A stretch of DNA of 63,758 nucleotides, the filler included, from Licmophora abbreviata (lineage: Eukaryota), in NCBI GenBank assembly GCA_900291995.1. It is 13 parts of 13 records of this genome, joined end to end, with 100 filler letters (N's around TTAATTAATTAA, not from the genome) between each part and the next. Parts side by side here need not be neighbours in the genome. Positions count along the whole stretch, not along the records: positions 37,350 to 46,126 come from OLMU01000726.1; 12 more parts are not named here. The stretch is one strand, 5' to 3'. Positions 1 through 63,758 of the stretch are shown here, one piece after another. The position numbers were made by a program, and so were the translations under genes. The first letter of the stretch is position 1, and the number at the start of each line of letters is the position of its first letter. The notes beneath the pieces are model-generated. The model did no database searches. It was not told where the DNA came from and saw only the letters and a program-made list of their open reading frames with translations.

Positions 1-28
1 CTCCCACAGTCATGCCGTCCCGTACTAC

Positions 29-877
29 GTGAACAAAGGGACGGGTCAAACGAGTCAGACTTATGCTCATATGTTCACCGACTTTCAGCTTGAGCGGAAT
101 AACGTTTGCTCCTCGCATTATCTTGATTCAGCCAAGCTTCACCAGGAGCACTTGATTGAAGCGTACCTCCTGGATGTGAGAACAAACCAGACTGAAAGTG
201 AAGTTTCCCGTCTCGAAAGATGCGTCGACTTAGGTAGTGCTGGTATTGGTAAGTTTCTGAATGGTGCTCACGCGTTCATGGCTTTGGCATTGTTTTAACT
301 TCGTGTTGTGACTCTTTGGAACCCGTTCGCCACAGTGACCGATGTTTTCAAACCGCCACAAGCCGTGAATATTTCAAACTCCAGTTTTCCCTGCGATGAG
401 CTACCACAATGTGATCTGACATACTTGGACGGAAAGCAGTTTATTTCTGATTCCACCAACGAATCGATGTGCTATGGGGACTGGCACTTGCAGAGTAGTA
501 TATGGCTAACAGCAGTCGCAACGGTATGCTCATTCCTACTTTGGCTCGCCAGAGTTAACATGGAAAAGGGTTCCAAGCATGCTCTCTGGAGACACCTTCG
601 GGAGGAGACTGCACCCAATTTGCTGACATCTTTTGAAAAATATACAGGTGGTGAGCATAGTATGCTCATAACACCGGAAGGAAATATCTGTGACGTACTG
701 CCGATTCCAAAACCAGGCGTAAAGAAGGCGAACAGAGCGATTCTGCTATTCGAACTCCGAGGGCTGCTCCACAGCTTCATTGGCTTATCCCTGGCTGCCC
801 TCAATGTTGCGACTCTGCAACTTGTCCAGAGGGAAAGGTATAGCCTACACCCGTCGTGGTGGTCCGGAGAGTCTTAG
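29..877 (+). CDS. 3' part of an unknown membrane protein (spliced, probably begins before the window)
   Basis: Two ORFs separated by a GTAAGT (~249)...CACAG (~335) intron; hydrophobic segments IWLTAVATVCSFLLWLA and ILLFELRGLLHSFIGLSLAAL; no recognisable family. Confidence 0.4.
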
Positions 878-1032
878 CATTCCGGTATTTGTGGTCGGTT
901 TGATAGCTGTCTGCCGTTAACTGTGTCATAGACAATGTATGACGTACTATGTTAGCTCTCTAGTAGCTAGAGTTTTCCATTAGACTCTAGACCAGCTACT
1001 CATACAGGTACCGAACTTATTTGCAGCGCACT

Positions 1033-1078
1033 CCCTCTCTCTTTCTCTCTCTCTCTCTTTCTCTCACTCACTCTCTTT
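1033..1078. repeat. (CT)n-rich microsatellite
   Basis: ccctctctctttctctctctctctctttctctcactcactctcttt. Confidence 0.8.
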
Positions 1079-1448
1079 CGATGGTCAACCTGACTCTGGG
1101 AACAAAAGCCTGGCGGTATCGTACCTGGTTGTCTACCACTGAAATATCATCATTGCCAACACTGCCGTGTGGACACAGCCAGAACTTAGAACTGTTCGAC
1201 TCAAAAGACTGAATGTCGCGTGATCAAAAGAGCTCGGTAAGTCTAGCAGAGATTCCCTCTGCCGTTCCTTTTACTAGCATTTTATGAATAACGCTTGACC
1301 TAATAAGGAATCGCTTTTTCTGGGATTGCAAGTATCTTCCAAGCAACACGGTGACGTTGGTTGACAAAGCAAGATCCGAAAGATCGGAGCAAGCCATCAC
1401 CATCACACATTCTGACACAAAATTCATCCACAGAATACACCAAGGACC

Positions 1449-2066
1449 ATGATATCTTCCTTCTTTCTCCTTGTCGTCCTGGCTATCTGCGCGGTGCTGA
1501 CAGTCGGTTTCGCGCCGCTTGATTCCGGAGCAATTTCCAGGGCGGAACGAATTGTGTCCACGAGGAGACTTCTAAGTTCCAAATCGGTCGACGATGATCC
1601 AGATATTATCGCTCGGCGGATCGTGGTGACCGGGGCAGTGCAAGGAGGCTACTATAGATCCTGTGTTCTCAACGAGGTAAAACTATCAGGGTTGCCTTTT
1701 ATCTCAGTCTATTGTGCGCGGCGGCCTTCTCAGTGTCTACCTGTGTACTTTGATTCGTTTTATAGGCCGGCCGATTTCGAAGACTTGTTGGGACTATGAC
1801 ACCTCCGGACGACACAGATGTCGCCGAGATTTATGTTGAGGTAAGTCTTATCGTATCAACGCTCCGTCTTAGGATTTACTAGACCCCTGTTCTGACAGAA
1901 CGCCTCTCCGTCTGCAATATTTCAGGGCAAGCGTGGTATGGTGGAAGGTTTCATTCGCTGGTGTACGAAGGGCGATGTCGGTCTGAGCCAAGTGACAAGT
2001 GTCAAGGAGGTGACTGACGAGTTGCCGACTGGTCTTTATGATGGCTTCTATATCAAGACTCGGTAA
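1449..2066 (+). CDS. Acylphosphatase-like protein, plastid-targeted (exons 1449-1676, 1766-1840, 1926-2066)
   Basis: Signal peptide + VG|FAP presequence; VTGAVQGGYYR phosphate-loop motif; spliced product continues LVGTMTPPDD..AEIYVEG..VEGFIRWCTKG..LYDGFYIK; GT-AG introns keep frame. Confidence 0.8.
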
Positions 2067-2218
2067 CTTCCTTCTGAATCAGTTCGACACCGCTAATGAG
2101 AAAAAATGTGTTACATTGAAACTACCGTTAGGAATGAATCAGTTTGCAAGCTTGCAATGAGTAAACTAGACGCGGGCCGAGCAGATCCCTGGCCCCTTGC
2201 GATTTTCCGAGCCATCAT

Positions 2219-5200
2219 TTACTCTGCGGTCAGGATTTCATGATATCGATACTGCCCATTTGACAAAGAGTATGCCTCCACGGTGCCATCGCTTAGGCCC
2301 CACATCAAAATACTGCCGTCCTCCGAAAGAAGCGACCGTTTGTCCTCGGGCACGTCCGACTCGGGCACTAGCTCAGATGGACTAGGTTCGTGTTTCATTT
2401 GCTCGCAGATGATAGGCCGTGCCATTTCGAAGTTCCGGGCGTGCTCTTGTCCATCGAAACCTCCGCCACGAAAGAGCCACAAACACAATATTGCGAACCA
2501 CTCGAGAAAAAAGAGCACAAGGATCCAGACGGCACTGTCGCTCAAAATGAAATCAAGGAGCGACACTGCATCGACAGTGAACAGCCCAGGAAACGGCTCA
2601 ACTACCAATTCAACCACTTTCGTGACATTGTAACAAGTTGGATGAAATGAACCTTCTTTGATGCCAGAATGGCCTCGAAATACTTTGCCATTCGTGTGCT
2701 CATTCTCTACCCCATCGAAGCAGCTGGAGCCATCTCGAATCGTAATGGTGAGCTCATCGCGCCCCTCGAAATCGAAGCTCTGGTAGATGGAACTCGAAAG
2801 AATCTCGCTGATATGTGGTGGCAGTGCGAAGAATAGAGCACGACGAGAGCACCATGGGTTATTCTGGTCACCGCCAGCAGGGAAGAACACTGTCCCGACG
2901 AAAAGGTGCCGCATCCTACCGTCTAGACAGAACACGCCATTGCGCGTCTGGAGGTCTACCATGACTGGGTCAACATCGTGGTCTGGATCAATGACTTCAA
3001 CGCCTTTTAGAGTCGTCATGAAGGGACATAAATCTGGCGAGTATTTGGGATGGAAGGATAGGCATTCATGGGGAAGAAAGACAGTGCTCATTCGAGGGGT
3101 CTTCTGAAGCGTCTGTATGGTTACTGCTCCGGAAATTGTCGGAGGAGAGTTGAAGTTCTGCACAAGAAATCCCTGTCGCTCAGAGACTGACGCGCTCACA
3201 ACGGCACCTGAGTTATTCAAGACAACAACCCTGTATTCCAACGCAAGATCCTGACCACACGCTGAAATGGATGGCTTCCAAGGATGACAAGGGTAATTTT
3301 GGAAGCCCGGAGCCGGAACAAATTCGATCGGGACCCCAGCCCCGTAAGGGAAAGACTCATTCATCACGAGAATCGACCCCTCCTCCACCAGCGAGCCACT
3401 GGAAGGATCGACAAAATACCCAGCCAAGGCAGTAGGGAGGGATGTAATTTGGTAGGAGATGTTCCGCTTCAGTTTGGACGTGTCGCAACCGCGAAGATTG
3501 AATGTGGAAGCAGTGTTCTCAACGACAACAGGTGGCGTTCCCACCTCATCCCGGTTGCGCTCGAGAAGCGCCCAACGCGTAGAGTTTCCAGCGAACAGAG
3601 AGGTGACAATCTGAACGTGAACCGTGGCTTCCTTCGACCACGTCCCATGCTGATCGGCTACCTGGAAACCAAACGAATCATTGGCAACTGCACCAGAAAC
3701 GACGGGCTCGTTCAGTCCATAAGCAAAGTAATCCACGACAGCTGGAGCGTCAACCATCCAGTTGAGAGACTCCAAAGTCATCTTTCTATAGTTCTCAACA
3801 AGGTTGTAAACGCCCTGCTCGCTTGGACTCAGCACTAGGTAACCGCGCCTTGGTGGTGTCGATATCCTGACTTTCACCACGGTATCGAGCGGATCCCGTG
3901 GATCCGTACCGGAAAGAATGCTTGTACGATTGAATGTCACTGGCTTTACTCTGTTCGCCCCGAAGAAGACTCTCTCTCCCGAGATCCGTTCTCCCTCGGG
4001 AACAAAAAGATCCTTCGGGCTGTCAGGAATCGGCGGGTCGCTCACACTCTGGACGAAGATACGGACAGTGGCCACTTCACATTCGACCAGTTTTGGCTCT
4101 TTTCCAGAGGAAACGCAGTATTCAAAGTTCGTGAACTCCTCTGAAGGTAAGGAATACGCATCCTTCGATGGAATGTACACGACGGAAGCATTGTAGAGGA
4201 CCTGTTCCATCGCAGAATCTATCGCTGTCCCGTCCATTTGGAAGAGTTTCCCATGCTCAGGAGGATACTTTATATAAAAGTACGGCACAGGCGGATCGAG
4301 GGCATCCGCAGCATCCGCAGTGAAAAGGAGATTGTACACTTCGCCATCTAGCCACTTGGCACTTAGGGCCACAACCGGAAGATGATATCCATCATCAAAC
4401 GTTCGCTCGTGGTCATACCACTCGGGTTCATGTGAGCCAGGATGGAGCTCCGCGTCCTCGTTGACTATCACGGACTGATTCAATCCAAATGGCTGAGTCG
4501 GCGGGAGACCGCGAGAAAAGTTCTCAAAGACCATAGCATCAGATAGCGCTTCCGTGTACATCGCAAACCCGTAGATCGTCGTCCCATGCGATGGTGACAA
4601 CCTCTGTGTCGCAGGATTCCCAAAAATTTGGATCTTGTATGACGGATTCCAATGCATCAAATCCGACTGGAACGTTTCCTCCCACTGAAGGATGTTCTCT
4701 CCGTTCAAGTAGAGAGACTGTCGAGAAGACCCGAGAGAAACCATTAAATTGAGAATTTCACCAGGGGCCAAGACATCCCCAACAGGAACGGAATAGATCC
4801 GGCACGAGTTGACTGATCCCACGGGGCCAGCGCGGTAAACGAGCTGCAAAGTCATCCCAAGAAGTAAAAGACGGAAATCGTGAGAGCCTACGGTGCAAGG
4901 ATCCCCTCCTCGGACAACATTAGAGCCACTGTCTCCAACAGAGAGCAGGATAGCTGACTCCTGTGACGCTGCAATGAGACCATCGTCGTCTCGTGGCATT
5001 TTGATCCATAGCTCGAACGAGATACCGCTGCTTGTCTCCAAGGTGTCCTTGTAGTGCCGATGAAGCGATGACATGTCCCTCGTAGTTTCCAAAAGCGCAT
5101 CAGGGTTCGAAATTAGAAGATTTTCATCCACTGGTGGAGACAGAATGAGACCAAGCTGGGGATCGCACCGCGAATAGTCCCTGTTGCGTTGCAGCTCAGA

Positions 5201-5332
5201 AAAGTCAAATGAAGCATCGGCTTCAATGATACCGACGCGACAGGCATCAGGCGAAATCGAAAACCGAAGTGGCTCACACATGACAGAATGAGGGTTCAGA
5301 ACCACCAATAGCACAAGAGTAAGACTCTTCAT
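2219..5332 (-). CDS. Type I membrane protein with LamG/concanavalin-like domain and cadherin-like (tandem-95/Big_9-type) repeats
   Basis: 1037 aa ORF; signal peptide; ISFELWI...LYLNGE...YGFAMYTEALS LamG-like pattern; repeats of V.ED..I..PP.HG.L..V.Y.P..F.Y/F.V..V.I.V; C-terminal TM AVWILVLFFLEWFAILCLWLF. Confidence 0.65.
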   Translation of the reverse strand: MKSLTLVLLVVLNPHSVMCEPLRFSISPDACRVGIIEADASFDFSELQRNRDYSRCDPQLGLILSPPVDENLLISNPDALLETTRDMSSLHRHYKDTLETSSGISFELWIKMPRDDDGLIAASQESAILLSVGDSGSNVVRGGDPCTVGSHDFRLLLLGMTLQLVYRAGPVGSVNSCRIYSVPVGDVLAPGEILNLMVSLGSSRQSLYLNGENILQWEETFQSDLMHWNPSYKIQIFGNPATQRLSPSHGTTIYGFAMYTEALSDAMVFENFSRGLPPTQPFGLNQSVIVNEDAELHPGSHEPEWYDHERTFDDGYHLPVVALSAKWLDGEVYNLLFTADAADALDPPVPYFYIKYPPEHGKLFQMDGTAIDSAMEQVLYNASVVYIPSKDAYSLPSEEFTNFEYCVSSGKEPKLVECEVATVRIFVQSVSDPPIPDSPKDLFVPEGERISGERVFFGANRVKPVTFNRTSILSGTDPRDPLDTVVKVRISTPPRRGYLVLSPSEQGVYNLVENYRKMTLESLNWMVDAPAVVDYFAYGLNEPVVSGAVANDSFGFQVADQHGTWSKEATVHVQIVTSLFAGNSTRWALLERNRDEVGTPPVVVENTASTFNLRGCDTSKLKRNISYQITSLPTALAGYFVDPSSGSLVEEGSILVMNESFPYGAGVPIEFVPAPGFQNYPCHPWKPSISACGQDLALEYRVVVLNNSGAVVSASVSERQGFLVQNFNSPPTISGAVTIQTLQKTPRMSTVFLPHECLSFHPKYSPDLCPFMTTLKGVEVIDPDHDVDPVMVDLQTRNGVFCLDGRMRHLFVGTVFFPAGGDQNNPWCSRRALFFALPPHISEILSSSIYQSFDFEGRDELTITIRDGSSCFDGVENEHTNGKVFRGHSGIKEGSFHPTCYNVTKVVELVVEPFPGLFTVDAVSLLDFILSDSAVWILVLFFLEWFAILCLWLFRGGGFDGQEHARNFEMARPIICEQMKHEPSPSELVPESDVPEDKRSLLSEDGSILMWGLSDGTVEAYSLSNGQYRYHEILTAE

Positions 5333-5709
5333 GGTGTCTGAAGGGTCAAAGCAGCGGGAACGCGCAACACAAAAGTGGTAAGAAACTTTGGAGCCGCACG
5401 ATGCTGTCTTGGCATCGAAACGTATCGCATTGTCAGGCCCGTCTTACCTTCTCGTGTGGTGGCCAACTGGCGATGTATGGGAGATATGGAAGCACATAGT
5501 ACGAGCAGCAAAGGAAGCCCTTTGCAATTGCTAGGAAAGATTTGTCGCACTGGACAGCGGGGCGAAACTCAGTTTGAAAAACTTCCCCGACCGTCCAGAA
5601 AGAAGTTTTNNNNNNNNNNNNNNNNNNNNNNNNNNNNNNNNNNNNNNNNNNNNTTAATTAATTAANNNNNNNNNNNNNNNNNNNNNNNNNNNNNNNNNNN
5701 NNNNNNNNN

Positions 5710-8700
5710 CAGAGCAAGTGATGTTGGAGTCGCAGTCGGCTCCGACAAATGACAGAATACCGGCCTTGTTGGCGCAGATTGAATCTGGCATTGCTCCGCT
5801 CAACTTGTTCAGCTCGACCTCAAAGGTGGCAAGTTTCTGCAAGTTACCAAGTTCGGCGGGTATTTCGCCTACCAACTCGTTACCGTACAGTAGAAGGAAC
5901 TCAAGATTCAGGAGGTTCCCCATGGAAGTAGGAATCTCCCCACTTAAACCACACTTGGAGAAGTCAATGTACTTAAGCGTAGTCTTTTCGCCGATAAACG
6001 AAGGAATTGCCCCTTTGAGTTGGCTGTTGGTGGTCAGAGAGATGTCTGTAATGTTGGTCATGTTCTCCATGAATTCCAGACCTCCTTTGAGGTATGCATC
6101 ATCAATATAGACAAACTGGAGCTCGGGAAGATTTCCGATTGAATCCGGTACTCGTGAGGTGAACTCATTCCATGAGAGGTCGATGTATGAAAGACTAGTC
6201 ATTTCAGCGAAGTCTGCCTCTACAAGAGGACCGTTCAAGATACAATACCCAATGATAAGCACAACAAGATTCTTGAGCTTCGCAATTGCCGGAGGAAGAC
6301 CTGGGTACTCGACGTAGTTGTTGAATAAATTGAGATACTCTGAAGAGAAAAAAAAGGAAAGAGCGTAGTTGAGTTTCAAGCGCCGTCTTTTCTATTGGAA
6401 ATACAAGGAAGAAAACATACCAAGATTCACCAGCCCTGAGATCCACTCTGTCCCTTCTTCCCCGTAGCTATCGAAAACGTTGCCTTCAAGGTCGAGTACC
6501 AACAGCGAAGACGCGAGCAGGCCGATTTCATTGGGGATGAACCCACTCAAGTTGTTGTCGTAGAGCTCGATACCAACGACTCGAGATTCCTCGTCGCACA
6601 CAACACCCATCCAGTCGCATTTATCAGGTCCATTATCCCCAACACCTAGCCATCCGCTTGTCTCGATCCAGGTTCCGGGCTCCTCAGACCAGTAGTTGGT
6701 GACATTGTTGGTGGAGAACCAGATGCAAGTCAAGGCGTAGTATTCAACAATATCCTGGTCGCTTGTGGTGTTACTCAAGCTTTGCATAGCCCATGTCAAG
6801 GCATCGAACTGATAGCTCAATGGATCGAGCAGCGCAGTAAAATTGTTCAGTGCCGCTCCAAAGATAACCTCTGCAACTTTGCCATCAGGAACAGGTATTG
6901 GTGATAGGGTGGGAGAAGACGCGGGTGCCGAAGTTGGCGACGGGGGTGCAGGGTCGGTGGGCATTTTTGTAGTTGGAGCAACCGATGGTGCTTCTGAGAA
7001 AAGAGCTGGAGTCGTCGGTGGGACTTTATTGTCCACTGGAGCCTGTGTGATCGGTGATGGAGTTTGCGGCGCTGCCGTTGGACTCGACGGGGCTTTCGAG
7101 ACGGGGGCCGGAGTTGAGGGCGGTAGCGTGATGTCGACGGGTGCTTGGGTGAATGGAGCTGGAGTTGACGGCGGTACCGTGATATCTACGGGTGCCTGCG
7201 TGGGCGTGACTGGAGCTGCTGTGACACCAGTGGGTGCTGTAGTGGGGGCCATCGAGGATGGTGGCTCGTCCGGAGGTGCGAATGAAGGCTCCTCCGAAGG
7301 CAACGCAACCGTGGGTATCGGAGACCTTGTTGGACCCCAAGATGGGCTTAACGTTGGAGTATCGGTCACAGGCGAGTCGCTCATGCTCGGAGGGATAAGC
7401 ACAGTATTAGCAATATGAATGACGCCATTGTTGACGAGAATGTCAGCACGAACGACAATGGAGTCGTTGAGCGTGATGGGGTCCACAGATGTAACTGTGA
7501 GCTCTTCGCCGCCCAACGTCGTTAGCGTAGCACCCATGGTGAGATCCGCGATCAAAGTAATCCCGGGGACTACGTGGTAGGCGAGCAATTCTGCCAGTAT
7601 CTCCTTGTTGGCAGAGTCCTTGAGAAACGCCAAAGCTTCGGCAGGGAGCTTGGCGAACGCGGCGTTGTTGGGGGCGAACACAGTAAAGGGGCCGTCGCCC
7701 TGGAGGGCCTCGACAAGATCAGCCCTTACAACCACATCGACGAGAGAAATCAAGTCGGGATCGGCGATCATAATATCAATAATGTCCTTTGTTGCTGAAG
7801 ACGGGAGCAGCAATTCACTCACTACGTGAACGACTCCATTTGAAGCGTCAAGATCCGCTTGAGTAACGTCGACACCGCTAATCTGGATAGGGTCAAGACT
7901 CGAGACAGTTATCGTCTCTCCGTTGAGAGATTCAGCCTTCATGTTCAGTTCGAGGTTGGCGGAGAATACCTTGGCGCCGATAACATGATACAAAAGAAGA
8001 TCGGTGAGATGGGCCTTCCACTGATCTTCGAGGAGCTTGGAAGGTACACTTTGGAAAGCCACATTGAGAGGGGCGAAAATCTGGCGGCGAGTTGTCAGGA
8101 ATACGGGGGTCAGTGCTGCGACGCTGAGCAAGGAAGACGCACACCACTCTCCGAGAGTCACTCTCCGAGAGTCACTCTCCGAGAGTCATCATTCACTTAC
8201 CGTAAAAGGACCTATGTCTTGGAGGGCCATATCGAGGTTGGTCGCACTAAGGGCTGTCTCAAGACTATCGAAGCGCTCATCTGCAGCAATAATGTCCATG
8301 ACACTTCCAATTTCAGGTGTTGGGTACAACGAGATGGGCACGCAATAGTCGACGTCAGGTGCCCCAGAGCCAGTGCACCCAGGCACAGCGTATCCGTTGT
8401 GGGGGGAGCACCGAAGTCCTTCTCCACAATCCTCGTCAAAGTCACAGTCACCTACAAACAGGTCAAGAATTGAGATTCAACATTCCACGAGGTTACAACG
8501 TTTCTATAAACAGTGCCTACTCACCTTCGCAGATACCGCATGGGTATGTCAGAGTACACTCGCCCACTTTGACTAGAGGATACTCTGGAGCAGGATCAGG
8601 AACAGTTGGGGCTGTTGGCGATGTCGGCGACGTCGGTGACGTAGGAGCTGTTGGGGAGGTAGGAGCCGACGGCGAAGTGGGAGCTGATGGTGAAGTTGGA

Positions 8701-9491
8701 AATGATGGCGAAAACGGAGCTGATGGGGAGGAAGGTGCCGTCGGGACACTAGGAGCCTGTCCCGACGGAGTCCACTCCGGCCAATCGAAGTCTAGGTCCG
8801 AAAGATCCAAGTCTGGGAAGAGGCACTGAAGTCCAAAACAATCTCCTCCCTTTCCTTTGCCTTTTCCTTTTCCTTTGCCCTTGCTGCTGCCCTTGCCCTT
8901 GCCTTTACCCTTGCTACTGCTACTTCCCTTGCCCTTGCTGCCCCCCTTACCCTTGCCTTTACCCTTGCTCTTGCCTAATTTTCTCGTGTTCTTGGCTTTT
9001 TGGTGGCTATCACTCCCGAAATGCTTACCGTGAGCACTGATGGAGGCAAGCGTTCTCTCTGAATTGTCATGTCTTGACTTCATGTGTCCATAAGAACCCA
9101 TGGTTGTCCTAGATTTTCGCGCAAGGGTCACAAGGTAGTCTCGAACGTTGCCCGCGATCGCGCCCCGAGTCCGTTCCCGCGTAGAATCCATCAATTCCTC
9201 CGTCACCTCTTCTCTCACCACCTCAACCACCTCTGTCCGGTCCGGAACGGCAGGTCTTTCCCTCTGCGGACGGTGATTTTCTCCTCGAGGCGATTGTCCC
9301 CTGTCTCGAACCGGACGGCGGCCTGCATCTCTTGCCCTATCGAGCACAGAAGAGACGGCGCTGTCCAGAGTGTCATACCAGCTAGCACCTCGGAGCCCTC
9401 CTCTTGTCTCAGCCACTACCACGCCCGAGCTGGAAAGGACACACAGTCCAATGAAAGCAAGATGCCTCAGCCAACAAAAACAATTCATCAT
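5710..9491 (-). CDS. Secreted modular cell-surface protein A: K/G/S-rich segment + frustulin-type ACR domain + 2 FAS1 (fasciclin) domains + P/T stalk + LRR domain (exons 9491-8525, 8451-8201, 8080-6421, 6339-gap)
   Basis: Signal peptide; GKGKGKGGSKGKGSSSSKG tract; spliced CGICEG|DCDFDEDC..C..VPGC.G..DYC; FAS1 motifs GPFT|IFAP, LLYHVI, ASNGVVHVV, GPFTVFAPNNAAF, NNGVIHI; LRR cap CDWMGVVC and plant-type LRRs; 3' end lost in a gap. Confidence 0.85.
8145..8188. repeat. Intronic tandem repeat (CACTCTCCGAGAGT)x3
   Basis: Three exact 14-bp units, each self-complementary (ACTCTC-C-GAGAGT), inside intron 8200-8081. Confidence 0.9.
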
Positions 9492-10237
9492 CGTCGTCTC
9501 AGAATTGAGACTGAGGGTTACTGGTACGCTTTGGTCTTAGAAAGGTTGCTTTTTTTGCGGACGAGACACATGGCAAAAGATTCGTTCACGAGAGGGATTG
9601 ATCATCCGCTGGGAGTGTCACGACAGTCCGAAGTACTATGTGAAACTATCATGATAATCCATCGGCGTTAAACAGGGTTCACGATTGAAGTATTTGTGGA
9701 TGAATAGTATATATTTTCGATCGTGCTCACAATTTATCACGCGATGCAGGCAACTTCGAAACTGCTGAATTCTCTAGCTCATCGATCGACGTGGTGGTGC
9801 ACACGTGCACACCCGAGACTCACTCGGGTACGTGTGGACGCAAGACGTTAACGCGCACCAGGTACCCGGTACGAATATTGGTCTGAAGTCACGTTGCAGG
9901 ACGATGAATTGAAACCATCCCGACAACTGTAAGGATCGTGGCAGTCGTACCCTGGTACCTGGTATTTCCGCAACACCTCTCAATTTCTTCTCTTGTCCAC
10001 ACAACCATGGTTACATCTTCTACGTTTCCAGCATAATCGCAGATAGCTCACCGTCACGTGTCAGCCACAGAGCTGTAAACGGTAAACGTTTGGTCGCTGC
10101 TCATGACGAGCAATCTCACGAGGCACTTTCTGAGGTTGACCAAAACAACACAAGGCTGACGAATTGCGAGACAACTACTTTACGATGATTTTCTATTTGT
10201 TCTCTCCCCCCTAAAAGACGCGAGCACTTCCTTTTTG

Positions 10238-13090
10238 CTATGAAAAGCACCCAAGGCCACAGCAGTCGCAGCAATCGCACAGCACAGTGGTATCGCAATC
10301 GGTTCCGAGAAAAGCTATCTGGCCAGAATTTCGGTCTCACATATCCCATCCGGTATAACTCCGACAAAGTCGTTCAGTTCAAGTTCCAGGATTGTCAGTG
10401 CATCCAAGTTGGCAAGTGCAACGGGGATATTTCCTGTCAAGAAGTTGTCGTAAAGTACTAGCTCTGCAAGATTCGAGAGCAGTCCCACAGTCGTGGGAAT
10501 GGGTCCCTCCAAAGAGCAACCAGAGGCATCAAAGATCTCCAGATTTTGAAGGTCTCCAATGAAATCAGGAATCGACCCCGCCAGACCCAGGTTGAAGTTC
10601 ACTTGAAGATCTACGATACTTGTCATTTTCTCAATGAAATTGAGATTTCCTGAAATGGCAGCTTCGTCAGCGTAGAAGTACATCAAGTTGGGACGATTTC
10701 CGACTTCGAGAGGTATTTCTGAAGCGTACTCATTTAGTGAGATATCCAGATACTTCAAGTTTGGCATGCTTGCAAAGATCGCTCCATCAATGGGCCCACT
10801 AAAGATGTTGAAGCCCAGAATAAGAACCTCTGCATGGATTGAGATTAGAAGCATGTCATGTTAGATTCATCTGGAGCGGGGAGCGACTATGCATCGTCTG
10901 TTACGACCGATTAAAAGTACATACCGATATTGACAAGATCGACCAGAGAGGGTGGAAGCCCACCCGCATATTCGACGTAATTGTTGAAGATATTAAAATA
11001 TTCTGATGTTAGAAAGGTTTGGAGACCAATTTGTTAGAATCAAAAGTTCGAAAGTTAGCATTCCTCAATACCAGGTACTTACTGAGGTTGACCATCTTCC
11101 CGATCCAGTCTGTTCCCTCTTCGTTGTAATTGTCGAATTTGTTCTCTTCCAGATCAAGGGCANNNNNNNNNNNNNNNNNNNNNNNNNNNNNNNNNNNNNN
11201 NNNNNNTTAATTAATTAANNNNNNNNNNNNNNNNNNNNNNNNNNNNNNNNNNNNNNNNNNNNGCCATCTCGTCTGGAATAGCGCCGTGTAAGTTATTTGC
11301 ATGAAGGTCAATCGACTCGATTCGGTTGGTTTCAGTATTGCACCCGATACCGAGCCATCCACACTTCCCGGCCCCGGTTGCATCAAGCCAGCTGCTAGAG
11401 TCAAACCAAGGGTCCGGAGCCTCAAACCAGTAGTTATCAACTCCATTTGTCGCATAGAAAAGGCAGACAAGGGCGTAGTAGTCGATGATATCTTCCTTGC
11501 TTGTTGAAGCCGGAAGGTTCTGCTCCGCCCATGCCAAGGCAAGAGCTGGATAAGACGCAGTATCACCAAAGTCAGTGTTCGGAAAATCCGAGGAGGCGTC
11601 TATGATGACGGCTCTGACATCGTTTGAAGGAGGAGACTGACTGGTCGGGACTTTGGTTGGTGGAGTCGTAGGTGCAGGTGTGGACGAAGCAGCTGGGGCC
11701 AAAGTTGGCGGTGAGTTTGGAACCTGTGCAGGCGCAGCCGTAGCCGACTGAGGTGTTGGACCCGGAGTTGGTGCGGGGGTAGCTGCTGGAGCCAGAGTTG
11801 ACTGAGAAACTGGCGAAAGAGTTGGCGGCACCGTGACTGGAGCCGTTGTTGGTGCAGTCGTCGGGGAATACGTGTTTTCAATGTAGCAGTAGTCCTTTCC
11901 AGCAACTCCCGTACCAGAGCTTCAAGCGGCGACAACAAATGGTGTGAGGAATGAGCATGGAGTATACCACAACAAAAGCACGCTTTCTTCCTTACCACCC
12001 TGGGACTGCTTCAGTATCGAATCGCTCTTTGCAGACGAGGTTTCCCTCGCAGTCGTCGTCAGTGTCGCAATCACCTGTCAACATTGAACGACAGAATCAA
12101 GAATTAGAACTGATATCTCGAGGAAGGGAATCTCGTCTAGTTTGACCTCAATACCGGTATTGGAGGAGACTTACCTTCACAAACCGTACATTGCGCCCAG
12201 GGGAAGCAATCCCCGACCATAAACAAGGCCCCTGCGTTGACATCGGAACCATCAGTTGGAAATGGAGTCGGGTTGGGAGTTGGACTAGGAGTCGGGTTGG
12301 GCGCTTGCCACACTGTCGGTGAGGGCGGAGGCGGAGGAGGCGGTGGGGGAGGCGGAGGCGGTGGGGTGGGGGTGGCTGATCAGAGCTACAGCCACTGCCA
12401 CTGCTTCCTGTCTTCCCCTTTTTCCCCTTCGAGCTGCCCTTCGAACTTCCCTTCGAACTGCTACTACCGCATCCATCAAAGTCGAAGGAATCACTGGTGC
12501 TACTGCTGCTGCTGCTGCTAATACTGCGCCTTCCCATGCTCTGCTTTCCACCTTTTCTTGTCTTATGACGAGCCTCCTTGGCTTGCTTTGCTCTCTCCAA
12601 GAACTGCTNNNNNNNNNNNNNNNNNNNNNNNNNNNNNNNNNNNNNNNNNNNNTTAATTAATTAANNNNNNNNNNNNNNNNNNNNNNNNNNNNNNNNNNNN
12701 NNNNNNNNCTTCTCCAGACGCGGAAGACTTGCCGCGGCCTGTTGCTTCCTGCTCAGCGTCGGGACCCCCACCTATTCCTCTATTGGCGGTCAATGCCCCG
12801 AGCACCTGGCCCAAGAGCGAAGTGCGATGACCCCACTTGGCACCCGCCAGTTCTGCTTGAACACCTTTACGGTCGCGTCCGCCACCACCGCCGTTCTTCT
12901 TTCGTTTTCCCCCATCTCCACCCCCATTCCTAATTCGGTCCAAGAGCGACTTCTTCTCCTTTTTCTTCTTCTTCTTGAGATCTCGAAATGTGTTACCACG
13001 GAGCCTATCTGATACCGCCGATGCATAGGTCAGTGTCAGTATCAGCACCAGCGCCAAGGACAGCGAAACGATCAAAGGCTTGCGGACCAT
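10238..13090 (-). CDS. Secreted modular cell-surface protein B (paralog of A): poly-Lys and K/G/S segment + ACR domain + P/T stalk + LRR domain; two gaps and probable indel errors
   Basis: Signal peptide, RDLKKKKKK, SSSSKGSSKGSSKGKKGK; CTVCEG|DCDTDDDCEGNLVC..VPG..DYC; YYALVCLFYATNG..CGWLGIGC LRR cap; LRRs; C-terminal cap TDCDTTVLCDCCDCC reached after a 1-nt frameshift near 10335. Confidence 0.8.
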
Positions 13091-13405
13091 GGTCGTGGTC
13101 GTGCCAGAGGCAAAAAATGAGCGTTTTTCGTGATAAATGTCTAACAGCGCTTGTGAAGATTAGGCCCAAATGGTCATTTTGATGTATTTGGGCCTTCTAT
13201 TCATTATACATTGGTATTCACACACTAATGAAAAGTAATAACACAGAATGACAGGAGGCTTATGGTGTCTCCCAATTTGTATTTATCAAGACTTTCCGAT
13301 AGGCTACTCGTAAATGACCGGCCACGGCATCGAGGCATTATTTCCTCGTGCTTTTGTGAACTCGGGGTTATCGTCTGCCGGTACTAGACCAGGTTAGGAT
13401 GGAGT

Positions 13406-14283
13406 CTACGGACACATGACACTCTCGCGTGTATCCGCGCCCGTCCGTGGATTCGTACCCTTGAGATCATCTCGCTCGCATAGCAATGGAATTGTCTTTA
13501 TCGGGAACTGGGCATCCGTAAAGTCAGCGTTTTCCAATGAGCCTGCGTCCAGTACACTAGCCGAAAAATACGCCCCTGAAGCCAACGCATCCTTTAGAAT
13601 AGCTCCGTCCATGCTGGTATCTTCGAGCGAAGCTCCTCTCAGATCTGCCCCCTCAAAGTTGGCATTCACTAGGTAAGCTTTGTAAAAACGGCAGCCCTGC
13701 AATATCGACTTTGAAAAGTCCGTACCCTTAGCAATAACCTGAAGTCCAAATTCCCGTAGCAAGAGAACGATGCATGATGCATGAGAAACAGACACCACGC
13801 TATATCCACACGTCAGATTATTGCTTACGCAAGGGACAATTAGATCCATACGTGCAGCCTTACCTGGGTAAAATCTTTCCCCTTGTAGTTGGAGTTCGAA
13901 TAGTTCTCTCCTGTGATATCGAGGTTTGCGAAGTCCAGACCACCGCCTGACACGGCCAAAACAGGCGGAGCCGCAATGAACATTGCTGCCGCCAAGAACA
14001 TTCCAGCGAGTGCATTGGAAGCGACAGAGTTTCTACCTTTCTTTTCGCTGTTCTCGGGACCCTTCAAACCCGAAAAATCCACCGCATCGGATCCATTGCT
14101 CCAGATGGGATCTCGCGATGCACCGCCACTGCTTCGAGGAACCCAATGTCGCCACAGAGCATTCCGTGCTACTGACAAGCGGGACGGGTGACGAGACGCC
14201 ACGAATCCACGAGCAACGGACACACACAATGCAGCAGCTAGAAGGCAACGAGCCAGCGGACGACAGGAACGAGACATCGTCAT
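13406..14283 (-). CDS. Pentapeptide-repeat protein, thylakoid-lumen type (exons 14283-13864, 13738-13406)
   Basis: ARG|F plastid presequence, hydrophobic lumen signal ending VLA|V, A(N/D)(F/L)xx repeats, C-terminal LC..GTNPRTGADTRESVMCP. Confidence 0.85.
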
Positions 14284-14520
14284 GGCGACGCTGAGGGATC
14301 TTGAGCGATGTTGTGTGATGCGTGTGATGTGTGGGGTTGATGACATCAGTTTCGAATGCGTCTGTAGACTTTGCGTGGCGCTCTACGTAAATTCAGTACC
14401 AACTACGTGTACCAGGTACCAAGGTAAATAAGAGAACCCCCGGAGGTGCGTGCATCGCGCGCCGACGAATCCAAATTTGAAACTTCAATTGACAGCCACA
14501 TACCAAAACCTGAGGCCACC

Positions 14521-16257
14521 ATGAGGACAGTATGGAGAGCGCTGTTGCTCGTCCTCACAGGGCACCTGTCGGCCTCTAGGTACTCATCTCTAGCCTTTGC
14601 AGATCATAGGGTACGAACAGGGTGGAATCAAGCCAGCTGGAATGACAAAAGAGCACCTCATTCACGCCCAACCATCGTTCTGCGCGGTGGATCCAATTTT
14701 GACCCTGAAAACTCCCCGCCCCTGCCCGAGCCGTTCCCCGCCGTCGACCTTCCACAGGAATGGGCGAATGGCCCCAAGAAAGCAATCATCTTCGTGGACA
14801 AGTTCTGTCCGTACTTTGGGTTCTACATGTCGAAAATGGCGAACGACATGTGGGGCGCTGCCTGCATCAACGTCTTCAGCGACTATATGAAGGGATATTT
14901 TCTCAAGGAGCACCCCGGACAAGTGGAACCTCTTGCCATGTGCAGGCCGGACAAAGATCATATAGAAGAATGGCTAACTAAACTGCCGCAAATTGATGAA
15001 ATTGTCGGCATCATTTGTGAGTCCGACTCGGGCCTGGCGGATGCCGAAAAGTTGGCGGAGCAGCTATTGGTGGTGAAAAATCACAACGGAGTCAATGAAG
15101 CGCGACGCAATAAGTATCTGATGAATAACGCCTGCTCAAGAGCTGGGCTTGCGACGGTTCGACAGAGGCTGTGCACAACTGTAGAGGAGGCGACAGAGTT
15201 TGCCAAGGAATTGGGTGTCACGTCGGAGGATGCCAACGATATGCCAAACGAGAGATCGTCATATCTCGACGAAGCAGTCAACGGTGAAAGAGATTCGCCG
15301 CTGGGTAGCGTGCCAGAGGATGAGATTTTCAGCAACAGAGGAGTCCTTGGTGGAGGACTTAACACTCCAAGCGCACCGAAAATTCCCTTGTGTGTGGTGA
15401 AGCCTGTACGCGGCGCCGCATCTGATTGCGTCTTCCTTTGCGGGGACCTTTCCTACGTGAAGCACGCTTTTGATGTTATCCACGGATCGTCAATCTTCGG
15501 CTCGCCGAGAGAGGAGCACGAGGCAGTTCTTGTGCAAGAGTTCGCCTCTGGTACCGAGTATGCTTTGGACATTGTTAGTCGGGATGGCGAGCACAAGGTT
15601 GCCGCTCTGTGGCGCTATGATAAGCGACCTGCCAACTTTGCGCCCTTTGTTTACCACGCAACAGAAATGATTGATGGCAACAACGAAGAAGCTCGCATCA
15701 TCTGTGACTATGCGAAGAATGCTCTCGATGCTTTGGATCTGAAGTGGGGAATGAGTCATACGGAAGTAATTGTCGATAAGGAGCATGGACCTCGGCTCGT
15801 GGAAGTCAACTGCCGACAGCACAACACTGACTTTGCTCCTCTAGCCATGGCATGCCTAGGCTACAATGCTCTGGACATGACGTTGTCCGCTTATCTTGGA
15901 GTGCAGAGTGGAGTTAGCTACGACTTTGGCGACGAGCGACAGAGGTTAGACTGGGACGGTCTGCCTGATTTGCCCGTGACCCGAGCATACGGTGCGATTG
16001 TTCACTTGGTGTCGTTCGTCCAAGGGAAACTTATTGCGATCAACGACGAAGCATTGCAGGAGATCTCACAGATGGAGAGCGTCCTAGAATTGGAGGTTTA
16101 TCCCACCTTTCTCAAGCTTGGATCGACAGTTGGACCGACAATCGATATGCGGACCGATGCTGGTTGGGTTCAGATCATCAACGACAACAGAGATGTTTTC
16201 ATGCGCGACTATGAAAGAATAGTTGAGCTCATGCCATCTCTGTTCATCGTGGAATGA
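14521..16257 (+). CDS. ATP-grasp domain protein (L-amino-acid-ligase-like) with N-terminal targeting sequence
   Basis: ARRNKYLM, CVVKPVRGAASDCV, LVQEFASGTEYALD, GMSHTEVIV..GPRLVEVNCR ATP-grasp motifs; hydrophobic N-terminus. Confidence 0.8.
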   Translation: MRTVWRALLLVLTGHLSASRYSSLAFADHRVRTGWNQASWNDKRAPHSRPTIVLRGGSNFDPENSPPLPEPFPAVDLPQEWANGPKKAIIFVDKFCPYFGFYMSKMANDMWGAACINVFSDYMKGYFLKEHPGQVEPLAMCRPDKDHIEEWLTKLPQIDEIVGIICESDSGLADAEKLAEQLLVVKNHNGVNEARRNKYLMNNACSRAGLATVRQRLCTTVEEATEFAKELGVTSEDANDMPNERSSYLDEAVNGERDSPLGSVPEDEIFSNRGVLGGGLNTPSAPKIPLCVVKPVRGAASDCVFLCGDLSYVKHAFDVIHGSSIFGSPREEHEAVLVQEFASGTEYALDIVSRDGEHKVAALWRYDKRPANFAPFVYHATEMIDGNNEEARIICDYAKNALDALDLKWGMSHTEVIVDKEHGPRLVEVNCRQHNTDFAPLAMACLGYNALDMTLSAYLGVQSGVSYDFGDERQRLDWDGLPDLPVTRAYGAIVHLVSFVQGKLIAINDEALQEISQMESVLELEVYPTFLKLGSTVGPTIDMRTDAGWVQIINDNRDVFMRDYERIVELMPSLFIVE

Positions 16258-16656
16258 ATCGCTAGAAAATCTTAGCAGCCGAGCTTGTGGTTCCCAGAGT
16301 CCGCGTATCGTATCGAAGGAGATCGCGAATAGTAGATACATCTGGAGATGTACAGGAGAGTCAGGCCGCCACCTCGAATGTGTACCCGGTACATGTACGT
16401 TTCACCGATCATCTCTGTGCTCCATTCTGGCACGCTATTCATCGTGCCAGAGCTTTCCCACCGAAGTTGTTGTCCATGATAAATCTGGCGCTGCCCATGG
16501 TAACAGGTTAATTTTTTCGCGTTGTAGCATGCTCCATTCATTCACACACAGATGCGAGCTCTTTTCGGCCATAAAAATGACTCGTGGGGCTCCCGCGATC
16601 CGCGAACTTCAACCGACACATCATCATCACCTCACACCACACACACCTTCACCGTG

Positions 16657-17836
16657 ATGATGACGATGCGGCGACGCAACGGATTCGCCCGCTATCTGCA
16701 ATGTCTTGTGGCGCTGTCCTGTCTGATGGGAAGAGCAGCCTGCTTTCGATTTCTGCCGTGCTCATTCCGGAGCTCTGATATTCCTTCCGGTCGAAAGGTA
16801 CAGGCTCCTCGACAGCGGAGGTCTCGATTGGCAGCGGTGGACCACGACGTGGCCGATGAGACTAAGATCGGCTCGATGACTAGTGACATCCATCCATCCT
16901 CCCCCTCAGACTCCAATGTCGCCAAACGTGGTATAGTGCTGGCGACGGGCTTAGCGTCCTTGGCGACTGTCTCGTCGGCCGCCAAGGTAGGCTTACTACA
17001 AGGTCTGCCCTTCGCCGACGGCAGTGGATTCGCTCCTTATACTGATGCCATGATTGCCCAAGATGCAGCTTGCACCGTGCTAACAGGTGTACTGGCGGCC
17101 ATCTATACCAAGGGTATTTCATTTCTTGCCTCGAGAGACATTTTGGATCCCACTGTCTCGCGTAAGCTTATTCACACGTTTGCGGCGCCTCTTTTCGTCT
17201 TCTTCTGGCCCATTTACACGGCGGCGCCTGGAGCTCGGTTCTTTGCTGCCACAGTCACGCTAGTCAACATGTTGCGACTCTTCCTAGCTGCACAAGGAGA
17301 CGTGGGAGAAGCAGAACTTGCGAAAGCGGTTTCAAGAAGTGGCGATCTCAAGGAAGTGCTGGGTGGGCCGTTTTTGTATGTCACCGTGATCACTGCTTCC
17401 ATTCTGGCCTTTTGGCGGAGTAACCTCATTGGTGTCATGGCGATTTCCATCATGGCTGCTGGAGATGGGGTGAGTTTTCAACTTTGGGAGCTCGCTTGCG
17501 TGACCCGGTAGCGAAACTCTAACTCGATACTGCTGTTTCTAGATGGCTGACTTGGTTGGGCGTCGCTTTGGTAAGAACAACAAGTGGTTCTTTTCGCAAG
17601 ACAAGTCAATTGTCGGGTCCTTGGCGTTCGTTATCTCAGGGTCGCTATGCGCAGTTGGACTAGCAGCTTGGCTGAGCTTTACCGGCTGCCTCGAGCTGCC
17701 GTTGCCTATTGCAACACTCGTTCCCCGAATCGCTCTCGTTAGCTTCATATGTGCGGTTGTGGAGCTCTTACCGGTAGGCGATGACAACTGGACTGTCCCT
17801 CTCAGCGCAGCTATTCTTTCCATGTTGTTCTTATGA
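16657..17836 (+). CDS. VTE5: Phytol/farnesol kinase family protein (exons 16657-17469, 17543-17836)
   Basis: SRKLIH, AVSRSGDLKEVLGGPFLY, MAAGDG|MADLVGRRFG, KSIVGSLAF, VELLP.GDDNWTVPL; AAC|F plastid presequence. Confidence 0.85.
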
Positions 17837-18002
17837 TATACGCTCGCTAAATAAGCTAAGAAATGGTTGCTTTTTATAATACATATTGACGATGCCAAGT
17901 GCTCGGGCCGAAACAACGTAGTGTAGTGTGACTTTTGGTGCGGGAGGACAGTGGAAGATTGCGCGCAGTATGGACTGCAGCAGAACACGTAGTATCTCTT
18001 TG

Positions 18003-18053
18003 CTCAGGATCAAGGCCTCCACCCGTATGGATGGTTCAGCCCTGTTCCGTCAT
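18003..18053 (-). promoter_or_regulatory. Eukaryotic SECIS element, type II
   Basis: Minus strand: AUGAC-GGAACAGGGCU-GAA-CCAUCC-AUAC-GGGUGG-A-GGCCUUGAUCC-UGAG. It has an AUGA/GA core, an 11-bp helix II with one mismatch, unpaired AA and an apical mini-stem, ~76 nt after the stop. Confidence 0.85.
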
Positions 18054-18129
18054 TCGCGAAACAATGTCTCGCATTAGAGATAGATCACGCGCCCTGGATG
18101 GCGCAATCGTCCAGTTTTACTGCCCTCCC

Positions 18130-18828
18130 TTAACCTCAGGTGCTAAGTTGAGGCAAGTCCGACAATGTCTTGGCTTGCCCCGGTCGCATTGCGCGTTTCC
18201 CCTTTCGTCCACCTCCAGCAGAACCAGACTTCTTCGCTTTCTCCTCCAACGCTGACCGGAGGTCTTGTGACGAATCTTCCTGCAGGTAGTTCAAATTGAA
18301 AAGCGAAGCAAAGTACGCCTTGGTCATGGCCATGAATGTCACAGGACTCAAGCATGCCCGAACAATGTACGGCACGTATCGCTTCACCAAGGATGGCTTT
18401 TTGTTCTTCTTGGCCTGCAGCTTGGCACTGACGGCTTGTTTGGTTGCAGTCGCCTGCTTTGCAGTCTGTTTGACGGTGGCCTTTACGGCCGACGTGGCCA
18501 GCTTCAGATCTTCCTCTTCTTCATCGTCGTATTCATCTTCCATCATTTCTTCTTCCTCATCATAATCTTCTTCTTCAAATTCGTCGTACTCTTCGTCATC
18601 CTCCAGATCAATCGTAGTGGCCCCGCCACGTCTTCCAAGAGCTTCTTGCAGCAGACATGATGTGCGCGGCGTCAGCGACGCTTGTCTCGGCAAAAAAGAA
18701 ATCTTTGTGCGGAACAGGCCTGACCTAGCTTCTACTGATAGAAGCAATAATAGCAAGAGCGGCAGCGCCGCTACAACGGCGGCAACACCCCTCATGGTCG
18801 CTGCTGTCAATTTTGTAATGGCACGCAT
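18130..18828 (-). CDS. Selenoprotein with penultimate Sec (SelK/SelS-like tail), signal peptide and acidic tract
   Basis: The ORF 'stop' TGA (18138-18136) is followed by GGT TAA, giving ...LPQLST-U-G*; G/K/R-rich tail after a hydrophobic segment; SECIS downstream; start at 18828 or 18795. Confidence 0.8.
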
Positions 18829-19058
18829 TGAGAGCCTTTCCGAAGACTGACGCGTGGAGGCAAAGTCTGTTGTGTGTCCGTCGAACGAGGTCGCGTTTAC
18901 GTAAAAACGCTCGGATCTGCACCTTAACTGTTAAACAATCATTGCAATCTGCAGAGCGGCGTTGCTGCTGTCTTTTTCGTCTCACAAAATCGCGACGTGA
19001 TCGCGTTGAAGCAGCGTTCGATCATCCAACAGATTGTCTCTAAGGTGACAGCCTTTTC

Positions 19059-19406
19059 ATGACGAACATTACTTCTCTGATCCGTTCTGGAAGATCAAGA
19101 GGCTTCTCATCGCGACTTGCTTCGCAGTACTTTCCGTCGCCTTATTCGCATCCCTGTGGTCGTGCTCAGCATAAATGGCGGCCACAAGAAGTAGGAACTA
19201 GCCGATGTCTTTCTTCGTCATCACAGACTGACAAAAGTAGTGGCGACAAGAAGCCATTCGACAGCAAAAAAGCGCTCGCATTATTCGCCGTGGGGCTTTA
19301 TCTGGGAACAACGCTGCTGTCCAGTAAAGACAAGCTACGAGAGGTGCGAACGAGCCTTGACGACATGATGGATCACTTCTATGGGAAAGGCCCAAAGCGA
19401 GAGTGA
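19059..19406 (+). CDS. Small single-TM protein, possibly mitochondrial
   Basis: R/S-rich presequence ending RCLSSS; TM ALALFAVGLYLGTTLL. Confidence 0.5.
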   Translation: MTNITSLIRSGRSRGFSSRLASQYFPSPYSHPCGRAQHKWRPQEVGTSRCLSSSSQTDKSSGDKKPFDSKKALALFAVGLYLGTTLLSSKDKLREVRTSLDDMMDHFYGKGPKRE

Positions 19407-20095
19407 ATTGAGACATGTTGTAAAAGAGATAAAAGCGGACATGCGAGGATAGGTTCGTCTTCGAGTCTTGTGATTCGGTGTTGCTCGAGTGCCCTGATCT
19501 GCCTGATGCTCGTGAAAGGGATCCGAAAGGTCTGGGGGGCCTAACGACAGCTGAAACACGAGGATTCCTGGCATGCTCCCAGGACGGCATAGTCACGCCT
19601 TCCTGTGGCAGAGGAAACAACGTCCCGATAACACATGGCTGGAAGGAAGTGCGAGCTTGAGGAGAGAAGTACTGCTCGTACGTTCCGATGTTGGAAGAAG
19701 GACGGGGCGGACTCGGCTGCGACACGATCAGACCTTGGCTTCTTCAAAGTATATGTAAGGCCCCATATTATCTAGCCCTAGCTGACTCGACTCACTATTA
19801 GCTTCTTAAAAAGGGTATGAGAGTCGATCGTCATTGATGCACCAAGCCAGTCCAAGTCCCGAGTTCAAGGCTTAGGAAGGTCGACGATGATTCCTAATCT
19901 CCGGGTTCTATTTTTCGAAATGAAGGTCTGGCCGGCGCCACCAAGCAAACTACATCGTATCATACCGGTAGAAGCCCCTACAAATTCTACGTGAAAGATC
20001 CATCTCGAAGCCGCCAGAAGCTCCCTTTGCTCTGTCATCACATCTTGCCGGTGCTTGTTGTTGTTTCCAGTCCTACATAGAAGTCTATTGTCATC

Positions 20096-20430
20096 ATGAG
20101 CAGTACGAAGGAAGCTACAGTCAAGAAGGAGGAAGAAAAGAAAAAGGAGGAGGCCATGGTGGAAGCGTGAGTCGAGTCGAATCCTTGCTTGTTCCTCGTC
20201 ATTGTCAGAATGCTCCTTGCGTCGTGTGCTCAACGCGTCATCTTCCTCCCTGTGCTCATAGAATCGAAGAGGACGATGAGTTTGAGGAGTTCACGCAGTC
20301 CAAGTGGGATGCGACGGACGAGGATGCAGAAGATGCGCAGCAGTGGACTGACAACTGGGACGACGACGACATTGAGGACGAATTCACTAAACATCTGCGG
20401 GCCGAGCTGAAAGCCAACAGTGCAAAGTAG
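20096..20430 (+). CDS. SEM1: 26S proteasome subunit SEM1/DSS1 (exons 20096-20166, 20262-20430)
   Basis: IEEDDEFEEF..W..WTDNWDDDDIEDEFTKHLRAEL; GT-AG intron in frame. Confidence 0.92.
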
Positions 20431-21147
20431 AGAGTGTAAATCGATGGAACGTGGCATTGGCACTGACATGATACTGCTACGCGATGGATTGGGTATAGTT
20501 TCGGGAATTCTTTGAGTCTGAAGACATCGAATGACACCTTGCTTTGTCCTTGCGACCAACACGCTGTTTCCTTCGGTGAAAGAAGGGGGCGTATTGGAAT
20601 GATCTAGTAGCCTACTGGTACCGGTAGCTAGGGATTGAACGAACCATCAATGATAAAAGTTGCTGCTGGACGTGCTAAAGCAGATCTACCGTTGCCTTTA
20701 ACGTGCTGGTGCTCCGAACTTCAAAGGTCATTTCTCCCCTCCTAGACAATGCTCAACTCTGCCAAAAATTGTCCGGTTGGCAGGTAACCTCCTTCGATTG
20801 ACGGGTCATGCATAGAGTTGCTACACGCGCTTGTCACTCCCCACTCCAGATCATCGCTGTGACAGGTGTGCCAGCCAAACTCGAAGAACAAAAATTCTTT
20901 CGTTGGGGGGGGGGGGTGGAGTGCAAATTGAAAATGATAATCGGCCTCCGGGTTTCTATTCCGACACTCTCAAGCGTTTCGTATCGTTTCCGGCGGTCTT
21001 TCCACGTAAATACCCGAATTTTGCATTTTATGGGGTTGCGAATAGAACGCTTAAGAGTGCAATCCGAACCCAAAGCGAAAACCAAGGTCACTTTTTGACT
21101 TCTTTCGCCTCACTTTATTCCCGAACGCTTCGTATCAATACTTCACC

Positions 21148-22678
21148 ATGCTTCGCCAGTTCCTGCTTCTCTTAGCTTTGTTCTTTGCAAGAATCCTAGC
21201 CGAACATCCTCTCAGCCGACACTGTGATATCCTGAATGAGTCGGGGAACCGTTTCGAGGTCCTTTGGGTTCACCCAGAAACCAATGAAATGGTCAAGTAC
21301 AACGAGGTTGTCAACGGGGCCTCACTCTCACTCAGTAGCTACATCAACCACACCTTCATGCTCCGTGAGGTAGCGAACAATGAGACCTGTACCAGTGATG
21401 ACCACGAGAATAATAAGGGGTGTCACGTTGGATACGTGGTCATCTCCGAGACTGAAGATCAAGGTTAGTAGTAGTGTCTATGCATTGACTTCGCATTCGT
21501 GGTTCTGTTCCGTTCTGTACGTTCTCAAACCCTCACACCTACACTATGTGTACAGTAATTCACGTGAAAAAGGGATTCGAGCTTGAATACCAGGATCGCA
21601 CCCTTCTGGCCCGCACTCAGGCGGGAGATGTGCTTGACCGTTGTCATCGGCTCGCGTTGGAGGCCGTGGATTCTCGATCTTTCTCGATCGACGACATGGT
21701 CGAATGCATGCAGGGAGATATTGCCCGCTTACTTGAACGCCAGAATGAAGAACTTTCATTTGAAACAAAGCTTAGGGAAGAAATTGCGGATAAACTCGAA
21801 AACTATACCTGCGCCGATCAGACTCTTCCCACGACGACACCAAAGCAGGTCCGTGAGTGGACACATGACAAAGATGGATCCGTTCGCGAAGTTAATGTCA
21901 TGCACGACCGCAAAGACAGTCAGATTCATGTCATTAGGAATTTCATCTCGGAAGAAGAATGCCAGGCGATAGAGGACGCCGCCAAGCCCGGTTTACATCG
22001 GGGAACAGTAGCCGACGGGGTCGGAGGAAGCCGTCTGTCGGACCATCGCAAGGCATGGCAGGCCGGGGTCAAAATTCCATGGAAGTATGAGGAACAAGGA
22101 AACCTATTGCTCGTGTCGTCCGTCGTCTGTATGACTACGCCAACCATGCAACGGGCTACAACATGTCCGTTGTAGGTCAAGAAGACCTCATGTCAATTCA
22201 ATACTTTGTGAACCCCGGCGACGACGCTCCCGACCAATACCGTCCTCACTGTGACGGGGATTGCGACGGACTTCCACACAAAGTGGGTGGACGAGTAGCA
22301 ACTATGGTCATGTACTGCACAATCCCAGACGCAGGCGGATCGACCAACTTTCAGCACGCGAACGTTCACGTCAAGCCTGAGTTGCATGCGGGTGCATTCT
22401 TCAGTTACATGAACCCCGAAACAATGGTCAAAGATACGGGATTCACAACGCACTCGGGCTGCCCCGTCACAGCGGGCACCAAGCGAATCGCTGTACAGTG
22501 GATGAGGGTCGGTGTCGACGAGCAAAATCCCTGGGATTCCTTCAACACCTGTAAGTTAAAGGGAATCGTGTCGTTTTGTGTCCGTTCACCCCTCTGCTGT
22601 TCCTTACAGCTTGTTGTCTCGCTGCTCCATCATCTGCCTACAGTAACAATAAAGAAAAGTGAAGCTGAGGACTGCTAA
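21148..22678 (+). CDS. Prolyl 4-hydroxylase-like 2OG-Fe(II) dioxygenase, secretory (exons 21148-21463, 21556-22550, 22644-22678; 1-nt indel near 22103)
   Basis: Signal peptide; IRNFISEEEC, YRPHCDG (HxD), RVATMVMY..GGSTNF, HSGCPV..GTKRIAVQWMR. Confidence 0.8.
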
Positions 22679-22754
22679 AGAGTCTTCGATCACCTTCTTT
22701 GCTCATATGATCAGAAAACACGTGTCCATCATGGTAGAAAGTAGCTCTATAAGT

Positions 22755-25700
22755 TTAGATTGCCAGTGAAACGATCTGTTTCGCAAGATCGATCGTGGCC
22801 GACATTTGACCTTTCTCAGCTGCGCTAAAGTTCATTTCACTCTGCTTACGTCCATCGTGATAAGAATCGACGTAGGCCGTGCAGAACGCGACCAAGCCAG
22901 CCGAAACCACCGCTTCATGACATTCTTTTCCTTGTCCCATCAGATTCAGTATCATGACTAGAACACGGTGCATGAGTTCCAGGTTTGCACTTTCTAGCAT
23001 TGTCATTGTCATTTCTTTGAAGGACTTCAAGTCAACCAAGGCCTTAGCAACGNNNNNNNNNNNNNNNNNNNNNNNNNNNNNNNNNNNNNNNNNNNNTTAA
23101 TTAATTAANNNNNNNNNNNNNNNNNNNNNNNNNNNNNNNNNNNNNNNNNNNNGCCAGACACCCCGCCGCGGCGCGTGCACATTCGAAATTGCTTTCGTAG
23201 TCGGATGCAAAAGCAAGCCACAGCCGCAACGTCTCAGGATCAGCCAAGTACTTCATCATCGCGGGATGCCCGACAAGATTCACCATCGCTTCAGTGCCTG
23301 CGCGTCGAACCATTTCGTGATCGGAGTACATGGCATAGCTCAACGTCGAAATGCCCTTCTCGGCGACGACGCGGTCCTTTGTCTCGTAATCAAGACTGGC
23401 AAGATTCGTTACAGCTAGCAGAGCCTCAAATTGTTGAAGATCAGATGCGTCATTGTCTCGAATCAACTCCATAAGAGGTTTTATGGATCCCAGCCTCTGA
23501 GATAATGTGAGGAGAGCAGGATTGGTGGAAACGAGGAGTTTCGCTACACAGTGGCGTGCCTGTTTCAGAATTTTCTTTCCGGTTTCGGATGGGTTATCCT
23601 GTAGACAAAGAGAGGGAAGAGGTCAGACCATGTCGAAGCAGCGCAAGCAGGCCGGGACACCGACCCTCTACTAGTTGATGATGCGGTGCTCACCCCTTTC
23701 TCGACCTTCAGACAGGCCGACAGTACTCCTTGCTGCACCATTACCCCCCTTACGGATTGCTCAATTGCCATTCGATTCATCCCCACGACGAGCTGCTCGG
23801 TCGTGGACTCTGTTGCGCCATCCATCAGTTTCACAAGAGCCCGAGGCACATTGACGGTTGCCATTTTTTTAATCCGTTCGTGCACGGCAGGCAGCGGGTC
23901 GTTGATCTCTTGCGGTTCAACATCTTTTTCCTCCTGTCTCTTTGAGAGGGCTTGTAGCTCATCGTACTGTTCCATGGTAATGTCCTTGCCTTCGAAAGCC
24001 TCTCGTCGCAACGTTTGCGAAGAGACAGCCATCAAGGAAAATATTGTTGCCAGACCGTACGCAGGCAGAGACGGACCAGCTTCTGGTAAAGAAGCCAGTT
24101 CGACGAGCCGTTCTAGGGCTGTTTTGGAATCAGATGCGTCGTGAAAGCCATGAGCGAGCTCTTCCTTGACTTGAGTCTTGGCGGCGAGATAGCTCAAGAC
24201 TTCCACACCGCGCTCGACGGCGGTCGTCGCATGAGACGCCGCCACAAGAAGAGACGGCGCCTCTTTCATTTTTTGGTCTGCTTCCGACGCATTTGTCTCG
24301 TCAAGCAGCTCGACTGCAACCTGCAGCAACCCCATGACTTCTCCGTCGTTGGCTGCTAGCATCTTATCGGCCAGCCCCAGTTTTGCAACTGCCGACGCTG
24401 CACCCGAACGAGTATCGCGATCCTCACTCGAAAGTAGAAGAGTCAATGGCAATCTTGAGATAAAGCCCCTCACTTTCTCAACTGAAGCGCCGGCCGAGAT
24501 CACCTCAGAGGCAATAGACATTGCGACCACGTCGTCCGACTCGATCAGTTCATCGAGGACACCATCTGCTTCCGTCAATCCCCAACTACCCACTTCTGGA
24601 ACACCCAACATAAGTGACGACAGGAGCTGCCCCTGTTTCATGCTGTCCTCCAGTCGCCGTCGTTCGTCTCGCTTTTCATCATAATCAGTGTGCACTTCTT
24701 CGATAGCGGGTCGGTTATCTTTCAGGGTTGGTTTGACAACATTCTTGACTTGATCCTCATCGAGGCAGTTCAGGACGCGTCCCAAGACCATTCCCATTTC
24801 ACGCCGTAGCCCGTGAGACTCACATTGGATCGCAGCTGCTAACCAGATCTGTAAAATGTGTGGCTGAGATATTGCCAAAGCTCGCTCTTTGGACCACCAC
24901 TTAAGCTGCTCTTGACGTTCATATTGGTGTTTCCTGTATGCGGCCACTTCTCGAGGTTTCATGGAACGCAATTCTTCTTCTGTTTTGACTGTCTTTCGTT
25001 TGTTTGTCTGTTCAAAAGCACTATTGGTTTCTTCAGGATGTGTCCACGTGGACACAATCTCTATAGACGCCTGAATTAACCGTGGATCACCTGATACCAG
25101 CGCCGCTGAGCACGTCCGCACAACGCATGATGTTTCCACCAAAGTAGGACGAGAAGTTGAAGTCTCATCATCATCTTCCTCGTGTCTATCCATATGTTGA
25201 ATCAGGCGCAGCCAGAGCGATAGTAAGGCCATTCGCGCATGGTAGGTCTCCTCTTCATCGTCTGACTCAGCTTCTTTCATTCGATCCACCATCTCCGACT
25301 GTGAAATTACCGTTTTCGAGAGCTCTGCAACAAACGCCCCGTGCTGACAAGCCGCCGACAGACACTGCAACGCCAGAGCTGGACAACGTGATTCTTTCCA
25401 GAGAAANNNNNNNNNNNNNNNNNNNNNNNNNNNNNNNNNNNNNNNNNNNNTTAATTAATTAANNNNNNNNNNNNNNNNNNNNNNNNNNNNNNNNNNNNNN
25501 NNNNNNGTATAATATCCATCGATGCCGATGCAGGATCGTTTGTCACCAGTCCCAAGAGGACCTTGTAGCGATGTCTTCGATTGTCCGCATCTATAGTGGT
25601 GTCCATCAATTGTTGCAATGTCCTTCGAACCGGAGTATTCTGCACGTTGCTGTGACTATGGTTGGCGCGAATTGCGTTCAATAGGGTAACTGCCTGCTTG

Positions 25701-26303
25701 TTGTGGGAGTCAAACGACAGCAGCGAGAGCAAATCCTTGGCGGCGTCCTGCAACAATGGGTGATCATGGCTAGTCCTGCTGTTGGTTCCGTCATCTTGAG
25801 AGCAATGCAAAAGAAACCGAGCCTTGGCACGCCGAAAGAGCAGCTTTCCACGAACAGAGTACAAAGTGCTGTCGTCTTCAACATGATGTATCTGCTGGTC
25901 CAGGAGTGTCAGCCCGCTCGTGCAGTCGTCCACGCAAGACTGCCAGGCTTGTCGTATGTCCTCCGAGGACTCTATGGCCACGTTTTTCTGATGAAGATAA
26001 CAAGCTGCTCTATTGCAATAAAAGGTAGATTTCAGGATGCCTTCTTCGTCTGAGCAGGATTGAATACCTTCGGAATAGGCGCCAATAGCCTCTGAGACTC
26101 GACCCTGTATTATTTGGAGATTGAATGCGAGTGGCATTCGGGTAAGCAAACACGACGATTTTAGCTTTCAATGAACGCCAGCGAGTCCACCCACCAAAAC
26201 TTCACCATCCAGGTCGTCCTACCTTCTTGAAGTGTTCATTGCCTTGCTTTTTTAGGCTCTCCGCCGGAGACGGTGTCGGTATGGGATCGTCCGCCATGGT
26301 CAT
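22755..26303 (-). CDS. UNC45: UNC-45-like myosin chaperone (TPR + ARM/UCS), multi-exon, two gaps
   Basis: AESLKKQGNEHFK and FYCNRAACYL TPRs; UCS motifs VRGVMVQQG, LQQFEALLAVTNLAS, MVRRAGTEAMVNL, RAAAGCLA, ELMHR. Confidence 0.85.
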
Positions 26304-26605
26304 CAAAGTCGAGTTCAGAGTTTTGAAGTTTTGAAGTTTTGAGTTTTGAGTGCTGAGCGTGCGAGCTTTTCGAATCATATCACTACTCTAGAGCTCGCGT
26401 TCGGTCTCGTCACGGGACTGATTGATGGTCTGTCCGTCAGCTGAGTCACGATTGCTTCACAACCACCAAGACGAAGACGTGAGCGAATTCCCTGTCTCTC
26501 TCAATTTCGAAACGTCAATACCTCCATGATGTTCTTGGGAGGGAGGCCACCTCTGCTCGGTTCTCATACTCTAGCTCGGTACCTGTACCCCAATCCCCAG
26601 CAACG

Positions 26606-28723
26606 ATGCCTCGCAGTCAAGGAACCTCGCGGAAAGGCAAGCCCAAGAAGAATGAGCGTGCAGCTGGCATGGGGCGGGCATTACAGAAAGCGTCGAAACA
26701 GAAATTCAAGCCCAAAATGAACGGCTCTTCTAGGGGAGCGGGAATGGCAATGGCCCCCGGCGTGGAAAGTATTGGACTCATCGATGATTCCAACAATACA
26801 ATGAAGTCGGTCTTGGACATGGATGATCTCACAGATTTTCTGGGACAAGCGGACCTGGCGAATCGTGAGTTTGAGAGTGAACGAGAGCAGTTTGTCGTGT
26901 TGGACTCCACCAGCACACAATATCGTCCGAACGAACAGCGTGTCTCATGGGCCGATCATGAAGTGCAGCCGAAGAACGATTTTGTTTTTGCTGAACTGTC
27001 CGTCCCTCGACGTCCCCCATGGGATGACGCGACCACTCCACAACAGCTGGATGCCATGGAAAAGGAATCGTTCTTGGAATGGCGTCGAGGAATCGCGCAG
27101 CGGGAGGAAGTAATCATGGCACAGGGTGGCAGCGATGCGAGAGTGACTCCCTTCGAAAAGAATTTAGAAGTTTGGAAACAACTCTGGCGAGTATTGGAGC
27201 GATGCTCTTGTGTCCTACAGATTGTCGACGCACGGAATCCTCTCTTTTACTTGTCCAACGATCTCCGCAAGTATGCGACGGAAGAACTCGGCAAGCCCAT
27301 GCTCTTGCTGGTAAACAAGAGCGACTACCTCTCCAGCCGACAACGACAAGAATGGCATTTATACTTGAAATCACAAGGATGGGACCATGTCTTCTTCTCG
27401 GCTCATGACGAGCAAGCGAAACTGGATGATGCCGCTGCAGCGGCACGTAAAGCTGAACGTGAGAACGACGATAACATCGGGGAGCTAGTAGACGAAGAGG
27501 GTAGCGACGAGTCAGGCACTCCAGCTGTGGAATCTCCCCAATTTGGAACTGATTCTAACCTATCTTTCCGTGAAAACCTTGGGATAGAAACACCTTTGAC
27601 GAGAGAAGAACTACTGGATTGGCTACAATCGTTTGCCCTCCAGTACAACTGCGAACCCGATCCTCGGTACGAAAATCGCATCCAGTTTGGCACTCTTGGA
27701 TTTCCAAACGTCGGAAAGTCTTCCATCATCAACGTTTTGGTGGGATCTAGCAAACACACCCACGGGGTCGTACGAGTCGGTGTGGCGGCACAGCCAGGAA
27801 AGACGAAACACTTCCAGACGCTTCTCTTGCCAGATCGCAACGACATTATGCTCTGCGACTGTCCTGGTTTGGTATTTCCGTCGTTTGTATCCAACACGGC
27901 CGATCTCATTGCTGCAGGTGTGTACCCGATTGCGCAGATGCGGGACCACTGGCCTGTCATTGAATTGATTTGCCGTCGTATTCCCCGAGAGATTCTCAAC
28001 GCAGTATATGGCATTCAACTTCCAATGCCGACACTTCAAGATCGGAAGGAGCGAGGCCTTGACATATCTAAAGTCCCCCCTCCAACTGCCGAGGAGCTCT
28101 TAAATACGTATTGTATTGCAAGGAGTATGCTGGCGGCATCAAGCGGAGTGCCTGACTACCAGAAAGCATCGCGGATCGTTATCAAGGACTATGCAGACGG
28201 GAAGCTTCTGTACTGCCACGCGCCACCAAGTGTACACGAAGAAGATTCTCCTCTCAACGAGCATGCCTTTCATCGACAAACAGTTTTGACCGCTCTTTCC
28301 AACACAAAGAAGCTTCGTGATAAGCTTGGCTCCCTTTTGCAACAGACTACCGTAGAAGAGACGGAGCACGACGAGGATATTGATATAGAAGCTTTCGGAG
28401 ATGAGTTGGATATTTTGGACGCTGTTGGGGGGCTCGATGAACATTTTACTGGAATTCAAACAAACGGAGGGAAGCGAGGAAACAAGCACAAGTCTATGAA
28501 GAAGCACGGAAAGAAGGGACGGAAGGATCGCAACAAGGACCCTTATGGCTGTCATTCGAACCCAGACGACATGCTGGAATCGAGCTTTGGCGGCGCGAGG
28601 AATGGAGTGGTTGTCAAAGGTCGCAAGCACGGACAGGACGGGTACACACGGCCCGCCAGCTATTTGGGTGCAGTAGGAGCTGCTCAGCTCGACAATCGCC
28701 CTCTGACGAAGACACAGACGTGA
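26606..28723 (+). CDS. LSG1: Large subunit GTPase 1 (circularly permuted GTPase)
   Basis: TPFEKNLEVWKQLWRVLER, IVDARNPL, NKSD, GFPNVGKSS, PGKTKHFQT, LCDCPGLVFP. Confidence 0.95.
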   Translation: MPRSQGTSRKGKPKKNERAAGMGRALQKASKQKFKPKMNGSSRGAGMAMAPGVESIGLIDDSNNTMKSVLDMDDLTDFLGQADLANREFESEREQFVVLDSTSTQYRPNEQRVSWADHEVQPKNDFVFAELSVPRRPPWDDATTPQQLDAMEKESFLEWRRGIAQREEVIMAQGGSDARVTPFEKNLEVWKQLWRVLERCSCVLQIVDARNPLFYLSNDLRKYATEELGKPMLLLVNKSDYLSSRQRQEWHLYLKSQGWDHVFFSAHDEQAKLDDAAAAARKAERENDDNIGELVDEEGSDESGTPAVESPQFGTDSNLSFRENLGIETPLTREELLDWLQSFALQYNCEPDPRYENRIQFGTLGFPNVGKSSIINVLVGSSKHTHGVVRVGVAAQPGKTKHFQTLLLPDRNDIMLCDCPGLVFPSFVSNTADLIAAGVYPIAQMRDHWPVIELICRRIPREILNAVYGIQLPMPTLQDRKERGLDISKVPPPTAEELLNTYCIARSMLAASSGVPDYQKASRIVIKDYADGKLLYCHAPPSVHEEDSPLNEHAFHRQTVLTALSNTKKLRDKLGSLLQQTTVEETEHDEDIDIEAFGDELDILDAVGGLDEHFTGIQTNGGKRGNKHKSMKKHGKKGRKDRNKDPYGCHSNPDDMLESSFGGARNGVVVKGRKHGQDGYTRPASYLGAVGAAQLDNRPLTKTQT

Positions 28724-28911
28724 GTAGGCGAATCCTCCTTACAAAAGGAGNNNNNNNNNNNNNNNNNNNNNNNNNNNNNNNNNNNNNNNNNNNNTTAATT
28801 AATTAANNNNNNNNNNNNNNNNNNNNNNNNNNNNNNNNNNNNNNNNNNNNATCAAAAATAACAGAGCACTTATTAACTAGAAAGACCAATGGGCATTCAC
28901 GCCCCAATAAA

Positions 28912-31900
28912 CTAACGCGACCATCGCGACAAGGACCCGACACGCCTCTGGAAGGAGGAACGACTCTGCGTAGACCTGACGGAATCACCGTCCGTCCAGT
29001 GCGAAGACGTATCATCATCGATATTAACTCCTGTCATGCTTTGCAGATCTGAGACCTTCGTGTGGAGTTCTTTCAGAGATTCCTGGAGAGCTCGCATTTC
29101 GTTCTGCAGCAAGAGACTTCGCTTAGCTATTTTGCAATTCTCCTCTCGATCTCGCAAAGTCAAACGCTTCGTTGAATGTACCGACTTCCTTGCTGAGTCA
29201 AGGCCCTCCTCTTGATCAGCAGGAACAAGAGCAAGGAAATACCGCCTGGGCCTCGTGATTGACTCTCGACGCTTCTCATTCATACTTTCAAGGTAGGCGA
29301 CAATGAGCCTTGGAAATAAGTACGATGATGTCGGTAAGTTGAACCCAAATTTTGTACTTCAAAGACACACTCGATCATCACTTACGATGCACGGTAGAAA
29401 GACCTTTGGACACGTCGGGAATGCCTTATGCTCGCACACAAGTCGCCTGTATAGCACGTGACTTGCAGTAATGCTGCCAGAGCAAGGGAAGCAAAGGTGA
29501 TTCCCGTAGGCCCTAGAATCAAATGGGCTAGGGAGTGTTCCGCGAACGATGCGTCCACCTGCTGCGTGGGGCCCGTTGCCAACTGAGAAACGACCATGAG
29601 CCAAAGCAGGATTGTGCCGCACACGAGCGCAAGGCCCCCCACTTCCATGGAGTTCTAGTAGCGGAACAAAAGGAGTTCTACGGCTAAGACCTCGACCAAA
29701 ACGGCAACCCCTCATACACCACAAAGTTCTTACCTGAAAGAAGAGACCGATCAGCCGATTGGCACTCTATGGCGATGGGAGTGAAGGGCTCGTTTAGTTC
29801 GTGCAAGCCATGGCAAAGGTGCATTCTAGTGAGTACGACATATGCCTTACCTCTAATCCCCGCAGATAGACGAGCAGTTTGGCTGCCACAAAAAGGCTGG
29901 TGGAGGTTGCGAGAAAGGGGACCAAGTCAGGTCGCCAAACGAGCAAAAAGAGAGTCAAATTGACCAAAAGAAACAGGCAAATATTGACTGCGTGCCAGAA
30001 CCAGAATACTGTCTTCTGGCTGGGCTCAAGGGTGAGACCTTCCCGTTTCATCCTTAGAGGATTCAACAAGGCGTTCTGAGTGATCGGCGTTATGCTTTCC
30101 TTCGGTTGTTTTAAGAGTCGAAGGTCTCTCAGCGTTTGAAGAAAGTTGAGAATACAAGTGACCCCGAGTAACAATGCCGAGCGATTGTTGGCTGCTGGTT
30201 CATGAACCCTCTNNNNNNNNNNNNNNNNNNNNNNNNNNNNNNNNNNNNNNNNNNNNTTAATTAATTAANNNNNNNNNNNNNNNNNNNNNNNNNNNNNNNN
30301 NNNNNNNNNNNNTGCTGGTTCATGAACCCTCTCAGAAGTTTGAAAAGTACCGGCCTGCTTAGTTCGTGCGTAAGCAACATTGTGAGGTCCAACGGTCAAA
30401 CTCGCTTCAGATTATGGTCGTCATGTGTTCCCCCGAACATACCTGAGTCACGAGGCTTCCAAAAAAGTAACAGAAACTCAAATATAGAAGAAAATCAACC
30501 AGAAACATCCATACAATTTCCTCTTCCCAGACTTCATCCAAGACGGCAGCCATTTCCTCTGTCACCAACACGGTAGGACTGCACCTGCGTATCAAAGCAG
30601 CCAGGAAACGCGCGGAAGATACGCCAGGGAGAGGCACTACCGTCATGCGGGCCGGGACACCCTTGCTGTGCACATCCTCGCAATTGAACGCTTCACCGGC
30701 CAAGGGTAACTCACTTGTAAGACAGAGAGGCTTCCCAACTGCAGTCTTCCATCCTTCATAGCTGCTGCAGCTTGTTAATGGCCAAAGCGTCATACCATGC
30801 ATCGCGTCAACAACGACTACGAAAATTGTACAGACGAAGATTAGGATATGATACAAGACGTGACACAACAATACTAATCGTAGACAAGTCAATACAGAAG
30901 ACATCGTACCTTCCGGCGCAAACTCAGAAGCTGAAATCAACGCATCAGTGAGATTTCCACTTCTCATTTCAAAATTCATCATAAGATATGGATGCTTCCG
31001 ACAGTGTACAAGAGCGGTAGATAGCACAATGCCGAGAAGACGGTGGTTCTGCCTTTTCACTACGATGTTGAAAAGACTTCCAGATGCTGGATCAAACGCA
31101 AAGACTGCCTTTGGAAACGAAAAGAAAATTTCTTTCAAACAATTGATAGTCAGATCTTCCGGTCGGGCCATTGACATCATTGACGAGCCAAGGGCTAAGT
31201 GAACCTTTTCTTCTCTGGTTCCCGTATAGATCGACTGAATAGTAGATTCCAGTGGTGTGCGTGTCTTGTCGTCGGTTCGATGATATAGGAGTTGGGAGCG
31301 TTCCACAGGGTGCAACTTTCTTAGCTTGGCACACAGAGTTGACCCACTAGTGACTTCCCCAGCTGTCCACGAGAACCACTGAGGGCGAAGAAGCTCTCCC
31401 ACGCGAAGAACAACCACTGCTCCTCCATTCATCTTCCGAAATGGAAAGTGCGTCTCACCACCGATAGAAAGGAGCGTACCGGAGCGATCAAAAGCCAGGC
31501 TTGTCATTGCACAATTTGGATCACAAGGAATCTGTTGGACCAGCTCGAAACTGCGAGTGCTGAAGACACTGCAGAGTGCCGATCCATACACTGCAGCAAG
31601 ATACGGAGACGTTAAATTCGGGGAGAACTGGACAGCAGCAATGCTACCTGGGCAGCTGATTGCACGATCAATTACCCTGCAGTAATAAGAACGCTGTCTT
31701 ATGAGGTCGCTGATGAGATGACATAACCTGCACCAGCGTGTACATACCATTTTCGCCCACGCAGTTCTGCAATGTAAATCAAACCTGTGTTTACACCAAT
31801 AGCCAGCTGGGTAGCTTTAGGGGAGAAGCTGATCGACTCTATTTTTCCTTGATCAACTTGGATGAAATTGGTTTCTGATATCCGTTCACCGTCGTAGAAT

Positions 31901-34007
31901 TTGACCTGTCAATGATGTGAAAGTACTTTCGTCAATCGCGATTCTTCGTCACGGCGACCAGGGTTCGACGTATTCAGACATACCATTGAGTTTCGAGCTA
32001 CCGCAAGAATTATACCATCGGATGAGAAGGTCGCAGACATCTTTGCACCCTTGCGCTTCCCTTCGACCAGAACATGGCCAAAATCTTTCTCGGCGGCAAC
32101 GTTCCCGAGATTGTGCGACCTGCCCAAATCAAAAATCATGAAGCCATTCTCTTTCGTCATCAATAAGTATCGAAAGACTGGCGAGAATGCAATAAATTGA
32201 TCTGAAACGACGCGGGGCGACAACAAAGCTTAGAATAAGCCGAAAGCTTCCGCGAGAACGTTATGTTGCACTGACGTTGCGTTCACCTTTTCCCAGCGTT
32301 GGCTGTTTCACTTTCGGCTCCCATGATTCACCTACTGCCGACCGCGTGTACAGACACAACGAGCAGTCTTCACGAGTGAAATCCTTTGAGACTGTCAGAA
32401 TAGCCAAGGCTCGTGAATCTGGTGAGTATGCCACTTGTTTCACGGACACGTCGGCGTCTATCTGGAGCCGTTCGAATATGGTACCCACCATATTTTCGCG
32501 GACAGGCAGCCACCTCGACGAGTCACAGACAAGGACATCTGAGCCAGTTGATACGGCAAGACATTGCGACTCTTCGGTGAAAGCTAACGAGGTGACCGGA
32601 TCTGGTTGGAACAAGCTGATATAGGATAAAGTCGTTGCCATATCGTGAGGAGACATGACTACCATTCATCACCACCTGCGACAGCTAAGCAATCTCACCT
32701 CCCCCCAAAGAGAATTTCCCACCTTGACCACATCACGTCTTCCACCGCATATATCTCCCGAGCGACCAGTAGTCTTGGCTTCTCGCTGCGATCTGGCATG
32801 AAAAGAACGTCTTGGATTGTTCCTAGATTTCCACGATATGAATAGAACACTTCGAAAGTCGACATGTCTACCACACGCATCAGATTGCCTGCCGAGACTG
32901 CCAGAATTAGGCGTGGCTTGTCGCTGTTTCCTGACCAGCTGAAGGCAAGTGCCGAGACAGGCATAGAATAGTCATCATGGGCTTGGAGAAAGTGAAAAGG
33001 AGGGAAAGGGGGTGATGACACCACCTTGTCCGTCGAGGGAAACGTCGAGTCGAGGAAGGCTACTTCCCCATCCTGTTGTTCGTATTAATTGAAAAGTGCT
33101 CAGTGATGAGAGCAAACACGCCAACTTTGATGGATGCCAATAAACTGATACCTACCTTCAGACCAGCTGCCAACATGGTGTATCCAGAGGGACTGGCGAC
33201 ACAGTTGTTGCTCAACGCAAGAGAGATAACGCCCGATGGTAACGACAACTTCTTGACCATACTCCACGAATAGCCAACCTTGTCTTGAATCCTTTCTAGT
33301 GACAGCAACATACCACCACTCATTCCCACAATAACACGAGGATCTGCTTCATGTTCCAAGACAATCATGGCTCCAGTCGGCTTCTCGCCTTCAATCAATT
33401 CTGCCAATCGGATGGAAGACTGTTGGTGATATGTCACCATATCCACGTGGGGTTCGGCCGCCGCCTCGAGCGAGAATACGCTCGCATCATCAGTCATATT
33501 GACATCCGTGCCGAGATGCACGTCGATGGTCAGCAAGTTTCGAGCCTTCGTTAGAGCGACAAGGGAGAAGAGCAACATCTCGTGATGATCCGCGGGAGGG
33601 TGGACAAATTCTAGTGCGATAATCTCTTCGACGGTAGGACGGCCACCTATCCACGTCCTCGTAGGACCTTCCTCCTTATCCAAGAAGTAGAGATTAATAT
33701 TTCCACGCCTGGTACTAACCGCTGCATAGGTAAAGTCTGTCGACGTGCTGTGCAATGATAAGGCAGTGACGCTTTCGGATGTGTGGGGAAGTTTCCAGAA
33801 TTTTCTGTTCGGAAGGCACACGGCCCCATAAGATGACGAATCATTGTCTTGGAGGATAGCGCCCATCCAGTCTCCGGACGATGTCATATAAGAGCACTGC
33901 CTTGACACACCTGGCTGTGAGGATAGGGGAGCAAAAGTCTCGTGGCGGCGCCTCGGAGCAGCAACATTCCTCGTGTTGGTCGCCATTTTCAACTTTTTAT
34001 CTGGCAT
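28912..34007 (-). CDS. Multi-exon WD40/beta-propeller + TRP-like cation channel protein (one gap)
   Basis: Many V(T/S)(A/S)LAFS/YSPD propeller repeats, then AVLDEVW..FLVDFLLY pre-S1/S1, several TM helices, KLLVYLRG S4-S5-linker-like motif, pore-like LAHLILG, terminal coiled coil; exon model approximate. Confidence 0.55.
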
Positions 34008-34790
34008 TCTCGCCGACGCTACAGAAGTCCGACGGGCAATCCTATCTACTGAGAGTTTCCTGTGCTTGATCGTTGATATTAAGGCCTTGCTTGCTTGCGT
34101 GTGAAGCGACAGAAGAGAGGAGAGTTTGATGTGACAATGATGTGTAAAAAGGAACGGCCTGAAGTCGCGAGAGAAAGCAGCGGCGAAAACGACTTTGAAT
34201 TTCCTGGCAGCTATGATATTACCACGTTCTGTATTTACATGTTCGTGTCCGTTGAGAATGTCCTAAGAAATATCATGACAGATCGCCCGAATCCCCGTAA
34301 ATCTTTGGTGAACTGAGTCAAGTCAGACAGAGCAATATCCAGATATCACGGAAACAATTCCATCGGAATCCAGACACACGAGCGCCCCGTCCATCATTTG
34401 TCGTAGATGTATTTATCAGTCAAAACAGTGGTATCGAATGGGCGCGCGCTCGTCCTTTCAGAATTTTCGCTTGTGCCATCAAATGTACTGATGTGTCGTA
34501 GAAAGCTACGTGAGTCAAGTCTTACCACGGGAAACGGAGGCAAGTGACCGTGGCCAAGTCCATGGTGACCACGCGTTGTTCATTTTTCGTTCCACACGAC
34601 GTTTTCAAGGAAGTCCGGCTTCATTGGCAGTGATCCATCGTCCTTGTTGACAGTATATTGAGCTCGGATTGTATCTAAGACGTCGACGAGTCGCTTTCAG
34701 ATTCATTTTCCCCATCCGGGGACTGTTTCCCCTTTGACGCTTCGAACAGGCGTAGTTCAGCCAGATTTCCGTACCAACAGGTAACACGGC

Positions 34791-37700
34791 ATGTCAGGTG
34801 CAGGTGATACTATGACAATGGAGGGATCTTCCAGCGCACAGAGTGTAGAGAGCGGCCCAGAGGGTGACGTGACTGCTGCCGTGGCGACCAGTACTGATCC
34901 TACGGAACGGCCGGGTGCGAACCAGCCAGTCGAGCCCATGATAGTGAAAACGGCGTCGGGGCTCTCGAACGATGCGGAGGCGCCAGTGATGAAGCGTGCC
35001 AATTCGGCCCCTACATCGCTGGAGGACTCGGACAGCCACCCCTTGCCGCCGCAGGCGAACGCAGAGGGAGGGCTGAAGCTATTGACAGTAAAGGAGAGAA
35101 CGATCTCCTTGTCGTCTGTCGCGTTGACTCAACATGCAGCTGGTGCCCCAATACCACCAGCGGCCCCAAATCAACAAGATTTTGACGAGTTCATCAACAG
35201 TCCGCGAGGACAAAATGTCATAGTTGAACGATCCCCTGGAGGACGTTATGTTCGTTTCATGGAGAAGCTAGGTAGCGGCGCAACCAAGGACGTGTACCGA
35301 GCGTACGACACGACAGAGGGCATCGAGGTGGCGTGGAACGTTGTTAACCTGGCTGGTGTCCCCAAGGCGGAGCGAAATCGTATTGTCAACGAAGTGAGGC
35401 TACTGGAAAGACTGCACCATCACAATATTATCAGTTTTCACGGCTCGTGGGTGAATCGCGAGAAGCAAGAGGTGAATTTTGTTACAGAAATCTTGTCCTC
35501 GGGGACTCTAAAGAATTTCATTAACAAGGTGCAGGTCATTCGATGGAAAATTGCAAAGCGATGGGCGACTCAGATTTTGAACGGTCTGGCATACTTGCAT
35601 TCGCAGGATCCACCTGTTATTCATCGCGATCTCAAGTGCGACAACATTTTCATTAATGGCACGAGCGGTGACCTGCGGATCGGCGATCTTGGTCTTAGCA
35701 CCGTACACCGACACGGGAAGGTTCTAAGCGTGCTGGGTACTCCCGAGTTCATGGCTCCGGACCTGTACGAGGAAGCGGCCTACGACGAGAAGGTTGACAT
35801 TTACGCATTTGGAATGTGTCTATTGGAGATCTTTACGAAGGAGATTCCGTACAAGGAGTGCAACAATCCTGCTCAAATCTACAAGAAGGTTATGGGAGGC
35901 ATTCCTCCCAGAAGCCTTGGTCGTCTTCGGAGTGAGGAAGCTCGAGATTTTATACTTTTATGTCTCGGCCAGAAAAATGAAGAGACAAATACATACGTCC
36001 GTCCAAGTGCGAGCGAACTGCTCAAACACCCGTTTCTTGCGAAGGGAGTTGACGATGATTCCGAGGTAGAGGTTGATCCCCCCCTTCAAGAGCGAGTCAT
36101 TACGGAAGAGCCAACAAGCGGAGTTCGGTCTGGAGGAGACCAAACGAGTGACCTGGGATCCACAGGCAGTGTCGAATCTGTTTCCGCCGTTGCCTCGCCT
36201 CACGCAGCTGCGCTGGCGCGCAAACAATCAAGGTACTCGCACAGCGAGTTCAGTGTCGATGAGGCAGACCAGTTCGAAGAAATGCCTGATAGCGAAGTGA
36301 ATATCCGAAAGGTGAAAGTGATGATGGGTCGTGGCCACGAGCTGGAAGAAGAGGATAACATGTCCACTTTGCAAGACACCGTACGAAGCCTGGATTCTAC
36401 CGGGATACCACTTCAGGAGTCGATGCGGAGTGTCGATTCGTTGACGTCAACCGAGCAGGTGGCGACGTCGCAGATGATAGCTATATCCGCCCCGGTTGGA
36501 GATGCGACCGAAGGAAGAAGCGACGACAGTCGTGGAAGCCAGACTCCACCGGACCAGCAATCCAAATTCTGTGTAGCAGCAGCGGTGATACAGGACGAGT
36601 CACCGCATGTCCGCCCTTACGACGATGACATACTGAAGCTTATCATTCGACTGCCAGTGGATGGCCAGACGCAGAATGTACAATTTGATTTCCATTTAGT
36701 TGAGGACGATCCCGTGCAGGTTGCAAAGGAAATGGTTGCGGAGCTTGGCATCCAAAAGGACGCGGTACTTGACATTAGCGAGACGGTCAGTGGCCTTGCG
36801 AGAAACGCGAGAATGAAACAGGAAAAGCACGTGCAGAGACAAAAATGGCAGCAAGAGCAGATGCATGCGCAACAGCAACAACAGTCGGGCACCCTGATGA
36901 ATCAGCAACCTCAACAGCCTCAGCAACAGTTTTCTCAGCCTGTCAACCCCGGAATGCAGCAGCAGATGGACCCGGTAGCGCAGCAACCGCCGCCACCACC
37001 CGTGCAGCAGCAGCAGCAGCAGCAACAACAGCCGGCTGCTTCGATTAGTCAGCATCAGATGCAGCAGCATCAGTTTGCTCAACCCGGAAATCCGGGAATT
37101 CAGCAGACTATGCAAGGAATGCAGCAGGCGCAGGCGGGACAACAGCAACTTCCCATATCGCACCCTCTTAGTCACAGCCTTCCCTCAAACGAAGCCATTC
37201 AGCAACAGCAACAGCATCAACCGGCCAGAATGGTGCAGCACGCTCCGCANNNNNNNNNNNNNNNNNNNNNNNNNNNNNNNNNNNNNNNNNNNNTTAATTA
37301 ATTAANNNNNNNNNNNNNNNNNNNNNNNNNNNNNNNNNNNNNNNNNNNNCTCAGCCCTCAGCATCCCAGCCTGCGAGCCAAGGAATGCCACCCGCTGGAT
37401 TTGCGCAAGGACAGCAGCCACAGATGCAACAGGTGGGACAAGGACAGCAGCCTCCCGCCGTCGCAACTGCACAACCGCGACCACAACAGCAGACGGAGAG
37501 TGGACCACAACAACAGTCGATACAGCCTACGAACCACGGTCACGGCCCCATGCACGCGATTCATCCAAACCAGGGTCAAGTTCAGCTCCAGCCCCCGCAC
37601 GCGGAGTCCAACGGCGACAGAAGTCGTCAAATACAGGGACCGATGCAGTATCCAGCGCCTTTGACATCTCAACAGCAGTATCAGGGGACATCTCTAGGAG

Positions 37701-38443
37701 CGCCAGAGTACCAAAGCGTTCCCGGCCCGACCGCTGCGCAGGATCAGAATGGCCCACAAGCAGGCCCTGAAGACACACCGGGCCACCAGATGTATGCGTC
37801 CGGACAAGTTCCACCTCTCCACCCCTCCAAAGCAACAGCTGCAGCAGGGAACGCTTCGACGCCTTCACTGCACGGGAGTCTTTCAAGCTTGGCGGATTCT
37901 AGGCGAACGTCACAATCGTTATCTTCTTCTAGCCTGCGAGAAGACCTTCTTGAGTCCGATGGCGACACGGACGATCTATCAGGCGACGATGACAGGAGTG
38001 ACGAGGGAAGTGAAGTCGGAGAGGAGCTGCGGCGCCTCGACGAGGACTTTCAGAAGAACTTGCTTCGCGCTCAAAAGGTGTTTGACAGCCGCATGGATAA
38101 CCTCCACCGATCCAAAGAGGAAAAAGAAGCGCAGCACCTCAAGACGCTAGAAAAGCACGAAAAGGAAAAGGTCGAGTTCGAAAAGCGTGTAAAACAGGCC
38201 GAGAAGGAACAGTCGCGAAGGATAGAACAATTACAAAAGGAGTGGGACCGTAAGCGCGAGGATCTGGCCAAGCACAAGAAGAAGCCCGGAGAGCAGTCCA
38301 ACTCGACGCCCGCATCGCCGACAGTGGAGAAGCGTCTTGCGTCTTCCAAGTCGCCGCCTCCGATGCACCCTCTCGCTACAGACCCTGTCGAAAGTGAAGT
38401 GGTACCGCAGGAAGATTATCAGACTGGAGCGCCGCCAAGATGA
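34791..38443 (+). CDS. WNK: WNK-family Ser/Thr kinase with poly-Q region and C-terminal coiled coil (gap at 37250-37349)
   Basis: LGSGATKDVYRAYD..GIEVAWN (catalytic Lys moved to subdomain I), IHRDLKCDNIF, IGDLGL, SVLGTPEFMAP, CCT/PF2-like VQFDFHLVEDDPVQVAKEMV. Confidence 0.92.
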
Positions 38444-38591
38444 CGACACTCTCATGCTTTTTCCCGGTCTCGTCCATGATGGAGCACGGATGCGTGAAGT
38501 GGCATGTGTGGATGTACTTTTATTAAATGTTCTACGCGGCTAATGATGCCGTAAGATGCAGCTGTAACTCCATTCTGCTCTCTTTGTATGG

Positions 38592-39125
38592 TCACACGAG
38601 AACATTTGCGTAGAGGAGCGCTCCACAGACACCCAGCCCCACGACCCGATTGTGCAGAATCATTCGCTTTTCCGTTGAACCAAAAAAGTACAAGTAGTAA
38701 CGATAGCTGACGAAGAATCCAAAAAAATCGTTCCACACATCTTCCTTCCGTCTCAGGAATTCACAAGACTTGTTGGCCAGTCGTTGCACACCCACGACGC
38801 TTCCGAACATTGCCGCGTTGTAAGGCACCGAAGCTAGTGATACGGGCGCAGGTCGAAATACTCCAGTGGCAGCTTCTGCAATTTACATAGTTGGGCAGGA
38901 TTGCGATTGAGTATCGACGCATAAGCGAGCTTAAAAATAAGTACAAGACTTATATAGTATGATAGCACCTTTCGTACCTGCTAATGCGCCCGCACTGCCC
39001 GGCGCGTGAAATGGTGTGACGGCCCCCCAGATTGCACCGCACAAAGAACCTCTCAGAAACTGATAAACGCCCTCTGCCACAACCGTCGATGGCGTTACCA
39101 TCGACACATAGCCTCGCGGATCCAT
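38592..39125 (-). CDS. Tim17/Tim22-family membrane protein (exons 39125-38978, ~38875-38592)
   Basis: GSLCGAIWG; NAAMFGSVVGV..CEFLRRKEDVWN family motif. Confidence 0.6.
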
Positions 39126-39395
39126 TGCTTGCTATCTGAAAACGAAAAGGCCAGGGGGGAAAGGCAGGGAGAGAATAATCAATCACACAAGAAGAGAAAA
39201 GACGAGAAATACCACTCTCCCCTTTCGTCGTCGCGTCGTCACGCGGTGCTCCAGGGTTCGCATCAACCGAACTCACGAAATTGCGGGCCGAGTTCCGAGT
39301 GAAAGCGAAACAATACCAGCATGTTGAATGTAGGACCTACCAGGTACAGAAAAAGTGACGCAAACTGAAGATGAAACGAGAAGTAGAGTCACCCA

Positions 39396-39763
39396 TGGCA
39401 CTCTCCTTCCCCCGACTGCTCGCTTTGTATTGTGCACTGGACAGTATTAGCGGGAAATATACAGCAATGGTGGTGGATGCCTCCATGCTTCGATCGAGCA
39501 GTGTATCAACCAGTGAAAAAGCAGATACACATGTTGACGCCAATGCTGGCACGGACACTCCAAATACTCTGTGGGACTGTCTCATGGCCGGATCGGATGG
39601 TGCGGCGTGCGCAGCGAACTCGAACAATACCTGCACATGGTGCGCAGAACCAGTCTATGGTCTTTGCGTAACTCCTAATGTAGCCGAGAAGCTTCGTCGA
39701 TTTCCAATCTTCCAGTGTACCGATAACCTTGGCAACTCCACGAAGATCAACGAGTACTTGTAG
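39396..39763 (+). CDS. Small Cys-containing protein of unknown function, possibly secreted
   Basis: ORF with hydrophobic N-terminus and DCL..C..CTWC..GLCV..FQC pattern. Confidence 0.5.
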
Positions 39764-39837
39764 CCCTCTAGTTTGAAGCCCGCAGCTAGGACGTCATTCA
39801 TGATGAAGAAACTATAAAACATAATGAATTAACTTTG

Positions 39838-42800
39838 TTATCCCTGGTACTGCCAATGCACACCGGACGGAAAGATCGGATTAGGCGGTTTCTGTTCGAA
39901 TGCTGAGAGGATACCGCTGATTTTCGAGTTGGACTTGGGGGTTCTGCTTCGAGGAGCAGCCACAGCGCGCGGGTTCCGCGGGGTAGTGGCAGTTGAATCA
40001 TTCGCCTTTTTTGGTCCATTCGTCGATTCATCTGACGGCGCATGCGGCGAATTGACAGAGTCAGATCCTGTTCCCAGCAGACTGTCATTGTGGCGCAGAG
40101 ATGCCAGGCTTCTCTTACGCCTGCTAGCTTTGATCGCATCGCGAGAAGGAAAGTGGCGTGGTGGCTTCTGCTTTGATGACGAAGAGGTCTTCGTGCGAGT
40201 TTCCTCACGCGTGCGCTTGGCGGGCGGCTCTTCGGAGACTAGAACACGCTCAGGCGACACCTCTTGATTCAGTAGGGACGAAGGACCTGGTGATTCATCA
40301 TCTCGAGAAGGCTTGCCGGAAAAGTGATTCTTCTCCTTTTGCGATGAAGGAAGTCTAGACACCTCGGGTGCAGGCGATCCTGCCTCCCTGATGGGAGACA
40401 CAGAGCTCTCAGCAATGGGATGGCGCAATGCCGGAGTTTCAAGAGTCGTCTGAACACTAAAAGGAGTAATCCCGAGCCTTGATTCATCAGACTGCACCGA
40501 GGATTGAATATCTTCCTCCGACCCGGAGCGAGATATTGCGTGCACACCAGAACCCTGCTGGAACGCGGCGCGTTCCTGAGACGATGCAGTGGTCTCTTTT
40601 TTTATCTCCTCCTGCTCAATGTGGTGACTGATCTCCACGTCTTCCGGAGTGTGACTCGCAGCCTTGTTACCTCGCAAACCGTATCTCTGCAGAAAGTTGC
40701 TTCGCTTAAGTGTCTTCTTCTCCTCATTATTACGCTCAACATGGCTGACCTCGATTGACTCCTGAGGAGGGGGGCTTTCCACCGGCCTTGGAGGCTCATC
40801 TAGTCCATACTTCCTCATGAACTTGTCGCGCGACTCAGAAGCGGCAGCTTCCTCTTGCTCGACATGCTCTGTCGGCGTTTGCTCACTGAAGGCATCTCTC
40901 GACTTGCTTTCTGTCTGCTGCGGGGTTTTCACAATGTCTGACGTCTGAAGTCCGTACTTGTTGACAAACGCTTCGCGAGACTCTGTCGCAGCGCCCCCTT
41001 CCTGCCTCTGTGGCTCATTCTGGCCTTTCTGCTTTGCTGGATTATTTATTAGCCCATATCTCGAAGCAAACACTTCACGCGCTTTTTGCTGGGCGGGTGA
41101 CTTTTGCAGACCCGCCTGAGCCTCATGGCGATGGTCGTCTACTAGAGGACTCGACCTGACCACTTGAGAGGATTTAGACGGAGTCTCCTTGTCTCTCGAC
41201 ACTTCGTTTGCCCTCCTCAGCACTGATTTGGACGTGTTGTCCACAATCTCGGTAGACTGATAGCCACTGCTCACCTCGCTGGAACCTCGTTGGGGAGGAC
41301 TGCCTACCGCTCCGGGTGACGACCGAGCGGAAGGTCTCTCAGGTCTTGGAAAATTCGCCGCGCTGCGGACCGCGTTCGATGAAGGCGGTGGAGTCTCTGC
41401 CGGTGCCGAAGCTTGTTCCGGGTGGAATCTTTTGTCATTCTGAAATCTGCTTAGAAGAGCCTTTGCTGCCTTTAGCGGATTGCTTGAGTCCCGCACGGAA
41501 GGAAGCGGCCTTGCACTTGAAGCATCCCCACCGGAGAAGAAGAGTTCGGACTCCCGTTCCAAAAATCCAGAGTTCGACTCAGTAGACCAACTGCTTACGC
41601 GATCAGCTTCTGGTCTCGCCTTCTGTCCAGCCTCTAGCTTTTGCGGCAACCTTGAGGTCGATTTCATCTCTGATGACTTTCGAAGGGCACTTACAGAATC
41701 ACTGAGTACATCATAGCTGACTTCTGGGTCTGCGGTAATGTCGCTCCCAGCTATATCATTCTTCTCAAGTTCTTCTTCTAATGACCTTCTCTCTCGCTTT
41801 CGTTCATAGCGTTTTACATAGAGGGAAAGTTTGTGGACCTCTCTGATCATGTCATCGGTTTGGAACGATCCCGATTCCTTCCCGGTTGAGTTACTCTCGT
41901 TCCGCGATAGTGAATCTCGGTCAACTGCTGCATTAGATGCAATGTCGTTCAAAGACCCTTCGGCAATTGGAGACGTACGCACCGCTGCTGATGAGTGACC
42001 GTCCGAGACAGGTGAGGAGCGAAGAACCGCCAACCGATTTTTCGAAGGTGGTGGTCGCTCGCCTGACATGGAAGCAAGAGATTCCAAAAGCTCCTTTGCG
42101 GGATCGAACTCAGCATCACTCCCCTCGTCCGTGCTATGTCTTCGAGGGGCAGCAGCGATACCAGTTGCATTCCACTCAATTCCTTGAAAAACGTCGTCCT
42201 GCTCTGAGCCCTCTACAGACGGATCGACTTCGTCACCATACGGAAATGAACGGACGCTGCGTGTCCCACCAACGGATCCTTCCGGACCGAACCCCTTTCG
42301 ATGCTTCTCATCAACAACCTCGAAGCCATCACTATCTTCCTGAGCACCAAGCGGCGTGAATCCTCCAGCCATTGCATACTGGGCTGGATAATGAGATTGA
42401 ACTTCCTCTTCATCGTACAGCTATATGATTACAATGCCAGTGATGCCGTGAGCAAGACCAACTCATACGACAAAGGAGCATCGCCACTCCACACAGCATT
42501 CTTAATTCTTACCTGTCGCTTCTCTTCATAGTCTTCCCACGCTCGACGATCCAAAGACGCAGCCAACTTCAGCTCTCTAGCGAATTGATCCCTTTCCGTC
42601 TCGGAAGACTCACTTTCGAGGCCATTGTATGAACTCGACGAGGAATCATCATCGTTGGTCGCCGCCGTGACAGCTGCAATCCTGGCTGCACTCTGGGGTA
42701 CACTCGCGCGGAGCGCTCGATTATTCTCTCTAGTGCTTGCGGTTGGCGCAACGCTTGCAACCGTTGACGACTTGCGCGGGTCATAAACCCCCTGTTCCCG

Positions 42801-44231
42801 TTCCCGTTTTCGTCGCGCCTTCTTTTTACTTTGCTTCTTCCAAAAGACATAACCATACCCGACTAAGCTTGCTGCTGCTAAAGCGACGAGACTGAACCCC
42901 ACAACAATCGCTGCAACACTGGGACCATCGTCACTTGATTCCTCTAGAACTTCAGCCTGTGCACTTGAAACCGACTGCAGCGCTGTCGTCTCTGAGTTCA
43001 TCTGCAGATATTCCGTTAGGGCAGCACTGTCCTCTAATGCAGTACGCGATGCTTCCAAAATCTCCTGATCCAACTGTTTCTGATCTACCTCGGCGTCTTC
43101 AGCAACCCCAACAACTGTGTCCCCCTCGACCAGAAATGTTGCTTCTGTACTACTAGCCTGGAGAAATCGCCCCCCGACAAAGATATTTTCGCGTTTCTCT
43201 CGCGGGTTTTCTCTGGACCCTGACGTTGATGCGCTCACCGACAGCTCGACCGGTGTCACCGATAAAATGACATCGAGAAGCGAAACATCATCGCTGTCGC
43301 TATATCCGCTCATGGATTCGAGAAAATAATCCGCCAGGGTCGTCTCCAAATCTTCAGCAATTGCCTCCAGCTCACTGCCTGATGCCTGCAACTGTCGTGT
43401 TCGCAACAATAATTTTCGTCTCGTCGAGTCAAAGGCCAACATAAGCTGAAATGGCGGCAGCGGTACCGACAACATGTTGGGAGTCGTCGGAGAGAGAGTT
43501 GGTTTCGGCGGTAAGGCGGTTGTTGGGCCGGGCGAGGCGTCCGTTGGCTTGGTAGGCGAAGAGGTGTCGGGGTCGACCGCGTCAAAGGTTGGCGAAAATG
43601 TTGGTTCCCTAGTCACTGCTGGAGTCGGGTTCACTGTAGGACTGGCGGTCGGATTAACGGTCGGACTCGCCGAGACAGGCATGTGAGACGGAGAAACAGA
43701 TGGCAAAAGCGAAGTTACAGTAAAAGTCGGCTCCCAAGTTGGACCTGGCGTTGGCATGCTCGTCGGCATCTCCGTGGGCGCTGAGGTTGGGCTCGGTGTC
43801 GGTTTAAATGTCGGCGACATACTGGGTCCATCCGACGGTGAGCTGGACGGCCTCGACGTGGGCGCATACGAGGGGAATGCAGAAGGCGAAGGAGACGGTC
43901 CCATGGTTTCCGTAGGGCTACTCGTTGTCGGCGAAAAAGATGTCGATGGTGAAAAAGAAGGATATAACGAAGGTGATGGCGATGGCCTGGGGGAGTCCGT
44001 GGGCAGAGGTGTTACATTCTCCTCGGGGGGAGGCAGCACCTGCGTTGCGGTGTCGTTCGCGAAGCTGCCTGATTGGAAGGGGTCCTCATACGCCACGAGA
44101 ACGAACGGCAAGGAGCACAATACAGTCCAGGATATCAGCACCCGTGCCATACTTCCTACAGACATCCATTGAGGTCTCCTTCGCTTCCCTTTTATCCGGG
44201 ATTGCCGATCCTGCATCCTCACGTGTGCCAC
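39838..44231 (-). CDS. Large type I membrane protein: P/S/T mucin-like ectodomain, RxL motifs, TM, long disordered tail (intron ~42512-42421)
   Basis: Splice EKRQ|LYDEEE joins the 600 aa and 844 aa ORFs in frame; PSxSP/PT repeats; TM VAAIVVGFSLVALAAASLVGYGYVFW followed by a K/R cluster. Confidence 0.75.
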
Positions 44232-45093
44232 AAAATGGTGCCACGATACGAGCGATGCTTTTTAGACCGTGTGTCGTGGATTGGTTCGAATTTGATTGTT
44301 TCCCCTTTGGTAACAAAAAAGTCAGTGTCCGTGGCACCCTTTCGCTGGATTCAATGAATCACTTCTGTCTAGGCAGGTAGGAAGGTGCTCCGTTGCGACT
44401 CCTGCTTCTCCATTGCGACAACGCCAATGCAGACGTGTGACGTTGAGAGGAGTTTGCAGAGAAAGAGAGATGCTCGTCCAGTCGTTTTTTGGCGAGACTC
44501 GACTCCTTGGCGCTTACCAAGGCATGGCAGTCCGTATGTCCAACCTATTCAAATGGAAGTCCGACAAACGGAAATCATGAGAGACGCGGGGGAGTGCATC
44601 CGCGAACAGGTCTACCTACTTATATTTACCTACGTGACTTAAGGACGAAATAGTCCGAAAAATTAGTAATCTCAACGGAAACGGTTTCCGTTGACAGCGT
44701 TGCTTCGAAAGTCGTTTCCCGCCCCACTGCGACTGCGAGCGTATGCACCCTGTACTCGACTATACTGAACTCCTACTAGAGGTAAGTGCCATAATAGCTA
44801 GAGCGAAGAACGACGACAGTACGTCGATTTTATTCTTTGGCACATAACTTCGGCATGTGGTCCTCTTTGCTCAGCCAATGAAACCTGGAAAGGAGCCACC
44901 AGGCGTTTGAGTCGTTCAACTCTGTCACAATCCCAGTTACCCGTGAAGCGGAAGACCTTTTCAACACTAGTACTACTGTAGCTAGAAATAGTTCTACCAG
45001 ATGAAAGAATAGGATCTCAGCTTTTTCTCTAGAAAAGGCGGGGGTATGCCGATGATGCAGATACGCGCTAGATGGGCGAAATCCGGTGCGCGC

Positions 45094-45267
45094 TGTTGGG
45101 AGATGTCTTTTTATCAATTCTAGGCGAAGAAAGCCTCTTGGGATCGATGACTCTCGCTGCAAAGGCGCAGCTCTCTCAAGCTCACTTCTATCGAATAATC
45201 TAGTAGACAACAGTGATTTAGTGTAAGGCTACATCCGATCATCCTAGTGTTTGAATCACTTCCAACA
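45094..45267 (+). repeat. 5' LTR (174 bp)
   Basis: Begins TGTTGGGAG, ends CTTCCAACA; last ~35 nt match 47394-47429. Confidence 0.85.
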
Positions 45268-45484
45268 TTATTCGATAGAAGCCCTCGGGAGCCCTATCGG
45301 AACATAGGAACGAGGTGGCCTTGATACAGGAACATCATCGCCAGAGTCATCGTGCGGTCATTCTCAACGGACGAGAATCACGCCCAACGATACATCACAT
45401 CGCGCCTCATCACATCACGACTTCGATAGCAACATCGACATCGTGAGACAAGTGAACAGCGCACACAAGCAACCCTCTAACACC

Positions 45485-47293
45485 ATGAGTGGTAGAGGCG
45501 GACGCGGCCGAGGTGGCCGTAGCAGCGGTCGAGGACGTGGCCGCGGGAGGAACTACACGAGCCCGAGGAAGACCGCGAAGAAAGGACTTTGCGAAGCACT
45601 CGTAGCCAACGTGTTTGATTATGGACAGAAGGCGTCCGCAGACCTCATGCGGACTACATGGGAGAAACTGGTACAATATGTCGGTACCAACTATGGAACA
45701 GAGATCAATGAGGAGTTGAAGACGAAGACGCGAGTAACGATCCCGGCGCCAGCATACAGCGAAGCAATCATGGCACGCCATACAGCCAGGGAAGCAATGG
45801 TTCGAGCAGGTCAGAACAACATCCAGGCGGTCCGCAGGGCAAAGCTTGTAAGGCTACAAGCGGTAGACCCGAGTGTTGACCCGGATGCTGACATCAAAGT
45901 GGCAAACCTCATGAACGAGATTGCCGAGACGGACTATGAGATGCAACAGGACATCCCCATCAAGCTGACGGAAAGCGAGAAGTCAGAACGGGACAGCGAG
46001 CTCCGCACGTATCGTGAACTACAGAACCAGCTGAAGAAGCAGCGTGTTCAAGTGTTCAACCTCATGCACGGACAGTGCACTCAGTTGCTCCAGGACAAGA
46101 TGAAGCAGGATCTTGACTGGCACACCNNNNNNNNNNNNNNNNNNNNNNNNNNNNNNNNNNNNNNNNNNNNTTAATTAATTAANNNNNNNNNNNNNNNNNN
46201 NNNNNNNNNNNNNNNNNNNNNNNNNNCAAGAAGAGCGGTAACCGGAGCGGAAAAAGCGGAGGCAGCAAGGACTTCGACAAGAGCTACTGGAAAGACAAGG
46301 AGTGCTACAAGTGCGGCCAAAAGGGCCACCCAGCCTCCAGCTGCACCAAGGAAGACGATGATACGAAATCAGTCAATAGCAAGTCCGACAGTATCAAGAA
46401 ACTATCAAAAGACATGAAGAGCATCAAGAAGAAATTCTCGACGGTGAACGCACAGCTGAAGCAGGTGCGAGAGAACGACTCAGACCTATCGGACTCAGAA
46501 GACGAAAGCGATGAGATTTCCCATTTCCAAGTTGGGGAATACCAGACGAGCTTCCAGTTTACGCAATTGGAACACCACTTTGAGCCAAAGATCGAGGATC
46601 TATTCAATCAGTCGTCGCAGAAGAGCAAGTCGCGTGAATTGGATCTCAAGGAGATCATTCTTCTCGACAGCCAATCAACGATGGACTTGATTTGCAACCC
46701 TAAGCTCGTCGAGAAGATATACAAAGCTGAAGGAAACATGCAGCTAAGAAGCAACGGCGGATCGATGCTAGTGACCAAGAAGGCCAGGATTACGGGGTAC
46801 GACGCCGAGGTGTGGTTCAGTAAGCGTGCGATCACTAACATTATCGCCCTCAAGAACATCACGCGTCAGTACCGAGTCACCTACGACAGTGACGATGGGA
46901 TGTTCATCGTGCACAGAGAGTCCGACGGGAAGCCGAATATGCAATTCAGGATGCATAGCAGCGGTCTCCACTACTTCGACCCCAGAGATGACAGCTTCAC
47001 GTTCGTCAATACCGTTAGCGAGAATAAAAAGAACTTCACCAAGCGACAGATTCAAAATGCAGAAGTAGCAAGGAGTCTGTACGCGAAGCTCAGTTACCCA
47101 TCAATGAAGGATTTCAAGTGGGTCATACGAAGCAATCAGATCAAGGACTGTCCAGTCACAGTCAAAGATATCGACGTCGCCACGAAGATCTACGGAAAGG
47201 ATATCGCGGCGCTCAAAGGAAAGACCACCAGACGCAAACCCATGCCGGTGGCAAAGGACACTGTGAAGATTCCCAAGGAGTTCATGAAGCTCC
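45485..47293 (+). CDS. Gag-Pol polyprotein, partial
   Basis: RGG-rich N-terminus, CYKCGQKGHPASSC zinc knuckle, ILLDSQST protease, ARSLYAKLSYPS..IKDCPVT..ALKGKTTR region typical of diatom copia elements. Confidence 0.85.
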
Positions 47294-47393
47294 NNNNNNN
47301 NNNNNNNNNNNNNNNNNNNNNNNNNNNNNNNNNNNNNTTAATTAATTAANNNNNNNNNNNNNNNNNNNNNNNNNNNNNNNNNNNNNNNNNNNN

Positions 47394-47429
47394 ATCCGAT
47401 CATCCTAGTGTTTGAGCTCACTTCCAACA
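47394..47429 (+). repeat. 3' LTR end (rest lost in gap)
   Basis: atccgatcatcctagtgtttgagctcacttccaaca followed by the TSD. Confidence 0.85.
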
Positions 47430-47587
47430 CGCGCGTCGGCTGGGCATGAGACTTCACTCACCCCACAGGGCATCGATCATCCCAACAGATCGTGCCCTAT
47501 CGCACCGGGTTACCAGTAACAAGTGGTCAACAAAAAATAAAATGGAACATGTATCTTATCCGCTTAGTACAGCCTACTAGTAGTCCT

Positions 47588-49741
47588 CTAAGGGGCAAAG
47601 TTCTTGACTTCATCCCAATTGAATCCATAGGCATAGCGTTCTCCATCTTCCTCGTAGAAGACGGCCAGAAAGTCCATCCCAGCATCGTAGACGCCCGCTG
47701 GAAGACCACCCTGATTAGCTTGGCGAAGGCTCTTCATCTCCCGTGCAGCATACTTACGCATCTTGCGCATGCCACGGTTGCTAATCGGGCGCTTCTTTGG
47801 CTTGTTGGCAACCTTTTCCAGACGAGACGACGAGCCAAGGCGGCGCATCCTATTCCCGGCCTCCGGGCAATACGAGGCCTTGCAGGTGCCAAGCATACTG
47901 GGCGTAAACGTCTCAGCCTGGCTGTAGTCAACCTCGTATCCCAAGTCTGCCAATCCTCCGATGGTTATGTTTGAGAAGATGCTGTTCGACGATAAATACC
48001 CCGTCATCACCTCTTGTCCCAAGCACCTGTAATACCAGGTATCGATCCGCTACATGTTTAGTTTCGACCATACGAGTAGGCAGTATATTTCGCACTTGCT
48101 TGCGGCAAACGACTTACTGATCATCCCAATGACCTCCCGCAGTACCAGACCCACCATCCGTTTCCACTGGAAGTCGTCCTGAACAACCCATGATATTCCA
48201 GTTCGTCTGAGCCATGGTATTCTGCGCATAGAACTCGCCGCCGTTGTACAAACCAATCGAGTTCCACCAAGTGCCGATCCCAATCACTACAACAGGTCGA
48301 TCCAAGAGACGACGAGATAAGTACGAGTATCAACAAAGATGAACCACGTTGCAAGGACGACTTACCATGGCCGAGCTCATGCACAATTGTCGACGTCCAT
48401 TGTTCGTCGCGTCCCGTTGAGAGGAAGTAGTCAATATCGGCGGTATCGAAACGCATCTGACCAACAATGGTCATTGGCTTTCCATTTCGGGTGCGATAGA
48501 ACCTAGGTCCCGCCGAACCCAGGATACCGAACCGTCCGTCAATTGGCTCCGCCAAGCCACAGACCACCATGTCATCAAAGCTTGCCGGGACGGCCCCACA
48601 CCGGGTGGAACCAGAGAAACCGCTCTGATCGGGTTGGTCCCCAGTAATCACCAATTCCCATTTGTCCTTGGCTACATCAAAGGCATCCATCCATTCCTTC
48701 CTGCCACTGGAGCGTGTATCCACGAGGTCGAGACATAGGTTGAACTTGTTGTCGTAGGTGAAGCATGAAGGCTGTAACCCACTTGTGACTGAGCGCATTG
48801 ATAGAACAAGTACGTTAGACATCCGATAGATCGCGACTCGGAACAGATGCACACTGGTAGGAACATACCTCCAGTTGGAGCGGGAGCAGGAGTCGGAGGA
48901 GCGGGAACCAGCTTTCCTCCACCACAGGTACAGCAAGCCATATTGGCAGTGATCCCATTCCTTGCAAAGCCATCGCCATACTGGGCGCAACGATTGCCTT
49001 GCGAGTACCAGGCACAGTCGTACACCGAGCCTGTGATCGACGGGGACAAACAATGTAGCAAACCATCTTTTGAGTTTTGGAGAGAAGTCATGGTACGAAC
49101 AGTTTACAGTACAATAGACTCACCATCTCTGTCAAACCAGCCTTCAGGATCATCTACACAAATCAAGTCGGTACCGGTAGTTGGGACCGGCGCAGGAGTC
49201 GGAGCCGGGGTCGGCGAAGGCGTCGGAGCTGGCGTCGGCAAAGGAGTTGGAGCTGGAGTAGGCGCTGGCGTCGGCGAAGGAGTTGGAGCTGGGGTGGGGG
49301 CAGGAGTCATAGGGTCAGGCCCAGACACCNNNNNNNNNNNNNNNNNNNNNNNNNNNNNNNNNNNNNNNNNNNNTTAATTAATTAANNNNNNNNNNNNNNN
49401 NNNNNNNNNNNNNNNNNNNNNNNNNNNNNGTCGAGTCCGCCCCCGCAGACGCAGCACGCCATGTTTGCCGTGACGCCATTGCGGGGGAAGAAGTCTCCGA
49501 ACCAGTTACAGCGATTGTCCGGTGAACTCGCGAACCAAGCACAGTCGTAGAAGGAGTCTTGCGGGGAAAGGGAAAGGCGACATTGAATGAGGTCTTCTGT
49601 TCATAACACCACATGTTGCGACACTTTCCCTCCAACACACTTACTAATATTCATACGCCAACCAACCGGGTTGTCCACACAATCCGCCGTGGCCGTGGAG
49701 GCAAGGGATAGAAGTGCGACGGGGAGCAGGAGAAGTTTCAT
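47588..49741 (-). CDS. Secreted leishmanolysin/GP63-like (peptidase M8-type) metalloprotease with Cys-rich CCxCGGG modules and PTPA linkers; multi-exon, one gap
   Basis: Signal [70 protein letters not shown]. Confidence 0.8.
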
Positions 49742-50791
49742 GTTTGATTGGAAATTTCGAAAATCTTACACAAGGATTTAACTTGTGAGTGATGCGCACC
49801 TCAGCCGCTTCACCAAAATTGTGAGTTTGTGAGTATGTCAATGGAGTATCAATGGACATTATCGCCAGCGGTCTAAGCGTATCATACTGACTAGAGAATC
49901 AAACGTAGAAATTCGGGAATCCAATGGTTATCGGATGGCGCAACTCCGTATGGAGTGTCGACCGGCTACTCCGACGTTGTCACTCCGAGGACATGCCATC
50001 AACTCAATCGTCTATCAATGTTGACGATGATCTCATTTCGAAATCATCAAGATTTTTGGCGTGGAGTTGACCGTTCCATAGTTTTCAATGACAACTCCTC
50101 ATGACACCATGCGGCACATCTTCAACCATCTGGTGGACGTCTACTCCGCCGACAAACAGCAAGAACATTGCGAGGCCCGACGAGCTGTACAAACACACGC
50201 AGAACTCGACCTTCCTCAGGGCCTGTACCCAAAACCAACACTTCGAATGCGTCCTTCCGTGATCAGATCTCCGATTTTATACGCCGATTCTACATTCGAA
50301 CGGGCCTGACCTCACTCATTGTTGATTTGGCAATAAGGCAGAAAAAGACAGCGTGTTTGACATGTTTACCTGATGGTATGTACCTCGCGCGAGAACGTGG
50401 AGCCATCTTGCATCTTGCGTTTGGTTTGATGAGAGGAGCGGGCGGCGAACAGACTGACGGTTGCGGTTCGGAGTCAAATGAGTCGAATGAATCAATCGAG
50501 TCGAATGAATCCTTCAAGCTGGATAGCGCTAACCTCGGAACTTGCTCAAACTCTCTCGCGATCAACACAAACTCATTCAGGATTCAGGCCTTATCAGCAT
50601 CAGTGCCTGCACAATGAAACAGAAGCCTTGCCGGGAGCCCTCTACTAGAGCCCTCTACTACAGCAGTTTGTTGAGAAAGCACAAGGAGCTACCACGCGCC
50701 GAAGCCCTCTTCATGCTTGGTCGGAATTTGGTGGTGGTGAAAAGCTCTTCTTGAAACCAACCACATCCAACGATTGGTATAGCAGAACATC

Positions 50792-51553
50792 ATGGAAACC
50801 AAGGAAACCCCTTGGATTGATGCCTGGATACGATGGGAACGAGACTCCAAAGAACGATATGACTGTGAAGAGGAAGAGGAAGAAGAGCCGCCTGAACCAA
50901 CCAACACGTTTGAGTACTCGTACCGTCATGCTGCAGGCGACATCCGAATCGAACTTCGAGGCTTCCCCGACGACTCGGAGGCAATCTGGAACTCGACAGG
51001 TTTGACGGTCTGGAAATCATCAGACCTACTCTGTGACTATCTATCCAACCACGCCGAATTACTGAACAATAAGCGGCTTCTCGAGCTTGGATCGGGCCTT
51101 GGGCGATGTGGGATTCTGGCACACAAACTTTCGACGAGTCGGATGTTCTTGACGGATGGCGACACGGATACCCTGCAAGTGCTCCGAAGCAATGTTCAGC
51201 TCAACGACTGCGACACAGACCGATTTTCATGTCATCAACTCCTGTGGGGCCGAGACCATGCCGTGGAATTTGTGAATCGCAACGACACGTTTGACATTTT
51301 ATTTGGTTCTGATCTGGTCTCTGTCCCCACTGTGATCGAGCCACTTTTGAAAACAGTTGCCACCTTGATGAAAGACGACGGCCTCTTTCTCATGACGCAC
51401 TGCAGTCGGCGTGAGGGTAGCTCCGTAACTCTACACATGGTCCTTACGGCTGCGACCGCGTCTGCATTGGAGTATGAAGTTATCGAGGAACATGACGATC
51501 TGTCCTTAATATTGTTTAGGTTTAAGGCTGATGTCAAAGAGGCAGATGAGTAA
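50792..51553 (+). CDS. METTL21/Methyltransf_16-family protein lysine methyltransferase
   Basis: TGLTVWKSS..LCDYL, LLELGSGLG, LTDGD, LLWG, DILFGSDLV. Confidence 0.88.
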   Translation: METKETPWIDAWIRWERDSKERYDCEEEEEEEPPEPTNTFEYSYRHAAGDIRIELRGFPDDSEAIWNSTGLTVWKSSDLLCDYLSNHAELLNNKRLLELGSGLGRCGILAHKLSTSRMFLTDGDTDTLQVLRSNVQLNDCDTDRFSCHQLLWGRDHAVEFVNRNDTFDILFGSDLVSVPTVIEPLLKTVATLMKDDGLFLMTHCSRREGSSVTLHMVLTAATASALEYEVIEEHDDLSLILFRFKADVKEADE

Positions 51554-51752
51554 AACACACTCATTAGAAGCATGTTTACGGCCAATGCATGGAAACCTAT
51601 CGTTCTTAATCTCAGTGCGGTCCATCGGCTGTGTGGTCTGCAAGAACAAGCAAGTAGAGGCAATCTTAACCTTATCATACGAAATGGAAGTCGTCCGCGG
51701 TGCCATCGTCCCCGCTCTCACTTTTTTGTTCAACTCGACCCAATCGGCGACC

Positions 51753-52421
51753 ATGACGCTCTTACGCCGTTGCGATATCTGTCTTCTTTGCCTTCTCGCA
51801 GCTCTCTGCATTATCCAGAGGACGCTTTCAAGGCCCTCCTCTTCTTCTCACGGCTATGTTCTACGCAACGAAGCGCTAGTCTACAAAGGATGGCGGACCG
51901 TTATGCAGAGGACGGTCGATTTCAGTGGGCGCACAATCACATTCGACGTGGTTGGAAACGCGAACGCGCAGAGTGCCGTGTTGATTCTAGCATGGAACAC
52001 AACGTCAAAAACATGTACAATACTGCGGGAGTACAACCCAGGCTGCCATCAAGTACTGTATGGACTGGCGGCAGGCCTGGTGGAGGACGACAAGCATGGG
52101 GGCAATCAGACGTTAGCCGCACAGCACGAGCTGGAAGAAGAATGTCATCTAGGAGGTGGCACGTGGTATTTACTGACTCCACAACAGCCATTGGCGATGG
52201 ATAAGTACGCGTCAACGACTGCACACTGCTATTTAGCGCTAGATCCGGTACATGTGGAGAATCCGCGTCCGCTCGACGATGAGGAAGACATTGAAATTGT
52301 ATCCGGTGTGACACCGAACGAACTGATGGATATGATTGCACGGGGCGAATTTAATGTCGTGGGGGCTTGGGCTGCTCTGATGGGGCTACACAAGTTGCGT
52401 GAGTTGAGAGAAATAGACTGA
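51753..52421 (+). CDS. Nudix hydrolase (ADP-ribose pyrophosphatase-like) with N-terminal hydrophobic segment
   Basis: LREY..GLAAGLVE..AAQHELEEEC Nudix box; LDDEEDIEIV. Confidence 0.85.
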   Translation: MTLLRRCDICLLCLLAALCIIQRTLSRPSSSSHGYVLRNEALVYKGWRTVMQRTVDFSGRTITFDVVGNANAQSAVLILAWNTTSKTCTILREYNPGCHQVLYGLAAGLVEDDKHGGNQTLAAQHELEEECHLGGGTWYLLTPQQPLAMDKYASTTAHCYLALDPVHVENPRPLDDEEDIEIVSGVTPNELMDMIARGEFNVVGAWAALMGLHKLRELREID

Positions 52422-52428
52422 TAGATTG

Positions 52429-54554
52429 TCATTGCTCCTCTATACCCGGTGCCACCTCCTCCAAGACATCATACAACGCTTCGTGGAGTCGTTCCGGGTT
52501 TGCCGTACCTCGGCTCTGTGCCATGGCCTTGCCAACAAAGAACTTTTTCATTTTGCGTACATATTTCCCCCCCTCTTTGTACTGGGATAATTGTGAATCA
52601 TGTTCGGGTGCGACAACGATGTTCCTGCACAGTTCTCGTAGTACGTTCGGGTCAGACACCATTTTCCAGTTTCGTTCCTCGGCAACGGCACGTGGATCCT
52701 TTCCATGCTCACTCTGATAAAGCACTCCCAGAATCTTCTTGCCCATGGTTGTCGATATGAATTCCTCCACCATCAGGGCCACCAGTTCTCCAAGCTGACT
52801 GGCACTCACGCGCGAGTATTGTACTGAGATGGGATAGCTCAAAGCCGACTCTTCGCTGTCGACCAATCCTCCGCCCCCACTGTCACCCGGGACGCCCTCC
52901 TTGACAAGCGCAAACAAGTCGTTACACAGCCAGTTTGCCACCGTAGTATAAAGCTGCTTTGGTTTGATTGGTGCCTTCGTGCGCTCCAGAGCGTTTCGTG
53001 CCGCCTGTACGGTTTCTTCATAGAAGGTAATCGCGGGAGGATCGCCGGTAATGACCAATGCCACATCCTCCGTCAATTCATACTGTTCCATCAACCGCTT
53101 TGTTGCCTGCTCAGGCAGTTCAGGGAGATTCGTATCTACAAATTCTTGCAAAGTTAGGCCATCGAAAGCCTAAACAGTCGGACACCAACACCATCGTCAG
53201 TTGGCACCGCCTGATGATGCAGTCAGAAGGGACGAACACAACTTCTCCTACGCACCTCCGTGTCCAGTACAATTGGCGGAAGATCCGGCTCGGGCATAAA
53301 GCGATAGTCCACAGCACCTCCCTTGGTGCGAGTGGAAACAGTGTGACCCCGTTGGACATCAAAAGTTCGCGTTTCTTGCGCCGTTGGTGTTCCATTCTCA
53401 TATGCTTGAGCCTGACGTTTCGCTTCATACTCGGCCGCAGCGACGACTGTCATCGAAGATAGGGGAGGGATGAGGTCAGAACAGGGGATAGAGAGACACT
53501 CTTTATAAGCACAAACGCAGTACAAGCATACAGACCTTGTCGCATGGAATTGAGATTCTTCACTTCGACCCGATGCCCCGTTCCTGGAGGCAGCATGTCG
53601 CGAAATGGATTGTCCACATCGATCTCCTTTCCACCGCTCTTCTCGTTCAGTGGCGCAATCGAGATATTCAAGTCACATCGCAAGGACCCTTCTTCCATTT
53701 TACCGTCACACGTGCCAATCATGCGCATCATGTCTCGCAGTGTCGCCACAGCAGCCGCAGCGTCGTGTGCCGATCGAAGATTGGGACCAAACACGATTTC
53801 CACCAAGGCACAACCTGCGCGATTGAAATCCACCAATGATTCCGTCACAAGGTGTCCGCTCTGCAAAGAGCGGAGAAGATGGAAAGTAAGTTCCTACGAA
53901 GTGACGTGTTGTCCATTTCGACGGTCCTTTTTTGCCTACCTCTTGTTTGACGACTGTCGTAGTCTTGCCGGTATCCTGCTCCAACTGAATTCTATCAATC
54001 GCCACGGTAAAGAATGAATCTTCTCCCCCACTTTGCTTCTTTCTATCTTTTGGGTCTACCTTACGACGACATGTCAACACTCCCTCCCTTGCCAACGGCC
54101 ATCGTTGCTGCGTCACCTGATATCCCAGAGGCAAGTCAGCGTAGGCGTAATGCTTTCGTTCGAATCGAGAACTCCAAGGAATAATGCATTGACAGGCAGC
54201 TGCGGTCAGTACCGCGGCATGTACAGCTTCTTGTGACAGCCGTGGTAAGACTCCCGGGACTGCCCCGTCCAAGGGCCAGACGTGCGTATTGGGCAGTGCT
54301 CCTGCGTCCTTACTGGCAGAAGGGGCCGATGAAAAGAGCTTGGTAGGAATGTCAAGCTGGGCGTGAATTTCCAAGCCAATGACGGTCTGAAAGAGAGGTT
54401 GTCTCTTGCAAGATACGACTCCAGTATCAAGATTGACAGACCAGTCGGTATGGCGAGTTTTGGAGAAGGAGAAACACCGGGCGCAAGTCATAGTCTGCAC
54501 AGGACATGAGGATGGCCGGGCTAGTACCTGAAACCGGTGCATGCGCCTCCACAT
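52429..54554 (-). CDS. gatB: Glu-tRNA(Gln)/Asp-tRNA(Asn) amidotransferase subunit B, organellar; multi-exon
   Basis: IGLEIHAQL, FERKHYAYADLPLGYQVTQ, RIQLEQDTGK, VDFNRAG, GSLRCDLNIS, VEVKNLNS, DYRFMPEPDLPP. Confidence 0.95.
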
Positions 54555-54947
54555 GATTCGATTTCTTTTGAAACAAAGTCAATCAGATCAGAAACTTCTC
54601 ATGTTCTCCCCCGTCCCACTAGGGCTCTCCAAGGAAATAAATCAAACATGGGATACGTCTACAAAGATGACTAACGAACGGCGGTTGCGCCATGGTTGTC
54701 CCATCACAGCTCCTGGTGTCGGTTGCTAATTTTACACGCCGGGGTGAGAGGCCTGCAGGCCAGACGGTGATGTGAATTGAAACTCGCGCGACGATGTGCG
54801 CGAGGTCACAGTTTGTTGAGAGACGCGTGCGTGTTTTGTTTCGCGGGTGTCAGAAGAAAAAATAAATGGGCTTGAAATGAAGATCGCGACTGTTATCTCA
54901 CTCTTTGCTGCCGTCAGTTTGCCTTCTCATCGACCTACGATTGTGCT

Positions 54948-55373
54948 ATGACCATGATGAGCCGCACACTTCTTCTGTCTCTTCTGGCAGCCCTCTTCCT
55001 TGGGTCCACCCAAGCCTTTGTCGTGACTCCTGCTCGAGCTGCGACGACACGAGTCTCTTCGGCATCAGTCCTACTGCACGCCAAGAAGACCCCAACGACA
55101 AGCAACAAGAATAGGTTGGCTCATATCGCCACGACCGTCGCTGTTGTCATCTCCACGTCCCCTCTCATTGCCTTGGCGGAAGATGATTACGAATACGGAG
55201 CTGTGGATGCACCTATTGGTCTCGCTTGGGGAGCAGGCGTACTGGCTATCTTGACTGCCCTCCTGCCGGTGGCCTTGAAGGGAGGAGAGGAGGCATTTGA
55301 GGATATGAAGGAGCGCGACAAAGATACATTTGGATCAAAGAATTCGGACGTTTTGAAGAGCAGGAAAAAGTAA
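54948..55373 (+). CDS. Small plastid/thylakoid single-TM protein of unknown identity
   Basis: TQA|FV plastid presequence, second hydrophobic signal ending ALA|E, then YEYGAVDAP + TM + basic tail. Confidence 0.75.
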   Translation: MTMMSRTLLLSLLAALFLGSTQAFVVTPARAATTRVSSASVLLHAKKTPTTSNKNRLAHIATTVAVVISTSPLIALAEDDYEYGAVDAPIGLAWGAGVLAILTALLPVALKGGEEAFEDMKERDKDTFGSKNSDVLKSRKK

Positions 55374-55562
55374 AGAGGAAGGGCAGAGGAAGTCTAGTAG
55401 TGCCGTAAGGATAGGAAAGGCTGGGCGGACAGCTTGATGGGACGAGAAAGAGCGCAAAGTGGGCCACTGCTATGATACCGTCGAGGACAGTGTAGCTAGA
55501 CGTACTACTTTGAGAACAGAATCGATCGTTGAAGATACATGCCCTTCAGTTTTCATTTGAGA

Positions 55563-57145
55563 TCAAGTAGCCCTGCGATATACCAGGCCCGCCGCCGCGG
55601 CGACCACGAGGACGAGCATCGATGTAGCAACATTCTGAATCGATCCTGTCTCCTCTGTGACCATTCCTGTCTTCTTTTCAAAGTATTCTTGCATCATTTC
55701 ATTGTTCACGCGGCGCACATGCTTCATGTATCCGAGCTTTTGCATCTCGTTGTACACCACGGATAGCTTCATGCCCTTCGGGACTTCCATCATTGGCTCC
55801 GGCGTGACCATCCAAGGAGGAAAGACTTTGTTCAACACGCGCCGAATGCTCTGCCGCGCAATAATCATCATTTGCATCCAGGAAGATATGCAGAATGTGT
55901 GAAAGCTCAGATCTGTCAAGGCATTGCCCTCCTTGACGCGCTCACGAGAAAACGCGGGCAAGACTTGATCAATGTCGTCGTTGTATTGGTCCAGCAAGTC
56001 GTTCAAGGCAGCAGCGTCGGCCAACGCCGTGTTCATGCCCTGACCAATTTGAGGTGATGTGGCGTGGGCAGCTAGGATGGTTGTGAGAGACATACGTGTG
56101 AGAGTATCAATGAATCCATCACAGCATCAGGCCGGCCTCAAACGCAGCAGAACGATGACGTACCATCTCCCAGAATCAGAGCCGACAACGTTTCGCTATG
56201 ATAAAAGTTGCAATGCACCTGTCCGGTCGAGCTCCATGATTGCGACACCCATTGCTTTCCCATCTCATCAAAGTCCATGGAAAATAACTTAAAGTGGTTG
56301 CGAAAGTACTCACTGACGACCCTTGGGTCTTCCGAATGCAACTCCTCATCACATGGACTATTCAAAAAGTGGCCGCATGCAAAATTGAGCTGCCCACCCC
56401 TCTCCGGAAGACAGAAGGCTGTAAGGCTGGGGAGACATTCCACCAACAGCATGAAACAGCCCTCGCTCACGTCGTCTGGAAGAGGAATATGGACCGACTT
56501 GCCGACGACGAACGTCCCGTTCAAGTCAAACTCAAAGTCGCGATGTGAAGTCACGAATGCATTCCTTACAATGCTTCGAATGCCATCGCAGCCAAGCAAG
56601 AGATCGTAAGGCAAGGGTCTCATTTCGCTCTGCTTGTCGACATTCCTTAGCATGACAGTTTTGTTGTCACCATCGACAAACAAGGCCATAGTATTGTAGT
56701 ACGTGGTGAGTACTTTGTCACGCCCATTCCTCTCTTCGCCAAAGGTTTCATTCAAGTATCGCGCCAGCGCTGCACAGATGTAGTTTCGATCGACAGTGAA
56801 CCCTCCAAAGTCCTCCACATCGGGACTAAATTTCATCCTGCTCCCTACAGATATGGTAGCCGCCGTAATGTTGATTCCCAGCTTCTCGACATACTCTTCA
56901 TAGAGACTCGGCACTTGCTTGATCGCGCTCAGTCCATGTGCACTCAGTCCAATCATCCAGCTACGAAATCGCTTCAGTTCGGGTTCCGAAAGTTGCCCAT
57001 AGTCCACACCCGGATCGACCAGACTCACCAAATACTTCGTATTGCTCTGAGTAGCATTGCGGCGAAGCAGAAATATGGCAGCGAGCAGACCGGCCGGACC
57101 GGCACCGACAATGACGACGCGTTTGGTGGTCACGGAAGGAGACAT
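55563..57145 (-). CDS. FAD-dependent monooxygenase (kynurenine 3-monooxygenase-like; exons 57145-56164, 56071-55563)
   Basis: VIVGAGPAG, LLGCDGIRS, LILGD|AAHATSPQIGQGMN, C-terminal TM. Confidence 0.85.
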
Positions 57146-57462
57146 GGAAGTGGCGCCGTCTCTCTATACCAGCGAGTAGCTACTGATATCTCTAGAGTGG
57201 CAGAGCATATGTTGTACGTACGAGTAAGGAGAGGAACCTTTCAGAGATCTTCGAATGAATCAATCATGTTACACTAATCGGTCCCGATCGTTAAGTAAAT
57301 GACCAATAAAAATTTGAAGGCGACAGACAGCAGACAGCATGGCGCACTTTCTGTGCGAGCGAGATTCGATTCATTCGATTGCAACGCCTGACCTTGAATA
57401 CCGGTACTATACACCGCAGACGACAGAAAAGAGGCACTTAGCCTACCTTCTACCTTGGCCTC

Positions 57463-58521
57463 ATGAATGGTCTTGATGAGCATGATATAGTGATGACTGG
57501 CAGCAGTGGAACTCCTGGTGATTCAACAGATGGAAGCACAGCTTCCATGGCAGCGGCTCCTGCACCATCGCTTACCAGCACACAGCTCGAGAGCAACAAG
57601 AAAGTCAAACACCTTGTCGCTCTGATTGCCGGAACACTGTGGTGGTATCTCCTTGCCACTGTTAGTGCTCTGATCAATCCTGTCGACCTCTTTGGCTGGC
57701 CACGGGGCGTGGTCGACGCTTGCGCAGTCTATCTCACCATCAGCCAGCTCACTGTATACGTGCTAGTATGGAATCTCATGAACGCGAGAACCCTGCGGCG
57801 TGGTCAGGTGCTCATTTTCGGGTGTATATCGTGCTGTGTACCGGCCGACATTGTTCTGGTTGTCTTGAACCCGATAGGCTCAAAGATCGGTACCGTGTAC
57901 GCCTTTAGCATCGTAACAGTGTTTTATGGGCTGTGCCTTGCGCATTATCTGCGACTGACTGCCATCCGAGAAGACGAGGACAACGAAAAGCAGCTGCGAG
58001 ATGCGACCGAAGACGCTGTTGATATAGAAATTCCAAAGGAAGAATTGCGTCCGAAAGGACCGATTGGAGAGCTCATACACTATCGACCTCCCATGAACCT
58101 TCAGTCGTTTCATATGGCGATTGCCTTTACTCGTTCGTTTGTCAGTTTTACGCTCGCTGTTGTGGGCTTACGGGAGGCCTTTACAGACGATAGAACAACT
58201 ACAGTTCTGTTTCTCCTGGCTTGTTCGCTCGTTGCAAGCCATAACGCTGTCGAAGTGACTCTCACCAACATTTTCCCCGGAGTAGCCCTTCGGAAGTATA
58301 CCAGCTTTTTGATCTTTGACGCCGTCTTTTATTTTCTGGACATGATCTCGTCGCTCGTGATTGCACGTGCGGATGGCTTTGGTGATACGGTGTGGGACGA
58401 TGTCTTGAATTCGTATCTTTTTGGAAATGCAACGGCAGAATTTTTTGATCGCCTTCGTTTGCTGTTTGCCAATTATGATTTCGATGCCAAGTTGGGTCTA
58501 AAGAAACAGGCTGCGGACTGA
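57463..58521 (+). CDS. Multi-pass membrane protein of unknown function
   Basis: 352 aa ORF with ~8 hydrophobic helices in two groups split by an acidic loop. Confidence 0.65.
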   Translation: MNGLDEHDIVMTGSSGTPGDSTDGSTASMAAAPAPSLTSTQLESNKKVKHLVALIAGTLWWYLLATVSALINPVDLFGWPRGVVDACAVYLTISQLTVYVLVWNLMNARTLRRGQVLIFGCISCCVPADIVLVVLNPIGSKIGTVYAFSIVTVFYGLCLAHYLRLTAIREDEDNEKQLRDATEDAVDIEIPKEELRPKGPIGELIHYRPPMNLQSFHMAIAFTRSFVSFTLAVVGLREAFTDDRTTTVLFLLACSLVASHNAVEVTLTNIFPGVALRKYTSFLIFDAVFYFLDMISSLVIARADGFGDTVWDDVLNSYLFGNATAEFFDRLRLLFANYDFDAKLGLKKQAAD

Positions 58522-58877
58522 TGACTCACTCTGGCAGAGGAAAAGGCTAAAAGTGTTCAAGAACGTTTGACGCACAGAGAATACCTTTTCAAAACAAAAA
58601 GACTCGCCAAGGACAGCATTTCCGTGAAACATTCCTCCTGCTTGGATGGCCAACAAGCTGGGCGGTGTACCACGTCGTACGTACACTACGGCATGGCGAA
58701 AGCGATGCATTGAGAAACAGCTCACAGGTCGCCATACCGACCTGCAACGTGTTGAAGTCCACGGCTGTCATCAGGCACACAGCCAGACAATGCAAGCGGG
58801 CAAATCCCGGAAGCTATGTCACTATAAGCTAGCTGACGCAGAATGACTACTAGAGTGCGCAAAGGGTCGCGGTTAAT

Positions 58878-59876
58878 CTACTCATTCTTGGGTTTCGCCA
58901 CATCGTCCAATGAATTCACAGATTCCAGTTCGAGCTCCACCATGGAAAGAGCACAGGCTGAGCCAGGTCCAAAGAATGGAGTCAAGAACAGAACCTCCAC
59001 GGCACCGGTTCCCTTTCGGAACACGATATATATCAGAGCTCCCAGCCACAACGCAGTGGCATCAATCGCCATGAACTTCACGCTCGCGTTGGCGTCCGTC
59101 CAAAGGTCTTTCCAGAGAGCCTCCACATTGAATTCGAAAAAGTTGTAGGTCACATAAAGAAGATATACCCATCCAATAAAGGCCAGCATCCCCGAAATCG
59201 CATACGCCAAGGTGGCTACTACCGCACCCGTCCGTGCGGCTTGTTTATCACCTGGTACACCCACACCCCACACCAAGACCGGCGCAAGCGCCAAAGCAGG
59301 CCCTCCTAAGATCCCGACACATACCGTCCAAGCGTAGGTATCCACGTCCAAGGTAAAGGTGAGAATCGACAAGATCAACCCCGGAAGAAGCAAGAGAACC
59401 GACATGTACGCCCTTGTACTCGAGACACCGCCCGTGCCATGTCCCAGACAATACGACGGCACCCAGAGTGCCGGAAAGATGACAGAAATGCCCAGCACTT
59501 GATAGAGCAGCCCTATAACGATAGGGTACCGTACCAGTCCCCACGCCCCCACACGGCCCGCCTCGATTGTCATGAGCACCACCACAGGCTGAGCGGCCAC
59601 GAGCGTCGCACCCCACACCAAGAGTCCCTGCGGACTCGTCTCCACTAGTTCATGCAGAAACTGCGTGATGAGACACACGAAGGGTTCTAACAACTTGAAT
59701 CCTAGCTTTCCTTCAAACGGAACCAGTAATGCGTCATTGGCCTCGTTCTCGGGATCCATGCAGGCCTCCACAAGTGGAGGAAAGGTATCTTTCGTCACCT
59801 CTTGGGTCTTGAAGAAGGTCCATGCTCCCAAAGCGAAAGAAAGGGCCGCGAAAGAGAGTTCTCTCGTTGATGGCAT
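58878..59876 (-). CDS. Multi-pass membrane protein, possibly CtvD/AurD-like
   Basis: ~8 TM helices; pattern LMTIEAGR...YPIVIGLLYQVLGISVIFP. Confidence 0.6.
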   Translation of the reverse strand: MPSTRELSFAALSFALGAWTFFKTQEVTKDTFPPLVEACMDPENEANDALLVPFEGKLGFKLLEPFVCLITQFLHELVETSPQGLLVWGATLVAAQPVVVLMTIEAGRVGAWGLVRYPIVIGLLYQVLGISVIFPALWVPSYCLGHGTGGVSSTRAYMSVLLLLPGLILSILTFTLDVDTYAWTVCVGILGGPALALAPVLVWGVGVPGDKQAARTGAVVATLAYAISGMLAFIGWVYLLYVTYNFFEFNVEALWKDLWTDANASVKFMAIDATALWLGALIYIVFRKGTGAVEVLFLTPFFGPGSACALSMVELELESVNSLDDVAKPKNE

Positions 59877-60159
59877 GGTGACTGATAGGAACGGACCTGT
59901 CGACAGACTATGGAGCAGCGAGCACGGCAACGAGAGACGACGGCGACACTACTCGACACTTGGCATCTATCATCTTGTGAGGACGACGCCGGTGCCGCCG
60001 CGAGATTTCATGAGATTGAAGAGAGTTGACGCTCGAATTCATCAGAGCTCGCACCTCGTGTTTTAGTCGAAGCATTCGAGCGCGCATCTCATCGCGCGAC
60101 AAGAGAGACGTTGCGCCCAACACCTCACACAAGAAAATGACCGACGCCGTACCCCGACC

Positions 60160-61493
60160 ATGGCGAGAAAGCCGGCGCCGTCCTCCACCATGCCTCACAG
60201 AACAACTATTCTACTCCCGCCTTATCGATTCCTGTCGATGATTCTTTCGGTACTACTGTACGTCGCATGCTTTTCCAATTTGGCAAAAGCGCAAGATGAG
60301 TCCTCCTGGTCGCCGGGAAAGTTCAGAGCCAAAGCCGAAGAGGCCATGTCCAGCGGACAAACAGAAGAAGCTCTCAAGTACTATCAGCAGGCGGCTACTC
60401 TGGAACCCACCAATGCATTGAACTACTACAAGCTATTTAGAGTCCATAATCGTATGCGTCGTTTTGCAGATGCCTTGCGGGATGTGACCAAAGCTCTGGA
60501 ACTGGAACCTGCCTCTGTCGACTACCGCAAGCACAAGGCGAAGCTGTTGCAGTCTCTCGGACAGTGCGAACAAGCTGCCATTGAGTATTCGGAAATCAAG
60601 GATATTGGTAGTGAATTGGAAGAAGCCAAAAAGTGTGCCAGTGACATTCAAGGTGCTCAAAAGGCGCTCTTTGAGGAGGACTACCAAGTCGCGGCTGCAT
60701 TGTTTCAACAAGCTCTGGCACATGTCGAACAGGCGACGGACTTGCTGTTCTCCAAGGCGCAAGCGCTCTTTCACTTGGCTGACTATTACGGCGTCATTTC
60801 CGATACCGGTAGGATCCTCAAGCACCACTCGAATCACGTGGAAGCCTACGAATTGCGGGGGCGTGCGTATACGCGGCTCGGGGACCACGACACGGCGCAA
60901 ATTCATTTCCGGGAGGGACTCAAACTTGATCCGGAACACAAGGGATGCAAGGCGGGACATAAGTTTGTCAAGTCCATCATTAAGAAGGACAAAAAAGGAG
61001 AGGACGCATTTGGGTCTGGGAAATACCAGGATGCGATTGATTTGTGGTGGGGAGCCATTCGTATTGATCCGACTCATCTCGCCTTTTTTCGACCGACTCT
61101 GCTAAAGATTGTCAAGGCTCATACCAAGTTAGGACAGCACGATCAAGCAATGGAGGAAGCACAGAAGCATGTGGACAACCGGGAGACAATAGAGGGACTT
61201 TGGGCTCTTGGAGATGCGCAAATTTCTGGAGAACAGTTCGAGGCGGCGGTGCGGACGTTCCGACGGGCCCAAGAAATCGCGGTGAGTAGAAAACGCAGAT
61301 TACGAGCGACACTGAATACGAACTATCTTGGTTCAACATCTCACGTTTGCTTGGCTCCGTATCTTACAGCAAGAACAAGAGAAGGAGCAGGCGAAAGCGG
61401 CCCAGCAAAAGGTGCGAGAGGCCGAAGTGGCTCTGAAACAAAGCAAAGAGAAGAACTACTACAAGATTCTCGGCGTGGCTCGCAATGCCAGCC
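60160..61493 (+). CDS. DNAJC3: ER TPR + J-domain co-chaperone P58IPK/DNAJC3, 3' end in gap (intron 61282-61369)
   Basis: Signal peptide, serial TPRs, REGLKLDPEHKGCK, LKQSKEKNYYKILGV start of the J domain. Confidence 0.88.
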
Positions 61494-61696
61494 NNNNNNN
61501 NNNNNNNNNNNNNNNNNNNNNNNNNNNNNNNNNNNNNTTAATTAATTAANNNNNNNNNNNNNNNNNNNNNNNNNNNNNNNNNNNNNNNNNNNNAAAGTAC
61601 TGTTTCTACGCTCATCGATGTTCATCTCGACGCACGCGTCGTCACAAGCGGGTGTTGGGTTTCGCAGCTTCGAGCTCTTGCTTTCCGATTGGAACC

Positions 61697-62767
61697 ATGG
61701 TGTGGGGACTCGTTCAGAACTTTCGCACAGCGCTCAAGTACCGAGGAGGATGGAAGGGACTATTGGAGCACATGTACACGGTGCGTTCTGACTCGACGAC
61801 TGATATCTTGTGCTTGTTTCTTATTGTCATATTCCAAACCTAATTTTACTATTCCTTGTATTATCTATTCCTCGGATCGCCCTTCACCCTTGAACAGAAT
61901 GGTAAGCGTAGTTTGTTGATCTTCGGATGCGTTGATAATGCCAGCCCTCCACTCTCAAAGCCTCGAGCGGGACCTTTTGATCATGCTAATCCTATTCACG
62001 ATTTGACTTATTCTTGTCTTAGGTGATTTCCCGTTCAAGGTCGGAACTTATAAGGGATGTGATCCCGGCGGAAATCGGTACTATGAGAACCGTGTGGATT
62101 ATCCCTTCGGCCAACATCGCTGGGTGGAGCCTGGTGACATTGTAAGTCAGGACGCTTTATCCGGAAAAAAACTTCATTTGGAGATGGAGGCTTGGATCGA
62201 TTGTCATCTCATGAATATCTTTGTTCTGCAACACAGCACAACTTTGATTCCTCCTCTATTCCGCCGGAGTACCAAGGGTGGATGACATCCATGAACGACG
62301 ACTTTCCCGACAGCCCAGAGCAGTACTTTTCTAAGGCAAAGGAAGGAATTATGCCTCTGGAATCCCATTCAGATGCGCCGTACAATGACAATGTTGGTCA
62401 CCAAGAGAAAATCTTCAATTTTCACCACATGCACAATCAGTCGCAAGTGCGATCTCGTGGATATGGTATTGGAAACCCAATTGTGGGACTTCCGCCGCAT
62501 GCGCCAGACGCGTACTATACGCAGCCAGGGTCGCCGTACAGCGAGTCATCCATTCGCAAGACTGAAATGATTGGTGATTTGGGAGGCGACCGGCCGTATA
62601 AGAGTTTGAAATGGGCTAGTCGACTGCGGACATCGGCAGAAAAGGCAGAACTGCTGACAAAGGAGGCCGAGGAGTTTCAGGCACAGTTGTCAGAGGCAGA
62701 AAAGGGGAAGCAGCGTCGCATGGCGACGCTTCGATCCCGTGGATCTGGAACTGTGATCGGCAGTTAA
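61697..62767 (+). CDS. NDUFA12: NADH:ubiquinone oxidoreductase subunit NDUFA12 (exons 61697-61780, 61898-61901, 62023-62141, 62237-62767)
   Basis: KVGTYKGCDPGGNRYYEN..GQHRWVE..DSSSIPPEYQGWM; frame requires a 4-nt micro-exon. Confidence 0.88.
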
Positions 62768-63758
62768 CTGTCTACAGAGGAGTCAATCACAAGAATCTAC
62801 CTCAGTTGCAATTTGTGAAAATAAATGCAACGGGTAGACTCAATGGTCTCTCTTCTAAGGGTCCGGATCGATAGAGGGATAGCCTGGGTTGATAGGATGG
62901 TAAATACACGCACAATAGGAGATCTCTTGAAACCGGGAGTAGCCTAACAAGGTCCAGCGGCCTACGCCACCCACTGCGCCACCCGAACCATCTTTCTATA
63001 AGCTACGTTGGTTTGTACGTAGGACGGGCGGCCTTCCAATGTACCTTGCAGGTAAAGCTAGATAGTCCACAATGGTATGTTTTGCCCAGCCCAAGACACG
63101 GATGACACACTGGTCCTCAATACGAGTACTGGTAGTCATTTTTAGAAGAAAACCAAAGGAAATGGAGGAATTTTTAAGATTGCAATGATTATCTAACGTT
63201 TAAGATAATGACAGTATGACAGTTAGCGAAGCAAATGTTGTTTATGAGCGATCACAAGGGTTACGGAAAGTTTTCCAGGAAGAGTACCAGCCCAGAAGAC
63301 AGGTAAAAGGAGAGAGTCTTGTTAGAGGGACTGGCTGAGTTGTTTTCGCTACTGCAGCAGCTTGTCTGACTTCGTCTTCTGTTGTCCAACAGAAGACGTG
63401 AAGCAAGTCGACGTAGCAGCTAGCTAGAATCAACTCTGCATTGAAACGGACAGAGGCAACAGCGTTTGTACTGTTGTTTCTGCAACTGAATGGCAGAGTA
63501 TGTTGAAGAGAGATCATTGGTAGGGACAAAATCTGACTATGTGCTTGGCAAGGACGTGCAATTTGTGAGGGCCAAAGATCGACTGACGGTACGCTACACT
63601 GGCACAGTACTGGCATATGGTAACTTGGCTCCTGCTTGGTCAGGCGAAGAATGCTACCTACGGGGGGTACCGTGTTGTATCGCTAAGACCCCGTTAACCT
63701 TCAGGTTAGAAATCCCAGCAGGGTACACGTACCTGTACTGGTAGCAGGGTACAGGTAC

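Follow-up and report, generated by a model that had tools for sequence, protein, structure and literature searches.

To our knowledge, self-priming of reverse transcription has been demonstrated experimentally for Tf1-type gypsy elements alone, with a primer of 11 nt in Tf1 as against arms of 15–17 nt in the elements described here. Tf1/Tf2 and Tf1/sushi elements resemble ours in having no tRNA site and in possessing an LTR that ends in CA beside the primer-binding site (PBS) (PMC10085805, PMC5445492). They differ in that Tf1/sushi elements are Ty3/gypsy chromoviruses, whereas relatives of the present element carry an RVT_2 domain with a predicted integrase fold before it; in that the helix of most present members, unlike that of Tf1/Tf2, overlaps the last base of the LTR; and in that Tf1 needs two flanking duplexes, the ‘pretzel’ (PMC10085805), of which none was detected in the present hairpins.

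Within Ty1/copia, Neumann et al. (2019) predicted self-priming for the plant TAR lineage and cited an earlier proposal for Houba and Osr-1 (PMC6317226). The initial annotation of our locus had taken self-priming to be unknown in Ty1/copia; this is not so, and the TAR prediction makes that belief outdated. As described there, TAR elements are, like ours, copia elements with a 5′ LTR region complementary to at least 10 bp of a site that lies 0–5 bp after the LTR, but their hosts are land plants and the prediction was drawn from blastn matches (PMC6317226). We set the present clade beside TAR by description; the likeness may reflect either common descent or convergence.

Two further copia groups invite comparison. 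The fungal element GalEa likewise has no classical tRNA site and a conserved structure at the PBS position, but as reported its site is a short conserved palindrome without a complement in the LTR, whereas the present site is variable and LTR-matched (PMC5445492). The CoDi elements of Maumus et al. (2009) are copia-like elements of diatoms with short TG..CA LTRs, from 153 bp; the present element is likened to them by description alone (PMC2806351), and the main text of the CoDi paper makes no mention of primer sites. No description of self-priming in diatom elements was found in the literature that we searched, a search with most subscription journals outside its scope.

Anatomy of the element and its inverted repeat

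The window, by which we mean the whole 63.7-kb stretch of DNA analysed (Licmophora abbreviata, GCA_900291995.1), is interrupted by twelve identical spacers, each made of 44 N, TTAATTAATTAA and 44 N, and the linker TTAATTAATTAA has stop codons in all six frames. Because the spacers are identical and share this linker, the window is to be read as a chain of contigs in which the order and adjacency of the pieces are not assured. Within it, an LTR retrotransposon spans 45089–47434, target duplications included (Table 1). Its TG..CA LTRs and 5-bp target duplication are as in Ty1/copia (Pseudoviridae), and tblastn with a full-length relative found the gag and polyprotein pieces as the sole matches in the window.

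Table 1. Parts of the retrotransposon, and the spacers that divide the window
Feature	Position	Strand	Basis or remark
Target-site duplication, left copy, CGCGC	45089–45093	+	Identical to 47430–47434
5′ LTR, 174 bp, TGTTGG...CCAACA	45094–45267	+	Ends match LTR termini of relatives
U3, promoter part of the LTR (putative)	45094–45183	+	Taken as all sequence 5′ of the conserved CA at the arm start
Initiator-like TCACT, predicted start A45184 or C45185	45182–45186	+	Conserved CA position
5′ arm, predicted self-primer CTTCTATCGAATAAT	45185–45199	+	Perfect complement of 45267–45281; covaries in relatives
Loop, remainder of R plus U5, 67 nt	45200–45266	+	Conserved blocks CTAGTAGACAACAG at start and CCTAGTGTTTGAA near end
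3′ arm ATTATTCGATAGAAG, putative primer-binding site	45267–45281	+	First base is the terminal A of the LTR; no TGG
Untranslated leader	45282–45484	+	Relatives share no conserved block right after the arm
gag ORF, N-terminal 214 codons	45485–46126	+	Enters scaffold gap; tblastn 56% identity to P0010 residues 35–226
Polyprotein piece: CCHC knuckle, protease region LLDSQST, region before integrase core	46228–47292	+	60% identity, P0010 residues 396–742
3′ LTR, last 36 nt	47394–47429	+	Remainder in gap 47294–47393; ends CCAACA, then flank, no PBS
Target-site duplication, right copy, CGCGC	47430–47434	+	Directly after visible end of 3′ LTR
Spacers 1–6	5610–5709, 11163–11262, 12609–12708, 23053–23152, 25407–25506, 28751–28850		
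Spacers 7–12	30213–30312, 37250–37349, 46127–46226, 47294–47393, 49330–49429, 61494–61593		

Most of pol, RT included, is hidden in the gaps 46127–46226 and 47294–47393. The 36-nt tail of the 3′ LTR differs from the 5′ LTR's terminus by one indel and a substitution, which could reflect either LTR divergence or pieces from different copies. Where the two are laid side by side (45250–45267 and 47410–47429), the 3′ LTR tail has GAGCTCAC and the 5′ LTR has GAATCAC at the same place. With pol sequence lying in gaps and a 3′ LTR tail unlike the 5′ LTR, the copy in the window may not be intact, and this was weighed against self-priming.

Pieces of a host ORF adjoin the insertion on the minus strand at 47540–49760. 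The ORF at 47588–48022 gave a sub-threshold match to leishmanolysin (Peptidase_M8; E 3e-4, 19.9 bits against a cut-off of 21), and the host gene at 47540–49760 looks split by introns and a gap.

Direct reading of the sequence confirmed that the 5′ LTR ends in CA at 45267 and that the sequence right after it, TTATTCGATAGAAG, is without TGG. The initial annotation was also right in its central observation, an exact reverse complement of 15 nt between 45267–45281 (ATTATTCGATAGAAG) and 45185–45199 (CTTCTATCGAATAAT) across a loop of 67 nt, and in the TCA that it had seen ahead of the arm, which we found at 45182–45184. The helix stops at both sides, A45184/C45282 and C45200/C45266 being unpaired, and is the sole perfect inverted repeat of at least 13 nt with a loop of 20–300 nt in the whole window. 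Dinucleotide shuffling of the 600 nt ahead of gag, repeated 2000 times, produced an arm of 14 nt once and none longer; when the 3′ arm was fixed at the LTR end and the LTR shuffled 5000 times, the maximum was 12 nt. Both RNAfold structures, MFE and centroid, contain the helix (−29.4 kcal/mol, z −2.57). The window helix far exceeds what is expected by chance.

Two finer details of the annotated fold fared less well. The nested stem drawn between 45212–45221 and 45251–45260 has only seven contiguous pairs (45212–45218 with 45254–45260), RNAfold favours another inner pairing, and RNAalifold found no conserved inner helix in the relatives. The motif CTATCG is indeed present at 45294–45299, but the competing pairing proposed for it is at chance level: downstream of the site, matches to an element's own arm were no longer than matches to the arms of other elements.

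Related elements and covariation of the helix

Public metagenomes and genomes contain 241 longer homologues of the polyprotein piece, many of them ~1750 aa in length and carrying RVT_2. This domain was detected in 15 of 17 aligned relatives, at positions ~1200–1470 of ~1750 aa, and the aligned consensus runs in the order gag, CCHC, LLDSQST, a D..D..E region, FHVDD (RT) and an RNase H-like end. Neither rve nor any protease family gave a Pfam match in the window piece or the relatives. As no integrase had been matched in Pfam, a structure model was made of family residues 731–1010; its mean pLDDT was 52, with values of 60–87 over the first 100 residues, and it aligned to retroviral integrase cores with TM scores of 0.57–0.66 (target-normalised), 158 matches having E ≤0.001. 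Weak SH3_retrovirus matches were seen upstream of the RT in relatives. The model supports an integrase fold for the region upstream of RVT_2 in the relatives, and an integrase fold in that place makes their domain order copia-type, gag–PR–IN–RT–RH, rather than gypsy-type. The gypsy trait on which membership of Tf1/sushi would turn, an integrase after the RT and RNase H, is absent in the relatives. Judged via these relatives, the assignment of the window element to the Ty1/copia type, as first annotated, is supported.

The Atlas clusters nearest to the polyprotein piece and to a neighbouring ORF are both Bacillariophyta, and these two leads are the basis on which we tentatively label the lineage ‘diatom’. 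Among the viral contigs searched there was no relative, and a sequence search of the PDB returned zinc-knuckle matches alone (best E = 0.09). Five relatives (L079–L083) lie in MAGs labelled Alteromonadaceae, Planktophila, Gammaproteobacteria, Pirellulaceae and Puniceicoccaceae; retroelement contigs in these prokaryote MAGs most likely reflect contamination of the bins by algal DNA.

A scan of metagenome contigs gave 78 loci encoding relatives, many of them collapsed or circularly permuted assemblies of a single element, and k-mer-sized terminal overlaps were common among the related contigs. Searching the element strand of these loci for perfect inverted repeats of at least 12 nt with a loop of 20–260 nt turned up this one LTR/leader architecture 37 times, across 35 loci; the other hits were CTG/CAG simple repeats in L062 alone. 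The helix of L021 joins once its contig is circularised. Hairpins were in this way chosen as perfect repeats, and a search that allowed one mismatch, covering just the loci without a perfect repeat, found L028 alone, whose helix has one C–A mismatch. The remaining loci are mostly short pol fragments without an LTR/leader junction.

Viewed from the gene instead, a helix was found within 900 nt for 29 of the 35 gag starts that had 450 nt or more of sequence ahead of them, a count that includes the window and takes circularised contigs twice. The six misses were L009 twice, with the helix further upstream, L028 with its single mismatch, L014, L033 and L053. A recognisable LTR was not found in L033 or L053. 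In L014 there is an LTR end with a PBS-like sequence, but its LTR holds no partner for the latter; the locus may be an assembly chimaera or an inactive recombinant. At 1113–1142 of that locus, the LTR end CCAACA is followed by PBS-like CGAACTGCAAAATTAT, the complement of which occurs nowhere in the locus.

Contigs from prokaryote-labelled genomes added the five further loci L079–L083. L082, on a contig of 321 kb, has a pair of LTRs that are 98% identical; here and in L005 each LTR contains the 5′ arm, and the complementary site follows the 5′ LTR alone. The full copy in L082 is flanked by GGCAT and by TGTGC, with no evident duplication of a 5-bp target. About 1.2 kb downstream of it, at 8700–9060, lies an inverted partial copy comprising LTR, PBS and leader.

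Together, the window, 36 hairpins from metagenome loci and one from a MAG contig (L082) make 38 distinct LTR/leader hairpins. All have perfect Watson–Crick arms, of 15 nt in 20 hairpins, 16 nt in 17 and 17 nt in one, closing loops of 61–205 nt. The arms themselves are highly variable, with 35 different sequences among the 38 hairpins and a mean pairwise difference of 8 of 15 positions. Their placement varies little: in 30 of 38 hairpins the final A of ..CAACA is the first base of the 3′ arm, in 6 the arm begins right after ..CAACA, and 2 are placed otherwise. When 26 hairpins were folded, the full outer helix was in the MFE structure of 25, and L006 missed just the closing A–U pair.

For the covariation analysis we used an alignment of 16 hairpins (A3) with a 15-bp core. 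Core pairs were Watson–Crick in 240 of 240 cells, with double-sided changes at 13 of the 15 pairs (52 cells); one-sided changes and G:U pairs were both at zero in this core. The covariation score was 0.633 as against 0.145 in shuffles, none of 500 of which reached it, and sliding the partner by 1–3 columns left 37–54% of cells able to pair. RNAalifold, run independently, returned the outer helix as the only consensus structure. Close pairs (L013 and L029, and the two copies of L009) differ by compensated single changes. Across the 35 arm sequences, LTR and PBS stay complementary while their letters change, and this covariation strongly supports the core of the annotated reading, a copia-type element in which the primer-binding position is paired with the LTR of the element itself rather than with a tRNA.

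Two blocks are conserved while the arms vary, one right after the 5′ arm (45200–45213, CTAGTAGACAACAG) and one near the U5 end (45241–45253, CCTAGTGTTTGAA); in alignment A3, the block directly after the primer begins CTAGTAGAC. Such blocks might serve as a signal for cleavage or recognition, as a poly(A) signal or as a site where the integrase binds the ends, and the position of the block after the arm hints at a part in the release of the primer by RNase H.

A further constant is the sequence at the start of the 5′ arm. CA stands there in 37 of 37 hairpins, usually inside CTCA, and a TCAHW motif overlaps the arm start in 28 of the 37. U3, by comparison, cannot be aligned among relatives and measures ~90–245 nt where a conserved motif marks the LTR start. 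TCAH(+1)W has been proposed as an Inr-like motif of diatoms, and is reported to be present in 68% of 80-nt flanks (PMC4686930). The TCACT of the window fits this motif; with the motif so frequent, a single match says little, and it is the fixed position relative to the arm that carries weight. From that position, we infer that the RNA starts at the conserved CA (A45184/C45185). Contig ends were considered as evidence for the start and rejected: the start of L005 falls 3 nt into the arm, but the 81-nt overlap of this locus resembles an assembler k-mer artefact. No poly(A) was found at the ends of the loci.

Proposed self-priming and its alternatives

The best reading of these data is a Tf1-like self-priming, without a host tRNA, by a copia-type element, and we give it a probability of about 80%. 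The element RNA, with its predicted start at the conserved CA, would fold its first 15–16 nt back over the 67-nt R–U5 loop to pair with 45267–45281. Cleavage by an RNase H-type activity at the 3′ limit of this paired 5′ segment would expose a 3′-OH at the edge of U5, which reverse transcriptase would extend through U5 and R before transfer to the 3′ R. Synthesis of the plus strand would then copy the primer back into the PBS. The start, the cleavage, pairing in cis or in trans and the copy-back are all steps that we infer.

Where tRNAs serve as primers, plus-strand synthesis copies the primer sequence anew into the binding site. Copy-back of a self-primer would likewise carry changes in the LTR segment to the binding site, so that the pair stays Watson–Crick while its sequence drifts; the finding of no G:U pairs and no one-sided changes is what would be expected if the binding site were rewritten in this way. 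A strongly conserved, purine-rich CCACAGGAGTG stands directly before the LTR start TGTTGG in L001, L004, L006, L007, L009, L011 and others, and is probably the polypurine tract, or plus-strand primer, of the family; its counterpart in the window lies in a gap. As far as the sequence indicates, plus-strand priming looks conventional.

Several points speak against self-priming. As the helix contains the last A of the LTR in 30 of the 38 hairpins, the end of the primer would lie one base inside the LTR, and this overlap calls for an extra assumption, either a cut one base earlier or the retention of one ribonucleotide. We also looked for flanking duplexes of the Tf1 type, by a crude test with fixed windows. 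Pairing of the post-primer segment was no better than in shuffles, either with the U5 end (mean z +0.51) or with the post-PBS segment (+0.33; n = 35), and the structure appears to be a single helix. Also weighed against self-priming were L014, in which the PBS-like sequence lacks an LTR partner, L033 and L053, in which an LTR was not recognised, and the selection of hairpins as perfect repeats.

The alternative that survives best is that the helix is a conserved leader structure, with a role in packaging, dimerisation or translation control, and that priming happens otherwise. Covariation establishes pairing and not priming, the flanking duplexes of Tf1 were not found, and GalEa is described as a copia element with no classical PBS and a conserved hairpin of unknown role (PMC5445492). 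Such a structure would nevertheless have to coincide with the place where priming is needed: in 36 of 38 hairpins the 3′ arm begins within one base of the LTR end, which is where the minus strand must start if the LTR is to be regenerated, and no other conserved candidate site follows the LTR. An arm length held at 15–17 nt and a start at the conserved CA also speak for a primer, and the complete lack of G:U pairs and one-sided changes fits primer copying better than selection on an RNA fold. We therefore regard a leader structure without a priming role as unlikely.

Self-priming, as the preferred reading, further requires that the site is not one for a host RNA. Counting from where the 3′ arm starts, the first 8 nt are free of TGG in all 38 hairpins, and the sequence of the binding site is unconserved among relatives; to judge by these sequences, a tRNA-type primer site is absent. 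A host primer would fix the sequence of its site, and since this site differs in nearly every relative, the primer is very probably not a tRNA. The scan against tRNAs that the initial annotation had envisaged was run for L082, where the PBS region has a longest exact complement of 7 nt among 73 distinct tRNAs of its own assembly (a MAG, the tRNAs of which may not all be those of the element's host) and one of 16 nt in its own LTR. The 15-nt core of L082 occurs five times, with at most one mismatch, in its own 6.9-Mb assembly, on one contig and always in LTR or PBS copies of the element. There were no tRNA genes in the window or in ten long related loci, and a search of 44900–45600 with Rfam gave no match at or above the gathering score.

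The assembly that holds L082 (G001, 6.9 Mb) has 91 tRNA matches, among them two dense arrays, each with dozens of genes in ~5 kb (contigs C24, ~10.0–14.3 kb; C32, ~10.7–15.6 kb), which is unusual for its Pirellulaceae label.

Much less probable than a leader structure is that a host tRNA, a tRNA half or another small RNA primes at 45267–45281 and that the match to the LTR is secondary. Priming by half-tRNAs is on record for copia lineages (PMC6317226), and the tRNA comparison was made in the assembly of L082 rather than in the host of the window. Such a primer would, however, have to account for 35 different sites among 38 relatives, all without TGG and all complementary to the LTR of the same element; the assembly tRNAs of L082 reach no more than 7 nt, the primer sequence was seen there in the element alone, and Rfam offered no candidate in the window.

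A chance match or an assembly artefact can be dismissed, for although the window is a gapped draft scaffold and many related contigs are collapsed or circularly permuted with k-mer-sized overlaps, the shuffle controls never reach 15 nt and the same architecture recurs in 38 independent junctions from many assemblies, including a two-LTR contig of 321 kb.

Reach and meaning of the proposed self-priming in the clade

These comparisons place the element, with unusually good support, among the self-primed LTR retrotransposons, in the copia superfamily and outside the Tf1/sushi clade. A broader proposal, for which we judge the odds to be about even, is that a widespread copia clade, found in diatoms and aquatic metagenomes and reaching down to ~41–50% polyprotein identity, swapped tRNA priming for a private self-primer of 15–17 nt. 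This primer would be kept perfect by copy-back in every cycle while free to drift, would act through a one-helix structure and would have arisen independently of Tf1/sushi and possibly of TAR.

If this is true, each sublineage would have a primer ‘address’ of its own and would be immune to host small RNAs aimed at tRNA-type sites. The 35 different perfect pairs of primer and site amount to an unusually clean natural experiment, in which the zero count of G:U pairs points to templated copy-back as the maintaining force, and the mechanism could be tested directly in a transformable diatom. For annotation, such elements will be missed or misjudged by LTR finders in which a tRNA site is obligatory. 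More widely, the finding bears on how frequently tRNA priming has been lost and on a possible escape from small-RNA defences directed against tRNA primer sites.
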